Source of the DNA: Candidatus Atabeyarchaeum deiterrae
GTDB lineage: Archaea > Asgardarchaeota > Atabeyarchaeia > Atabeyarchaeales > Atabeyarchaeaceae
NCBI GenBank assembly: GCA_037310415.1
Contig: CP147780.1
Span: 2,272,001-2,336,000 of the forward strand
Direction: 5' to 3'
DNA length: 64,000 nucleotides
The notes beneath the pieces are model-generated. The model did no database searches and was not told the origin of the DNA. It saw only the letters and a list, made by a program, of their open reading frames with translations. The position numbers and the translations under genes are program-made. Position 1 is the stretch's first letter. Each line of letters begins with the position of its first letter. Below, piece after piece: positions 1 to 64,000 of the stretch.

Positions 1-839
1 ATCTTCTCAGCTTCTGAATGACTGCTGTAAATTTTCACTGGCAGTTCCCATGAGTGATCTTCGAAGATTGACCCTTTTGTCCCATGAAGCTCGGTGATGT
101 TCGTTAACGGATGCACAGTGGTTGATGAAACCACAACGTCCATCATGGCTCCATTTTTGTAACGAAGGAATACCATTGCGCTGTCTTCACCCTTAGTCGC
201 CGGACTTGGAAGCGCCTTTCCCAGCCAGCACTGAGCAGATACCACCTCACTATTCAGAAGCCAATTCAGCATCGCCATTTTGTGCGGTCCCTGATCGAAT
301 AACGCACCGCCGCCACCCTTCTCGTAGGTGAAATGCCAGATGTCCGGATCGAGGAACTCACTTGCATCGCAGAAGGCACCCTCGTATGTACGACCCAAAA
401 ACACATTCCCGATGAAATCGCGTTCCACGGCTTCCTTGATAACTCGGTGTGCAGGTAGGAAACGATGATTCTCGGCGATCATGAATTTGACTCCAGCTCT
501 CTTCGTGTCCGCAATCATCTCATCGCATTGCTCGAGGGTCATAGCCATGGGCTTCTCGATCAGTACGTGTTTTCCGGCTTTGGCAACTCCTTTGGTTATT
601 GTTGCATGGAGATGGTGCGGAACGAGTATGAGTGCTGCATCGATGTCACTTTCAAGCAACTCTTCCATGCTGTTGAAGGCAGGAATGCGCTTGCTCTTCG
701 AGAATGTTTCTAGAACCTCCCTGTTCACATCATAACAGCCAACGAACTTAAGGTTAGGATTCTCAGCCATCTCAATACCCGAAGCGTGAAACTCCGCAGC
801 AGCCCCACATCCAATTATGCCGAATTTGGCGAATTCCAT
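1..839 (-). CDS. Gfo/Idh/MocA family oxidoreductase (3' end outside window)
   Basis: Not in ORF track; manual translation from ATG 839: MEFAKFGIIGCGAAAEFH...IDAALILVPHHLH...EKPMA (Rossmann GxG and EKP motif). Confidence 0.9.
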   Translation of the reverse strand, partial: MEFAKFGIIGCGAAAEFHASGIEMAENPNLKFVGCYDVNREVLETFSKSKRIPAFNSMEELLESDIDAALILVPHHLHATITKGVAKAGKHVLIEKPMAMTLEQCDEMIADTKRAGVKFMIAENHRFLPAHRVIKEAVERDFIGNVFLGRTYEGAFCDASEFLDPDIWHFTYEKGGGGALFDQGPHKMAMLNWLLNSEVVSAQCWLGKALPSPATKGEDSAMVFLRYKNGAMMDVVVSSTTVHPLTNITELHGTKGSIFEDHSWELPVKIYSSHSEAEK

Positions 840-1074
840 GAAATCACCTTCAATTCGCTATTCCAAGTCTACGACATCAAAGCAATGTCTTCACGTACGT
901 TTCAGACCCATATAATTCTTTACTCTTCTGCGGCTTTTTCTTTCAGATGCCTTTGTTCACTCTCTCAATGTCAAGTCTTGAAGCTAGAAAAGTAAAAAAA
1001 GTTGGGGTTGGTCCACCGTCGTGCCAATTCTGGCTCAATGGTGACTGGATGTTTTGACCCGATACGAAAGTCAA

Positions 1075-1908
1075 TCAAGTTCTGCGGGCTTTGCGCGCTT
1101 GCCTGATTCCCCAAGGCGCCCATGTAGCGCCTAACACAGTGGCGACGATCAAAGCGGAGATTAGAAGTATTGCTATTGTCTGGTATGCTGTGTATCCTAC
1201 ACCAAGAAATGCAAACCACAGGATAAAGAATGCAACCCAACTTATTGCCACAACGATGCTCAATGCAACTCTCCAGCCGAGTCCTGCCTCCAACGATCCA
1301 ATCTTTCGCCAGGGCGCATGCATCGCCGCCTGCAAGCCTCCCAAGATGATTCCGGACAACGCGAAAATCCCAAAGTTCTCGAAGAGGCTGTATCCAGCAG
1401 CATAGTAGTAGAACCATACAAACAGAAACGCCGCCCATATTAAGCCCACGACCAGACCCAGTGCCCATACTGATGTTCGTTCTTCACTCTTCCTCCACCA
1501 TCGTCGTGCAATGCTCTGGGCGAGTCCCCAGAGTGCGAAAGGAATGATGATAATCGCTATGTTCGTATACAGACTCATGCTATCTGCGAAGAAGTAAAGC
1601 CAAACGAAAGCAAACACAAGCGCTATGAGCCCCAAAACGGTTTCCAGCGCAACCGCACGCCCAAATCCTGGTGTTTTACGATCCCACCACATGGGTGCCC
1701 ACGTGAACCCTTCTGCAACACCAAGAATTGCCACGGATACAGCAACAACCGCTATGTTCTGGTAGAAACCGTAGGTCTGAGCGTAGAAGAAGAACCAGAT
1801 GACGAGGAATATCAGCCAGCCCATGGCCTCGACAACGCTGAGCGAAACCCTCCAACTAAGTCCAGGTACGTCTAAGACTTCTCTTCCTCTGTGTGCCATT
1901 TTGACCAC
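1075..1908 (-). CDS. Polytopic membrane protein made of 4 internal ~60-aa helical-hairpin repeats
   Basis: About 8 hydrophobic segments; repeated motif GL(S/G)WRVxLS..W..F..W...Y..Y.N/TIA...WAP. Confidence 0.75.
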   Translation of the reverse strand: MVKMAHRGREVLDVPGLSWRVSLSVVEAMGWLIFLVIWFFFYAQTYGFYQNIAVVAVSVAILGVAEGFTWAPMWWDRKTPGFGRAVALETVLGLIALVFAFVWLYFFADSMSLYTNIAIIIIPFALWGLAQSIARRWWRKSEERTSVWALGLVVGLIWAAFLFVWFYYYAAGYSLFENFGIFALSGIILGGLQAAMHAPWRKIGSLEAGLGWRVALSIVVAISWVAFFILWFAFLGVGYTAYQTIAILLISALIVATVLGATWAPWGIRQARKARRT

Positions 1909-2053
1909 TCACTCTCAATCGTTTTTGAACATTAATACTCGCAGTCTATATAAGCTAGCGTTCTTCCAGCGTTAGTCAAGTATGATTCCTTGAAATCGTT
2001 GTTTTTCTCGTGTCTCGGACATGGTTTTCGATTCGGAGGAGTGACAGATAGCA

Positions 2054-2566
2054 ATGGTCGCCTTCAAGGTGGCATCGAACGAGGATATCCGCGCACTAGG
2101 TAGAAAACTTCTCCATCTTTTGGAGGATCATGAGAGCCAAGTCTACCAAGAGAACATTGTCAAATTCGGTATCCCCGACGATTACGTCAAGAAGGTTTTC
2201 GCTGAGGACACCCTTATCGAGGCGGCAAAATCGGGAAAAGCGGTCTTCTACCTAGTGCTTAGGAAACGAGAAATCGTGGGATTCGCCCAGACTCTGCAGC
2301 ATGACCCAACCACAGCGGAATTGGATCGAATAATCATATTCCCCGAGCAGACTCGAAAGGGCATAGGAACGCTGCTCCTACGACACGCGGCAGAAGATCA
2401 GAAGCGAAGAGGAATAGAGACCATGGTAGTGAATGCAGGAAAAGAAGAGTCTCACGCCAGAAGATTCTACGAGAAAAACGGCTTTCAGAAAGAAAAGGAA
2501 ACCACAATACAGACACCGTGGGGCGGCAAAATAGACTTGGTAACTTACAAACTTGATATCAGATAA
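2054..2566 (+). CDS. GNAT family N-acetyltransferase
   Basis: PEQTRKGIGTLLL acetyl-CoA motif; ARRFYEKNGF; GGAG SD upstream. Confidence 0.9.
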   Translation: MVAFKVASNEDIRALGRKLLHLLEDHESQVYQENIVKFGIPDDYVKKVFAEDTLIEAAKSGKAVFYLVLRKREIVGFAQTLQHDPTTAELDRIIIFPEQTRKGIGTLLLRHAAEDQKRRGIETMVVNAGKEESHARRFYEKNGFQKEKETTIQTPWGGKIDLVTYKLDIR

Positions 2567-2598
2567 GGAAACCTCAAACTGGAAATCTTATATATGAA

Positions 2599-2620
2599 GG
2601 TTCTGTTACCTCTGCGGTTG
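2599..2620 (+). repeat. Left terminal inverted repeat (22 bp)
   Basis: Exact reverse complement of 3869-3890. Confidence 0.95.
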
Positions 2621-2625
2621 GTGAG

Positions 2626-2633
2626 TTTAAATA
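2626..2633 (+). promoter_or_regulatory. TATA box of tnpB (probably leaderless transcript)
   Basis: TTTAAATA about 24 nt upstream of ATG 2657, just inside the left TIR. Confidence 0.6.
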
Positions 2634-2656
2634 AGAGTTTTAGTTTGTTTAGTTTT

Positions 2657-3883
2657 ATGCAGGCAGTTAAAACGGTGCAGATACCATACGAGCCTACAAA
2701 CGGTGTTCTCAGTCTCCTTGAAACTTTCAGGACCATGGTCAACTACTGCATCCGCGTCGGTCTCGAGAAGAATGTGACTTCCAGGCTCAGGCTGCAAAGC
2801 GAGACATATCACCAGCTAAGTGGCTTCGGTCTCCACACCTGGTACAGTCTCTCAGCCATCGAGGTTGCCACCGCCATCTTGAAGAACTACCGAAAAACGA
2901 AAAGAAAGCGAAAGATTGTTCGATTGCCGAGAGCCACGAAACTCACAGCTAAACTCGGAAACCAAGGCTACAAGATTGTTGATGGCAAACTGAGGATACC
3001 AATTAAGCCAAGAGAGTATTTCCACGTTCCCCTGCATAAGAGGGCGGCACGGTTCCTATCGGATGCCACGCTCAAGCTAGGCTCGGTGACCTTGACTGCT
3101 TGCACGGTTTCAGTGGTTTTCTCGAAGACCGCTGAGGTTACCGAACCCAAGAGCTACGTGGCGTACGACACGAATGAACGCTCAATAGATGGAGGATACG
3201 TGAAAGAAGGCGGAGAACTGATCGTTGAAAGCCACGATTTGTCAAATGTTTCAGAGATTAGGCACGGGTATTTTGAGCGGGTACGAAGAATTCAGAGAAA
3301 ATACGCGAAGGATAGGCGGGTGGCGAAAAAGATTCAGAGAAAATGGTTCACCAATCAGAACAACAAGGTCGACACAGTCCTGCATCAGGTGAGTTCAGCG
3401 ATAGTTGGACAAGCAAAAACCAGGGAACAAGGTATCATCCTCGAAGATCTTAAACATATTCGCAAGGCAGTTAACAGGAAAGCCTTAGGCGTCAACAACT
3501 TCAACGGGAAGATACAGAGAATCAGCACGCACACTAAGAAACTGAAGCGAAGGCTGAACTCATGGAGCTTCCACAAGCTGCAAGGCTTCATCGAGTATAA
3601 GGCTCTCTGGGAAGGAGTCAAAGTCATCAAAGCAAATCCGAGAAACACTTCTAGGGTCTGTGCGGTATGTGGGTGCGTGATGCGAGACCCGAAAGCGAGA
3701 ACCCTAGAATGCTGCGGGATAGATCGCCACGTAAACGCATGTTTGAACATGCTTAAAACCCAGGATGAAAGGGTGCGGTTCGCCCTGGATCGCTCCGCAC
3801 ATGTAGCCGTGATTAGTCCCTTCAACAAGGCTATGAGCCGAAGCGGAGAAGCTAACCCAAACGGTTATCAACCGCAGAGGTAA
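2657..3883 (+). CDS. tnpB: RNA-guided endonuclease TnpB family protein, RuvC-III Asp replaced by His
   Basis: RuvC-I AYDTNE, Ruv[40 protein letters not shown] Zn finger, [10 protein letters not shown]. Start moved from 2594 (outside the TIR) to 2657. Confidence 0.92.
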
Positions 3884-3910
3884 CAGAACCTATATGAATA
3901 CCTGCTAGAA
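3765..3910 (+). ncRNA. Putative omegaRNA scaffold plus flank-derived guide overlapping the tnpB 3' end
   Basis: Stems AGGGTG(3770-75)/CGCCCT(3781-86), CTCCGC(3793-98)/GCGGAG(3843-48), nested TAGCC(3804-08)/GGCTA(3829-33); position typical of TnpB omegaRNAs; ends approximate. Confidence 0.55.
3869..3890 (-). repeat. Right terminal inverted repeat (22 bp), contains the tnpB stop codon
   Basis: Exact reverse complement of 2599-2620; TAA 3881-3883 lies inside it. Confidence 0.95.
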
Positions 3911-3928
3911 ACCGAGCTGTGATTGATT

Positions 3929-4765
3929 ATGAAATTGAGTTGTTGCACGTTAGCGTATATTGTTAGTACGCCACTGGATGAAGCGATTAGAAGAATCGCT
4001 GAAGCTGGCTACAAAGGGGTAGACTTGTATACTGGTCCTCCACACCTTTACCCTGGGCATTATTCGTCTGACGAACGAGAAGTTGTGAGGAAGGTAGTTG
4101 ATGAAAACGGTCTTGAACTGACGGGCTTCGCAGTCGCCGGTGGAATTCTCAATCTGGGACTCAACTTTTCCCACCCTAACAAGAAAGTGAGAGACGAAAC
4201 GCTGCAATACTACAAAGACAACGTCAACCTTGCGGAAGAAATCGGTTGCCCCCTAATCAACGTCCTAACAGGTCATTGCCTGTATGGAACCTCAAGGGAA
4301 CAAGGCAGAAAATGGACCATGGACGCATTCCATGAGCTTACGGCGCTGGCGGAGGAAAAAGACGTGATTCTCGGTCTACATCCGCAGTACATCGGGGACA
4401 GCCCGCTCATGCTTACCGTTGATGATGCGCTCGACATGATCAAAGAGTTAAACTCGAAAGTCGTTAAAGTGATCTTCGATACTGCGCAGCAGAACATTAC
4501 CTACCCAAACTTTGCCGACGACATTAGGAAGGCAGGACAGAACCTCTGCTATGTTCACGCAGCCGATAACGATGGAATAAGCTGGACCCATCTCACCCTT
4601 GGAAAGGGGACGGTGAACTGGGAAGGACTAGTTAAGACACTCAATGCAATAGACTTCGATGGTTACATCTGTGTGCAGACTTGGTCGGGTTCACCTATCG
4701 ATGCTGACTCCGTGATACGCGAATCCAAGGAGTATATGGAAGGCATCTTCAAGAAAGTACGATAG
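3929..4765 (+). CDS. Sugar phosphate isomerase/epimerase (xylose isomerase-like TIM barrel)
   Basis: AEAGYKGVDL, KVIFDTAQ, YVHAADNDG, HLTLGKGTVNW motifs. Confidence 0.85.
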   Translation: MKLSCCTLAYIVSTPLDEAIRRIAEAGYKGVDLYTGPPHLYPGHYSSDEREVVRKVVDENGLELTGFAVAGGILNLGLNFSHPNKKVRDETLQYYKDNVNLAEEIGCPLINVLTGHCLYGTSREQGRKWTMDAFHELTALAEEKDVILGLHPQYIGDSPLMLTVDDALDMIKELNSKVVKVIFDTAQQNITYPNFADDIRKAGQNLCYVHAADNDGISWTHLTLGKGTVNWEGLVKTLNAIDFDGYICVQTWSGSPIDADSVIRESKEYMEGIFKKVR

Positions 4766-4974
4766 TCGACGATGATCCGACACTCTAACAGCTTCCCAAC
4801 TACTTTTCTCTGATGTGAAGGACACTGTGACGTTGACTTTCATAGTGTTTTCCAGCGCTTTTCTCTCGGCCATGCGGCAGATCTGTTCGTCATGGGGTAT
4901 ATATTGTATATATTACGCCATTAAATAGCACCTTCAATATACATCGCGGCAAAAAATCGGAGGATGAGAATGAA

Positions 4975-7962
4975 GTGAACAGAGCTACGAAAGTGACAGC
5001 CATAGCAATACTCACTATCATGCTCTTCTCAGCGATCCAAACAATACCACAATCACTAATGTTCCAACAAACAAGAAACCTAGGAAACAATCAACCAAAA
5101 GCGAATCGGGCACCCTCAACTCCACAATCAGAGTGGGTCTACCAGATAGGTAGCTGGATCAGATCATCACCCAAGGTTGCTGACGTCGACAATGATGGAA
5201 AAACCGAAATCGTCATGGGCTCGGCCGATCACTACATTTACTGCATTAACGGCACAGGGTACGTCGACTGGAGCTACTATTCGGCTATGGATTCCTACTC
5301 AAGTGCTGCATTCGCTGACGTTGACGCAGACGGTAAGCTGGAGACAATCATCGGTTCAGGCACCCGTATCTACTGTTTCAATGGCACAGGGAACATAGAT
5401 TGGTACTACGATGCTGGAGGCTACGTTAGCTACCCCGCCATCGCTGACATCAACGGGGATGGCAAGCAAGAAATCCTAATAGGGTCCGGTGATAAGTATC
5501 TCTACTGCCTAAATGGTACAGGTCAACTGAAGTGGAAGTACCTCACGGGGGGCGGCATCTATTGGTGCAGACCAGCCATCGACGACATTAATAATGATGG
5601 CAAGCAAGAAATCGTGTTTGGGTCGTCTGACGGCACAGTGTACTGCCTCAATGCGACTGGCCAGCAGAAATGGAACTTCAATACAGGGAGCTCTATTTAC
5701 GCTTCTCCAGCTATCGCCGACATAGTAGGAGACACGAATCTAGAAACAGTCATAGGCTCGTCAAACGGGCGACTTTACTGTCTGAATGCCTCGGGTCATC
5801 AGAAGTGGCAATCATCATATCTTGGCACCATCCAAGATGGCGCCGCCATTGCAGACATCGATGCGGATGGCAAGCCGGAGATAGTGATAGGCACAAACAA
5901 CAACAGGCTCTATTGTCTAAACGGGACAGGTAGTGAAGAGTGGGAGTACAATACGGTTGACATAGTGACAGCTGATCCTACAATTGGAGACGTTGATGGC
6001 GATGGCAAGCCAGAGGTAGTCATGGGATCATGGGCAGGCAAAATCTGTTGCCTGAACGGAACCGGCGCATATAAGTGGGGCTACCAGACAAACGGCAGAA
6101 TCGATACGTCCTCAGCCGCAATTGCCGAAGTTGACACAGATAGCAAGCCAGAGGTACTTGTCGGTTCGGGTGACGGCAAATTCTACTGTATTAGCTCTAC
6201 GGGCAACCTCAAGTGGACCTTCACTACTCGCGGAAGCATCGGCACCTCTTCACCATCAATTGCTGACATAAACGTGGATGGCAAACCGGAGATAGTTCTG
6301 AGTTCAAGGGATAACCTTAACGAATACTGCTTGAATGCGACAGGTCAAATGCAGTGGGCCTACTCGGCGGATTACTATTCCTACGCCACGTCCACTATCG
6401 CAGACATTGACAAGGACGGAGAACTAGAAGTGATAGTAGTTGCGGGCTCGAACATATATTGCCTTAACGGATCGGGAAGTGAGGAATGGATCAAGTATGC
6501 ATCGTCCGGCGGATTCGACCAGTGCTGCCCAGCGATGGCAGATATCAATGGAGACACACAATTGGAGATAATAGTTGGCTCATGGAGTGGGGCGATAGAA
6601 TGCTACAATGCAACAGGAGATCTAAAGTGGACCTACATGGCAGGGGGCGGCATCTACGGGTCTTCTCCCGCCATTGCCGATGTCGATCTAGACGGGAAAC
6701 TAGAGGTAATCGTGGGGTCAAACGACAACAAAGTCTACTGTCTTAACAGCACTGGATACGGGAAATGGAATTACACGACTGCGAGTTACATAAGCTCATC
6801 TCCAACAATTGCTGACGTAGACGAAGATATGAAGCCAGAGATCATAATAGGCTCAAATGACGGCAATATCTATTGTCTGAATGGTACTGGGTACAATGAG
6901 TGGGCCTGTCCAACTGCAGGTGGTGTCACATCATCTCCTATTGTCGCAGACTTCGACGGAGATGGAAAGCTGGAGATCATAGCGTGCTCAGTTGGCTACA
7001 TCTACTGTCTCAATGGAACTGGCAACGAGGAATGGCAGTATTACACCGGCATTTGGACTGATTCATCGCCAGCAATCGCAGACCTTGATGGTGACCATAA
7101 TCTCGAGTTGGTGGTTGGAGAAGGCTATGCCCTCACTTGCCTGAACGGAACAGGGGGATTGGAGTGGAACTTCGCGACTGGTCGTGAAGTTAGATCCTGC
7201 CCAGTTGTTGTAGACATAGACGGAGACACGCAATTGGAGGTAATATTCGGCGCAGATGATGGCAACGTCTATTGCCTCAGCATTGTTGGAGCTCCTCAGA
7301 ACCTTGATGCCTATCCTTGGCCGTCCATTGGCAAGAACGGCGACATGAGGCACAGTGGTTACTATGCTGACTCCGATGGTGACCGACTCAGCGACAACTA
7401 TGAACTCATTGTGGGAACTAGTCCGAATGATCCTGACACCGATCACGACACATCGACAGACTACGCTGAATTCGCTCAGTCCACAAATCCGCTCCTTGAC
7501 ACGGTTCCACCAGCAATAGTCCTTGACCTCGCTACGGGCAGCCCGACGACCGATCAGATCACCTTGGCTTGGACCGCTGCAGGCAACAATGGAATGAGCG
7601 GCAATGCCACGGGCTACGTATTGAAATACTCGACGATCGGCCCAATAAACGAGACGAACTGGGCTCTCGCAACAACTTACTCTCAACTTTGGACGCCGCT
7701 TCCACATGGCAACACTGAAACTCATGTAGTGTCAGGGCTGATGTCTGACACGACGTATTGGTTCGCAATCAAAGCACGCGATTCAATTCCAAACTTTGGC
7801 GGATGCTCCAACAGTCCAAGCGGAACGACTGCCACCATTACCGCGCCACCAGGTGGTGAGCCGAGCGGAGGACTCCCCATCGAACTGATAGCATTAGTAG
7901 GCATCGTTGCTGTGGCTGTGGTCATAGCAACCGTCGCTGTCGTAAAGATCAAAAAGAAGTAG
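4975..7962 (+). CDS. Secreted, membrane-anchored FG-GAP/PQQ-like beta-propeller repeat protein with Ca-binding repeats and Fn3 domain
   Basis: Signal peptide; 16 repeats W..SSPAIAD.DGDGK.E...YCLNGTG; DSDGDRLSDNYE/DTDHD..DYAE; Fn3-like ITLAWTA..TYWFAIKARD; C-terminal TM followed by KIKKK. Confidence 0.88.
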   Translation: MNRATKVTAIAILTIMLFSAIQTIPQSLMFQQTRNLGNNQPKANRAPSTPQSEWVYQIGSWIRSSPKVADVDNDGKTEIVMGSADHYIYCINGTGYVDWSYYSAMDSYSSAAFADVDADGKLETIIGSGTRIYCFNGTGNIDWYYDAGGYVSYPAIADINGDGKQEILIGSGDKYLYCLNGTGQLKWKYLTGGGIYWCRPAIDDINNDGKQEIVFGSSDGTVYCLNATGQQKWNFNTGSSIYASPAIADIVGDTNLETVIGSSNGRLYCLNASGHQKWQSSYLGTIQDGAAIADIDADGKPEIVIGTNNNRLYCLNGTGSEEWEYNTVDIVTADPTIGDVDGDGKPEVVMGSWAGKICCLNGTGAYKWGYQTNGRIDTSSAAIAEVDTDSKPEVLVGSGDGKFYCISSTGNLKWTFTTRGSIGTSSPSIADINVDGKPEIVLSSRDNLNEYCLNATGQMQWAYSADYYSYATSTIADIDKDGELEVIVVAGSNIYCLNGSGSEEWIKYASSGGFDQCCPAMADINGDTQLEIIVGSWSGAIECYNATGDLKWTYMAGGGIYGSSPAIADVDLDGKLEVIVGSNDNKVYCLNSTGYGKWNYTTASYISSSPTIADVDEDMKPEIIIGSNDGNIYCLNGTGYNEWACPTAGGVTSSPIVADFDGDGKLEIIACSVGYIYCLNGTGNEEWQYYTGIWTDSSPAIADLDGDHNLELVVGEGYALTCLNGTGGLEWNFATGREVRSCPVVVDIDGDTQLEVIFGADDGNVYCLSIVGAPQNLDAYPWPSIGKNGDMRHSGYYADSDGDRLSDNYELIVGTSPNDPDTDHDTSTDYAEFAQSTNPLLDTVPPAIVLDLATGSPTTDQITLAWTAAGNNGMSGNATGYVLKYSTIGPINETNWALATTYSQLWTPLPHGNTETHVVSGLMSDTTYWFAIKARDSIPNFGGCSNSPSGTTATITAPPGGEPSGGLPIELIALVGIVAVAVVIATVAVVKIKKK

Positions 7963-7994
7963 AGCTTTCAGTACGACAAAGCACTGTTAGCCTA

Positions 7995-8011
7995 TCCCTC
8001 CCTCTTTTTTT
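7995..8011 (+). terminator. Oligo-T archaeal terminator
   Basis: Pyrimidine tract ending in T7, about 40 nt after the stop. Confidence 0.5.
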
Positions 8012-8156
8012 GAAAACTCTCCGAGACATATGAACAGGTCAGGACGACTAGTTTTGAGAGCTGCAGATTGTGCCAAGAAAATAAGGAAAGAAGGCAAGAT
8101 TCCCTTGTGAGTGTCATTTACACGTTACTGCCTTCCAGCAGTTGGTTCCTTGGTTT

Positions 8157-8429
8157 CTACTGAAACTCGACGTTCTTGCCTTGGTATTTCTTGATGGTTT
8201 CGAAGTCTACTCCCTTGACCATTACCTGAACTATTTCCTGCTCCTTGACCTCTTTTAGCCACTCGACACGCATTGATTGCGGGTTTCTTCTTCCCATGCG
8301 CTCTATTGGCACCGTCTTGCCTTCCACGTCCAGCTTCATTGTGTCTTTGAGCACACCTTTCTTTACCATCCCGGTCAAGATGACGCCTTCTCCAGTTTTT
8401 TGCGCAATCTTGACGAAGTATGTTGCCAT
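8157..8429 (-). CDS. Small translation-factor domain II-like beta-barrel protein
   Basis: GVILTGMVKKGVLK resembles EF-Tu domain II; GAGGTGA SD upstream. Confidence 0.6.
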   Translation of the reverse strand: MATYFVKIAQKTGEGVILTGMVKKGVLKDTMKLDVEGKTVPIERMGRRNPQSMRVEWLKEVKEQEIVQVMVKGVDFETIKKYQGKNVEFQ

Positions 8430-8563
8430 TTGGACTCACCTCAGCAATCAGCTTTTTCAGATCGCTAATATAGTTTATGTATTTGAGAATAGTTGGGAGA
8501 GGCGTATTCTCTGCAAAAGCCGCCTCCAGCAGGAACCGCCTTCAACCCGAAAGACTAGGAAAG

Positions 8564-9445
8564 TCACCATCTTATTCGTTTCAGGATGTTATCCAAGACT
8601 TTCTTGTTCTTGCTTGCCATCCCGAATGGATCGGTCGCTTCCCAGACATCGACTTGTAACCACTCTAGGTGTGGACAGGTTTCCTTGAGTGTTTTCATTA
8701 CCGCTTCAATGTTTATGTTGCCTTTCCCGAATTCCATGTGATTGCTCGAGAAGAAGTAGGGCGTTATCCAGCCATCGTTATCAGCCAGATGCGTCCAGCC
8801 CACTCTCCCCTTCAACGCTTTCAGGAAACCAACTGGATCCCCTTTTCCCAAGGTGTTGGCGTGGGTCACATCATAAAGGACTTTGACATAGTCAGACTTA
8901 ATTTCATCGAGAACCTTCAATGTGTCTTCTATTGGTTTTCGAATGAAGCCCCCATTTAGTATCATTTGAGGCTCCGGTTCAAAAGCTAGAACCACCTTGT
9001 TCTCCTCGGCAGTGTCAACCACCTGGTTCAACGCCTCGATGAACATGTTAACTAAATCGTCTTGCGAGTAGCCATTCATAACAACATCGGCGGAGAACTG
9101 AGGAGGCGAAACCGTGGCTGTACCAGCACCCAGAACGTGGGCAAACTCGATCCACTCTTTCATGGTATCAACAAACTTCTTCCTCGTTTCTTCACTAGGG
9201 CTCAAAGGTGAGTACATACCTGTGACGAATCCAGTCTGAATACACGGAATCACGAGACCGTAACTTCTGTACTCTTCTAAGATACTATCCTCCGAACCCT
9301 TCGAGAATGACTCATAGTATGGGTGCAGTTCAATCCCATTGAAACCTTCTCTTTTCGCGAATTCGAGGATCTGCTGCTTGTCAATCATGTCGTGCCAAGG
9401 TTTTCCGAAAATGAAGCCATTTTGACCCAAACAGAATTTTGGCAT
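8564..9445 (-). CDS. Sugar phosphate isomerase/epimerase (TIM barrel)
   Basis: GFNGIEL, LAFEPEP, LYDVTHA, THLADNDG, HMEFGKGNIN; start set at ATG 9445 after GGTGA SD. Confidence 0.85.
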   Translation of the reverse strand: MPKFCLGQNGFIFGKPWHDMIDKQQILEFAKREGFNGIELHPYYESFSKGSEDSILEEYRSYGLVIPCIQTGFVTGMYSPLSPSEETRKKFVDTMKEWIEFAHVLGAGTATVSPPQFSADVVMNGYSQDDLVNMFIEALNQVVDTAEENKVVLAFEPEPQMILNGGFIRKPIEDTLKVLDEIKSDYVKVLYDVTHANTLGKGDPVGFLKALKGRVGWTHLADNDGWITPYFFSSNHMEFGKGNINIEAVMKTLKETCPHLEWLQVDVWEATDPFGMASKNKKVLDNILKRIRW

Positions 9446-9584
9446 AGCGTCTTTCACCAACTGAACATTTCTATTGGTTATCACGGCAATATCTATATTA
9501 GACTTACCATACTGCACCTAGTGAAAAGTCCAACATGGATAACGGCAATTAGCATTCTATCTCTATTTGCCTTGGAACGAATCT

Positions 9585-9941
9585 TCAGTTGGGGCTCTTC
9601 TCAATTTCGTCCAGCGCTTCTTCAATTAGTAACTTTACGTTTGGCAGGCGAGTTATCAGAGTTTTCCAGACTACATCGAGTGCCACCGCGAAGTACTTGT
9701 GTATGAGTCTGTCTCTCATGCCTGCCATATCTTTCCAAGGTATACTCGGGAACCTGCTTCTCATTTTCTCTGGGATCATCTTGGTCGCTTCCCCTATGAT
9801 CTCGAGATTCCTCAACACGGCATCCACGGTTTTGCCATCTTGTGAGAAATGCTCAAATGTGACACCCTCAATATAACGTTCTATCTTCTCTATCGCGCCC
9901 AGAATGTCTTCAAGGTAGAACCCGTAGTCTTTCGGTCTCAT
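9585..9941 (-). CDS. hepT: HEPN (DUF86) HepT-like RNase toxin
   Basis: RNLEIIGEA; RDRLIHKY (Rx4HxY); ATGA overlap with the MNT gene. Confidence 0.9.
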
Positions 9942-10228
9942 ACATAAACGACCTCTCCAAGTATACGGTCCTTGATGCGAGGCTTCAAGTCGTTTCGCAG
10001 CACCAAGTCAACCTTAACTCCTAACTCATCGCTCAAGAAATCCTCGAGTTCGACAAGCTGGAATAGGTCGATTGTCTCGTAGAAGTCCACTAGGATATCC
10101 AAGTCGCTACCTCTTCTCTGCTCACCTCTGACATAGGAGCCAAATATGCCGATTCGTTTGATACTAAATCTTTCTCTGAGAATGGGGAGAAGTTCCCTTA
10201 ACTTCTTCTTGGCAGATTCAACTTTCAT
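9938..10228 (-). CDS. mntA: Minimal nucleotidyltransferase (MntA-like) antitoxin
   Basis: [16 protein letters not shown] (GSx10DxD), KVDLV. Confidence 0.9.
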
Positions 10229-10500
10229 TGTGAAGGCACCAGCCTAGTTCCTTGTATCAAATTAACTGACGATCTCTAATAATAAGTGTTGTCTTCGAGA
10301 CCAGTTTCTCAAGACTCATTCTAACAGGAAGGGATCGGAAAAAGGAAGGAAACAAACGCTGCATGAGTTGCCAGTGGAGAAAAATGCCAGACATCAACTG
10401 CTTTCCATCAAACTGAAGATTCGCAAGACATCCCTCCAATCTCCCCACCCCCTCTCACAGGTGAATGTAAGAAACAATGGGGGAACGGGGAGGTGCGATT

Positions 10501-11571
10501 CTATACGTTCACAACCTTCCCAGTCTCAGCAGACTTGTAGGCTGCAAGCATTATTTCGACGAGTCTTCTTCCTTCTTCGCCAGACACAAATGGTTTCTTG
10601 TCTTCGACGACGCAATCAATGAAGTGCTTGACAACGTAGTAGAAGGTGTTGACAAATTTGTTGTCAATTTCGTATGTGGTGAACTTGATTTCCTCAGGTA
10701 CGCCCTCCATGCCTTCCGCAGTTTCTCCGAACACTCTTGGAGTCATGTAGGATTTCCAAGCTCCATCCTTGTAATGCATCAGCGGGAGTCCACCCAGTAT
10801 GCAATCTTCGACGCCGTTTATGATTACCATTCCGTCGTCCCCGACAATTTCTGTTCTGTCATCCCAAAGAGCCGGAGGAGCGCCTCGATTTGCGCTGATG
10901 GTGCCATATCTGTTTTTCTCGAATTGCATGTTGACCAGCACTATGTCTTCAGTTTGAAGATTAGGAGAACTCTTTGCGGTCATGCATGAGACACGTTTCA
11001 CCTCTCCCATGAGGTACCTTGAAACATAGAATCTGTGGATGCACGCCTCGAGCAGGAAGCCACCACCTATCACTGGGTCCTCTCTCCAGCCACTTGCTGC
11101 GAATCCTCCGTGAAGCAGGGATGTGGACATTATGGGGTTCCCAATCTCATTGTCGACCAGCCGCTTGGCCTCTTGATGTGGGGGATAGAAGAGCTGGTTA
11201 TGTACGACCATAAGTTTTACATTGTGTCTTTTCGCAGCTGCAATCACTTCATCACAGTCCTTCAGTGTTGTAGCGAGGGGTTTCTCAGTGAGGATGTGTT
11301 TTCCGGCTTCTGCCGCCTGTATTGCGACCTTGGCGTGAAGGCTTGGGGGTAGCAAGATATCGACCGCATCTACCTCGGGGTCTTTGAGGAGTTCATTATA
11401 GTCGACACACGTTCTCTCTGCGCCCCATTTCTTGGCTTTCGCATTAGCTTCTTCTTCAAGGAGGTCGCATACGTTCACGATTGTGGCTCGTCCGTCCTTG
11501 AGGAAGCCTCGTGCATGGCATTGCGCAATGCTTCCAACGCCTATGATTCCGATTCTAAAGGGTTTCTCCAT
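10501..11571 (-). CDS. Gfo/Idh/MocA family oxidoreductase
   Basis: IGIIGVGSIA, GKHILTEKPLA, GGGFLLEACIH. Confidence 0.92.
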   Translation of the reverse strand: MEKPFRIGIIGVGSIAQCHARGFLKDGRATIVNVCDLLEEEANAKAKKWGAERTCVDYNELLKDPEVDAVDILLPPSLHAKVAIQAAEAGKHILTEKPLATTLKDCDEVIAAAKRHNVKLMVVHNQLFYPPHQEAKRLVDNEIGNPIMSTSLLHGGFAASGWREDPVIGGGFLLEACIHRFYVSRYLMGEVKRVSCMTAKSSPNLQTEDIVLVNMQFEKNRYGTISANRGAPPALWDDRTEIVGDDGMVIINGVEDCILGGLPLMHYKDGAWKSYMTPRVFGETAEGMEGVPEEIKFTTYEIDNKFVNTFYYVVKHFIDCVVEDKKPFVSGEEGRRLVEIMLAAYKSAETGKVVNV

Positions 11572-12335
11572 TTCTGCCTACCTCGTTAAATTACTCTTTC
11601 TGAATCTGCAACAGTCATGTAACTGATTACTGTTCGATTGCTAGGTTTCTAGCCGTGCGTCTTAATATATAAGCAATAAGATACGCCAGGCATGGTAGAC
11701 CTTCCAGCAAGGGAGATCGGTCCAAACACCAAGGTGCTCATACCTGATGCACATGGAAGCCGCCTAGTCACGAGGGCTCAATTCATCGCGACTCTGAAAG
11801 CATTTCTCACCACAGCGAAGCAACCTTTAGACAGCGCATGTGCAGTATGCTAGAAACGCTGACTTTGTGGAATAGTCATCGTGGGATAGGACTTTTTCGA
11901 ACTTCGCGTCCAATCGTTGATTGATCCTTCCAGAAAAGCATGTGCGCGTGGACAATAGGGTCGTTAAATTGGAAATCTCGGCATCGGATTTCGGGATGCG
12001 AGGGCTTTTACATGGTCCGACGATTCCAACGAAAAGTTGAGTCACAAGCGACTATGTCCGATGTCCTGATCCCGGTCCAAAAACAAGCAATAAATGCGCG
12101 GAAATGATCTTAGCATGTCCGATCGGAAGGTTGCAGAGTTCGCAAACAGACTATCTCAATCTTGTCCGCCTAGAGTAAGGTTCATTATCTCGTGAGTGTC
12201 ATTTTCGTCTGTCGAATATGGGGTTAGAGGAGGTAAGTACTGACTCATAGCCCGATGAATGTTTGACTCTCGATCTGAATTGTGTAGGTACTTACTTTCT
12301 ATTCACTCTAAGCATGCCTCTGAAGGGGGGAAAGC

Positions 12336-13034
12336 ATGAGTAGAGAAGTCACATCTTCAGGGATTCCATCCTTGGACAAAATAATCGGTGGGGGATTCAA
12401 CAGAGGAGATGCCATCCTAGTTGCTGGTCAGCCCGGAGCCGGGAAGAGCACTCTCGGAGCTCAGTTCATATACAACGGCGCGAAGCATTACAGTGAACCA
12501 GGTGTCTACGTTACTTTTGTTGAACCCTCAACTAAACTGAAACGCGACATGCTCCAGTTCCACTGGGACTTCAACATGCTAGAACAAGAAGGAAAAGCAA
12601 CCGTCATCGATCTGGTTCAAATGATCGGTGAGAAGGCTGTTTACGTTAACCTCGATGCTATGATGACTGCCATCCATTCATTGGGCGCAAAGCGGCTAGT
12701 CATCGACAGTCTGTCTGCTCTCATGGCTTTCATCCACACAAAGTCTGAGGCCCGCAGCCTCATCGGCACATTGACCAAGTTTCTCGAGAATAGCAAATGT
12801 ACAACTCTTCTAATTCAAGAGGTACCGTGGGGAGTGAAGCAGATAGGAATGGGATTTGAGGAATTCATGACAGATGGGCTAATCGTTCTGGAATCAAGTC
12901 TGGAACAGCTCCAAATCAGGCGGCGACTCTATATTCCAAAGATGCGTGGCACAAACCATGCTTTGAACTGCTACGACTTCTACATTACTCCCGAAGGCAT
13001 TTCCATATCGAATGCACCGGCTCGCGAACCATAA
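12336..13034 (+). CDS. KaiC/RAD55-like single-domain ATPase
   Basis: SGIPSLDKIIGGG, Walker A GQPGAGKS, RLVIDSLS, KMRGT. Confidence 0.9.
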   Translation: MSREVTSSGIPSLDKIIGGGFNRGDAILVAGQPGAGKSTLGAQFIYNGAKHYSEPGVYVTFVEPSTKLKRDMLQFHWDFNMLEQEGKATVIDLVQMIGEKAVYVNLDAMMTAIHSLGAKRLVIDSLSALMAFIHTKSEARSLIGTLTKFLENSKCTTLLIQEVPWGVKQIGMGFEEFMTDGLIVLESSLEQLQIRRRLYIPKMRGTNHALNCYDFYITPEGISISNAPAREP

Positions 13035-13091
13035 TCATCTCATCCAGCAAGGCGCCGAAAGCAAAGTCGAGATTCAAGGAGAGTAACCAAA

Positions 13092-13409
13092 CTGGCAGAC
13101 GAAGAAAATGATTTCGAAGCCATACTGCTTAGTGCCATAGACGACGCGCTATTGAATCTCGGCGAAAACTGCAGAGCACTCCTATACTCCTACCTAGCCG
13201 GAGTCCTGTCCCTAAAGAGAGACATAATTCCTCACAGACTCCAAGATTTTGCCGCAACGATTCAGGACATCTTCAAGCTGGGCAGTAAGGTCATTGACGG
13301 GTTGATTACGAAGACATTATGCGATAGGCTCAATGTGGATTATGCTGTTGTCAAGGACATGGGGTTTCAAGTTGCCATTGAGGAGATTAAGAGGAAATCA
13401 ATGATTTAG
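13092..13409 (+). CDS. DUF3227/NitrOD5-like small helical signalling protein
   Basis: FEAILLSAIDDALLNLGE..IP...F...IFKLGSKVIDGLITKTL; frame extends upstream of track start 13152 to CTG 13092, which has an AGGAG SD. Confidence 0.65.
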   Translation: MADEENDFEAILLSAIDDALLNLGENCRALLYSYLAGVLSLKRDIIPHRLQDFAATIQDIFKLGSKVIDGLITKTLCDRLNVDYAVVKDMGFQVAIEEIKRKSMI

Positions 13410-13428
13410 TGCGAGGTAGTTTTCGCGA

Positions 13429-13992
13429 ATGGTAAGACTTGAGGATAGGCTTAAACGCGTTCCACCTAAATCAGTCGTGATACTTGAGACCCCATCTGAA
13501 GAAGATCCGATGAAGCTGGTATCAGATTTTCTGAGGTTCAGGCAGAACGATAAGGGGATATTTGTCTCCTCAAACAGGTCGACAATAGGTCTTGCCGAGA
13601 GGCTACTAGTCTACAAGTTCGACATGAGGAAGCTTCTCGAGGCTGGCAGGATAAGTGTAGTGGACTTAGCGTCCAAGAGCGTGGGCTCAGCTGAAATGAG
13701 AAACAGCATCTGCGTTTCCTCACCCTCAGAGCTGTCCGCCACACAGATGGCAATCGAGAAGGCTGCCGAAGCATTAGGCAGCATCCCTGGCAACCCATGG
13801 CTACTACTGGATTCACTCTCTACTCTTCTAGTCTACAATAGCCCTGGCGCGCTACTTCACTTCCTTCACTTCTTGATTGGTCGTCTCAGGGTTCTCGGGT
13901 TTGACGGAATGATCTTCACGATCCAAGGTTCCGTAGAGGGGAATGTACTTTCAACGATAAGGCAATTCTGCGACGAGGTGATCAGACTATGA
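13429..13992 (+). CDS. Degenerate KaiC/RecA-fold protein lacking Walker A (DUF7504/DUF835-like)
   Basis: LLLDSLSTLLVYN Walker B-like motif; IRQFCDEVIRL tail; no GKT/S. Confidence 0.75.
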   Translation: MVRLEDRLKRVPPKSVVILETPSEEDPMKLVSDFLRFRQNDKGIFVSSNRSTIGLAERLLVYKFDMRKLLEAGRISVVDLASKSVGSAEMRNSICVSSPSELSATQMAIEKAAEALGSIPGNPWLLLDSLSTLLVYNSPGALLHFLHFLIGRLRVLGFDGMIFTIQGSVEGNVLSTIRQFCDEVIRL

Positions 13993-14144
13993 AGGAGAAC
14001 CAGACTTGGCCTGCGTACGGATGGAACAAGAGTGGCGAAGTTGCCTTCATTACTCGGGTTCTGAAGGATTTCATTCCACGCCGAGAGGAATGTACAAGCT
14101 TCTAGAGTTATTATGACACAAATGATTATGGAGGTTAGGGTAGT

Positions 14145-14981
14145 ATGTCGAAGAAGAATAGTCAGGAACTTGCAAGGACTTTAACTAGTCTGCTAGAGCA
14201 GAATGCAGACGAGATCAGGTCGCGGTGGATCAATGAAATGCAACAATCTGGTTTACTCGCATCTCTCTCCCCAAAGGAGATAGAGGATGAGTCGAAAGCG
14301 ATCTACCACGAATGCCTATTGTGCCTCAAGACTGGATCATACGAGTCAGCCCAAAGATATGCAGCGAATGTCGCGAAGAAAGGAGTTTTGGCATCCATGA
14401 CGGTTGAGCAGATAATCGCAGGCTTCCTAATTCTGAGAGACCTATACGGCCGGTTCGTCTTTGAAAATTACCACAAGGAACCAGAAATGTGCAGTGCGAT
14501 TATTGGCGTCTACGAGCCAGTGGCACGCAAAATCCTGAACGTTGTAGCCTCAGCATTTGTCACCGAAAGGGAATCCGTCATCAAGCAACAGGAAGTGGGC
14601 CTGAGACTACTTGTGCCTATTGTCAGCGCTTGGGAAGGCATTGCGATGGTACCTTTGATTGGGATTCTCGATTCTTCTCGTGCAAAGCAGCTCACTGAAT
14701 CGGTTCTGGAGAACATAATGCGGTCAAAGACAGAAGTCATCGTCATGGACATCAGTGGTATCACCGCAATCGATACAAAGGTGGCCAGTCATATCCTTCG
14801 GACAATACAAGCTGTGAGACTCATGGGTTCAGAGGTCGTGATTACTGGTATTAGGCCAGATGTCGCAGTAACTCTCGTAACGCTTGGCATCGACTTGTCG
14901 AACATCGTTTCACGTAGCACGCTGAGAGAGGGGCTTGAGTATGCATACGCGAAGCTGGGATTGAAACTGACTAAAACGTAG
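14145..14981 (+). CDS. rsbR: Stressosome sensor RsbR (N-terminal helical domain plus STAS)
   Basis: PLIGILDSSRA, MDISGITAIDT, AVRLMG..VITGIRPDVA.TLV.LGIDL. Confidence 0.88.
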   Translation: MSKKNSQELARTLTSLLEQNADEIRSRWINEMQQSGLLASLSPKEIEDESKAIYHECLLCLKTGSYESAQRYAANVAKKGVLASMTVEQIIAGFLILRDLYGRFVFENYHKEPEMCSAIIGVYEPVARKILNVVASAFVTERESVIKQQEVGLRLLVPIVSAWEGIAMVPLIGILDSSRAKQLTESVLENIMRSKTEVIVMDISGITAIDTKVASHILRTIQAVRLMGSEVVITGIRPDVAVTLVTLGIDLSNIVSRSTLREGLEYAYAKLGLKLTKT

Positions 14982-14987
14982 TGCGAG

Positions 14988-15368
14988 ATGACAGATTTGG
15001 AGAAAGTTACGATTCCAATCTTGAAGTCAGGAGAATTTCTAATCACCTCTCCGCAGGTGGCCCTCCACGACAGACTTGCCGTGAAGTACAAAGATGAAAT
15101 ACTCGAGAGAATCGTCGAAACGAAGGCGAAAGGGCTCGTCCTCGATGTGAGCGCGATAGATATTGTGGACAGCTTCCTTGTGCGACAAATAGGTGAGATC
15201 GCGACAGCGGCAAATATAATGGGTGCTCAGGTCGTAATTACTGGTCTAAGGCCCGACGTTGCGATGACGCTGGTGGAAATGGGGTTCTCGCTAGAAAAGG
15301 TTCACACAGCGAGAGATCTTGAGAAAGGTATAGAGATCCTTCGTAAAGCTTGGAGACCGAAGCTATGA
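14988..15368 (+). CDS. rsbS: Stressosome scaffold RsbS (STAS)
   Basis: IPILK, LDVSAIDIVDSF with conserved phospho-Ser, GLRPDVAMTLVEMG. Confidence 0.9.
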   Translation: MTDLEKVTIPILKSGEFLITSPQVALHDRLAVKYKDEILERIVETKAKGLVLDVSAIDIVDSFLVRQIGEIATAANIMGAQVVITGLRPDVAMTLVEMGFSLEKVHTARDLEKGIEILRKAWRPKL

Positions 15369-15766
15369 TGCAGGTACCGATTGTGGCCGAAGTCATGAGT
15401 GAGGCTGATATAGTGATAGCCAGAGTCAAGGCGAGGGCAGTAGCGGAAGCTATGGGGTTCAACTACATGGACCAAACGAGGATAGCGACCGCAGTATCCG
15501 AGCTTGCCAGAAACGCCTTCCAGTTCGCTGGCAAAGGTAAGGTGACGATCACACCAGTTGACATACAAGGAAGACGTGGAATACAGATTGTTATCGAGGA
15601 TCACGGACCTGGTATAAAAGATCTCGAATCGGCCATGAAAGGGGGGCACAGCACAGGCGGAGGGCTGGGGATGGGCCTCTCAGGCAGCAAGAAACTCATG
15701 AATGAGTTCGACATCAAGACCAAGGTCGGAGAAGGTACCATTGTAACAATCAGAAAGTGGTTGTGA
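15365..15766 (+). CDS. rsbT: RsbT Ser/Thr switch kinase (GHKL)
   Basis: DQTRIATAVSELARN, DHGPGI, STGGGLGMGLSGSKKLMNEF, GT..TIRKW; ATGA overlap with the rsbS stop. Confidence 0.92.
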   Translation: MMQVPIVAEVMSEADIVIARVKARAVAEAMGFNYMDQTRIATAVSELARNAFQFAGKGKVTITPVDIQGRRGIQIVIEDHGPGIKDLESAMKGGHSTGGGLGMGLSGSKKLMNEFDIKTKVGEGTIVTIRKWL

Positions 15767-15773
15767 AGAGCGA

Positions 15774-16757
15774 TTGCGATTCGGCATTGCTTCTAGGCCC
15801 GCACAGGGCATGATGGTGAATGGTGATGCCTACCTTGTGAAAGAATGGAATGAGCAGACGTTGCTGGCGGTGATAGACGGGCTCGGTCACGGCGAAGATG
15901 CAGCGGTCGCATCTACTAAGGCAAGACAATATGTGTTAGAGAATCATACAAGAGACGTCGAACAGATCGTTTCAGGTCTTCATACCCACTTACATGGGAC
16001 GAGAGGCGTGGTCGCAGGGATAGTAAGGATTGACAGAATTGCACACCGACTTATTTTCTGCGGCATTGGGAATATCGATGTGTCAATAGTTGCCGAGCCG
16101 CCAATGCATCCTACCTCGCTGAATGGTATACTCGGAGCAAATGCTAGGAAGATTATGAAATTCGGATACACATATGACACACTTAGAATGGTTATTCTGC
16201 ATTCAGATGGAGTTTCCGCGCGGTTTAGTTTATCCGATTATCCCCTACTCTACGAACAACCGCAATTTGTTGCCGAAAGAATCCTAGGTGAATGGGGGAA
16301 TAGAAACGATGATGCTACCATAGTTATCGCGGTTGAGGACAAGGAGGAATTCGGAACCAATGTTGAAGAGGTGGATGCCTCAAGTGATGCCCGTGCAATA
16401 ACCGCGGCTGACCAAGCGAAGGACCTAGCGAAAAAACTGGGTTTCTCGGAAGCCGACCAGAGCAGGATTGCAATTTCGACTTCCGAACTCGCAAGAAACA
16501 TCGTAGTTCATGCTCATGGAACCGGTAGGATAGTTATTAAACCCATTGAGGAGGGTGACAGAGTGGGCATCGTGATAATCGCAGACGATAGCGGACCCGG
16601 GATCGCAGATGTTGAGAAGGCTCTTGAAGATGGTTTTAGCACCAAGAAGGGTCTGGGAATAGGGCTTAGTGGTGCGAAGCGCCTCATGGATGAGTTCAGC
16701 ATCGAAACTGAGGTCGGCAGAGGAACTAAGGTAACCATAAAGAAATGGAAGGCATAG
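15774..16757 (+). CDS. RsbX-like PP2C/SpoIIE phosphatase fused to a C-terminal RsbT-like kinase domain
   Basis: NGDAY, IDGLGHG, HSDGV, DDAT, then SELARNI..DSGPGI..GLGIGLSGAKRLMDEF. Confidence 0.88.
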   Translation: MRFGIASRPAQGMMVNGDAYLVKEWNEQTLLAVIDGLGHGEDAAVASTKARQYVLENHTRDVEQIVSGLHTHLHGTRGVVAGIVRIDRIAHRLIFCGIGNIDVSIVAEPPMHPTSLNGILGANARKIMKFGYTYDTLRMVILHSDGVSARFSLSDYPLLYEQPQFVAERILGEWGNRNDDATIVIAVEDKEEFGTNVEEVDASSDARAITAADQAKDLAKKLGFSEADQSRIAISTSELARNIVVHAHGTGRIVIKPIEEGDRVGIVIIADDSGPGIADVEKALEDGFSTKKGLGIGLSGAKRLMDEFSIETEVGRGTKVTIKKWKA

Positions 16758-16904
16758 GACATAGACGCCCAAAAAAATCAAAAATGGAGGAGTTACAGGA
16801 TCGCTTAAGGTGCTCTGGGTCCGAGTCGATAGCTGAGGTAGGATGAATGAAAAGGGTTTCTTCGACTTCCAGTTAAGATGCTCAGGGTCCCAACCCTCCA
16901 TTCC

Positions 16905-17660
16905 TCATCCGTCCCATACCCAGGGAAAGCCTCTTCTGAGACACTTGAATGATTCCGCATAGGGTTTCCTTATTGCCTTTCCGTCATTTGCATTCTTCTC
17001 CTTGATAATCTTGGCGATCTCGTCTCCCATTTGGGTTTCGTGCTGTCGAATGGCCTCTAACTTTAGGTCAATGGTATCGCTGATGTCTATCCAAGTGTCA
17101 GGTAGAAAGGGTTGAAACAGATACATCTCAAGAACCATGTAGGGTTCCACATCTTTCTCGGGGTACTCAAACATGTCGTAGGCGAAGCCCGCTGCTTCGA
17201 GAGCCATCATTCCGGTATGCCTGTGGTCTCTGTTTCCTTCGTATGGTCTCCATGGGTCGAAAGTGAACACTACGTCTGGTCTGTTTTCACGTACGTAACC
17301 GATCAGTCTTCTTCTCAACTCAAGCGATGAATCCATGTGTTGGTCTTTGTAGTCGAGGAAGATGATATCCTCTACACCTAGGATTTTTGCCGCCTTTTTC
17401 TGCTCCGCATTCCTCATTTTTATGGCTTCGGCAGCTGGTATTTCTGGGTCAGCAACTCCATGGCGACCATCTGTTAGCAAGAGGTAAGTGACTTTCTTGC
17501 CCATTTTCGTTAGCTTGGCGATAGTTCCTCCTGCAGCGATGTCAGTGTCATCCTGGTGAGCTTGGATTGTAAGTACGCGCTCCACTGTGTCCTCAAAAAG
17601 TGTGGTGGATCTCATTTTCCCATATTTCGACATTCCTTCTTCAGGATCATTTTTCACCAT
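16905..17660 (-). CDS. PIG-L/LmbE family deacetylase
   Basis: AHQDD, LTDG, DHRHTG, KLEAIRQHETQ, AESF. Confidence 0.88.
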   Translation of the reverse strand: MVKNDPEEGMSKYGKMRSTTLFEDTVERVLTIQAHQDDTDIAAGGTIAKLTKMGKKVTYLLLTDGRHGVADPEIPAAEAIKMRNAEQKKAAKILGVEDIIFLDYKDQHMDSSLELRRRLIGYVRENRPDVVFTFDPWRPYEGNRDHRHTGMMALEAAGFAYDMFEYPEKDVEPYMVLEMYLFQPFLPDTWIDISDTIDLKLEAIRQHETQMGDEIAKIIKEKNANDGKAIRKPYAESFKCLRRGFPWVWDG

Positions 17661-17852
17661 GCAACCAATCGTCTCCTAAATTTGGCTAGAATTCATGTTC
17701 GTAGTTTTCTAGCAGTTCTTCCCTAAAAGGCATAGCATCTCCAGTCGCTAGATCTGCAACCGGCAATACACTTTATTAAAGAGTTGAAAACATATTACCA
17801 CCTCATTTACTTAGGCCATGAGAAGTGAGAGCAGCTCTGAGATGAGAATCAT

Positions 17853-19295
17853 TTGGCGAAGAAGAAGCCAGACAAGGCTCAAGTGGCGACAGAGGCGTCT
17901 GGAAGAGTTCGAACCCTGACGACGATAAGTTACGCAAACATGGTCAACGCCGGCGACACCCAGTTGGTTTCGAACCTTTGGCCCCAAATCATGGGCAGCA
18001 CGATCAACCCAGGCCCTGCAGCGCTTGGCGGAATGTTCACAGCAAGTAGGATACTTCAGTCAGTGACCGCACCAGCGTGGGGGTGGTGGAGTGACAGGTA
18101 CTCAAGGAGACGCATACTCTCCATTGGGTGCTTCATATGGGCTGTGTTTACAATAATGACAGGTCTGGCTTCACAGAGTATCGACTTGCTCGTATGGCAA
18201 CTACTTATGGGGGTAGGTCTAGCCGTGATCGTTCCAACTACTCAATCGTTAGTTGCAGACTACTACCCTCCACAAAAGAGAGGAAAAGCCTTTGGAATAT
18301 TGGGGTTAGCCGGATTATTGGGAGCTATCTTTGGAACGATTTTCGCGACTGGCGTGGCTGGGTTAGGCGAGATTACGCTCTTGGGCTTAACGATAGAGAG
18401 TTGGAGATTCGTCCTATTCACCTGGGGTCTTCTAAGCTTGTTCACTGGCGTGGTTGTGTTGCTGTTTGCCAAGGATCCTCTTCGGGGAGGGCTTGAGCCT
18501 GAACTGACGAAGGTCCTGACACAACAGAAAGCCGAGAGGTACAAGGTCAAGAGATCAGACTACAAGAAAATCCTAACAAATAGAACATTCGTTCTGATAC
18601 TTGTCCAAGGAGTTGCTGGCTCAATACCGTGGACAGGACTTCTCTTCTTGATCACTTGGCTACAATACGTGGGATTCGAATCGCTAACATCAGGCATAAT
18701 ACTTGCCTTCATGATTCTGGGAACGGCAATGGGAAACCTCTTTGGAGGACTGATTGGTGATAGGGCAGCAAGGTGGCGCCCACGAAGTGGCAGGATCTTG
18801 ATTGCCCAAATCTCAGTGTTTTCAGGGATACCCATGACGTACGTAATGTTTCTGCTGATCCCAATGAGGATGGACTCGATAATACTATACACCCTCGCGG
18901 GAGCTTTCACTGGTTTCCTGATATCGTGGTGTTCGAATGCCTGCAACAGTCCTATCTTCAGCGAGATCTTTGAACCAGAGATAAGAAGCACAGTATACTC
19001 AGTAGATACCATGATTGAAGGGTCGGCAGGCGCAATAGGAACATTGCTAGTGGGCGCATTAGCAGAGATCTTCTTCGGTTACAAGCCAGTCCCGCCGAAT
19101 GTGGTGATATCCACTTTGCCGGAGGCAATAAGAATCCCGAACGCTTTGGCACTCTCCAACGCGATGTTCTTGACTGCTTTTATTCCATGGACGCTTTGTC
19201 TGATCTTCTACACGTTTGTGTACAAAACCTATCCTAGAGACATTGAAAAAATGCGCAAAAAGCTAGAGCGAAGAGGAAAGGAATTGGAAAGATAG
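17853..19295 (+). CDS. MFS transporter
   Basis: GWWSDRYSRR and GLIGDRAA motif A; about 12 TM segments. Confidence 0.9.
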   Translation: MAKKKPDKAQVATEASGRVRTLTTISYANMVNAGDTQLVSNLWPQIMGSTINPGPAALGGMFTASRILQSVTAPAWGWWSDRYSRRRILSIGCFIWAVFTIMTGLASQSIDLLVWQLLMGVGLAVIVPTTQSLVADYYPPQKRGKAFGILGLAGLLGAIFGTIFATGVAGLGEITLLGLTIESWRFVLFTWGLLSLFTGVVVLLFAKDPLRGGLEPELTKVLTQQKAERYKVKRSDYKKILTNRTFVLILVQGVAGSIPWTGLLFLITWLQYVGFESLTSGIILAFMILGTAMGNLFGGLIGDRAARWRPRSGRILIAQISVFSGIPMTYVMFLLIPMRMDSIILYTLAGAFTGFLISWCSNACNSPIFSEIFEPEIRSTVYSVDTMIEGSAGAIGTLLVGALAEIFFGYKPVPPNVVISTLPEAIRIPNALALSNAMFLTAFIPWTLCLIFYTFVYKTYPRDIEKMRKKLERRGKELER

Positions 19296-19303
19296 TATCT
19301 CGA

Positions 19304-20422
19304 CTACTTGATCCCAATTTTTCTTGCAGCACGAGAGTAGAGGTCGTTGCGGTCTACTGATTTCCCTGTTTTCGCTGACAGGACTCCCATTAGAGCCATC
19401 TCGACCGCTACCTTGCCCTCCTCACCTCGGTACTGTGGTTCCCTATTGTTGAGGACGGAATCCACGAACTCTTTTACTTCCTCTCTGAAGGACAGAGTGT
19501 AGAACATTGGCATTGGCATATGTTCCACTTCAGGTTTTTCCCATTCCTCCGTAAGATTCTCCCCTTTGCTGGAGAAGAACTTTATCGGCTTCTCCCATGC
19601 CGTGTCCATTAGGATAGTTCCTTCAGTTCCATAGAACTCGAACCTGATGAAGGCGGGGCTGCCGATGGTCTCACTTAGAAAAGCTTCCCCAACGGCTCCT
19701 TTTTTAAATTTCAGCAGTACTATGGCGTTGTCGTCTTCCTTCTCCTTGGTTGCAACATGTTCAAGCAGACCTGCTCGAACCGTGTCCACGTCTCCAAGCA
19801 CGTATCTAAACGCAGAGCAAACATGGACTCCAGCATCGAACCACACTCCACCCCCAGCTTTGTCGGGTGTGCAGTGCCATGACTCAGGATCGACTATTTT
19901 CGCAACTTCGTTGAGGCACTCAGAGCCTCGCGCAAAGAATACTTCACCAATCCTACCGCTGTCTATGATCTCCTTGATCTTGACCATCGTGGGCATGAAC
20001 CTGTAAGTCTCAGCTATCATCAGCTTAACCTTTGTCTCTTTTGCTGCCTCGATCATTCGGTCGCAGTCTTCCAGCGATGTCGCCATCGGCTTCTCGCACA
20101 GAACATGTTTGCCATTCTTTGCAGCCTCAATCGCGACCTCGGCATGCATGTTGTGAGGCAAGCATATTGACACAGCGTCAATATCCTTTCTATTCACGAG
20201 GTCATGCCAGTTGGTGTAGTGGGCATCCATTTCATATTCCTTTGCCATCTTACTTGCAGCTTCTTCGTCAATATCGCAAGAAGCCATCATCTTCACGTTG
20301 CCCTCATCTATGTGTGGGCGAAATGCTACACCGTGCATACAGCCAGCAAAACCGCATCCTATTATTCCGACTCGTATTGGTGGCACCTTCAAACCTCCTT
20401 CTTCGCGATAGTTCGCCGGCAT
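19304..20422 (-). CDS. Gfo/Idh/MocA family oxidoreductase
   Basis: VGIIGCG, GKHVLCEKPMA, GGGVWFDAGVH. Confidence 0.92.
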   Translation of the reverse strand: MPANYREEGGLKVPPIRVGIIGCGFAGCMHGVAFRPHIDEGNVKMMASCDIDEEAASKMAKEYEMDAHYTNWHDLVNRKDIDAVSICLPHNMHAEVAIEAAKNGKHVLCEKPMATSLEDCDRMIEAAKETKVKLMIAETYRFMPTMVKIKEIIDSGRIGEVFFARGSECLNEVAKIVDPESWHCTPDKAGGGVWFDAGVHVCSAFRYVLGDVDTVRAGLLEHVATKEKEDDNAIVLLKFKKGAVGEAFLSETIGSPAFIRFEFYGTEGTILMDTAWEKPIKFFSSKGENLTEEWEKPEVEHMPMPMFYTLSFREEVKEFVDSVLNNREPQYRGEEGKVAVEMALMGVLSAKTGKSVDRNDLYSRAARKIGIK

Positions 20423-20668
20423 TAGATCTGGCTAGGTCTAACTTAAGGTTTTTCTTCTCGAGAAAATCGCTTGATGCTACGATCACGATTGTTACTGGGG
20501 AATGGACTAGCACGACTTTGGTCCAGTAATCTTGATACTATCTCTTTAGAAGGGCTCAAGTCTATTACAACTGTGCTGAAAAGTTCGCACCGTGAGACGC
20601 GAAGTTCTATAAAACGCTCTGAAACATACGCAATCGAGTTCAGATTCGCTCAAAAAGGTCCAACTGGG

Positions 20669-21418
20669 CTAGCCAACTAATCTCATGATACGAGGTCTAC
20701 CATCAATGATCTCGTATCCAACGTCATCCATGCAGTACCCACTAATCGGAGACTGCTTCACACGGACAAATCTTTGAAACTTGTTCTCCTCAACCTTTCT
20801 CGCTGACAAAACGATTATTCCGTCATGCAAATGCTCAAATGAAACAATCACGGTCTCATCAAACATCTTTGGACTTAAAACAGTCAAAACTACAGAATTA
20901 GCCTGTCTGATAATGTCGATGCCTGCCTTCATTACCCTGTAGGTTGGCTCAAACTTGTAGCGCATGAGTTGCGAAGACAAAGAGTATATGACAGATCGGG
21001 AACCATTGAATTTTCCACTACCGACTCTCATTTCGTGAATCTTCGCCAAGTCATAAAAGATCCGAAGCACGGCATTGGGATCACTTATATTGCCAGCCAG
21101 CAGAATTGGGCCCTTTCCTTCAGGGTCGTAGTTTCCTTCGCCCCACAGATCAGCGACGACCATGGACCCCGAGTCCATTGCCTCCCTCATTTTTACCTGA
21201 TAGTTCGCAAGCCTGCTGATGATTTGATTATGTTCCATATCGTAGTCTAGGACGCCACAGATGTCTCCCTCGCTCAGTCCTTGATTGAGGAAGGCAGCTA
21301 TGAACGCTAGCTCCTCGGTTCCTGATTCGGCCTCCACCAAGCAAGCGCTGCCAGGGAGAAAACCTCCCCCTACCAACTTGTCGAGTTCGCCTATACCAGA
21401 ACTCAAAGAATTCACCAT
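20669..21418 (-). CDS. KaiC/RAD55-like protein with degenerate Walker A and B
   Basis: SSGIGELDKLVGGG, AESGTEEL in place of GxxGxGKT, VIYSLS in place of VIDS. Confidence 0.8.
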   Translation of the reverse strand: MVNSLSSGIGELDKLVGGGFLPGSACLVEAESGTEELAFIAAFLNQGLSEGDICGVLDYDMEHNQIISRLANYQVKMREAMDSGSMVVADLWGEGNYDPEGKGPILLAGNISDPNAVLRIFYDLAKIHEMRVGSGKFNGSRSVIYSLSSQLMRYKFEPTYRVMKAGIDIIRQANSVVLTVLSPKMFDETVIVSFEHLHDGIIVLSARKVEENKFQRFVRVKQSPISGYCMDDVGYEIIDGRPRIMRLVG

Positions 21419-21510
21419 TTCTAATCATCAGCCTCGTGCAACCACGGATTCCTTTGATTTATCGATTTGCACACAACTTGCCCACAATCTCGTCTGGGCC
21501 GCTCCTCCAT

Positions 21511-22947
21511 TCAGACTATTGGCGTAAGTTTGGGTAGCGGATATCCTTTGGACGTGTCCAACTCAACCACATGCAGACCTGTTCTTGGCTTTATTCCGCG
21601 CAGAATCAGTGCCCCGTTTCTCCTCATCAGCCTCAGGTGCACATCCGCTACTGCGCTCAACGTTTTAGACAGATCTTCAGAGGCGGGTCTTAGCACTAGT
21701 ATCCCAAGATTCCCCCTTTCTCTAAGTCTGATGGCGTCCAAGTTCCATATCCTAGCAGATGTATCCGCGCCGTAGAACGCTATTAGGGAGTCTCCTCCCG
21801 TAATGCGGAGTACAGGCTTTCCAGTATTTCTCATTAACTCTTCTTCAATGCGATGATATTCCCCGTATTCGTCTACAACACTCGTTTCACCGAACGGAGT
21901 AGCCACACGGTCATCTGAGTATCCCTTCGGTGTGATATTCCAGATCTTGAATAGATGGCCTATTTCCTCTTGTGAGAACCCATCATTCAGCGCCTGTTTC
22001 TTTATCGTGTTCTGGTCAACGCCTGCCGAAGCAATAACTAGTTCAGCTCGTCCATTTGCCCAGAAGTTGAATACGGTCGGGTTTAGGATCATGTAGGATT
22101 GTTTGGCTGATATTCTTTCATCAATCTCCAGTAGGACGCTTGAACCTTTGGGATAGCCTCCACCTAGCAGAGTATCAAGATCTGCAGATCCAGTGGAGAA
22201 CCTACCATCCTGATCAGCTATCGGAGTGAATCTTCGTGGTTCTTCAACATCCTTTGTCTTGAAGGGCGCAAAAGCCTTGAAGCCTCCTTCAAGTGTGAAA
22301 ACCAGCTTTCTTTCCGGTATTCTTGTTCCCCGTACCTTCCTGAGTTCCAGCTCTCTGAACGGGTGGCCTTCAAACTGATCCACGCTCAGCTTTACGACGG
22401 TATCGGCTACGAACTCTTCTACGCCCACACCAATTTGGTCTTGGCCAGTTGGAATTTCAACGACGAGGATTGTCGTGCACCGTAAATGCCTAACAATCTT
22501 CCTAAGAATTGTATGTACGATGACACGTGCATCTATCTTGTCCCTAAATGCCTGAGTCATGGCAGTGAAGCTGTCTATGACCAACCTGCTAGCTTTCGTC
22601 TCTTCTGCCATCACCTGGATTGACTGCAGCAGAGTCGGCGTGCCACCCTCTTTCGAGGTAACAAGGTCAAGGAACTGACATTTTTCCTTGCGACTGCATA
22701 TTTCGCAGTCACGATTCAGGTGCTTGGACATGTTGTTGGTGAAGGTCTCTTTATTCTCGGCGAATGACGCGTATACCCCTGTTTCACCCAAATTGGCACC
22801 TTTGCACAAGAAGCTCGTTGCGAAAACGGTCTTGCCTGTGCCGGGATTGCCAGCCAGAATGATAAGGCTTCCCTTTTGGAAGCCTCCTTCAATCATCTCG
22901 TCAAGCCCATCTATGCCAGTTGGAGCTCTTTCAGAACTCACAAACAA
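21511..22947 (-). CDS. Two-domain KaiC/GvpD-like ATPase (intact N domain, degenerate C domain)
   Basis: PTGIDGLD, GNPGTGKT, LVIDSF, KVRGT; second STGSADLDTLLGGG; GvpD-like tail GIKPRT..GYP.PKLTPIV. Confidence 0.85.
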   Translation of the reverse strand: MFVSSERAPTGIDGLDEMIEGGFQKGSLIILAGNPGTGKTVFATSFLCKGANLGETGVYASFAENKETFTNNMSKHLNRDCEICSRKEKCQFLDLVTSKEGGTPTLLQSIQVMAEETKASRLVIDSFTAMTQAFRDKIDARVIVHTILRKIVRHLRCTTILVVEIPTGQDQIGVGVEEFVADTVVKLSVDQFEGHPFRELELRKVRGTRIPERKLVFTLEGGFKAFAPFKTKDVEEPRRFTPIADQDGRFSTGSADLDTLLGGGYPKGSSVLLEIDERISAKQSYMILNPTVFNFWANGRAELVIASAGVDQNTIKKQALNDGFSQEEIGHLFKIWNITPKGYSDDRVATPFGETSVVDEYGEYHRIEEELMRNTGKPVLRITGGDSLIAFYGADTSARIWNLDAIRLRERGNLGILVLRPASEDLSKTLSAVADVHLRLMRRNGALILRGIKPRTGLHVVELDTSKGYPLPKLTPIV

Positions 22948-23007
22948 CCCCCCAAATTAACTACGACATTTTATGAGGTTTAGGTTTGTTCTTGGTCGAC
23001 TCGTTTC

Positions 23008-23103
23008 TCACACTAACGTTGAGAACAGGATGAGGCTTCCCTGAGGGAAGCCTCTTTCGACCATTGTGTCAGTCCCCTCCGCAGCTCTTGCAACCGTCTT
23101 AGA
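23008..23103 (-). pseudogene. Degenerate duplicate of the 5' end of the adjacent KaiC/GvpD-like gene
   Basis: 23029-23079 aligns with 22861-22911 (168-bp offset); translates EGTDTMVERGFPQGSLIL vs DGLDEMIEGGFQKGSLII, then stops. Confidence 0.7.
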
Positions 23104-23216
23104 AGTCTAACATTTAAGATTTAACCGGAAACTTGTCGGTATTTGTCCGATCAAATCAGGTGTTAGCTCCCCCATTTCCAGTACTAATACCGCCGACTCG
23201 AAACATATATCTCTGA

Positions 23217-23276
23217 GGTTTACAATAGTTCTCAATGGTTTACAATAATTCTCTTTGTACTACTTTGTAGTACTAC
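23217..23276. promoter_or_regulatory. Putative operator array upstream of the RHH regulator
   Basis: Direct repeat GGTTTACAATA(G/A)TTCTC at 23217-33 and 23237-53; palindrome GTACTAC-TTT-GTAGTAC 23257-73. Confidence 0.6.
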
Positions 23277-23292
23277 GAGGGGGAGAATCCGA

Positions 23293-23841
23293 ATGAGTGC
23301 CGAAAGAAAGAAGACGATTTTGAGGACGATTCGCATTACGCAAGAGCTAGACGATCTTCTGAAGGTTGATGCGCAGGAGAGCAACTTGAGCGTAAATGCC
23401 CTCATTGACAAAATAATGATGAAATACACAGAATGGGACAGACATGCTAAGAAATTTGGCTTCGTCTCCCTCTCCAGTGAAACCTTCCGATCCATACTGA
23501 ATGAGGTTGACGACAGTGGGGCAGAGCGCCTTGGCTTGAACCTAGGCGGTAGCGTAGGTAAGGCTCTCACAATGTTCTGGTTCAGGAAAGTGAACTTGGA
23601 GAACTTTCTGGAGTTGATCTCGCTCTATGGCAAGTATACTGGCGATTTCACGTGCCAGATCACGCAAAATGGAAAAGGCTACATGATCACCCTTCACCAC
23701 AGTCTCGGGAGAAAATGGTCGGTCTATTTAAAGAATTTCATTAGCGAATTTATCAGAACTGTCACAGGAGTTCTTCCTCAAACTGATATCTCTGATGCTT
23801 CAATCGTCATTAGTTCCCACGCGCGCCCGTCGGGAGGCTGA
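23293..23841 (+). CDS. Ribbon-helix-helix regulator with C-terminal ligand-binding-like domain
   Basis: RTIRITQELDDLLKVDAQESNLSVNALIDKIM RHH pattern; HSLGRKWS C-domain. Confidence 0.75.
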   Translation: MSAERKKTILRTIRITQELDDLLKVDAQESNLSVNALIDKIMMKYTEWDRHAKKFGFVSLSSETFRSILNEVDDSGAERLGLNLGGSVGKALTMFWFRKVNLENFLELISLYGKYTGDFTCQITQNGKGYMITLHHSLGRKWSVYLKNFISEFIRTVTGVLPQTDISDASIVISSHARPSGG

Positions 23842-24195
23842 GATCGAGAGACTCTATTGGTATCCCAGGTTTCCCTCTAGTGCGTGTCACCTAACCTCAT
23901 GACCTTCCCGTGCCAGTTTTTGCAGTGCCTGCCTGCATCACAATCTCTCCTCAATAAGAGAAGGTAGTTGACTGAGGAATCGCTTGAACGCATTCGATTG
24001 GTTTCAAGTGAAGTCTTTTCTGGAGCGGCAAGTCTGCGGTTAGATATCGTGAAGATGTCTATGTGGCGTCGTACGCGACTGATTGTTTGAATGCTGTGTG
24101 CTCATTCAAGTGACGTTGCAAGGCTTTTCCCTCGAGCTGTGGGATGGTTTATAAACTGCGCAACGTATTCCTTCCTTTGGACGGAGGGCTCCCTT

Positions 24196-24678
24196 TTGGC
24201 TCTGAGAGTGGAAATTGATGAGATAGATGCGAAGATTATCAGAGCCTTGCAGAGAGATGCTCGCACGAGTTTCGCGAATATCGCTGCGGCCTGTGGCGTT
24301 TCAACCGACACAATCAGCAAGCGGTTCAAGAGAATGAAGAGGAATGGTGTCATCATTAGAACGACGCTGCTTTTGAACCCCAAGAGTGTTGGATACGAAC
24401 ATATGGCCAGCATTGGGATCCGCGCGGAGTTCTCTCATGTGCAAGAGGTCATTAACCATATTAGGAGGATGCCTGAGCTTAGTTTCTGCCGCCCGTCTTT
24501 GGGCATATACAATGTATATGCCATGGTTTTTGCGAAGAACCTTGAGAGCTTTGCGCAACTGAAAGACCACATAAAGGAACAATCTTGGGTGAGCGCGGTA
24601 ACGATGAGCATCTGGATCGATTCTCCTAATCCGAATTCCTTTAAGAACATTGAACTCGAATTTGAAGGGAGGAAGTGA
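24196..24678 (+). CDS. Lrp/AsnC family regulator
   Basis: IDEIDAKIIRALQRDARTSFANIA..GVS HTH; start set at TTG 24196 after GGAGG; TTTATAAA upstream. Confidence 0.85.
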   Translation: MALRVEIDEIDAKIIRALQRDARTSFANIAAACGVSTDTISKRFKRMKRNGVIIRTTLLLNPKSVGYEHMASIGIRAEFSHVQEVINHIRRMPELSFCRPSLGIYNVYAMVFAKNLESFAQLKDHIKEQSWVSAVTMSIWIDSPNPNSFKNIELEFEGRK

Positions 24679-24682
24679 GAGA

Positions 24683-25192
24683 ATGGACAAGACGGACTTC
24701 GCTATTGTCAGCAGGCTAGTGCAGGATGCTCGTATGCCCTTCAGGAGGATTGCAAAGGAACTCGGTGTCTCAACAGATACCGTGACAAGAAGATATTCTG
24801 CGCTGAAAAAGCAGGGCGTTATCTTTGGAGCGACTGTCACAATTGATCCCAAAGTGATTGGATTTCAAGGATTGGCCGTATTCCTAATTGACATTTCACC
24901 TTTTTGCTCCCTAAAAAAAGATTCCGTTCGCTACGATTCTTTGTCGGTCTTGAAAGAATTAGCGAAGATGCCGAATGTGTTTCAGCCCACAAGGACTGTT
25001 GGAGATCATGATTTGTTATGCTTTGCGGCAATCAAAGATCTTGACCACTTGATTAGGATCAGAAACGATATTGCGGCAATACCCAGTGTTAGAGACATTC
25101 AGGGGACATGCTGGACTGAATTTCTAGAGTTTCCTAACCTTCAGGGTCATCACCGACTCTTCTTGCGTTCCGATCCTACTGTGGACATTTGA
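24683..25192 (+). CDS. Lrp/AsnC family regulator (tandem paralog)
   Basis: MDKTDFAIVSRLVQDARMPFRRIAKELGVS; GGAGG SD. Confidence 0.85.
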   Translation: MDKTDFAIVSRLVQDARMPFRRIAKELGVSTDTVTRRYSALKKQGVIFGATVTIDPKVIGFQGLAVFLIDISPFCSLKKDSVRYDSLSVLKELAKMPNVFQPTRTVGDHDLLCFAAIKDLDHLIRIRNDIAAIPSVRDIQGTCWTEFLEFPNLQGHHRLFLRSDPTVDI

Positions 25193-25284
25193 CGCATTCT
25201 GCTGACTTGTCGGTGAACCCGGAAACCGAAGTTGAATCGTTGGTCGCAACCAGTTCGTGGAGAGCGGGGGCAATCCTTTTTCGC

Positions 25285-25791
25285 TTACTTCTCTTGGATA
25301 CCTGTTGGTTTGAAGTACTTTATGTCACTCATAGTTCCTTTTCTTTCCTCGCTCCAGACAGCCTTGACTCTTGATCCCACTGGCATCTTCTTGTAGTCTT
25401 CTTTCTGGTTCCCCAAGGGCACTCCTCCGATGAACCAGAGCAGACCAGTGTCAGCCCCGTCAAGCTTAATGCCGCCAATGGCATATGGCGGCTTGGGCAA
25501 CCCCGTGAATTGAACGTAGCATATTGTGAAAGTCTGAATGACTCCTGTGTCTTTGACTTCAACCCAATCTGTTGTTGGAACAAAACATCGCTCACAGAAA
25601 TTCCTCGGAGGGATCAGAACCCTGTTGCACCGGGGGCACTTGGTTCCCATTATCTTCTTGTTCTTTAGTTCGGTGAAGAACTTCGTCGCCGCTTTTCCGC
25701 CAGAATGAACATAGGGGATATTCCATCGACCTGGAAACTCTAGGAATACGTCTTTCTTCTCCTTCTCAGCGCCTTTACTCCCAGTACTCAT
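25285..25791 (-). CDS. DUF35 Zn-ribbon/OB-fold protein (ChsH2-like thiolase/aldolase partner)
   Basis: CPRC..PPRNFCERC, OB-fold IKLDGADT; start at ATG 25791. Confidence 0.88.
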   Translation of the reverse strand: MSTGSKGAEKEKKDVFLEFPGRWNIPYVHSGGKAATKFFTELKNKKIMGTKCPRCNRVLIPPRNFCERCFVPTTDWVEVKDTGVIQTFTICYVQFTGLPKPPYAIGGIKLDGADTGLLWFIGGVPLGNQKEDYKKMPVGSRVKAVWSEERKGTMSDIKYFKPTGIQEK

Positions 25792-25881
25792 GACTTTACA
25801 TTCACCTCTTCTTCTCACGGTTCTTGATTAGTTGATTCCGACTTGATTATGCGACTTATCTCTTGGATTCTTTACGTGCTT

Positions 25882-27048
25882 CTACGGTGTTTTTCCCAAG
25901 ATCATTAGTGTGTGAAGTGATATTGCGCCTCCCCATGCGTGTGCTATGGCTGTCTCAACATTGGGCACTTGCATTTGGCCTGATTTTCCCATGACTTGGC
26001 GTGCAGCTTCAGCCACCCTGATTAATCCTGTAGCGCCTATTGGATTGGTGGCTTGGACTCCACCTGACGGGTCGACGGGCAAATCTCCTTTCATGCCTGT
26101 GGCGCCACTTTCAACCAGCTTTCCACCTTCACCTTTGGCGCAGAAATGCAGGGCTTCGTATTCGAGTATCTCTTGACAAGCAAAGGCCTCGTAGAGCTCT
26201 GCCACTTGGAAGTCTTTTAGCGGGTTTGCTATCTTTGCCTTGCGATAGACCCGTCTTCCAAGCATTTCTAGCGTGTCCCAGTCGGCCATGTCAGGCCGTT
26301 CTCCCGGAGAATAAGCATCTGATATTGAGCCAGCGCCCTTGATCCAAGCAGGCTCCTTGCACAGCTGCTTCGCTTTGCATTCCGAGGCGAATATGACAGC
26401 AGCTGCGCCATCTGATCTTGGACAACACATGTAGAGAGTCAATGGCCATGAAATGACGCCTGAATTCATGACGTCTTTGACAGTCATGTGCAGGTGTAGG
26501 TGTGCGTTGGGATTGTTGAAGGCGTTCTCATGGTTTTTGGCTGCCACCATTGCAAAGTGCTCCATCTTCGTTCCATATTTAGCGATGTGAGCTGCGCCTT
26601 GTAAGGCTCCCGCACTAATGGCTCCAGCTCCGGTCCCTCTTTCATACACGGGATCAACTGCTGTGTTGAGCACCAGTTGGGCGTCCTCGCACTCGCCGAC
26701 TCTTTGACAGCAAACAACAAGCACTACGTCGAAAAGACCCGAGGCAACGTGGTAGTAGCCTGCCTGAGCAGCTGAACCACCAGTAGTTCCACCAGTTGAT
26801 ATTTTCATGTAAGGCTTACCGAGGGGAGCGCCAGTCGCGTCAACATCCCACCTGTCAGGGGCCTCAACTCCATCAAACGGATCCATGCAACCATAGACGA
26901 CAGCATCTACGTCTTTCAGCGTTATGCCCGCATCGTTCAAAGCTGCAGTGACAGCTTCATAGGTGATGTCTGGGTGGGTGACATCCCTTCTTTTTGTGGC
27001 TGTTTTAGTCAAACCGGTGCCAATTATAGCTGCCTTGTTGACAACCAT
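25882..27048 (-). CDS. SCP-x type thiolase-fold protein, Ltp3-like
   Basis: KPYMKISTGGTTGGSA (no nucleophilic Cys), SDGAAA, AELYEAF, PSGG..TNPIGATG, AHAWGG. Confidence 0.85.
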   Translation of the reverse strand: MVVNKAAIIGTGLTKTATKRRDVTHPDITYEAVTAALNDAGITLKDVDAVVYGCMDPFDGVEAPDRWDVDATGAPLGKPYMKISTGGTTGGSAAQAGYYHVASGLFDVVLVVCCQRVGECEDAQLVLNTAVDPVYERGTGAGAISAGALQGAAHIAKYGTKMEHFAMVAAKNHENAFNNPNAHLHLHMTVKDVMNSGVISWPLTLYMCCPRSDGAAAVIFASECKAKQLCKEPAWIKGAGSISDAYSPGERPDMADWDTLEMLGRRVYRKAKIANPLKDFQVAELYEAFACQEILEYEALHFCAKGEGGKLVESGATGMKGDLPVDPSGGVQATNPIGATGLIRVAEAARQVMGKSGQMQVPNVETAIAHAWGGAISLHTLMILGKTP

Positions 27049-27064
27049 TCTTTTTCTGCCTCCA

Positions 27065-28219
27065 TCAATCCTTGCTCAAGATGACTACGCCGTGTCCCAT
27101 TGACGCGGCTCCCGCGATGTGAGTTATTCCGTGGGCCAGAGCTTTCTTCACGCCTTTGACTTGGTGTTTGCCGGCTTCTCCTCTCAACTGCAGAGCCGCT
27201 TCAGCAACTCTAAACAGACCTGCGGCATGATGGGGATGCGATGAAAGAGCCCCGCCAGATGGATTGACTGCAAGCTCGCCGATCCGTCCATCTGAATCCA
27301 TTTTGTCTATGGTTGCACCCCCGCAACCCTTGTCACAGAGCTTGAGTGCCTCGTACTCCATTAGTTCGTGGTAAGATGTTATGTCGTGGAGTTCTGCGAC
27401 CTGTAAATCTCTCAAGGGGTTCTCTATCCCTGCCATCTTGTATGCTCTCTCAGAAGCCCAGCGCAGTGGAAGTAGCTCTCCCGGTTCGGCGTCCTGGAAA
27501 TAGTAGGAACCAACGTTCCATGCTAACCCGTCTATCCAGACGGGTTTATCCGTAATTCTCTTGACATATTCGGAAGATGCTAGAACGACTGCGCATGCGC
27601 CTGATGATGACGGTGGGAGGTCAAGCTTCTTCAATGGGTATGAAACCATTGGAGATCGCAGGGCTTCGTTAAGTGTTACTGCTTTTCTCAGGTGGGCGTA
27701 TGGGTTCTTCGCGCCGTTCCTTCTATTCTTCACGACGACTTTGGCAGCCTGTTTCTCTGTTACTCCAGCTGCTTTCATGTAGCCGTTTGCATGCATCGCG
27801 AAGGAGGTCACCCAGCTTAGTCCGAACCCTCTTGTGAACAGATGGTCAAATGCGTAATTAGTTACTAGTTCAAAAGGTGACTCAGTTGTTCCGATGCCTG
27901 TCACCATTGCTGTATCATGTAGACCTGAAGCCAGTCTCATGTAAGCGTATGCAAGGGAGAATGTTCCGTCTTCCGCGCATCTACTCTCGTCCTTCAGGAA
28001 TCCGCCTGCTGAAGTGCAGGTGTGCATGTTTGAGATTGTTCGCCCGTCTGCGACATCATCTCCAGCTTCTATGACCGTGTCAAGTTCGCTTCGTTCCATT
28101 CCTGCGTCTTGAAGAGCTTTCGACGCGGCTTCGTAGACAATATCGTAGAAGACATCTTTCTTCTTGCTCTCGCACTTGGTTTGTCCAACTCCTACTATTG
28201 CAACTCTGGGCTTAACCAA
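27065..28219 (-). CDS. SCP-x type thiolase-fold protein, Ltp4-like
   Basis: ESRCAEDGTFSLAYAY, AELHD, NPSGGALSSHP. Confidence 0.85.
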   Translation of the reverse strand: MVKPRVAIVGVGQTKCESKKKDVFYDIVYEAASKALQDAGMERSELDTVIEAGDDVADGRTISNMHTCTSAGGFLKDESRCAEDGTFSLAYAYMRLASGLHDTAMVTGIGTTESPFELVTNYAFDHLFTRGFGLSWVTSFAMHANGYMKAAGVTEKQAAKVVVKNRRNGAKNPYAHLRKAVTLNEALRSPMVSYPLKKLDLPPSSSGACAVVLASSEYVKRITDKPVWIDGLAWNVGSYYFQDAEPGELLPLRWASERAYKMAGIENPLRDLQVAELHDITSYHELMEYEALKLCDKGCGGATIDKMDSDGRIGELAVNPSGGALSSHPHHAAGLFRVAEAALQLRGEAGKHQVKGVKKALAHGITHIAGAASMGHGVVILSKD

Positions 28220-28501
28220 AAAGCGAATCGCCCTCCATCTTGACTTTTTTCCCTTTCAGAAAAGGCATACGACCGATTTCTAGATCCAGGCGGTCACCAG
28301 GGTCTGTAGTTATTGTTCTAAAACTGACCATGTCCCACTATATATAGATTGATCTGACAAGAGTTCCTGATGAAGAAAAAGTGGCCAACAGAAGCCGACC
28401 GATATTTGAGCCATATCCATTAACGCGTCAGGCTTCCACTCGCATCACGTAAACCATATAACCTTAACCCTCCAAGTTCTCAGAAAGGAGAATGGAGCAA
28501 A

Positions 28502-29941
28502 TTGTCTCTAGATCAAATTGCTGCGCGTTATGAGAAGTTGAGTAGTCAGCTATCCGAGCAGTATTACAATCAGGACGCTGGCTTAACCTATGATAGAGAA
28601 TTAATGAGAAAACTCTCTGGCGAACTGACCGATGTCAGCCGCGAATTTCTAGACAAGTTCACCAAACCCCGAAGTATGTATCTTGAGTCTATAGCTACGA
28701 TTGCCCAAGCAGAAAGACTTGAAGTTGAGCTTGACTTCAAGGACCAGCGCATGGAGAAAATTTCAACTGACAAATATACCTTGAATGGTAAGCGCGTCAA
28801 CTGGGGCAACTGGCGGCAATTCAATTCACAGACTGACGACCCAAAGAAACGTAAGGAAGTTTTCGACGAATTCATCTCCAAAGCCCCTTCAATTGGACAT
28901 CTTGTGGAAAAACGCATGGCAATATCCCGAGAAGTCCACAAACGCTACGGCTTAACGCCCTTAGATGCGTATTTGGAACTTGAACAGACGACCTACAAAG
29001 GAATAATCAGCCTGCTCGAAGAACTTGGAGACGGAGCACGAAATCATTTCCTCAAAGCAGCGGAACACTATGCACCTGAAGCTCTGCACAAGCCGAAGAC
29101 TGAATACTTCGACGACTTTTACACTTGGCGCGGACGCATCTACAAGCCCCTAGATAGAATCCTCAAGGACAAGAACCCAATTGCAGCAATTCGAAAGGTC
29201 TTGACCACTCTGGGATTCAACTATTCAAAGATTAAAGTAGATGCCGAAGACCGCCCAAACAAAAGTCCATCTGCTTCATGCTGGGGGATAAATGTCCCAA
29301 ACGATGTGCGAATTCTGTACAGGAGTGTTTCACCCTTCGAGGATCTCGGCAGCGTATTTCACGAATTCGGGCATGGCGTCCACGAAACGAACGCAGATCC
29401 AAATGACACCGTCTGGAAACGCTACATAGTCCCGAGGAGCGTATCTGAAACATTCAGCATCCTCATTGAAGAGATCACGCGTGATCCGCTATTCTTATCA
29501 CAGGAATTGAAACTCGAAAAGACAGCAATACAGGAAATAGTCAGTCGAGTAAAATTCATGAATCTAGCATTCTTAACATTCTACGCTGCAAACAGCATAA
29601 TGAAGACCGAATTTTGGAAAAACAATTACACCGTAGAGCAAGCAGCAGATCGCTGGCAGCAACTCACCAAACGCTTCTTCATAGAAACCCCGGGTTACTA
29701 CTGGATACTGCATCACGTGATGCCCGATTATGATTTGTACTCTCCGAGCTATGTAATCGCTTCAGTCAGAGTAACAGCTATAAAAGAACGATTGTCAAGC
29801 GAGTACGGCGAAACATGGTGGAAGAACCCCAAAGCGGGAGAATACATTCGAGAACTGGCCAAGACGAGAGGGGAATTCAACATCAGGCAATGGAAGCTCG
29901 TTCCAAACACATACCTGAAAGAACAAATCGTAACATTCTAA
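28502..29941 (+). CDS. Zincin metallopeptidase (M3/M32-like gluzincin)
   Basis: FHEFGHGVH plus downstream SETFS. Confidence 0.8.
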   Translation: MSLDQIAARYEKLSSQLSEQYYNQDAGLTYDRELMRKLSGELTDVSREFLDKFTKPRSMYLESIATIAQAERLEVELDFKDQRMEKISTDKYTLNGKRVNWGNWRQFNSQTDDPKKRKEVFDEFISKAPSIGHLVEKRMAISREVHKRYGLTPLDAYLELEQTTYKGIISLLEELGDGARNHFLKAAEHYAPEALHKPKTEYFDDFYTWRGRIYKPLDRILKDKNPIAAIRKVLTTLGFNYSKIKVDAEDRPNKSPSASCWGINVPNDVRILYRSVSPFEDLGSVFHEFGHGVHETNADPNDTVWKRYIVPRSVSETFSILIEEITRDPLFLSQELKLEKTAIQEIVSRVKFMNLAFLTFYAANSIMKTEFWKNNYTVEQAADRWQQLTKRFFIETPGYYWILHHVMPDYDLYSPSYVIASVRVTAIKERLSSEYGETWWKNPKAGEYIRELAKTRGEFNIRQWKLVPNTYLKEQIVTF

Positions 29942-30044
29942 CCCAACACACCTTCTCTACCTTACACTCTATAGGCTCCTGACAAGAGAGAACCTCATCG
30001 CGACAGCAATGGTCATATGAGGAAGTGCCGTTCACTTATTGTCC

Positions 30045-31115
30045 TCATATCCATTTCTTTCTCCTGAAGTAGAGTAACATTACGATTCCTACTGAGAGCA
30101 TCAAGAACAGGATCAAAGGATAACCGATGGTTAACTCAAGTTCAGGCATGAATCTGAAATTCATGCCGTAGAGACCTGCAATGAAGCTGAGCGGCATGAA
30201 GATGGTCGCAATTATGGTAAGCACCTTCATTACTTCGTTCAGTCTGTTGCTGACACTTGACACGTAAACATCCATCATGTTTGTAAACAAATCGCGGAAC
30301 GTTTCTAGATTATCAATAGCCTGAACCACGTGATCATAGACATCACTGAGGAATATCTGGGTAGGCTCCTTGACTAGTTCTGATTCGCTTCTTTGCATTG
30401 AACTAATGACTTCCCTCATAGGCCAGGCAACTTTCCGCAGAAACAGCAGTTGCCCTCGTAGTCGATGAATGTCGCGAAGAAGCTCTGTAGATGGGTTTTC
30501 TAGTACCGCATCCTCAAAATAGTCAATCTTCTCTCCTATGCTCTCCAAGACCACGAAGTAGTTATCAACAATCGCGTCGAGCAAACCGAAGGCAAGGTAG
30601 TCTGCTCCCATTTTCCGGAGGCGTCCTTTTCCAGCTCTGACGCGCTCCCTGACTTTGTCAAAGACATCGCCGATTCCTTCCTGAAAAGTGATGACGTAGT
30701 TTGGACCGAGGACGAGGCTTATATGCTCAGCTATTACCTGGTTTCTGTTTTTCCCATGGTAGACCATCTTTGAAACGATGAAGATGTAGTCCTCAAGATC
30801 CTCTATTTTTGGGCGCTCTCCGGTATTCAGAATATCTTCAAGTATGAGTGGGTGTAACCCTAGATGTATTCCGATTTTCTCAATGATGTCGACTTTGAAA
30901 AGACCATCTATGTTTACCCATGTTACTCCTGGCTGGTCTTTAATGGGAAAACAGTCTTCAATCCTTTTCACTTCTTTTTCTTTGAGATTTGTTTGGTCAT
31001 AGTGCATTATAGTGATCCTTACCTTCCCGCTCTTCTTCGCACCTGTGTACACAAGTGAGCCAGGCGGAAGTCCGACTCCCTTCAGGGCCTTTTCATAGAG
31101 TTCAGTCACATTCAT
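30045..31115 (-). CDS. corA: Mg/Co transporter CorA
   Basis: GLPPGSLVYTG, YGMNF..MPEL, two C-terminal TMs. Confidence 0.96.
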   Translation of the reverse strand: MNVTELYEKALKGVGLPPGSLVYTGAKKSGKVRITIMHYDQTNLKEKEVKRIEDCFPIKDQPGVTWVNIDGLFKVDIIEKIGIHLGLHPLILEDILNTGERPKIEDLEDYIFIVSKMVYHGKNRNQVIAEHISLVLGPNYVITFQEGIGDVFDKVRERVRAGKGRLRKMGADYLAFGLLDAIVDNYFVVLESIGEKIDYFEDAVLENPSTELLRDIHRLRGQLLFLRKVAWPMREVISSMQRSESELVKEPTQIFLSDVYDHVVQAIDNLETFRDLFTNMMDVYVSSVSNRLNEVMKVLTIIATIFMPLSFIAGLYGMNFRFMPELELTIGYPLILFLMLSVGIVMLLYFRRKKWI

Positions 31116-31195
31116 CCCCTCATATCAATAGTTTAGCAGTACAGATATTACACGATATCTTCTGCAATTGCCAGTATGCTCCTTGTCTTTGACGT

Positions 31196-32875
31196 TCATC
31201 CTTCATATTTGTTGATGATCGGCATTTTCCATCCGATGCCGAATGCCTTTGGTGTGACCTTAATGCAGGGTGGAGCTTGCCAGCGTTTGTATTCGGCTCT
31301 TCTGATTCTTTTGTAGGTGTCTTCAACAACCTCTTTGGGATAGCCCATCTCGATCAATTCTCGTTTACCTCTCCTGTCTTCTATTATCTCGTCGACTAGT
31401 GGGCTAATCATGTTGAAGTCGAAGGGGTCAAACTGTCCTTCCTTGAGTTCTGGTGAGGGTTTCTTGCTGAGGACACTTTGCGGTATTATATCTCTTCGTG
31501 CCTTTTCATTAACGTAGTTGGCAAGCTTGTAGACTTCAAGTTTGCTGATGTCGCCAAGAGCCCCAATGCCACCTGTCATGTCACCATACAGAGTGCAGTA
31601 TCCTAGGGCAAGTTCAGTCTTGTTTCCAGTGTTCACGACTAGTGCTTTCAAATCTTTTAATCGATTGGATATATCCATGAGGCAATTGCCTCTTGTCCTA
31701 GGCTGAATGTTCTCGTCAGCTATTGGATCGTCACTTTTTTGGGTAAGGTTGAAGTGTTTCCGTATCTCCTGCAGAGGTTCCTCTAGTTCCGTCGTGTAGC
31801 TGTCGACAATGTCTTGGATCGGGAACTGAATGAGGCATATAGCCAGGTTATCGGCTAGTATCTGGGCATCTTTCTTGCTGTGTCCAGTTGAGAACTTGGT
31901 GGGCATGGATACTCCTATAACGTTTTCTTTGCCTAGGGCTTCGGCAACTATGCATGTGGTTAGTGATGAGTCGATCCCGCCGCTCATTCCCACGATGGCT
32001 TTCTCGAATCCTGTTTTCCGGAAATAATCACGGATTCCTGCTACTAGGGCTTTGAATACCTCTTGCTCTCTGTCATATGGGTGCGGTTCGACGCTCTCTC
32101 CTGATCCTTTCTCTAGGTTTAGATCGGTGATGATCAAGTCTTCTTCGAATTGCTTCCCCACGGCTATCAACTTGCCTGATCTGTCTACAGCTAGACTTTG
32201 ACCATCAAAGACAAGCTCATCTTGTCCTCCGACCAAGTTCACATAGAATATCGGAATTCGGTTTTGAGATGATTTTATACTTAGCAGCTTCTCTCTTACG
32301 AATCTTTTTCCAGCATAGAATGGCGAGGCTGAGATATTCACAATTAGATTTGCCCCTCTTCCTGCCAAAATCTCTGTGACTTTCACTTCATAGGTCTCGT
32401 CCCAGAGGTCCTCGCATATCTCGACACCTAGCTTGCATATGTTTCCGTTCATCATGATTTCCACAGGTTGCACTTCTTCTTGTTTTTCCGGCTTGAAGTA
32501 CCTGTCCTCGTCGAAGACATCGTATGTAGGCAAGAGAGTTTTGTGAATAATCTTTGCCAATTTGTTGTTCTTGAAAATGGCTGCTGCGTTGAACAGTTTT
32601 TCTCCTTCATAGTCGACGAAGCCAATCACTCCAGCAATATCCTTCTCATTCTCCTCGATTAGTCTCAGAGCTAGTTCCTTGTTTGCTTTCACGAATGCAT
32701 TTTCCAGCAATAGGTCTTGAGGTGGATACCCTGTGGTCGATAACTCCGGAAAAGCCACCAAGTCAGCTCCACGCCTACTCGCTTCAATCAGGAAGTCCCT
32801 TATCTTTTTTCCATTTCCTGGCAAGTCTCCGACAGTCGGATTTGTTTGAGCCATAGCGATTCTCAAGCTGGACAA
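31196..32875 (-). CDS. nadE: Glutamine-dependent NAD+ synthetase
   Basis: Nitrilase domain FPEL..GYPP, EICEDLW; SGGIDSS, ENIQPRTRG, GNKTE, EYKR. Confidence 0.95.
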   Translation of the reverse strand: MSSLRIAMAQTNPTVGDLPGNGKKIRDFLIEASRRGADLVAFPELSTTGYPPQDLLLENAFVKANKELALRLIEENEKDIAGVIGFVDYEGEKLFNAAAIFKNNKLAKIIHKTLLPTYDVFDEDRYFKPEKQEEVQPVEIMMNGNICKLGVEICEDLWDETYEVKVTEILAGRGANLIVNISASPFYAGKRFVREKLLSIKSSQNRIPIFYVNLVGGQDELVFDGQSLAVDRSGKLIAVGKQFEEDLIITDLNLEKGSGESVEPHPYDREQEVFKALVAGIRDYFRKTGFEKAIVGMSGGIDSSLTTCIVAEALGKENVIGVSMPTKFSTGHSKKDAQILADNLAICLIQFPIQDIVDSYTTELEEPLQEIRKHFNLTQKSDDPIADENIQPRTRGNCLMDISNRLKDLKALVVNTGNKTELALGYCTLYGDMTGGIGALGDISKLEVYKLANYVNEKARRDIIPQSVLSKKPSPELKEGQFDPFDFNMISPLVDEIIEDRRGKRELIEMGYPKEVVEDTYKRIRRAEYKRWQAPPCIKVTPKAFGIGWKMPIINKYEG

Positions 32876-32903
32876 GTTCCGAACCTCCTTGTTAGAACGC
32901 AGA

Positions 32904-33374
32904 TTACAGCAATCGATAGTCTTCTTTTACCGTTGTCAAGACAACGTGAGTGTTTGATCTTTCTATGAAGGGAAGGGCAAGCACCGTCTTCGTAAAGTTA
33001 CTGAGTTCAGCCCTATTCCTGAACTTGGCAATGACCATTGCATCAGTCACACCTGTCACGTCGTAGACTCCACAGACGTTGGGTATCCTTGCGATTTCTT
33101 TCTCCATCTCAAGTAGTTTCCCTTTTGAGACGGTTATCTCGGATATGACGGTCAATTCATACCCAAGCTTTTCCTGGTCCAATACTGCGGTGTAGCCTTT
33201 GATAATCTTCTCTTGCTCCATTGCCTTGATCCTCGTGATCACCGTTGCAGTTGACACGCCGATTCTTTGTGCGATCTGTCTGCTTGATAGTCTGGCATAT
33301 GAAATGAGCACTTTCAGGATTTCCACGTCGGTTTGACTTATCTGCTTCGATGAGTGTTCGTTCTTCAAATCCAT
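32904..33374 (-). CDS. Lrp/AsnC family regulator
   Basis: ARLSSRQIAQRIGVS, VYDVTG, THVVLTTVKE. Confidence 0.92.
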   Translation of the reverse strand: MDLKNEHSSKQISQTDVEILKVLISYARLSSRQIAQRIGVSTATVITRIKAMEQEKIIKGYTAVLDQEKLGYELTVISEITVSKGKLLEMEKEIARIPNVCGVYDVTGVTDAMVIAKFRNRAELSNFTKTVLALPFIERSNTHVVLTTVKEDYRLL

Positions 33375-33547
33375 TCACCACTGGACCAGATCTGTGAACA
33401 CATGTAAGAATTCGCGTCGGGAATATTTATGCGTTTTCGACCATAGTGAAGTTCTTATGTCGCACTCGTTAAGTAAAGGGAAGAGTGGGAATTAACGCTT
33501 GACGGGTCAAGAAAAGAAGAATCACATGTTGAGGGTGTGTGTTAATC

Positions 33548-34387
33548 ATGGCGATCCTAGTGGCAAAAGCAGATGGATCCAAACAACTTTTCGAGAAGGG
33601 GAAGATCATAAGCACTTGCCTCAAGATGGGAGCCAACATGGAAACCGCGGATGCTATAGCTCGCAAGATCGAGAACAAAGTCTATGACGGCATCCAATCG
33701 AGAAAGATCTTCACCATGATCTCCAGAGAATTGGGTAGATACATGCCGACTGTCAGGCATCTGACTGATCTTCGTAGGGCACTATCCCTAATGAAGCCAA
33801 AGCCAGACTTCGAGAAGTTCATCCAGCTCGTGTTCATTGAGCACGGCTACGAAGTCACTCCTAATCCGATAATAAGAGGGAAATGCGTCGAGCATGAATT
33901 GGATGCAATGGCAAGGAAGAATGGGAAAACGCTCATCATTGAGGTGAAACATCATTACAACCGCCACATACTGACTGGACTCGACGTGACACGCATCGCT
34001 AGAGCGATTTTCGAGGATATAAGTGAGGGATACACCCTCGGCTTGAATTCCGTGAATCCTGAAAGGGCTCTAGTGGTTTCCAACACGAAATTCTCGGATC
34101 ACGCCAATCGTTATGCACAATGCAGAGGAATCGAGAATTTAGGATGGAACACCCCGACCGGGCGCGGCTTGGAGAAAATGATAGAGGATAAGCAGTTATT
34201 TCCACTGACATACTTAAGAAACTTGGATCCAATGGTGAGAAATAGGATCATGGGTCACGGAATAATCCTCTTGAAGCAATTAGTATCATGTGATTTGGAT
34301 GAGCTAAGTGGTAAGATGAGGATTCCAAAGAACAGGTTGGCATCCACCTTTGAGATAGCCAAGATGATCCTTTTTGGCAAAGATTGA
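33548..34387 (+). CDS. ATP-cone plus Mrr-like PD-(D/E)xK nuclease domain protein
   Basis: VAKADGSKQLFEKGKI ATP cone; FEKFI, HELDAMA, IEVKHH, SNTKFS. Confidence 0.8.
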   Translation: MAILVAKADGSKQLFEKGKIISTCLKMGANMETADAIARKIENKVYDGIQSRKIFTMISRELGRYMPTVRHLTDLRRALSLMKPKPDFEKFIQLVFIEHGYEVTPNPIIRGKCVEHELDAMARKNGKTLIIEVKHHYNRHILTGLDVTRIARAIFEDISEGYTLGLNSVNPERALVVSNTKFSDHANRYAQCRGIENLGWNTPTGRGLEKMIEDKQLFPLTYLRNLDPMVRNRIMGHGIILLKQLVSCDLDELSGKMRIPKNRLASTFEIAKMILFGKD

Positions 34388-34533
34388 CCTTGCGAAGTTC
34401 CTGCACTCGGACTTGAATGATGTAGAATCTGTATGTAAGATGTAAAAAGATATAGGGTACAATGCGATTTGTTTATCTCTGTATCCTAAAGTGAACCGTT
34501 TCACACAAGAATTGAATTTGGTGGGATTGAAAG

Positions 34534-35202
34534 TTGAGTGAGCAGCTTCTGACTTGGTTCACAAAAAGACGCGAAAGTTTGATTCTCAAGATGCTCAAGG
34601 AGAACGCTGAGCGAGCTGTTCTGGTGGCTTCTGAATTCAATGAAGCCGTGAATAGCAAAGCGAGAGGACAAGTAGGACGTCATGCGGATGTTCTACATAA
34701 GTACGACGACGAAGCGGATAGGGCAAGGAAGAAGATAGAGGGAGAACTTACTAAGGGGGACCTGCCTCCGAAAATCAGGGAGGATCTGCTTCATCTGACA
34801 AGGAGAATGGATTCCACAATGTTTCATTGCAAGGATGCGTCTAAGGATTTGGAGATCTTAACGCAGGGCCCAGTGAGGACCCCTGAGGGGCTTTGGTCGC
34901 TCTATAAGAAAATGAGCGCCAAGCTACTTGAATGCGTCAAAGCCATGAGAAATATCATTCTCTCGTTAATTCAAGCGAAGATGGAAGAGACTGAGCAATG
35001 GATCGATCAGGTTGAGAAACTTGAACACGATGTCGACGTGCTTTATAGTAGTACTCAGCTGGAGTTTATGAAATACGACAAAGTTATCCCTACTTCCGTA
35101 TTCTTGACACTCTACGACCTCTTGAAGGAAATAGAGGAGGCAGCTGATAGCTGCGAATATACGGCTGATCAGGCTAGGATGATACTCATAAGAGGTTTGT
35201 AG
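34534..35202 (+). CDS. DUF47/PhoU-like phosphate transport regulator
   Basis: EADRARKKIE, REDLLHL, EHDVD, EEAADSCE. Confidence 0.8.
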   Translation: MSEQLLTWFTKRRESLILKMLKENAERAVLVASEFNEAVNSKARGQVGRHADVLHKYDDEADRARKKIEGELTKGDLPPKIREDLLHLTRRMDSTMFHCKDASKDLEILTQGPVRTPEGLWSLYKKMSAKLLECVKAMRNIILSLIQAKMEETEQWIDQVEKLEHDVDVLYSSTQLEFMKYDKVIPTSVFLTLYDLLKEIEEAADSCEYTADQARMILIRGL

Positions 35203-35498
35203 AAGACTCGCAAATCTGTCAGAGAGAACCTTTGAGGCGACTGAAATAGCCAATGGCGCAACTCCATGGAAGGGCTCGAACAAGCGGAACTGCTGAGGTA
35301 GCTCATTCACGCTAATATATGCAGTCTCTCTGCAAGTGCTTTGAGAGACTCGTAACAGAATCGCTTGGCGATTGAGTGGTTTCCCGCATATGCTACAGAA
35401 TTGCCAATAAGGTCCATGTTATTGATGGCTGCTGACGAGAGATTTAAATAAGTGTTGTGAACCTTGAGTTGACTGAATGCGTTCCTGCATGAGGGGGA

Positions 35499-36200
35499 AT
35501 GATGAGCACAGACCTATCCATTGGTAACGCAGAAGAGGACAGCAGATGCAAGATTCACAACGTATACATTGCGGTTGATGGAGTTGTTGTCTTCCACAGA
35601 GTGTACGGTAGCATCGAGAAGGATCCTGTGCTTGTTAGCAGCTTCCTTGGCGCAATAGCTTCTCTGTCACGCGAGGTAACTGATTATGGCATCTTGAAAT
35701 CAATTGAAATTCCTCCCATGAAGATCGGTGCCACGCAAATTATGGATAGCCCCCAAGTTCTAGTCGCCATAGCCTCAAGCATGGATTTCCCTGAATTCGC
35801 CATGAGCAGGATCTTGGGCAACATAGGTGAGCTATTTCTCCAGAAGTATGCAGACAAGATAACCGTGGTTGGCGTGAGGGACCTTAGCGACTCTCTGAAG
35901 GACGATGTCCACAAAGCGATCATGACTGGAATCAAGGAGGCAACATTACCTTATGACCCTTCTAATAGGAATCACAGAATTCAGTCTTTACTGAAGAATA
36001 TCACCTCCCCAAGCTATTCATGCCCTTTTTATGATGCCAACTTGAGAGGTAAATGCAAGTTAGATCCAAGGACTTTTCGAGTTGCTGATTGTGAAGGTGT
36101 TGCTTTCTCGAAGGGATTACCATGCGCCCTTGCGACTCACGAGAGCATCGTGGAAGAAGCTCGCAAGATGAGAAGGAAAGCTGGGGACAGGGCATCTTGA
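35499..36200 (+). CDS. Longin-like domain protein with C-terminal Cys4 cluster
   Basis: IHNVYI..DGVVVFHRVY..DPVLVSSFLGAIASLSREV..LKSIE; CPFY..C..C..C. Confidence 0.6.
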   Translation: MMSTDLSIGNAEEDSRCKIHNVYIAVDGVVVFHRVYGSIEKDPVLVSSFLGAIASLSREVTDYGILKSIEIPPMKIGATQIMDSPQVLVAIASSMDFPEFAMSRILGNIGELFLQKYADKITVVGVRDLSDSLKDDVHKAIMTGIKEATLPYDPSNRNHRIQSLLKNITSPSYSCPFYDANLRGKCKLDPRTFRVADCEGVAFSKGLPCALATHESIVEEARKMRRKAGDRAS

Positions 36201-36208
36201 CATGGTCC

Positions 36209-37099
36209 TCAGCTAATCTTTAGTAGCCGCTTGGCATTCTTGTACAGAATTTTCTCTTTGTTTTCTGGCTTCAGCTCCAATTGGTCCAGCTCAGCTAGTA
36301 TTCTTTTTCTAGTCACCAAAGGATAGTCTGATCCAAAGAGGGCTTTGTCTGAAAGCCGGCTATTCATGTAGTGCACCACAATTTGCGGTATGTACTTCGG
36401 TGCCCAGCCAGCAATATTGAAGTAGACATTTCTGTGTCTTTCACAGATTGCTATCGTCTCTTCATACCATGGCCATCCAAAGTGTGCGATGATGATCTTC
36501 AGGTTCGGAAAGTCAACGGCGACATCATCTATGTAGATTGGTCGGCAATACTTCAGTCTTGTTCCAGTATGGAATTGGGTTCCAGCATGGAAAAGTACGG
36601 GAACGTCCAACTGTTGAGCCTTCTCGTAGAGAGGGTAAATGACCTTCTCGTTCGGGTTGAGTTCTATAAGATGGGGGAGCAGCTTCAATCCCTTGAAGCC
36701 GAGTTCCTTCACAGCTCGTTCAAATTCTTTTACTGCAATTACCCCTTTGTTTGGGTCCGCGCCGGCGAAGCCAATTAACCGTTCAGGGTATCTGCTTACA
36801 ATAGCGGCAACCATTTCGTTTGAGGTCTTGAAGCCAAAACGTGTTTCAGCGTCGATCGCAACTATCACAGACTTTGATACTCCAGCGTCGTCCATGTCTT
36901 TTATCATGGTGTCTAAGGAAGGAGACAGCGGAGCTGACTTGAATATGTCAGCATAACCAATACCCTTCTTCTGGGATTCGAAGAACAATTTCATCGATTC
37001 GGGATCTGGAGGTAGTTGGGAGTGACTGTCAATTATCTCCAAGGGTAACCTCACCTCTCGTGACTGCTCATTACTCAGCTGCCAGGTTTTCTCCTCCAT
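36209..37099 (-). CDS. Amidohydrolase_2 family metallohydrolase
   Basis: IIDSHSQ, KGLKL, LFHAG, AHFGWPW, FGSDYP. Confidence 0.9.
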   Translation of the reverse strand: MEEKTWQLSNEQSREVRLPLEIIDSHSQLPPDPESMKLFFESQKKGIGYADIFKSAPLSPSLDTMIKDMDDAGVSKSVIVAIDAETRFGFKTSNEMVAAIVSRYPERLIGFAGADPNKGVIAVKEFERAVKELGFKGLKLLPHLIELNPNEKVIYPLYEKAQQLDVPVLFHAGTQFHTGTRLKYCRPIYIDDVAVDFPNLKIIIAHFGWPWYEETIAICERHRNVYFNIAGWAPKYIPQIVVHYMNSRLSDKALFGSDYPLVTRKRILAELDQLELKPENKEKILYKNAKRLLKIS

Positions 37100-37358
37100 G
37101 CCGTCTGTCCTTGATTAACGACCCGCCTAGTCCCTACACATTGATTGATTTCATCCATCCTAATAAGTCAAGGGGTTCTCCAAGTCCAGCACTTTCAGGC
37201 AACGTGAATTCACAAGTCTTTTTAGTGACTTCAAAGAGATTCAATCGGCAACAAATGTCGCGAACAAGGGGTTTTGCTGCTCAACAGCCGCTTCTTGTAG
37301 TCCTGTAAGCGACACTAAAGAAAATCCACTCGATCATGCCATGAGGTGATCACTTATC

Positions 37359-38231
37359 ATGATTGTAGGTACTGAAGTCGGTAGCCTAGCTGATGTCGTG
37401 GAAACCATTCAAGCAGACAAAGGAGACAAAGTAGAGACCAGTTTTGAGTCTCTCCGTTTGACCAAGCATGCTAGGAAGTTAGCACACGCAGGCTTTCGGC
37501 ACATTGAACTGGCACTTGACACAAGGTTCACAGTGCCAGGATCTGCAGATAACGGCGTTATCCATGAACTACTTGAATTGAGAAGAGCTAAAGGAATCTC
37601 ATACTCAGTTCACCTGCCAATCTATGATACAAGTTTCATGAGTCTGAATGAACGGATTAGGAAAGCAACCTTGGAATGCCTGAAAGAAGTGATTGTGGCA
37701 ACAGAGCCCCTCGAGATAACTGGCTACATTCTTCACCCGACTCGCTACGTTGAAAATGAGATAGCTAGCTTACCCTTTGCGGCTTCAACCAAAAGAAAAA
37801 TCTACAACTATATCCTAGGAATTGGTGGACTAGGGCTCTCTGAATTGATCGATGCCGCTGGCGACCCTATGAAGATTCTTCTTGAACCCGATTGCGCCAT
37901 TCCCTTCGATGCAATCATCGATCCGCTAGTTCAGAAATACGATGTTGGCATTTGCTTTGATTATGGACATCATGTTATGTTCAAAATGAACCCATACAAG
38001 TTCTTCGACGAACGCAAAGACAGGGTTAAGGAGATTCATTTCCATGACGTGCAGGTCCAGTATAAGATAGACCATCTGCCACTCGGAGCAGGAACAACAG
38101 AATGGGTTCAGTTCATCAGACATATAACAAGGAAAAACGGGTTCGATGGAGTTCTACTCCTCGAGATGATGCAGTCAGCCGCGATCATGTCGTTGCCAAA
38201 GCTACTTAGTGTACTGGAAAAGCAGAGATAG
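37359..38231 (+). CDS. AP endonuclease 2/xylose isomerase-like TIM barrel metalloenzyme
   Basis: YSVHLP, CFDYGH, EIHFHD, DHLPLGAG, LLEM. Confidence 0.8.
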   Translation: MIVGTEVGSLADVVETIQADKGDKVETSFESLRLTKHARKLAHAGFRHIELALDTRFTVPGSADNGVIHELLELRRAKGISYSVHLPIYDTSFMSLNERIRKATLECLKEVIVATEPLEITGYILHPTRYVENEIASLPFAASTKRKIYNYILGIGGLGLSELIDAAGDPMKILLEPDCAIPFDAIIDPLVQKYDVGICFDYGHHVMFKMNPYKFFDERKDRVKEIHFHDVQVQYKIDHLPLGAGTTEWVQFIRHITRKNGFDGVLLLEMMQSAAIMSLPKLLSVLEKQR

Positions 38232-38250
38232 GAGAAACTGCTTCTTTTGT

Positions 38251-39315
38251 TCATCCTTCGTTGAGATAGGATCTATACTCTTTCATTACTTCCCCGAGTT
38301 TGGGCGAGTCGAATATCTTTGAGTGTGTGAACTCGTTTGCTGCTGATGTGTACATGTTCCTGATAATCTTCTTCAGCTCTGGGTCCATCTTTCCAGGGTT
38401 GGACTTGCATAGTTCTTTCCAGTCTTCGATACCCTTTGATCCAGCTTCTCTCTTTGCTTCTTCAAGATCCTTGTACCACTCGGTTTTCTTGTAGAACTGT
38501 CTTGCCACCTCTTTGCTCACGTTGGATCCTTGGTAGGTGAACCTGCACTCGTCCAATGTGCCGACGACATCAACAATAATCATCTGTCTCTTCGGGTTGA
38601 ATGCTAACTCGATTTTCCCATCTTCATTCTTGAGTTTAGCTTTTGAAGCGATGCTTGTAATCAGTTTGTCAACTTCCAGCAGTATGTCTTTGATCTCGTT
38701 TGTTTCATCATCTGTCAATCTCACGAGTTCTTGCGCTTCTCTCCACGTAAGATAGCGGTCTCCTTTCTCAAGTTTCGTACTCGGATCAAAATAGGGCTTC
38801 TTGAGTTGCTCGCCAGGTTTCGGATTGTGATCCAGCCCTAAGTCTTCAGGTCTCAGAATACCTTGATCAAGGCGTTTGAATATGGATGAGCCTTCAGGTA
38901 GTCCGTTTCTATATACAATCTCGAGCGGTATTAGGAAGTTTGTGAGCTCTTGCGTGTACACGCTATAATCGTATTTCAGTTCGCCTTTTTCAGCAACATA
39001 AGGTTTCGGTCTAATGACATTCACTAGGTCAACTTCCATGACATCCGTCGGTTCCTCCAGATCTTTGCTTCTGAGCCCGCTTTCGCCGTTTTGTGTTACA
39101 AGCCCCTTGTAGTGAGTTTTGATGTCAGTCTTCTTCTCCAGCTGCTCGAAACAATAAGCACCCATTATGCACAATGCTGCGCCTTTGTCCTCGATCAAAT
39201 CAGGCATTTCACCCCAATCGAAAACAGAATAACGATTTGAGAAATGGAATCTGCCTAGACCAAATTCATCCTTAGTTGGGGGGATTAAAACCTCAAGATC
39301 TTTGACACTTCCCAT
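38251..39315 (-). CDS. purC: SAICAR synthetase
   Basis: MGSVKDL, FSNRYSVFDWG, IPLEIVYRN, STKLE, DGKIE, DVVGTLDECR. Confidence 0.92.
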   Translation of the reverse strand: MGSVKDLEVLIPPTKDEFGLGRFHFSNRYSVFDWGEMPDLIEDKGAALCIMGAYCFEQLEKKTDIKTHYKGLVTQNGESGLRSKDLEEPTDVMEVDLVNVIRPKPYVAEKGELKYDYSVYTQELTNFLIPLEIVYRNGLPEGSSIFKRLDQGILRPEDLGLDHNPKPGEQLKKPYFDPSTKLEKGDRYLTWREAQELVRLTDDETNEIKDILLEVDKLITSIASKAKLKNEDGKIELAFNPKRQMIIVDVVGTLDECRFTYQGSNVSKEVARQFYKKTEWYKDLEEAKREAGSKGIEDWKELCKSNPGKMDPELKKIIRNMYTSAANEFTHSKIFDSPKLGEVMKEYRSYLNEG

Positions 39316-39390
39316 TTTGTGTCACCACCTTGCTTACTTCCATGTTTCTGCATGATATTACGGTATCTACATAAGTAATATGATGGCTAT

Positions 39391-41085
39391 TCATCCAAGA
39401 GTTATCGGTGGTACGAGTTCGGTCGGATCTTCAGGAACGTCTATTACTGAAGGTTTACCAGAGTCCTCCGCTTCTTTCAAAGCGTCGACTATCTCACTCG
39501 GTCTCTCGACTCTTCTGCCGAAGCATCCGTATGCTTCCGCAATCTTACCATAGTCAAGCTCCTTCTTGAAGTCGACTGACATCGTGCGTCCTCCAAACAT
39601 CGCATTCTGCCCGAATTTGATGAATCCCAGACTGAAGTTGTTGTGAACAAGAACTGTGATTTGTGTATTGGTTCTAATAGCAGTGTCTAATTCTGTTAAT
39701 GACAACCCGAATCCACCATCTCCAATGAAGGACAGGACTCTCTTGTTTGGTGCAGCCATTTTCGCTCCTATGGCAGCAGGAAACCCATACCCGATTGGAG
39801 CTATGCCTCTCGGAGCCGCAAAGAATCTCCCTGCTCTCGGCATGTGATATAGCATCGCGCCCCACAGACCAGCTGTACTGGCGTCGCACACAAGGATATC
39901 GGTGTCTGAGAGGTAGCTTCTGATTTCTTTGATTATTCTATGTGGCGTGCATGGGAACTTGTCCGAGTCAGTCTTTGGCGCTAGCGAGTCAAGCCATTCC
40001 TTCCTGAGTTTCGCCAACTCACATACCCTTGGCGCTTCTCCGATCGATCTCCCTTTTTTCTCTGTTCTCTCCTTCAGCGCGATTGTAAGTGACTGGAGAG
40101 CCAGCTTGGCGTCTCCTACCAGTCTTACTTTGGTGGGGAAGGTCTTCCCTATCTGTTTGGGGTCCGCGTCTACTTGGATTATTGTTTGGTTCGCTTTTGG
40201 AATCGCGTATTTTGCGGTGTCATAGTCGGTAAGCTTACTTCCAACAACGAGAACTAGATCTGAGTCCTTCAGTGCATTGTTGGCAAACCTGCTCCCGTAC
40301 ATTCCGACTGTACCTACAGAGAGGGGATGAGACTCTGATATTATCCCTTTTCCAGTCATCGTCGTTGCAACAGGCATGACAAGGAGAGTTGACAAGGTTA
40401 GTACTTCATCGTATGCCTGCGATATGATCCCACCGCCTCCTACAAGCATTATTGGTTTCTCAGATTTCAGCAGGAGTTCCGTGGCTTCTTTGATTCTTCT
40501 TGGATCTGGGTTGACTCTACGCGAAGGGTACATTCCGCACCCTTCTCCAATGAAAAGCTTCTCCTGATCAACCGTGCCAGAAAGGATTACGTCCTCTGGA
40601 AAATCAAGGACAACGGGACCAGGTCTATCACTTGTTGCTGTTCTAAAAGCTTTTCTGACGGCATCTGGAACACCTTCGGCTTTGCTGGTTCTCAGGGCCA
40701 GCTTGGTTATACTTTTGAATATGCGAATTTGATCGCATTCATGGGTGGCGTTCCTGCCAACAAAAGCTGTTGAAATATCGCTAATTAGCGCGACCACGGG
40801 GATTGAGCTATAGTATGCCTCTGCTATACCGGTAACCATGTTAAGCGCTCCTGGACCAACTGTTCCGTCACATACGCCTGGCTTGTATGAGAACCTTGCA
40901 TACCCGTCTGCCATGAATGCACCGTTTCGCTCATCTCTTACGAGTACGTGTCTGATTTCTGGTTGGAGTTCTCGGATTCCGTCGTATATAGATAGGGTTT
41001 CTCCTCCAGGCAATCCAAACACGTACTTGACGCCATAGTCACGCAGAAGTCTTGCAACCGCTTTTCCTGCATTAACCTTCGCCAT
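39391..41085 (-). CDS. Thiamine pyrophosphate-binding enzyme (acetolactate synthase-like)
   Basis: FGLPGG, RDERNGAFMADGYAR, GPGALN, GDGG...NN; start at ATG 41085. Confidence 0.9.
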   Translation of the reverse strand: MAKVNAGKAVARLLRDYGVKYVFGLPGGETLSIYDGIRELQPEIRHVLVRDERNGAFMADGYARFSYKPGVCDGTVGPGALNMVTGIAEAYYSSIPVVALISDISTAFVGRNATHECDQIRIFKSITKLALRTSKAEGVPDAVRKAFRTATSDRPGPVVLDFPEDVILSGTVDQEKLFIGEGCGMYPSRRVNPDPRRIKEATELLLKSEKPIMLVGGGGIISQAYDEVLTLSTLLVMPVATTMTGKGIISESHPLSVGTVGMYGSRFANNALKDSDLVLVVGSKLTDYDTAKYAIPKANQTIIQVDADPKQIGKTFPTKVRLVGDAKLALQSLTIALKERTEKKGRSIGEAPRVCELAKLRKEWLDSLAPKTDSDKFPCTPHRIIKEIRSYLSDTDILVCDASTAGLWGAMLYHMPRAGRFFAAPRGIAPIGYGFPAAIGAKMAAPNKRVLSFIGDGGFGLSLTELDTAIRTNTQITVLVHNNFSLGFIKFGQNAMFGGRTMSVDFKKELDYGKIAEAYGCFGRRVERPSEIVDALKEAEDSGKPSVIDVPEDPTELVPPITLG

Positions 41086-41260
41086 GGGATAGCCACCATC
41101 GATCCACAAAGAGATTCTCATTTGAACCCATATATAAGGGCAGGAGCCAGACTACTTTAATTTCAAATCGCACGCATTGAAAGTTGGTCTTTCGAAGCTT
41201 TTTCATGTGAAGGCGACCATGGAACTGATCGCAGAGAGAAAGTAGATAGATATAAAACGA

Positions 41261-42007
41261 GTGAAGGCGTTCTGCTACGAATGGTGTCACATCTTGCCAG
41301 GCGACTCGAACGGCGGTGGCTCAAGGTTCTTCTACAGATTTCACCACTACAAGATAGACATAGTATTGATTGCAGCGCTGATGATCGTGTTCGGTTTTCT
41401 ATTTGTGGGATTGATCGGCGGCGCATTCAGAGCGATTGGATTCAGTTGGCAAGTCGCGATGATCATTCTGTTCGGGTCATTGCTTGGATCATGGATTAAC
41501 ATACCCGTAGCCAAAATTATGACTCAAAGCCAGGTCCTTCAGGCGCAGAACGTTGAATTCTTTGGGATAGTCTTTAGGGTCCCTGCAATAACGCAGGTAA
41601 GAAGACCAACGGTGATTGCAGTGAACTTGGGCGGAGCGCTAATCCCGATCATTATCTCGGTCTACCTTTTCATCACAGTTCCTTCGATTCTTGTTATGGC
41701 TCTGATTTCGATAACAGTTGTGGCATTAATCATGTATTTTGTTGCGCGCCCCATCAGAGGACTGGGAATTGCCGCGCCAGCGCTTGTTGCCCCTATCACT
41801 GCAGCATTGTGCGCCATCATACTTGCCCTGCCACCATACACGTCGTACGTAGCTTATGTTAGTGGTGTGCTGGGAACATTGATCGGAGCAGATTTCGGAC
41901 ACTTGAAAGACATATCCAAGAGCGCGCCGAAAATAGCGGCGATTGGCGGGGCAGGAACCTTTGATGGGATTTTCATATCGGGGATCCTTGCGGCAATATT
42001 GGCTTAG
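41261..42007 (+). CDS. DUF1614 family membrane protein (true start probably downstream, near 41381)
   Basis: GSWINIPV, IAVNLGGALIP, GTLIGAD, IGGAGTFDGIF. Confidence 0.85.
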   Translation: MKAFCYEWCHILPGDSNGGGSRFFYRFHHYKIDIVLIAALMIVFGFLFVGLIGGAFRAIGFSWQVAMIILFGSLLGSWINIPVAKIMTQSQVLQAQNVEFFGIVFRVPAITQVRRPTVIAVNLGGALIPIIISVYLFITVPSILVMALISITVVALIMYFVARPIRGLGIAAPALVAPITAALCAIILALPPYTSYVAYVSGVLGTLIGADFGHLKDISKSAPKIAAIGGAGTFDGIFISGILAAILA

Positions 42008-42131
42008 AATTGAATCAAGGAACCGGCGAGTAGTCTGAAAGGACGGGCTATTGATCGCCATGCTTATTTACAATTGAGAAACAATAGATAACGTATAACC
42101 GAGAAAGAGATGAGAGGAGGAACCAAACAAT

Positions 42132-42287
42132 ATGCCGTTTGACATGAAAGACGTTCTGGTTGGCTTGATATTGATAACATTTGGAATACTATGCATCGTT
42201 ATCCCCTCGCTTATCGGATGGCTGGTCGGCATAGCATTCATAATAGTAGGGGCAGTGCGATTGTTGCCCTCCAGTGAAAAGAAGTGA
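42132..42287 (+). CDS. Small 51-aa two-TM membrane protein (DUF3096-like)
   Basis: Below track cutoff: MPFDMKDVLVGLILITFGILCIVIPSLIGWLVGIAFIIVGAVRLLPSSEKK; GAGGAGG SD. Confidence 0.75.
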   Translation: MPFDMKDVLVGLILITFGILCIVIPSLIGWLVGIAFIIVGAVRLLPSSEKK

Positions 42288-42306
42288 CTCTTTGACGTGG
42301 TTCTTG

Positions 42307-42819
42307 ATGAAGATGACTTTGGCGACGGAAAATGACGTCGATAGACTAATGGACCTAATCAAGGCTTGCGTAGAAGACATGACATCTCAAGGAATCTACC
42401 AGTGGAATGAAAAATATCCCAATCGGCAGACAATAAGAAATGATGTTGAAAGCGAGTCCATGCATATTCTAAAAGGGAATAATGGAGTCATAGCAGCTAT
42501 TTCGATAAATGAGGAGCAACCTCCTGAATACAGGAGTCTCAGTTGGCTGGACCAAGAGGGTAGAGTTCTAGTGTTACATAGGTTGGCGGTCAACCCCAAA
42601 TGGCAGAAACAAGGAGTCGGGGGAAGGATCCTAGATTATGCTGAGAACTATGCCGTTGATAATGGGTACACGTCCATCAGACTAGATACTTACAGCGGCA
42701 ATCCCAGAGCATTGAGACTCTATGAGAGGCATCAATATAGGCGAGTTGGCCAAGTTCGTTTTCCCGGAAGAGATCTTCCTTTTTATTGTTATGAAAAAAT
42801 CTTGAGGAAGAGGACTTGA
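42307..42819 (+). CDS. GNAT family N-acetyltransferase
   Basis: QWNEKYP, HRLAVNPKWQKQGVG, RLDTYSGNPRALRLYE. Confidence 0.9.
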   Translation: MKMTLATENDVDRLMDLIKACVEDMTSQGIYQWNEKYPNRQTIRNDVESESMHILKGNNGVIAAISINEEQPPEYRSLSWLDQEGRVLVLHRLAVNPKWQKQGVGGRILDYAENYAVDNGYTSIRLDTYSGNPRALRLYERHQYRRVGQVRFPGRDLPFYCYEKILRKRT

Positions 42820-43006
42820 TCATGATGGGTAACTATATAGTCCTTGTCACATTAGATTCTTTTCCCCATTTACGCTGGTGCTCGAGAGCTACACTGGTAT
42901 AAATCAAATACGTGGCGCATAGTGTGGGGTTATTTCAGGACTTGTTGCAAGAAAAATGATCGAGTCTATCTTCTTCTTTGAAGAGAAGTCTCTGCCTGTC
43001 TGAGGG

Positions 43007-44059
43007 TCAAGGCGGGATTATTGCTACCTTGGCTACGTCCCCCGTTTCCATCAGTTTAAGCGCTTCTACCACACTCTTCAGAGGCATCTCGCGAGTTATT
43101 ATTGCTTTGGTGTTTATGGCGCCGCACTCCAAAAGTTTCAACGCTTTTTCCACATACATCGGGGTGTGGTGAAAGACACCTTTGATTGTAAGTTCTTCGT
43201 AATGGAATCTTCTCGTATCTATAGTGAACTTTGTTCCAGCTGGAGCTCCTCCAAAAAGCATTGTGGTTCCAGCCTTTCTTGTCATCTCAATTGCCATTTC
43301 CCAGGTCTGTGGTAGCCCGACTGCTTCAATCACGATGTCTGCGCCTCTGCCCTCCGTTAGCTCTTTAACTTCTGCAATCTGTTCCTCATTCTTTGCGCTT
43401 ATCACAATATCAGCCCCAAGGGCTTTGGCCGTTTCCAAGCGTTTCTGAGAGAGGTCAGTGACGATCACTCTACAAGAGCCGCTTCGTTTGGCAAGCTGAA
43501 GTAGCATGAGACCTATCGGTCCTGAGCCTATTATGACTACAGTGTCAGCTAGACTTATGCCAGCGGCAGCTACACCGTGAGCCACGCACGCAAGTGGTTC
43601 GACCAGAGCGGCGTCTTTGAATGAGAGGGTTGGGGGGATCTCGAAGGTGTTTTGGCGTACAATGTGTTCAGGTACACGTATGTACTCCGCATATGCGCCG
43701 CTTATGATGTTCTCGTTCAGGTGCTCGCATATGTTCTGTCGACCCCTCTTGCAGTAGAAGCATTCATTGCATGGCGCTGAGTTCGCTGCGACAACCCTCA
43801 TACCTTGCTTGAATTGTTTCACCTTTTCGCCAACTCTCTCAACTACTCCCGCGAATTCATGACCTAGAATCATGGGAAGCTTCTGAACCACCACAGGGTG
43901 TCCCCTTTTGAAGGTCTTCAAGTCAGTACCGCATGTGAGCGCAACGTTCACCTTAACGAGAATATCTCCGGCACAGATCTCAGGAATATCCGTCTCTTCA
44001 TATTTCATATTGCCCGGTCCGTAGTACATTGCTGCTTTCATCTTGCCCTTTGCACTCAA
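43007..44059 (-). CDS. Zn-dependent alcohol dehydrogenase (MDR family)
   Basis: CGTD, GHEFAG, CNECFYC..C, EPLAC, GSGPIG. Confidence 0.93.
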   Translation of the reverse strand: MSAKGKMKAAMYYGPGNMKYEETDIPEICAGDILVKVNVALTCGTDLKTFKRGHPVVVQKLPMILGHEFAGVVERVGEKVKQFKQGMRVVAANSAPCNECFYCKRGRQNICEHLNENIISGAYAEYIRVPEHIVRQNTFEIPPTLSFKDAALVEPLACVAHGVAAAGISLADTVVIIGSGPIGLMLLQLAKRSGSCRVIVTDLSQKRLETAKALGADIVISAKNEEQIAEVKELTEGRGADIVIEAVGLPQTWEMAIEMTRKAGTTMLFGGAPAGTKFTIDTRRFHYEELTIKGVFHHTPMYVEKALKLLECGAINTKAIITREMPLKSVVEALKLMETGDVAKVAIIPP

Positions 44060-44572
44060 CTTTCTCCGCCACCTCTGTAACTCGCCTGATACCCCTCAGT
44101 GGGATTAGGAAGAATAGACCAATAGTTCAGTCAAACTGTAAGTATTTCAGTACTGTCCTATCATATTGTGGAATACCTTTTTAAAATCTGTTGAGCAATT
44201 GCGAAAACTGCACGAAATGGAATGTGACAGCAGAGCATACTACCTCTATCAAAGTGTTAGTTTGAAGAACCCTCACTCTCTTTTTTCCGTGCCGAAACCC
44301 TCTGTTTATGCGTCAATCACACCAGCTTTAGATGCGCCTCTCCTTCTCTTACTGAGTATTTAGTTACTAAGTGTGAGGCGTGCAACCATGCAATCATTCG
44401 CCTGGGACCTCTACCAATGTGAAAGCAAGCACTCGCATATCATCATAGTCGAGCACATCAAGGAACTACTCCGTGGGAAAGTCGCGAAGAAGTCCTTGCC
44501 TGCGCAACAATGTTGCTTCGGCCACTGATCTCGAGGGTCTTCTCACACTACTGCAAAAGGTGAAAGCACACT

Positions 44573-44761
44573 ATGACGAAGAAGATACTGGTAGGTTTTG
44601 AGGACGACCAATTTGAAGCACTCAAGACAGCCAAAGCTGGCCTATCTTGGCGAGACTTCATATTGAAGCTGCTACCTCAGAAATCGCCAGAACTCACTGG
44701 TACAAGCAAACCCCAAGCGGTAATGGAGATTGCTCTAACACTGAACTTCAAAAAAACTTAG
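44573..44761 (+). CDS. Small RHH/antitoxin-like protein, possibly a frameshifted relic
   Basis: KKILVGFEDDQFEALKTAKAGLSWRDFILKL; GGTGA SD. Confidence 0.5.
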   Translation: MTKKILVGFEDDQFEALKTAKAGLSWRDFILKLLPQKSPELTGTSKPQAVMEIALTLNFKKT

Positions 44762-44886
44762 CAACCTGAACACCAAACTCGACCACGTGATTAACCTGCC
44801 ACACGAGGGTGAAACTATGCGACAAGAGCCACGTCAACCGGATATCGCCTTTAGATCACAGTTTCAGAACTAGGTGAACCGCAAGT

Positions 44887-47704
44887 CTTTCCAAACTACT
44901 AGGTCAATCTCAAACAGGAATTAGAGCAAAACGGTTTTCTAACGTTGTACACGTACTTTCCAAACTACTAGGTCAATCTCAAACTATCCAGATTCTTCTT
45001 TCCTTATTGGATGGACCATCTTTCCAAACTACTAGGTCAATCTCAAACGAAACTCGGGGTGCTGGCACACAGTGAATACCTATGCTTTCCAAACTACTAG
45101 GTCAATCTCAAACTGAAGACTCTGAGTTGGGTTCTCGTAGGCTTCACGTCTTTCCAAACTACTAGGTCAATCTCAAACGCTTCTAAGGCGTTTCTGGGGT
45201 TTCATTAGGAGACACTTTCCAAACTACTAGGTCAATCTCAAACCACTCTGGCTTGGAGGAGAACTCCAATGTGAGTTATCCTTTCCAAACTACTAGGTCA
45301 ATCTCAAACCGAGAAATGGGGCTTCCTCTTGCTGCCAGCAGCCTTAGCTTTCCAAACTACTAGGTCAATCTCAAACCCTCCGACCAACCTATTAGAATAA
45401 GGAAATGATTATTCTTTCCAAACTACTAGGTCAATCTCAAACGAAGGACGGGCTTATCTGTATGCCATATCCGCTTGCCTTTCCAAACTACTAGGTCAAT
45501 CTCAAACTAATGGAGGTCCTTGAGCATCTTGATGAGAAGCAGAGGGCTTTCCAAACTACTAGGTCAATCTCAAACGGGAATGTGGCATAAGAAGCCCTTG
45601 AAGTGGGTTCTCTTTCCAAACTACTAGGTCAATCTCAAACTAAGAAGCCGCAGGAAACGAAGAAACCTGAAGAACCTATCTTTCCAAACTACTAGGTCAA
45701 TCTCAAACAAATATTCTCTGATGCTTTCCGGTAACTCATTATTCTCCTTTCCAAACTACTAGGTCAATCTCAAACGAATACTACACAGTAGAACGCTGGA
45801 GCAAAATGATGACCTTTCCAAACTACTAGGTCAATCTCAAACTTGTGATTTTCACAACCATATTACATCACCACTCACATACTTTCCAAACTACTAGGTC
45901 AATCTCAAACTATATTGATGGAGATGAAGCCATATGAAAGATGAAGATCCTTTCCAAACTACTAGGTCAATCTCAAACTATATTGATGGAGATGAAGCCA
46001 TATGAAAGATGAAGATCCTTTCCAAACTACTAGGTCAATCTCAAACGAGGTAACACGTGCGTGGAATGCCTTCCAAGACGACATCTTTCCAAACTACTAG
46101 GTCAATCTCAAACTACCAATGTATTCCAAGGCATCATGCTTGACACCACATACTTTCCAAACTACTAGGTCAATCTCAAACCATAATACACCCCACTAAA
46201 GGAGAAGAACAACCATGATAAGAGCTTTCCAAACTACTAGGTCAATCTCAAACAGTTTAGGCCGAGGTGAAGAAGCTTGGGAGCATCTAGCTTTCCAAAC
46301 TACTAGGTCAATCTCAAACCTTTGGCGCCCAGTCCAAGACCCCATGCTCACCCCACTCTTTCCAAACTACTAGGTCAATCTCAAACCAGAGCTATTAGCA
46401 TGAAGGTGTTTCAACTATGGGTTCTTTCCAAACTACTAGGTCAATCTCAAACCACCGTATGGCACAATAGCCCTCGTTAACAATGGTCTCTTTCCAAACT
46501 ACTAGGTCAATCTCAAACGCAGCATCACAGTGTAGCGCTTGAACATGACGGGTGGGTCTTTCCAAACTACTAGGTCAATCTCAAACCATAATCAGCACCG
46601 GCTACACATACACGCTGTACTACTTTCCAAACTACTAGGTCAATCTCAAACAATATCACGAGCTGGCACACAATTGTTACTACAGGTTCGTCTTTCCAAA
46701 CTACTAGGTCAATCTCAAACAAGCAGACTACTATGTGGGCATACGGTTAACCCTCAACTTTCCAAACTACTAGGTCAATCTCAAACTCCGCGTCTCGCTG
46801 TGAGGTCTGCGGTTGCTTTCCTTCTTTCCAAACTACTAGGTCAATCTCAAACCAGATATAGCACTGGACAACTCAATTCATGTGGCAATTCTTTCCAAAC
46901 TACTAGGTCAATCTCAAACAGAGATCAAGATACTCCTTCCCATACGGCGGATCAGTCTTTCCAAACTACTAGGTCAATCTCAAACGTGGATATATCGCTC
47001 ACGGTTGCGTACTTTCTGCAATCTTTCCAAACTACTAGGTCAATCTCAAACGTGTGAGCACATGCTTCGAGTGGTCAACGAGCCAGTCTTTCCAAACTAC
47101 TAGGTCAATCTCAAACTCGACAGGACGGAAGGCGGCTACAACATCTTCATCATCTTTCCAAACTACTAGGTCAATCTCAAACTCTACACGATTGCCACAG
47201 CATACAGTGACTCACTGGCTTTCCAAACTACTAGGTCAATCTCAAACACAGGTGGACTCTACGGCATAATGAACCTAGGCATCTTTCCAAACTACTAGGT
47301 CAATCTCAAACTATCTTCTACTTCGTAGGCAACATAGTTTCTGGCATCTTTCCAAACTACTAGGTCAATCTCAAACGAAAGCCGGTGCAGCCATTGAGAT
47401 CTGCCTAACTCCTTTCCAAACTACTAGGTCAATCTCAAACTCTTCTGAGTCCAACTGGCCGGTGTACCGTCACCCCACTTTCCAAACTACTAGGTCAATC
47501 TCAAACCTTCCTCTGCCTCTACGTTGGGGTGCGCATGGTTCCCTTTCCAAACTACTAGGTCAATCTCAAACTTGAGGACCCACTTCTTATTTGGCTCGTA
47601 GCCATTCTTCCTTTCCAAACTACTAGGTCAATCTCAAACAGGTATGCAACATCATAGTTTCTTCTCAACCCTCATCTTTCCAAACTACTAGGTCAATCTC
47701 AAAC
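44887..47704 (-). CRISPR. CRISPR array: 43 identical 29-bp repeats, 42 spacers (35-43 nt)
   Basis: Repeat GTTTGAGATTGACCTAGTAGTTTGGAAAG (minus strand; 3' GAAAG handle typical of type I-B); counted manually. Confidence 0.98.
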
Positions 47705-47812
47705 CGAGCTTATGATGGCTGGTTTTGCCCAGAAATGCTCTTATTCTGGTTAGATTTGGTGTGCTGTTCGGTCAACCTGCGATACTGTTGCTTGCTTATA
47801 AAGGCTGACTAG
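47705..47812 (-). promoter_or_regulatory. CRISPR leader
   Basis: Non-coding 108 nt between the cas2 stop and the first repeat; TTTATAAG box at about 47795-47802 (minus). Confidence 0.7.
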
Positions 47813-48076
47813 TCATAGTATGTTTTCTATTGGGTTCTTTTCTATGCCGATAACTTCGAGTTCGAGGTTCTTTTTGCTTGGGAGTTCGTATACTAACACG
47901 GAGTCTGCTTTCTCGTCTATCAGTTCTTTGAGTCTTGCCTTCACTCGTTCGAGTTGCGACGATGATAGGTTTCCTTCGAATACTGAGTTTTGTCTCCAAT
48001 GGAGATATGTTTTCAGGAACTTGTTCACTTTGTTTATGCGTTCCACGTTGATGTCGTAGACTATGACTACGTACGT
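47813..48076 (-). CDS. cas2: Cas2 (ACG at the expected start position)
   Basis: (T)YVVIVYDINVERINKVNKFLKTYLHWRQNSVFEG; track start GTG 48046 omits the YD motif. Confidence 0.9.
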   Translation of the reverse strand, partial: TYVVIVYDINVERINKVNKFLKTYLHWRQNSVFEGNLSSSQLERVKARLKELIDEKADSVLVYELPSKKNLELEVIGIEKNPIENIL

Positions 48077-48079
48077 TTT

Positions 48080-49051
48080 CTACCACCACATTCTGAAGCT
48101 GTTGTACTTCTTGTCGCCGAGTATGTGTTTTATTAGTTTGTAGCATTCCAGTCTGATTAGGTACTTGTATGAGACTTTTCTGTTGAGGTCTGGGTGGCTG
48201 AGCGTTGTGCTGAGTTTTTCCTGGTATTCTTTGAGGAAGAGTTTCTTTCCTTTGTCTTTGAGTAGCACTCCTATTTCTCTGTCGAAGTCTTCTTCTGTGA
48301 GCATCTTGTTGTTTACGAGTGTGAAGATGACTCGCTCCACTATCACTGGCTTGAAGATGTCTGCGAGGTCGAGGGCGAGGGAGAATCTTCGCTCGGAAGG
48401 CTCGTGGAGGTAGCTTATTGAGGGGTGGAGATACGTGTTGTATATTTCGGAGAGAGCGGTTGAGTAGAGGAGGGAGTTGCCGAAGGAAATGAGGGCGTTC
48501 ATTTCACTTGTTGGCGGGCGGATTTCTCTCTCCTTCATCTCGAAGGTGCTAATGATTTCCCCGAAGCTCTGGTAGTAGGCTGCCCATATTCTGCCTTCGG
48601 CGCTCATCATGGTCGGGATGTCGCCATGTATGGACTCCTTTTCGATTGCTTCGATGAATTGGTCTACGTCTTTTTTCCTCTTCCTGTAGTATCTCAGCGT
48701 TTGAAGCACGTTGTGCTTCACTCCTTCTACGATCTCGCGGGCTATGTCTGCTCTTTTGCCAGCGTCTAGGTAGTGTTCTGCTTGTTTAACGACCACTAAC
48801 CCCGAGTTGAGCTGTATTCTCGGGTAGAGGGAGCCCTCATAGTAGCTGTATTTGTTGAAGAAGTGTGTGGGAACGCCCATCTTCATCAGTAGTGAGGAAG
48901 CACCTGAGCGCAGGGAGACTTTGCCGTAGCAGTAGATTTCGCTTATGTTCTCTATGGGAAGCGCCTTCTTCCCTTCCTTGTTCATGAAGTAGAGCGTGTT
49001 TCCACTTCTGATTAGGATTCCTTCCGAAGTTATGTAGAGTGGTTCTTTCAT
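48080..49051 (-). CDS. cas1: Cas1, type I-B
   Basis: NALISFGNSLLY, ISYLHEPSERRFSLALDLADIFKP, FRMWW. Confidence 0.97.
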   Translation of the reverse strand: MKEPLYITSEGILIRSGNTLYFMNKEGKKALPIENISEIYCYGKVSLRSGASSLLMKMGVPTHFFNKYSYYEGSLYPRIQLNSGLVVVKQAEHYLDAGKRADIAREIVEGVKHNVLQTLRYYRKRKKDVDQFIEAIEKESIHGDIPTMMSAEGRIWAAYYQSFGEIISTFEMKEREIRPPTSEMNALISFGNSLLYSTALSEIYNTYLHPSISYLHEPSERRFSLALDLADIFKPVIVERVIFTLVNNKMLTEEDFDREIGVLLKDKGKKLFLKEYQEKLSTTLSHPDLNRKVSYKYLIRLECYKLIKHILGDKKYNSFRMWW

Positions 49052-49054
49052 TTC

Positions 49055-49543
49055 TCACACCATGCATAGTGCATAGTAAGAGCACCTTTTGCAGTAGCGT
49101 TTGGTCTCTGCTTTCGGCGGGTTTGGGTTCCGCGCAATCTTGGGGATCTCTTCGAGTATTACCTGTATTTCGTCCTCAATTTGCGGGGTGAGGGTGAGTT
49201 CTTCCCGCTTCTTCTCTCTCGGGTAGACCATCTCACCTTTTGCCGGTCTTCCAAGTTTCTTCGTGTACCATAGGTAGTAGTAGAGTTGCCACCTTGCTGG
49301 CTCTTTGAGCCGGCTGGACTTCTTGACCTCGAAGATCGTTATGTCGCCTTCTCTTCGGACGAAGTCGAATACTACTTCTCCCAGAGCGATGTTCTTCCTT
49401 TCCCTGGAAAAGCTCTTCTCGTGGATCAGCCTGCCCATCGAGATATTCTCGTCATCATAGTTCATGTTTATTTGGTGTGCGAAGAACCACAACTCTCGTT
49501 TACAGGACTTGTAGTATTGAACCATCACACCCGTTATTCTCAT
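49055..49543 (-). CDS. cas4: Cas4
   Basis: YYKSCKRELW, GRLIHE, EVKKS, QLYYY, CKRCSYYALC. Confidence 0.95.
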   Translation of the reverse strand: MRITGVMVQYYKSCKRELWFFAHQINMNYDDENISMGRLIHEKSFSRERKNIALGEVVFDFVRREGDITIFEVKKSSRLKEPARWQLYYYLWYTKKLGRPAKGEMVYPREKKREELTLTPQIEDEIQVILEEIPKIARNPNPPKAETKRYCKRCSYYALCMV

Positions 49544-49704
49544 GAGGCTACTTGCCTCCAATTACTCACCCCACGAGGCCCTTTCGCAGTTTGCTCCCGT
49601 CCCTATTATATTCGTCATTGTCGTCTCATGCGACTGCCCCCCCAGACGCAACCAAAGTACTCAGATTCCGTGCCTTCAGACTCGTACGGGCACGTTGCAG
49701 GCAT

Positions 49705-52131
49705 TTAGATTATTAACGGTCCTCCTTCGGGAATAAACCCCGTTTTTATGTCGTATTTTCTTTCCAGATCTGAAAGTTGGATGTGCCCAATATCATTCTC
49801 AAAACAGACACTACCAACCTTTCCCTTCGGAACTGATATTACGTAGCCGTAAAATCTTTTCTTAATCTCGAGAAGCCTCTCTCTCTTTTTCTTGGTGTCA
49901 TCCTTCTCCATTATTGATGCGAAAGTCTCCCATATTCTCCTAGCTTCGTCGTTAAGTTCCACAAATATGTCGACCTTTTCGTAGTCTTCCTCAATCAGTT
50001 TAAAGTCTCCAGTTTCCTTGAATTCGAGTTTGTTTAGATGCTCAAGTATTCTGCTTGACTCGTCGGTGCTTGTTGCGCGCTTAAGTCTTTCGAAATAGTC
50101 GTCAATGAGTCTGAGAAACTCCCTTTCTTCGATCTTGTCTCTATTCTTCAATACGTCTTTCGTCTTGTTCATAATGAAGCCGTCGTAGATGTACTTGTAG
50201 AATGGCTTGTTGGTTCGGTTGCCTTTGAGGATGTAGACGTTCACTTCTCCTTTCCTTTCTGCATTGTCATTGCGGTTGGATCTGCCTGCTGTCTGATTTA
50301 TGGAGTCGAGGGGGCAGAAATCGCGGTAGATCACATCTACGTCGATGTCAACACCCGCTTCGATCAGTTGAGTGGATACTATGATCTTCCTTTTTCCATT
50401 GCTCTTGTCCTTGATCCGTTTTATTCTTTCGAGCCGTTCAATAGGCACAATGTTTGTGGATAGATAAAGAACCTCGTTGGCTTCGTCATTGAGCTTGTTG
50501 AGCAGAGTGAACACCCTTTTTGATGAGTCGATTGTGTTCATGACTATCAGGAAATCTCTGTCTTTTCTCTTGCCTACGTCTTCTAAGACGATTTTTTCGA
50601 AGTCCTCGATTGGAGTCTCCTCAGTGATTCTGAGGTTTAGGACGGTTCTGTTAAAGCCCTCGAAATATCTCTCCTTGTTTTCCACAAGTGGCTTTGCTTC
50701 CCCAGTGGCTTCGTCAAGGATAAGTGGTTCTGTTGCGGTCATGAACACGAAGTAGGTCTTGAAGTACTTCGAGAGCAGTTGCAGGGTTTGCTTCAACAGA
50801 AGCCAGTACTCGTGCGGTATTGATTGAATCTCGTCGAGAAGTACAATCGAATTCACAATGTTGTGGAATTTCCTTATCGATCGGTTCTTGTTCGAGATTA
50901 GGCTGTGAAATAGCTGGACGAAGGTGGTGACAGTTATTTCCGAATTCCAGCCTTCTATTAGGAATTGGCTTCGGCCGGGGCTAAACTCATCTTCTTCGGT
51001 TTCGTAGAAAATATCTGAGAGATGATGGTGTTTGAGCAGAATGTTCGACGGGACAGTTTCCCCGAAGTGTGGAGACAATGCCTTGTCGAATTCTGAGAAG
51101 TTCTGGTCTATTATGCTCAGGAAGGGTAAAGAGTAGACTATTCGCGGTGTATACCCTCTTTCGTTTTTGACTCGGTCTCTCAGCTTCAGAGCGAATGAGA
51201 GTGCGGTTAGGGTTTTCCCTGCCCCTGTCGGAACGTTTAGGGAGAATATTCCGTTGTCGAGAGAGAGTATCTGGACTTGGCCATTGACTTCTCGGTATAT
51301 TTGCTCGCGTATCTCGTCGATTCTTTTCTTTGGTCTGCCAAACCTTGTTTGTTTGTAGAGGTCGACAAGATCAGGTGGGATGTCGGCGCGTTCGATGTTC
51401 CCCAATCCCATCGCCTCGGCTTTGTCCGAGTCAACCAGAACAGAGTAGAGAAATAGGGTTACGAAGTAGGGGAAGATTGAACCTCCATCCGAACGCAAAC
51501 GAGCCAAGGTTACGCTCTCCATAGCCAGTTCCTTCATGACCGTGAGGAAGCCCTCCTTGAACTTGGTGAATGATGGGGGTGAACTTGGGATCACGTCCGC
51601 AAGTATTTTTTCCATCTCCGCTTCGTCTATCGCGTCTAGCTGGGAGCAGAGTACTTGTTTTTCTCTCTCATCAGATACTTTCTCTCTCATCTCATTGACT
51701 TCGTCGTAACCGTTTCCGAGATTACCGTGATGCCTTTTCACAATTAGGAACGCAAGTACTGGCAACAAACAATAGACTTGATTCTCAGAGAAACCCATTT
51801 TTCTGATGGAATTCTTTGTGACATAATAGGTGAAAATCGCTGAGAGAAGACCGTGCTTCGTCTCTTTGTGTGCTTTTAGCCTTCTTTTCTTGCTTTCGTC
51901 TTTCTCGTTTAAGTACTCTTGGAAATATCTTGTGGCTTTCCCGAAATCGTGGGTCGCGCCGATCAGGTAAGCAAGCTCAGGTAGAGTTTCCGCGTTCAGA
52001 TGCCCCGAAAAGTCAAGCCTCTTGCTTTCGACGATTTTCCTGCAACTGTTCGCAACCTCTGAAAGATGGAGATTCAACGGCTTCTGCGGGTGAGACTGGA
52101 GTCTAGAAAGGAACAACTCTTGTCCCGTCAC
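49705..52131 (-). CDS. cas3: Cas3 HD nuclease-helicase
   Basis: HDFGK, PTGAGKT, DEIQ, STQLIEAGVDID, QTAGRSNR. Confidence 0.97.
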   Translation of the reverse strand: MTGQELFLSRLQSHPQKPLNLHLSEVANSCRKIVESKRLDFSGHLNAETLPELAYLIGATHDFGKATRYFQEYLNEKDESKKRRLKAHKETKHGLLSAIFTYYVTKNSIRKMGFSENQVYCLLPVLAFLIVKRHHGNLGNGYDEVNEMREKVSDEREKQVLCSQLDAIDEAEMEKILADVIPSSPPSFTKFKEGFLTVMKELAMESVTLARLRSDGGSIFPYFVTLFLYSVLVDSDKAEAMGLGNIERADIPPDLVDLYKQTRFGRPKKRIDEIREQIYREVNGQVQILSLDNGIFSLNVPTGAGKTLTALSFALKLRDRVKNERGYTPRIVYSLPFLSIIDQNFSEFDKALSPHFGETVPSNILLKHHHLSDIFYETEEDEFSPGRSQFLIEGWNSEITVTTFVQLFHSLISNKNRSIRKFHNIVNSIVLLDEIQSIPHEYWLLLKQTLQLLSKYFKTYFVFMTATEPLILDEATGEAKPLVENKERYFEGFNRTVLNLRITEETPIEDFEKIVLEDVGKRKDRDFLIVMNTIDSSKRVFTLLNKLNDEANEVLYLSTNIVPIERLERIKRIKDKSNGKRKIIVSTQLIEAGVDIDVDVIYRDFCPLDSINQTAGRSNRNDNAERKGEVNVYILKGNRTNKPFYKYIYDGFIMNKTKDVLKNRDKIEEREFLRLIDDYFERLKRATSTDESSRILEHLNKLEFKETGDFKLIEEDYEKVDIFVELNDEARRIWETFASIMEKDDTKKKRERLLEIKKRFYGYVISVPKGKVGSVCFENDIGHIQLSDLERKYDIKTGFIPEGGPLII

Positions 52132-52843
52132 CTACCTCCCAATACATGCTAGGCTGTGCCTTGATCGGATGACCTTCTTCCTCCACCAATATTTCTAGGT
52201 ACTCCTCCACCTCTCGATCTGCCTTCATCAAGGAGGGCACGGTTTCGAGAGAATATTTCTGGTCGGGCTCTGGCTGTACTTTGGCGAGCGGTTTGTCTGT
52301 GCCCGAGTTTCTGATCGGAACAACTGAATTCATCTCCAGATATTCACCGTGGCTCCCAGGTACTCTGGGTTCTGCATCGTACTCATCGATGTACCTGAAG
52401 TTGCCTATTAGCCCGCTTAGACCGAGAGCCGGGGTGTACACCGATTTGTGCTCGCCTAGCAGCTCCCTTAACCTTTCGTAGAACTGTTTGTCGCTGTGAA
52501 ACAGGTATAGTCTGTACTTCGGATCTTTGAGAAACTCGAAGTTGATGAGTGTGTGTTGCTTGAAGTAGTTCACCAGCGGAGGAGCGGCGAGGTGTTCGTT
52601 TTTCGTACTGATGAGGCTTATCGAGATTCTCGACTTCTTTACAGGGTTCAGCAGTCGAAGAGCGATTTTCGACTTGTCTTTGAAACGTTCTTGGTACTCG
52701 TTTCTCCCCAGACCAGCGATTGCCGAGATAAGTCCCACAATGGTCGTTCTGGGAGGAATTGAGTGGGTTAGAGGCGAGGTAGTTGTGTAACGTTTCTTGA
52801 AGTGGGCGTAGTCTCCCCAGACATCGAAAACAAGGACTCGCAT
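52103..52843 (-). CDS. cas5: Cas5, type I-B
   Basis: FDVWGDYAHFKK..TTSPLT.SIPPRT.IVGLISAIAG; YTPALG. Confidence 0.95.
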   Translation of the reverse strand: MRVLVFDVWGDYAHFKKRYTTTSPLTHSIPPRTTIVGLISAIAGLGRNEYQERFKDKSKIALRLLNPVKKSRISISLISTKNEHLAAPPLVNYFKQHTLINFEFLKDPKYRLYLFHSDKQFYERLRELLGEHKSVYTPALGLSGLIGNFRYIDEYDAEPRVPGSHGEYLEMNSVVPIRNSGTDKPLAKVQPEPDQKYSLETVPSLMKADREVEEYLEILVEEEGHPIKAQPSMYWEVGDGTRVVPF

Positions 52844-52854
52844 TTGCTTACACC

Positions 52855-53913
52855 CTATAATTCGAGCTTCTCGCACCTTAGCCCGGAATTCCTCAGAAAT
52901 TCGGCGAGTTCTTGCTCTTTGCCATCTATTGAAGTCTTGACCCTCTCATCCACCTTGTAGCCGATTGAAGAGATCTTTTCACTATGCTGCCTAAGCGTGT
53001 TAACGAGTCCCGTCACGTCAATCGTCAGATCCGAAATGCCTCGTAGCTGCTCATCAGGCACATCGCTTTTGTGTTCTATTAGCGCGTCTAGGTCGCCTAC
53101 GTGGTAGTTCTTGTCTTTGTAGTTCACCTTCAGCAGGAGGCGCGGCATCTGCCCGACTTTGGACCTAGAAATCAGGTTCTTTGTGCCATTCCACATGCCA
53201 TCGAGAAGGAGGGCTACGTCGTTTTCGGTGAGGCTGGTCACCTTGGCTTGGTTTTCGTTTATTATGCCGTAGAAGCATATCAGCGAATATGGGAGCACCC
53301 ACTCCTCCCTGAACGTCTTCTGCTCTTTCCTTGGCTTCGAGGCAAACGCACCTGTTCCCTTGACGTATTTCAGCTCCACCTTGTTAAGTGAGCGTCCCAT
53401 CTTAAACTGGACCGGGCCAGTATATTTTATGGAACCCTCCTCTTTCTCTGCAATCTCTTCTATCTCGTCAGACTCTTCGTTCTGGTTACTTTCCTTCTTC
53501 ATGTCGCCTTTCAGTGTGCCTAGAGGTATTACGCCACCAAAGAGCCTGACATCGATGCATTCTTCTACAATCTTGCCGGGGCTGTTTTTGAAATCCTTTG
53601 CCCTCATCTTCGCATCTTGAATGTTACCTTGATCGTCCTTGATCTCCCTCACGAAAATCTCTTTTCCCTTGAATTTGAGAAGGTGGTCTCTGATCGTTCT
53701 CTTCAATCTGACATCTGTCACTATGTTTTTGCGCGTTTCTTCGTCAATTCTCGGTTTGTTCTCGTCTGCGGGATCCCCATTTGGGTTGGAATCAGTTACG
53801 TCGTAGAGGAACAGGAGTTCAGACCTGTTTGCAACAATGTCGCTTACCGCTTTCGTATCCCCCTTTTCAGTTTTTCCTTTTTCTTTCTCAACCTTAGAGA
53901 TGGTTCTACTCAT
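52855..53913 (-). CDS. cas7: Cas7 (Csh2/Cas7b)
   Basis: NPNGDP..ENKPRID, VTDVRLKRTIRD, DVRLFG, TGPVQF, SRSKVGQMPR. Confidence 0.95.
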   Translation of the reverse strand: MSRTISKVEKEKGKTEKGDTKAVSDIVANRSELLFLYDVTDSNPNGDPADENKPRIDEETRKNIVTDVRLKRTIRDHLLKFKGKEIFVREIKDDQGNIQDAKMRAKDFKNSPGKIVEECIDVRLFGGVIPLGTLKGDMKKESNQNEESDEIEEIAEKEEGSIKYTGPVQFKMGRSLNKVELKYVKGTGAFASKPRKEQKTFREEWVLPYSLICFYGIINENQAKVTSLTENDVALLLDGMWNGTKNLISRSKVGQMPRLLLKVNYKDKNYHVGDLDALIEHKSDVPDEQLRGISDLTIDVTGLVNTLRQHSEKISSIGYKVDERVKTSIDGKEQELAEFLRNSGLRCEKLEL

Positions 53914-55762
53914 TGCTTTCAGCTCCTTCATCTTTTTCTTCTTCTCTCCCCGTCTTGAACGCGTCTACCATATTCATTCCGACGACAAAGTAGTAACTCA
54001 CTTCATCATTGCTAAGACTCCAATGTTCACCAGCTGCCATGAAGTAGTTCGAGATCAGTTTCTCAAGCTCTCTGTAGTAGTTCTTGCCATATTCTTCCAA
54101 TTTCCCTTGTATTGCGGGCAAGAGCGCTTTCAGCTTTCTTTCGTCTAACTTTAGCCCGTTCAACTTCTCAACAAAGGGCCTAGACCCCCTCTCTTGGAAC
54201 TGTATGTTGAGCAACTTCTGTGTTAATACGCCTATCAGAAATATCGCCTTCTTCGTGTCAGAGTTAAAGAAGTCTTTGAATTCCGCGAATATCCCGTTGG
54301 CTACCTCAGTGTAGTTGACGGCTCCGCCACCTTTGCCGACTGCCTGCATCGGTAATTTCGCCACCGAGTCTTTTACACCTCCATAGTCATGCAATATTCC
54401 TAATCCGTGAAGATACGTGAAGAGCATTAGACCCTGCAGGGTTAGCTTCTTTACTTTCCGTCCTTTAACGAATTCATTTCTTATCCTTCTAATCAGAAAC
54501 GCCATTATGAGCGCATAGTCCACGTCCCGTCCCACAAACATCTTTCCAACTGTGTCAAGATAGTACTTTTGCGATGTGTCCTTCCCCTTTGACTCAAGGA
54601 AGATGTCGTGCAAGATTTTGAAGTTAAACGCGAGTCTTCCGTTTGCAAACAGTTTGATACTATCTACCTTTATCTTAGTTTCATATAGCCTTTTCAGTCT
54701 TGACGGCAGCACCTCGTTGATGCTCAGTAGTATCTTTAGCTCCTTCGGTTTCGGGCGTTCGTAGAACAAGAAGCTCAATGTAAGAACATCATTCTTCTGT
54801 TCACCTAGAAGCCGAAGCATTGTATCCTCACTGGCAACTAGCCCCCCAAGCCAGCCTCTCTCTTTTTCGGAGAAGGAAGGATCACGAGCATATTTCTCGA
54901 CTATGGCGAATACGTCATCATATGCATCCCTATTTGTTCTGAAAATGAACCTTGGGATAAGGTAGTATCTGAAACCTCCATAGAAACTGAGATTCAGCTT
55001 CTTTCCTAAATACCTCTTTCCAGCTTCAAGCTTAAGAGTGCAAGCGTGACAGATGGGATAAAGTTTCCAGGCATTTTGTCGGTTTAGCCCAGGCGCGAAA
55101 CCGCGCTTATCCAGCGTGTAGAATGGGAAAATATCGGATGTAAAGCCGTATACCTTTTCAGATTTCCTGAGACATATGCTGCAGATCGCATCTCTGCCGA
55201 GTGACGTAGTATTATATTTGTTATAGTAGTCAGAAGTCAGACGTTCAATGAAGACCTCTTCAAATATCTTATGATCACCGATGTATGTTGAGCTTCCGTT
55301 TTCTTCGAATTTGAGTGTCAATAGTGGTTTCCGTTCTTTTGGATCTAGGTCTGACGATGATTCCTCCATTTCTTTGATGATTCTTTCTTTGTTCCTTTCA
55401 AGAGTTGCTTTGATCTCCGCAAATTTCCCGCGCTCCTCTGGAGCCAGTCTTAGTCTTTTCATGTTTTCATCTGAAAACCAATAAAGAAACTTCTTTTCGA
55501 ATGTACGTTGAGGATCTAATAGTACAGAGGAGGGAGACACATTGGATCCCTGTGAAGCGCCGCGCCTGTAGAGGTATTTCTCTTTGGAAGCGAAGTCATA
55601 TTCTTCCAACTCCACCTTCTCGTATTCACAGCCGCCAGAGGTTCTCTTGAGGACTATGCTCAAAACATGCTTCGCTCTTGGATCGTCAACAAGTGTCGAT
55701 AGACCGCCTTTCTCTTCCTTGGAAAGCATGTACTCGCCGAGTTCCGCGACTGCTTCAATCAT
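53906..55762 (-). CDS. cas8b: Cas8b (Csh1) large subunit
   Basis: MIEAVAELG start, CSIC..FYTLDK.GF..CHAC, YYLIP, FLIGVL...Q, YYFVVGM. Confidence 0.9.
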   Translation of the reverse strand: MIEAVAELGEYMLSKEEKGGLSTLVDDPRAKHVLSIVLKRTSGGCEYEKVELEEYDFASKEKYLYRRGASQGSNVSPSSVLLDPQRTFEKKFLYWFSDENMKRLRLAPEERGKFAEIKATLERNKERIIKEMEESSSDLDPKERKPLLTLKFEENGSSTYIGDHKIFEEVFIERLTSDYYNKYNTTSLGRDAICSICLRKSEKVYGFTSDIFPFYTLDKRGFAPGLNRQNAWKLYPICHACTLKLEAGKRYLGKKLNLSFYGGFRYYLIPRFIFRTNRDAYDDVFAIVEKYARDPSFSEKERGWLGGLVASEDTMLRLLGEQKNDVLTLSFLFYERPKPKELKILLSINEVLPSRLKRLYETKIKVDSIKLFANGRLAFNFKILHDIFLESKGKDTSQKYYLDTVGKMFVGRDVDYALIMAFLIRRIRNEFVKGRKVKKLTLQGLMLFTYLHGLGILHDYGGVKDSVAKLPMQAVGKGGGAVNYTEVANGIFAEFKDFFNSDTKKAIFLIGVLTQKLLNIQFQERGSRPFVEKLNGLKLDERKLKALLPAIQGKLEEYGKNYYRELEKLISNYFMAAGEHWSLSNDEVSYYFVVGMNMVDAFKTGREEEKDEGAESNE

Positions 55763-55995
55763 TTCTTCTTCCCATCCTCGCTCGGAAAACCTCTGCACCA
55801 TCGTCGTATTCGTCGAGCATGACCCTCTCCTCACTATTACTTATGTCTTGACCATATAAATGATTACCATTGGGCGCGTTCGAAATTCTGCTGAGTTACT
55901 GGAACTGCATGAAGGAACATGGAATCATAGCCGATAACATGTTGAGCTGACATGTTTGTCGGTACACTTTGCGCCCGTAGGAAGCCTGCGGACCG

Positions 55996-56703
55996 TTATC
56001 TCAGGGGGTTTATGAAGCCGAAACCTAGGCTGTTTTTCTCTCCGAGTCCGCAGTCCATTATGAACTCATAGAATTTTCTGTTCTCAACTGTGTCGATGCC
56101 GTATTTTTCAAGGAGTTTCCAGACGCTCCCTATTATTATGAACTCTTTCTCTCCTCGCTTTGCTCGTACTGAGACTTCCTTTCTGAATACTAGTCTATCA
56201 AAGATGTTCTCAGCAAGGTCGTATTTTTCCGAGTAGAAGGCGTTATACTTTCGTATGGCGTTCTCCTTGATGCGCTGCAAGAAGAAACTGAGGTCCCCGC
56301 TTCTCTCGAAGGAGTAGTAACGGTTCTCACGGCTGTCCTCGTAAATGGTTATGGGGCTTGCAGAGATGAATCGACTGCTCAAATCGGGTCGAACTACTTT
56401 GTACCTCGCTTCAATCTCGTGGTCGCCGAGTTTGAACCTTCGCTCTGCTCTAAGGGTTTTCGCCATGGATTCTATTAGGTATTCATTAGGGGATGAAATT
56501 AGAATGTTCTTTTCCTGTCCTACTCTGAAGTCGTCTATTGGAAAGATGTCTGAGAAGCAGAAGAACTTGAACTTTGGTAGATTATGGTATTCTTCAACAT
56601 CTTCTTCTCTGATAAGCGAGTAGACGAGCCCTTGAACAGTGTGCTTGTTTATCGAGTCGTAGGAGAAATCATCTAAAGTCGAAAACGTGAGAAGTAGACG
56701 CAT
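55996..56703 (-). CDS. cas6: Cas6 crRNA processing endoribonuclease
   Basis: KFFCFS, G-rich loop GLGEKNSLGFG. Confidence 0.95.
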   Translation of the reverse strand: MRLLLTFSTLDDFSYDSINKHTVQGLVYSLIREEDVEEYHNLPKFKFFCFSDIFPIDDFRVGQEKNILISSPNEYLIESMAKTLRAERRFKLGDHEIEARYKVVRPDLSSRFISASPITIYEDSRENRYYSFERSGDLSFFLQRIKENAIRKYNAFYSEKYDLAENIFDRLVFRKEVSVRAKRGEKEFIIIGSVWKLLEKYGIDTVENRKFYEFIMDCGLGEKNSLGFGFINPLR

Positions 56704-57167
56704 AGGTAGGAATTCATGAGCCTTTCTAATTTAAACTTGTTGACAAGACGGGTAGGTTTCACCGATCTGCCAAGGCCGCTTCCGTAGAGTTCATGAGCCA
56801 AGTGTTCAGCATATCGAGATCTCTACCTCGAAGCATTGAGCATAAGCGAGTTCTTGAAACTAACACAAATGTGTAGGTAGAGCATATTATTGTCCAATAG
56901 GAGGAAGTCGAGACGAGGTGGGGGCGGCTGCACAGCGCTGATTATCAGGAAGATGTAATGAATACGTAGGTGAAAAGGCAGTTCCTAAGATAAGAGTCGA
57001 CGCAATGCAAGAAACGCTCTGCAACCCTTAACTATTTAAAGAGGAGCTATTTTTACTAGTGTTTTAACCCTTAACAATCATTCGGAAGAGGAACATGTGA
57101 AGTAGTGGTTTCATTGTTTCTCTCTAATAGGAATAAGAATGGTTGAATTTAGAGGTGAAAAAGAAGC

Positions 57168-57974
57168 ATGGCAAAGCTAACCGGGAAAGTTGCAATAATA
57201 ACTGGAGCAGCTAGAGGCATAGGACAGGCAACAGCTGAACTCTTCGCCAAGGAAGGAGCAGACATAGTTGTCGCAGACATGGCAGACGGAGCCGAGACAG
57301 TGAACAAGGTTAAAGCCACCGGAAGAAAAGCGATCTTCGTGAAGACTGATGTTTCAAAGTTTGACGAAGTCACCAAGTTAGTTGAGGCAACAATCAAGGA
57401 ATTCAAGAAGGTAGACATCCTGATCAACAACGCTGGGATAATTCGAGACAAAACTATCTGGAACATGACGCCAGAAGACTACGACCTAGTCCTTGGCATT
57501 AATCTGAAGGGCTGCTGGAATTGCATAAAAGCTGTGGCATCCGGATGGCGTGAGCGTGCCAAGGCTGACAAGACCTTCAAAGCAAAAATCGTAAGCGTAT
57601 CCTCCATAGCTGGATTACATGGGAACTTTGGACAAACAAACTACTCCGCAGCGAAGTCTGGCATCGTAGGTCTAACCAAGACTGCAGCTAAGGAGCTGGC
57701 AGCGGCAAACGTCTACGCTAACTGTGTCGCTCTGGGATTCATCGAGACTCAGATGACAGCGGAAACCGCCCTCTCAATTGGAGCCAAGACTGTTGATGAA
57801 GGCTTCAAGATAATGAAGAACAACATTGTCGGAGCGGGGCGAGAAGGAGTAGTAGCAAACCAGATCCCTGCAAAGCCGCTCGAAGCAGCTAAAGTCATCC
57901 TCTTCTTGGCATCAGACGACTCAGACATCATAAACGGACAGGTAATCGAGGCTTACGCGGGCTGGAAGATGTAG
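57168..57974 (+). CDS. SDR oxidoreductase (FabG-like / 3-hydroxyacyl-CoA dehydrogenase)
   Basis: TGAARGIG, NNAGIIRD, GNFGQTNYSAAK. Confidence 0.92.
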   Translation: MAKLTGKVAIITGAARGIGQATAELFAKEGADIVVADMADGAETVNKVKATGRKAIFVKTDVSKFDEVTKLVEATIKEFKKVDILINNAGIIRDKTIWNMTPEDYDLVLGINLKGCWNCIKAVASGWRERAKADKTFKAKIVSVSSIAGLHGNFGQTNYSAAKSGIVGLTKTAAKELAAANVYANCVALGFIETQMTAETALSIGAKTVDEGFKIMKNNIVGAGREGVVANQIPAKPLEAAKVILFLASDDSDIINGQVIEAYAGWKM

Positions 57975-58013
57975 AGAAGCGATCATAGCCTCTCTTGGAA
58001 TACGCCAACCACC

Positions 58014-58025
58014 TTTTTCTTTTTT
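58014..58025 (+). terminator. Oligo-T terminator
   Basis: TTTTTCTTTTTT about 40 nt after the SDR stop. Confidence 0.5.
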
Positions 58026-58224
58026 GAAGCCGAGCCGAACAGGAGATCGCACAGGCTCTCTTTTTTGTCCATAAATGTGAATCTCACAAGATGTTCCTCG
58101 CCAGTTTGCCTTGTGTGCGTCCGTTTTTGGGATTGTGAACTAGTTTTTAGCGAAATATCGAAACTGATTTATGTGTGATGTGATGTAATAGAACATCAAG
58201 GAATATTCACGAGAGGATTGACAA

Positions 58225-58329
58225 ATGTCAAAGAAGAAATCGAAACCAGCTCACAAGGGAGCAAGGAAGACTCAGAAGAAGTCTTCAAAGAAGGAAGGAT
58301 GGTTCGCCAGACACTTCAAGGAAAAATAA
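58225..58329 (+). CDS. Small lysine-rich basic peptide (34 aa)
   Basis: MSKKKSKPAHKGARKTQKKSSKKEGWFARHFKEK; GAGAGGA SD. Confidence 0.5.
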   Translation: MSKKKSKPAHKGARKTQKKSSKKEGWFARHFKEK

Positions 58330-58663
58330 GGAAACTGATTCCACCAATACCAGCTATAGTCGATACGAAGGAAGGGGCTGTCTACCAGGTCAACTCGACC
58401 AATGCTATATTGAGCAGATGATGGTTCCTTCTGGTATCACAATTTCGATGTTTTCTGATGGCTTGCGAGGGACTGACTTTAGGGCAATATAACCAACGAA
58501 AAAGTGAAGTGGGGAATTGGGGAAGGCAGAAAGCTTCCTGATGCGGGGAAGTTGCGCCTGATATTCCCTTTTTTTGTTCTTGTTTTTCTCGGAAAGTAGA
58601 AATAATAGTTCACCCAAGATGATAAGCTTGGGAAGAGTCCTCTGGAGGAGGAAAGAGAGACAA

Positions 58664-60346
58664 TTGTCTAAGAAGAGTATTTACGAACAGAAACCTTGGC
58701 TGAAATCCTACGTAGAAGGGGTCCCTGAGCACGTCGAATACCCCGAGGTACCGCTTTTTGATGTGATTGATAGAGCTGGCAAAGAAATACCAGACAACAC
58801 TGCAATCTACTTTCTCGGTAGGAAGATAAACTACCGAGACCTGAAGGCAATGGTTGACAAGCTTGCAACTGCGCTCGCTGCACTTGGCGTTAAGAAAGGC
58901 GATGTCGTTGCTCTGTTTCTGCCCAATTATCCGCAGTTTGTAATAGGGTATTATGCAGCAATCAGAATCGGGGCAATAGTGACTTCATTGAGTCTGTTAG
59001 CAACACCTCCTGAAGCAAAGTATCAGCTAACGGACTCTCAGGCGCAGACTATAATAATCGACGAGAGAAATCTGCCGACCCTTGATAAGGTTAAGAGTGA
59101 AACTAAACTCAAGCATGTAATAGTAACAGCCTTACAGGATTTTCTGCCTGGAAAGCCCCCGGTTCACAAAGAGATACCTGGTGCGCAGTGGTTATTAGAC
59201 CTCATAAACAAGTACGAGTCCAACCCACCCGTTGTCAAGATAGATCCTAGGGAAGACGCAGCGATACTCCAGTATACCGGAGGAACGACTGGGGTTCCGA
59301 AAGGCGCCATATTGACTCATTTCAACCTGTATTCAAATGCTGTTCAGGTCAACGTTTGGATAAGGGAAGCGAAATACGGAAAAGAGGTTGTCATGGCTAA
59401 CCTGCCGTTCTTTCATTTGTATGGCATGGAAGCATGCATGAACATGGGGCTATACTGCGGTGCCATGCTAGTGTTGAACCCCGACCCCCGAGACATAACA
59501 TCTTTGCTATACTTGATCAAGGCAACCAAACCTACGCTCATGCCAGGAGTACCAACGCTTTACATGAAGATCCTAGATCATCCCGACGTGACCAAAGGAA
59601 AAATTGATTTTAGCTCTCTCTGGGTTCTGGTAAGCGGTGCAGCTCCGTGCCCTCCAGAAGTACTCAAGAGATTCAAAGCAATGACTTCAGCAAAACTTGT
59701 GGAAGCCTATGGGATGACTGAAACCTCGCCAGCAGCCACCATAACCCCATTCGGCGGAAAGATCAAACTTGGAAGTGTGGGTCTGCCGATATCTGACACA
59801 GAAATCAAACTTGTCGATATCGACACAGGAACGAAGGAAGTGCCTCTCAACGAGCCAGGCGAAATAGTCATCCGTGGCCCACAAGTCTTCAAGGGATACT
59901 GGAACAGACCCGAAGAGACCAAGAATCAACTTAAGAATGGCTGGCTATACACGGGAGACATAGGGAAAATGGATGAAGAAGGTTACTTCTACATTGTTGA
60001 CAGGAAGAAGGAGATGGTAATCGTCTCAGGCTTCAAAGTCTATCCACGCGAAGTCGACGACGTGCTCTATGAGCACCCAGCCGTCCAAATGGCTGCAACA
60101 GTCGGGATTCCAGACCCCGATAAGCCTGGCAGCGAGAAGGTGAAAGCGTTCATCGTGCTCAAACCAACCTATCAGCCCAGCGAAGAGCTCAAGGAAGACA
60201 TCATTGCTCATGCACGAAAGTCACTTTCCCCTTACAAGGTCCCGAAATTCATAGAATTCAGAAAAGAGGTACCCACTTCTCTCGTAGGAAAAGTACTGAA
60301 GAGACCATTGAAAGAGGAAGAACAGCAGAAGAATATCGGCAAGTAA
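58664..60346 (+). CDS. Long-chain fatty acid-CoA ligase
   Basis: QYTGGTTGVPKG, EAYGMTE, TGDIG, DRKKEM, GKVLKR; start set at TTG 58664. Confidence 0.93.
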   Translation: MSKKSIYEQKPWLKSYVEGVPEHVEYPEVPLFDVIDRAGKEIPDNTAIYFLGRKINYRDLKAMVDKLATALAALGVKKGDVVALFLPNYPQFVIGYYAAIRIGAIVTSLSLLATPPEAKYQLTDSQAQTIIIDERNLPTLDKVKSETKLKHVIVTALQDFLPGKPPVHKEIPGAQWLLDLINKYESNPPVVKIDPREDAAILQYTGGTTGVPKGAILTHFNLYSNAVQVNVWIREAKYGKEVVMANLPFFHLYGMEACMNMGLYCGAMLVLNPDPRDITSLLYLIKATKPTLMPGVPTLYMKILDHPDVTKGKIDFSSLWVLVSGAAPCPPEVLKRFKAMTSAKLVEAYGMTETSPAATITPFGGKIKLGSVGLPISDTEIKLVDIDTGTKEVPLNEPGEIVIRGPQVFKGYWNRPEETKNQLKNGWLYTGDIGKMDEEGYFYIVDRKKEMVIVSGFKVYPREVDDVLYEHPAVQMAATVGIPDPDKPGSEKVKAFIVLKPTYQPSEELKEDIIAHARKSLSPYKVPKFIEFRKEVPTSLVGKVLKRPLKEEEQQKNIGK

Positions 60347-60382
60347 AACATGGCTATCTTAGACTAGCACCATTCCTTTTCC

Positions 60383-60895
60383 TTAGAATGTAATTGTCTT
60401 AGACGAGACTTGGACAGTTCCGCCTTGCCGTACTGTTGAGAGAACCACAAAAGTTGTTGTCTTTTCTACAGATGGGCATTGCCTGATTTTCTCGATTATT
60501 TTCTCGAGTTCAGTCGGGTTATTGCAGACAACTCTGACAACGTAATCGAACTCCCCGGTGACCGAGTATATTTCGACTGCTTCACTGATTGTTGTCAGTT
60601 CTTTGGCTACATCTTGTTGGCCTCTCTTTGTGTTCACCATTATTAGCGCTGCCACGGCTTTACCGAGTTTTGCAAGGTCCAAGTTTACTGTGAAGCTCTT
60701 TATCACGCCTGAGTCAGCCAACTTTCTTATCCTGTTTCTGACAGTTGTCTCTGACAGACCTAGTCTTTTGGCTATCTCGGCTGCTGGAGTTCTGGAGTCG
60801 CGCTGGAGAAATGATATGATTATTCTGTCGGTCTCATCCACAGTCGGCTCTCGTCCGACTTCGGTAACACTTTCTTCTCCTTCATTAGCAGTCAT
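60383..60895 (-). CDS. Lrp/AsnC family regulator
   Basis: VDETDRIII.FLQRDSR...EIAKRLGLSE, YSVTGEFD. Confidence 0.9.
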   Translation of the reverse strand: MTANEGEESVTEVGREPTVDETDRIIISFLQRDSRTPAAEIAKRLGLSETTVRNRIRKLADSGVIKSFTVNLDLAKLGKAVAALIMVNTKRGQQDVAKELTTISEAVEIYSVTGEFDYVVRVVCNNPTELEKIIEKIRQCPSVEKTTTFVVLSTVRQGGTVQVSSKTITF

Positions 60896-61207
60896 TTAGT
60901 GTCTCCTCCCTTAGTTCGAAGCTACCGACCTGCAATGTGACTTGGGAATCCAAAAGCATACCCTTAGAACTACTTCCGTTTCGACATAAAAGCTTTGCTT
61001 GGTAAGTGTTTTGGAACGATCTTTATACCGACCATCATACTAAACGGAATTCGAATCCATAGTTTGAATCAAGATAATCACACACATCTACAAGCTGGAG
61101 GTTGAAGTTCAGAAACCCACGTGATTGAATAGAAAGCTTCTAGTTACCGTCAGCAAAAGCTTATATTGATGGTGAAGGAAGGGACGTTCAGGGAGAGCGT
61201 GGGCGCA

Positions 61208-62128
61208 ATGTCGTCGAAAGAGTATTCTGTTTATGTGAATGGAAAGTTTTACCCCAAAGGGGACGCCAAGATATCCGTCTATGATCATGGGCTCCTTTAT
61301 GGAGACGGTGTTTTTGAGGGAATCAGAGAGTACGATGGCGTTGTTTTCCAGTTGGCTGAACACGTTTGCAGATTGTATCGTTCTGCTAAGGCAATTAAAC
61401 TCGGCATTCCCATATCAATGGACGAGATGACAAAGGCGACCGTTGAAACACTTCGAGTAAACAGGCTTCGAGACGCTTACATTCGTCTTATCGTTACAAG
61501 AGGTGTTGGAGATCTTGGCGTAGATCCGAAGAAGTGCACTAACTCCACTATAATAATCATAGCCGAACCTATTGAGGCAACTTACGGAAAGGAGGCAAAA
61601 GAGAACGGCATACGCGTTGGGTTCGTCTCCACAAGGCGGGATGTCGTCGATTCAACGACACACGAAGTGAAATCACTCAACTACCTCAACAGCATTTTGG
61701 CAAAGATAGATGCAAATGAGGCAGGATGGGATGACGCTATCATGCTCGACCACAGGGGATATGTGAGCGAGACACCTACGGCGAACGTTTTCATGGTCCA
61801 AGGCTCTGACACAATTGCCACGCCACCAGTAACAGCAGGCATACTCGACGGGATAACGCGGAGAAGGGTAATGAGAATAGGAAGAGATGTTGGATTCAAC
61901 GTTGTTGAAAAGGATATGACGCCTTTCGAGTTGATGAATGCTGATGAAGTCTTTCTAACTGGTACAAAAGCAGAGATGGTTCCTATTGTTAGTATCAGCG
62001 GCAGAACTATAGGCGATGGAAAAGTTGGTCTGGTAACCAAGCGCCTGCTGAATGAATTTGTTAGAATAAGGAAAGACCCTTCCGAGGGAATTTCAATCGA
62101 CACTTACAAAGGAGAAAAGAAGAAGTAG
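61208..62128 (+). CDS. ilvE: Branched-chain amino acid aminotransferase
   Basis: DHGLLYGDGVFEG, YIRL, KSLNY, ILDGITR, DEVFLTGT. Confidence 0.93.
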   Translation: MSSKEYSVYVNGKFYPKGDAKISVYDHGLLYGDGVFEGIREYDGVVFQLAEHVCRLYRSAKAIKLGIPISMDEMTKATVETLRVNRLRDAYIRLIVTRGVGDLGVDPKKCTNSTIIIIAEPIEATYGKEAKENGIRVGFVSTRRDVVDSTTHEVKSLNYLNSILAKIDANEAGWDDAIMLDHRGYVSETPTANVFMVQGSDTIATPPVTAGILDGITRRRVMRIGRDVGFNVVEKDMTPFELMNADEVFLTGTKAEMVPIVSISGRTIGDGKVGLVTKRLLNEFVRIRKDPSEGISIDTYKGEKKK

Positions 62129-62143
62129 CACCTTCTTGTTCTC

Positions 62144-64000
62144 TCAGGCATTTTGACTCTTGTGTCTTGGCTTCCGTCCTCTCGGATTGATTGAACTCAA
62201 GATCAGTTTGAAGGTTCTCACCTTGAATGGCGGCGCCTCGAACAGTACCTCTCCTTCACTTGTTATGATTAGCTTCTTCTTTCCTGAGGTTTCTCCAAGT
62301 GGTTCTTCGCGCATGTTTACTGGAAAGATCTTGCCAAGTTCACTGTGGGTTTTCAGTTTCCCATTGATCATTTCTCTGGTCGTGTTGTAAACCCTTACTA
62401 TGATTCCAATGCCGTCTTCAGCTTGCTTTATTGTGCTCACTAGGATGTTTGCCGGCTCAACCTTGAGAAAGCTTAGTTCGAGAGGCAAGGAGTGTGATTG
62501 CAGGTTGGCTGTCCTGGTCACAGTTTCTCTGAATTCGGCAGGAACCACGGACGGGTCTCCGATGGCGAAATCGTGGTCCACAACCTGAACGATTCTCATG
62601 GGAGTCTGGTGTTGCATTGCTTGCATGTATGACTTTGACTCTTCCCACGTACCACCATGTGGGATTACTGAGTAGCTGAAACTGTGTTTGCCGAGGCACT
62701 GAGCGCCCGGGGTTGGGATTATCGGCCCAGCAGAACCAATTCTGGTTGACAACTCTTCCCCAGACAGCCAGCCGACGCACCTTAGGAGTGTTATTGCGAT
62801 GGTTCCTCCTTCTTTGGCTTCGTATTCTTGGAGACCTCTTGCAGTTATAGTGATCCCCTTTTCTCTGTCGCTTATCGAGACATAGGATTGCATTGGATAA
62901 GTAGGAGAGGGAGGCTCGATCCACCCGTTTCCAGAAGGCAGCGAGATAGGTCTTCTTATTACATGAAATGCTTGGTCAGCGTGTACATGGTCAGAGGCTA
63001 ATCCAGTCGGGAAGACAACTCTCAGCCTGTGGTCTTCCACATTATTGTCGAATTCGAGCACGAAATCAACTCTTGGCACCTTTGGGGCTAAGGACACTTC
63101 GCAGGTGACACGGCATGGGATGAGTTGATCCCATCTTGTTCTCCTATCTTCAGCGGCGCGTGCGGGGAGCTGTAGCTCGTATTCTATTCTCAAAGTAGAT
63201 CTTGCTGTCCCTTTCGTGCAAACCGAATGTATTGTTCTGAGATCCTTATTCGAGTACAATCTGTCTTCCTTTGGAGGGTCATAGTTGTATTCGTCGCCGA
63301 CATCCCCTCCATCCTCAAGTGTGTTGAGGCCGCTGTAAGTCTTTCCTCTGATTCTATCGGTCAGTGTGATTGAACCATCCTTCTCAACCTTGACCGCCAT
63401 GTACTCATTATCTATCGTGTCTCCCTCACATGGAAAAGGTGGATGGGTTGACTGAATAGGGCCTTTTTGGTTTTGGTTGACGTCTTCCTTGTCGATGCGC
63501 TTGATTTTGTAAGTCTTGTAGCCACATGGCGGTATGTCTTCAGCCAAGAAGTTTATGTCGAAGATTCTTTCTTCGATCTTTGATGATACGGCCCACTTTA
63601 TGTCTCGTTTACAGAGCGTGCAGAAGTTGACATGCTTACCATTTGGATCTGTTAACTCGAATTCATCTGTGCTCTTCTTTGCGAGGATTGTCGACTCAAC
63701 GACATCGGTTCTACTCCAATTCAGTGGATTAAAGACAACTAGTGCGTAATCCTTTTGGCTAATACTGATTTTTGAGGCGATCAACGTGAGATCATCTCTC
63801 AGGACTGATTCCCCAAGTTGCTGCGCCGAAGTAAACCTCTTCATCATATCATCGTGAATTGAGTCAACTCCACAGCCACAGATATCGTCGTGAGGATGAC
63901 ATTGAAGAGTATACTTCCAAGCTTGCCAGATTAGACCATGATTATGTCTTTCACCTAGACTCCATGTCCAAGCGTCGAACGGTTCGACCCACCTCTCAAG
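62144..64000 (-). CDS. GH38 alpha-mannosidase-like protein (5' end outside window)
   Basis: Frame open to the window edge with HPHDDICGCGVD; FNPLNWSR, DGGDVGDEY, DHRLRV.FP, TLLR. Confidence 0.9.
   Translation of the reverse strand, partial: LERWVEPFDAWTWSLGERHNHGLIWQAWKYTLQCHPHDDICGCGVDSIHDDMMKRFTSAQQLGESVLRDDLTLIASKISISQKDYALVVFNPLNWSRTDVVESTILAKKSTDEFELTDPNGKHVNFCTLCKRDIKWAVSSKIEERIFDINFLAEDIPPCGYKTYKIKRIDKEDVNQNQKGPIQSTHPPFPCEGDTIDNEYMAVKVEKDGSITLTDRIRGKTYSGLNTLEDGGDVGDEYNYDPPKEDRLYSNKDLRTIHSVCTKGTARSTLRIEYELQLPARAAEDRRTRWDQLIPCRVTCEVSLAPKVPRVDFVLEFDNNVEDHRLRVVFPTGLASDHVHADQAFHVIRRPISLPSGNGWIEPPSPTYPMQSYVSISDREKGITITARGLQEYEAKEGGTIAITLLRCVGWLSGEELSTRIGSAGPIIPTPGAQCLGKHSFSYSVIPHGGTWEESKSYMQAMQHQTPMRIVQVVDHDFAIGDPSVVPAEFRETVTRTANLQSHSLPLELSFLKVEPANILVSTIKQAEDGIGIIVRVYNTTREMINGKLKTHSELGKIFPVNMREEPLGETSGKKKLIITSEGEVLFEAPPFKVRTFKLILSSINPRGRKPRHKSQNA

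Follow-up and report, generated by a model that had tools for sequence, protein, structure and literature searches.

The window analysed here is a stretch of 64,000 nucleotides (G000:C1:2272001-2336000) from a genome of 2.76 Mb that consists of a single contig. Near its left end lies a non-autonomous element of 1292 bp (2599-3890), in which a terminal inverted repeat (TIR), a putative promoter, tnpB and a second TIR follow one another. The TIRs, GGTTCTGTTACCTCTGCGGTTG, are 22 bp long and perfect (2599-2620 on the + strand and 3869-3890 on the - strand, complementary at 22/22 positions by direct reading and repeat finding), and the only long open reading frame (ORF) between them encodes a TnpB-like protein. 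Beyond these two sites, no match to GGTTCTGTTACCTCTGCGGTTG with up to 3 mismatches was found across the 64 kb, and 100 shuffles gave 0 matches. The element is flanked by an 8-bp direct repeat, TATATGAA, which cannot be extended on either side. The stop codon of tnpB (TAA, 3881-3883) lies within the right TIR, so that the ORF ends 7 bp from the end of the element. The TIRs, the 8-bp repeat, the lack of any gene other than tnpB and the position of its stop codon had been reported in a preliminary description of the window, and every detail was confirmed. The features are as follows.

[quoted passage not shown]
2591-2598, no strand: left TSD copy, TATATGAA, present as a single copy at the empty site of a relative (G002)
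2599-2620, + strand: left TIR, GGTTCTGTTACCTCTGCGGTTG, 22 bp; its first 9 nt are the IS6/IS26 TIR consensus GGTTCTGTTGCAAA (PMC6807381)
2626-2633, + strand: putative TATA-like box TTTAAATA, 23 nt ahead of the start codon of tnpB, as read from the sequence
2657-3883, + strand: tnpB, 408 aa, RuvC D-E-D triad and Cys4 zinc finger intact (profile matches and family alignment)
3728-3890, + strand: omega-RNA-like scaffold, which shares sequence with the 3' end of tnpB and has the same last base as the element (covariance model R1 and covariation)
3869-3890, - strand: right TIR, identical to the left at 22/22 positions, holding the tnpB stop codon (direct reading and repeat finding)
3891-3898, no strand: right TSD copy, TATATGAA (direct reading and G002 empty site)
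3891-3910, + strand: predicted guide segment of the omega RNA, from read-through past the right end into TSD and flank (analogy with characterised TnpB systems)

Translation of tnpB is likely to start at ATG 2657 rather than at ATG 2594 of the ORF list, since homologues align from MQA onwards and the TATA-like TTTAAATA is located at 2626-2633. This box is probably an archaeal promoter, from which a near-leaderless tnpB mRNA would be made. Directly to the left of the insertion there is a gene for a 170-aa acetyltransferase-like protein (2054-2566) that has no DNA-level match in G002 (L007, G002:C104); at that locus about 226 bp separate the conserved flanks, and the last 20 bp or so before the target site are conserved. 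Further to the right, an ORF of 995 aa (4975-7962, + strand) contains many FG-GAP/VCBS-like repeats (recurring D-x-D-G-D-G-K-x-E) and a C-terminal hydrophobic anchor, and its product is probably a surface protein.

The TnpB protein of the window matches Pfam PF07282 with 54.9 bits (cut-off 26.3) and TIGR01766 with 61.5 bits (cut-off 32). Against NF040570 it scores 86.8, under the cut-off of 100, and a second copy in the same genome (L003) scores 115.5. In the family alignment, residues D171, E263, C335, C338, C352 and C353 are invariant, and the third acidic residue (DRH) is retained in 7 of the 8 rows. Judged by these matches and residues, the protein has the RuvC-like fold, D-E-D triad and Cys4 zinc finger by which, together with the family models, TnpB proteins are recognised.

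Two relatives, both Asgard archaea, were used for close comparison: Promethearchaeati archaeon SRVP18_Atabeyarchaeia-1 (G001) and isolate LC30 (G002). In LC30 the site is empty, with the left flank, a single TATATGGA and the right flank following one another uninterrupted. Because this empty site, a check that the preliminary description had proposed, holds one copy of the 8-mer and not both, the TATATGAA repeat is a true TSD. The perfect repeats had also been taken as the sign of a recent insertion, which stands in a relative sense only: contigs from two separate studies span both junctions (those of the second, independent study come from one run), and an empty allele, in the form of a contig that skips the element, was not seen in four metagenome/metatranscriptome runs compared with window 2000-4500, contigs being blind to rare variants. 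Many contigs lose their match at or near the element ends (2598-2604, 3891-3892) and continue into other flanks, so that the community must contain further copies. Only two short contigs came from the one RNA run, one of them belonging to a diverged copy, and they are uninformative on expression either way.

The element belongs to a widespread family. In G001 at least 7 places align with it over the exact TIR-to-TIR extent, at 81-86% identity, and the sister genomes contain at least 15 further copies, each with its own distinct 8-bp TSD. There is also a second element in the source genome (L003:302-1522), the TnpB of which is 40% identical to that of the window and the TSD of which is TGAGAAAC. 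The copies in G001 and G002 and the L003 element each have 22-bp TIRs, and their 8-bp TSDs are all different; several TSDs are perfect, and others match at 7/8 positions, in decayed, frameshifted copies. A scan for homologues with one genome per species added 79 loci (32-85% identity) from Bathyarchaeia, Thermoproteota, Nitrososphaeria and Asgard archaea. GGTTCTG-type TIRs together with a TSD of 7/8 or 8/8 were found at 34 of 81 loci, no two TSDs being alike, and in the TnpB tree these loci are scattered over the entire clade. The seven other TnpB genes of the source genome lie outside the clade on long branches, and inverted repeats were not found at any of the seven. No dated origin is claimed for the association, since the outgroup in this tree is small. 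Alongside the TIR-type elements, the genome carries one canonical IS605-type pair, a Y1 TnpA gene adjoining that for a 454-aa TnpB, one of these seven (G000:C1:1377345-1378863; L142, L146).

These data bear on the simplest alternative, that the element is an ordinary IS200/IS605 (IS1341-type) element moved by a Y1 TnpA, with TIRs and 8-mer due to chance or to RNA structure. A Y1 TnpA of this kind is present in the genome, as just described, and the right TIR does form part of an RNA helix (see below). The left TIR, however, lies outside the RNA, the TnpB genes outside the family have no TIRs, and IS200/IS605 elements make no TSD (PMC13565253), whereas dozens of independent copies of this family have different 8-bp TSDs and the empty site has one copy. 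The alternative is already refuted on this evidence, and we give it next to no weight. The same review agrees with the statement in the preliminary description that IS200/IS605 and IS607 elements have neither TIRs nor TSDs. The refuting case named there, close homologues with IS605-type ends, is not what was seen: close and distant homologues have the same TIRs and different 8-bp TSDs.

A structured RNA appears to be encoded in the 3' part of the element. The alignment behind model R1 is an unguided MAFFT alignment of the last 160 nt of 28 elements, from which the subfamily of the window was excluded and in which five rows are MITE copies. Three helices are present: a hairpin, a long-range stem, and a stem formed by an upstream GTTAAC-like segment with the inner right TIR. 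Compensatory double changes occur at 13 of the 18 pairs across the three helices. Pairing holds in 97% of cells and falls to 27-42% once the 3' strand is shifted by 1-3 columns; in 300 column shuffles the values of the real alignment were never attained. R1 matches window 3728-3890 (163 nt), a copy outside the training set, over its full length with 59.2 bits (E 4e-15). Genome-wide it detects 2 copies in G000, 25 in G001 and 6 in G002, every one of which ends at a TIR terminus; an Rfam scan of window 2400-4100 with E up to 1 returned no family. The covariation supports the view that the 163-nt 3' module is an omega-RNA-like scaffold whose last helix uses the inner right TIR. The predicted omega RNA would then lie at the 3' end of tnpB and end at the right end of the transposon, as is characteristic of TnpB systems.

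In G001 there are 257-bp MITEs that retain just the scaffold and the two TIRs (e.g., L030:2841-3097, with the perfect TSD TCATGTGA). Since MITEs keep the scaffold alone, its conservation is not due to the overlapping reading frame. In the same genome a 7.1-kb segment with four large ORFs (L024:2250-9352) is located between two inverted 257-bp MITE copies and lacks a matching TSD; this may be an arrangement akin to a composite transposon, or else the two MITEs may have inserted independently.

A candidate for the enzyme that moves these elements is encoded elsewhere in the source genome. The one full-length DDE_Tnp_IS240 gene (C1:1518285-1519469) lies on a unit of 6159 bp (G000:C1:1515170-1521328; L042:2171-8329) with the ends GGTTCTGTCAAGTCTTCGATTG and GGTTCTGTAAAGTCTTAGGTTG, nearly identical to those of the window element, and the perfect TSD TGGATTTC. 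The transposase has 394 aa and combines a SWIM zinc finger and a zinc ribbon with an IS240 DDE core. It matches PF13610 with 61.9 bits (cut-off 27). The cargo of the unit includes a ParB_N-like protein (446 aa) and a NOV_C protein. Several ORFs without any family are also present on it, and a third, internal end is found at L042:6471-6492, 22 bp past the transposase stop codon. The NCBIfam IS6 profile (NF033587) is covered in full, but the score of 118.3 bits falls slightly short of the required 125, and NCBIfam IS1 is matched more weakly than IS6, with 60 bits. Archaeal “IS6” elements are disputed as members of that family and may deserve a family of their own (PMC6807381).

Transposase-bearing units with such ends occur in other genomes as well. 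The units measure 3-7 kb, beyond short-range inverted-repeat searches, and their ends were located by pattern search. In G001, a 6.6-kb unit (L023:2277-8830) has a full-length transposase and the perfect TSD TGGAGAAC, and a 4.4-kb unit (L022:2150-6568) has both TIRs identical to those of the window at 22/22 positions and a transposase that is truncated at the N-terminus, the first 131 residues being missing. The cargo of the L023 unit is a 995-aa Eco57I/N6_Mtase (type IIG restriction-modification), i.e. a defence gene on the same ends. Transposase homologues with 56-62% identity are encoded in Nitrososphaera and Bathyarchaeia genomes that also carry TnpB elements, and ends of this type, with perfect 8-bp TSDs, bound two of the bathyarchaeal units (L126:582-3720 and L148:9862-14554). 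On the transposase-bearing units R1 gives only weak matches of 14-18 bits, mostly over the TIR, and no omega RNA is claimed there. At L148:7874-14554 and L126:582-3720, nearly the same 8-mer (CGCATTAG, CGCATCAG, CGCATAAT), followed by CAAA, is occupied both by transposase-bearing units and by the end of an adjacent element, which suggests a hotspot or a strongly preferred target.

That the window element is a non-autonomous transposon mobilised in trans by this archaeal IS6-like DDE transposase is strongly supported by comparison of the ends. The preliminary description had proposed such a hybrid, with TnpB travelling on DDE ends, and had pointed to the start of the TIR and the 8-bp TSD as typical of the IS6 family; the consensus GGTTCTGTTGCAAA and the 8-bp TSDs given in PMC6807381 agree with this. 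The shared ends, the TSDs and the empty site now favour the proposal, and the IS6-like transposase with matching ends, for which a search had been suggested, exists in G000 and its relatives as the SWIM and DDE_Tnp_IS240 enzyme with an 8-bp TSD of its own.

The ends might nevertheless be shared by common descent only, the element being of DDE type and dependent on another transposase, or on none today. One point against mobilisation by the SWIM-IS240 enzyme is that the only full-length transposase in G000 sits on a unit whose TIRs match those of the window at 17/22 positions, while in the unit with 22/22 identity the transposase is truncated. The weak match of the enzyme to NCBIfam IS1 also speaks for a different mover, and the low numbers in G000, two TnpB copies and a single transposase, give little indication that the family is active there now. 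On the other side, three TIR variants recur, each of which is common to a transposase-bearing unit and to non-autonomous elements; the TSD length is identical; transposase and TnpB elements co-occur in Asgard, Bathyarchaeia and Nitrososphaera genomes; and such ends were seen at no other DDE gene. We regard a different mover, or none, as improbable.

The target sites are asymmetric. Thirty-four independent empty sites were reconstructed and oriented by tnpB. Immediately 5' of the TSD, position -4 is Y in 28/34 sites, -3 is T in 27/34, -2 is T in 32/34 and -1 is R in 27/34, and no comparable signal was present in the TSD itself or in the right flank of these 34 sites. TT occurs at -3/-2 on the left in 26/34 sites, the mirror AA on the right in 5/34 (P about 1e-21), and the full YTTR is present in 15/34 against a local background of 0.018. 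YTTR or YTTG is also found beside three of the four transposase-bearing units that have no TnpB, at the flank that precedes the transposase gene.

If the guide starts immediately past the right TIR, then the position of (Y)TTR is where the TAM must lie. This one-sided motif at the expected TAM position is indirect evidence for candidate TAM-dependent, RNA-guided cleavage by the window TnpB. Because the motif also occurs beside units without TnpB, it may be an asymmetric preference of the transposase itself, with the TAM of TnpB matched to it much as in IS605. A guide consisting of the TIR itself, by which TnpB would cut the element's own ends, was also considered and dropped, the bases just inside the two TIRs having no common motif.

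The presence of the motif beside TnpB-less units could be taken further, to the view that TnpB is simply carried along, as cargo or as a passenger in decay, and contributes nothing to spread, and that the motif is purely a transposase target preference. Many copies in G001 are frameshifted, and IS6-type copy-in would leave no excised site for repair, both of which fit a passenger. Against it, the catalytic triad and the zinc finger are conserved across phyla, covariation in the scaffold is strong even over the coding overlap, MITEs keep exactly the scaffold, and the motif stands exactly where a TAM is required relative to the predicted guide. A passenger role is improbable, about as improbable as a mover other than the SWIM-IS240 enzyme.

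The explanation that we prefer, with a probability of roughly 85%, is that of an IS6-ended TnpB/omega-RNA element which is moved in trans and whose TnpB acts on the empty allele. The SWIM-IS240 transposase of the 6.2-kb cargo transposon in the same genome would move the window element, making 8-bp TSDs, and TnpB with its omega RNA would serve the element as in IS605-type systems. Transcription would cross the right TIR, so that the guide would consist of the duplicated 8-mer and the right flank, with (Y)TTR 5' of the TSD as the putative TAM. TnpB is then predicted to cut the unoccupied allele only, because AACC, not (Y)TTR, stands before the right junction, and because the guide has no more than 8 nt in common with the left junction. 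A cut empty allele would be converted to the occupied state. The TIR may thereby have a double role: it would be bound by the transposase and would also provide the guide-RNA scaffold with its 3' stem.

IS6/IS26 elements are known to transpose by copying in through cointegrates and not to excise. The benefit of TnpB has been explained in print by renewed cutting of the excised donor site, an argument which for this reason is not directly transferable to the present elements. A more far-reaching and tentative reading, which we consider possible but rather less likely than not to hold, is that nuclease and DDE transposase use one target code. The IS6-like transposase would insert asymmetrically by (Y)TTR, or homing by TnpB would filter insertions to such sites; each new insertion would yield a pair of TAM and guide, with the element's own TIR as the last stem of the guide RNA. 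If so, TnpB would drive a transposon that copies in and is never excised from one chromosome copy to another in polyploid archaea, and the omega-RNA-only MITEs would parasitise TnpB in trans.

The elements described here extend the range of TnpB-recruiting transposons to an IS6-like DDE family across archaea, the Asgard archaea included. They form a natural series on one set of ends, from the autonomous cargo transposon through the element with TnpB and omega RNA to the omega-RNA-only MITE. Since IS6-type elements are thought to copy in, the system allows a test of how TnpB benefits a transposon, by restoration of an excised donor or by conversion of empty alleles. The family also provides compact archaeal TnpBs whose predicted TAM is short, along with a 163-nt scaffold of defined extent that is open to direct testing.

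Compared with known systems, the window element resembles the IS1341 group in its size of about 1.3 kb, in having tnpB as its sole gene, and in a scaffold that takes in the 3' end of tnpB and goes as far as the right end. It differs from that group, which has hairpin ends, no TIRs, no TSD and a Y1 HUH TnpA, by its 22-bp TIRs and 8-bp TSD, and it is thus not an IS200/IS605 element. As in IS6/IS26 elements, the TIR begins with GGTTCTGTT, as in the consensus, with GG at the start and G at position 7, the TSD is 8 bp long, and the partner has a DDE_Tnp_IS240 core (PMC6807381). Unlike those elements, which encode a single DDE transposase of their own, the window element encodes TnpB only; its partner is a protein of about 390 aa with additional N-terminal SWIM and zinc-ribbon domains, located on cargo transposons of 3-7 kb, and the TIR consensus here reaches 22 bp. 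Fanzor, the eukaryotic TnpB, is likewise an RNA-guided nuclease that rides on DDE transposons with TIRs and TSDs and has its guide RNA running through the right TIR, but the present system is archaeal, has a compact and typical TnpB, and belongs to a different transposon superfamily.

The closest precedent is the work of Altae-Tran et al. (2023; PMC10691335), the main text of which describes six TnpB branches tied to DDE transposases, all with inverted terminal repeats, and solo TnpBs whose ends are nearly identical to those of transposase-bearing elements, implying mobilisation in trans. The window element is like these branches (DDE-1 to DDE-6) in that TnpB lies between TIRs, its 3' end is less than 250 bp from the transposon end (7 bp here), and the TIRs are common to a DDE-transposase-bearing element. 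DDE partners named there (section 9) and in a 2026 review (PMC13565253) are IS630, ISL2 and IS1031. An IS6-like partner for TnpB is not named in the literature searched, which for PMC10691335 means the main text, and the clade described here may be one of the branches left unnamed there. The “Aloposons” paper (PMC8813620) and that on mobile elements of Atabeyarchaeia (PMC11529989) mention neither TnpB nor these ends. As far as that main text goes, TnpB on DDE-type ends and solo copies moved in trans were thus already published in 2023 for other IS families. The same text does not include 8-bp TSDs, omega-RNA-only MITEs, the TIR as an RNA stem or the one-sided motif; the last three of these features, together with the IS6-like partner, appear to be new details of the present family.
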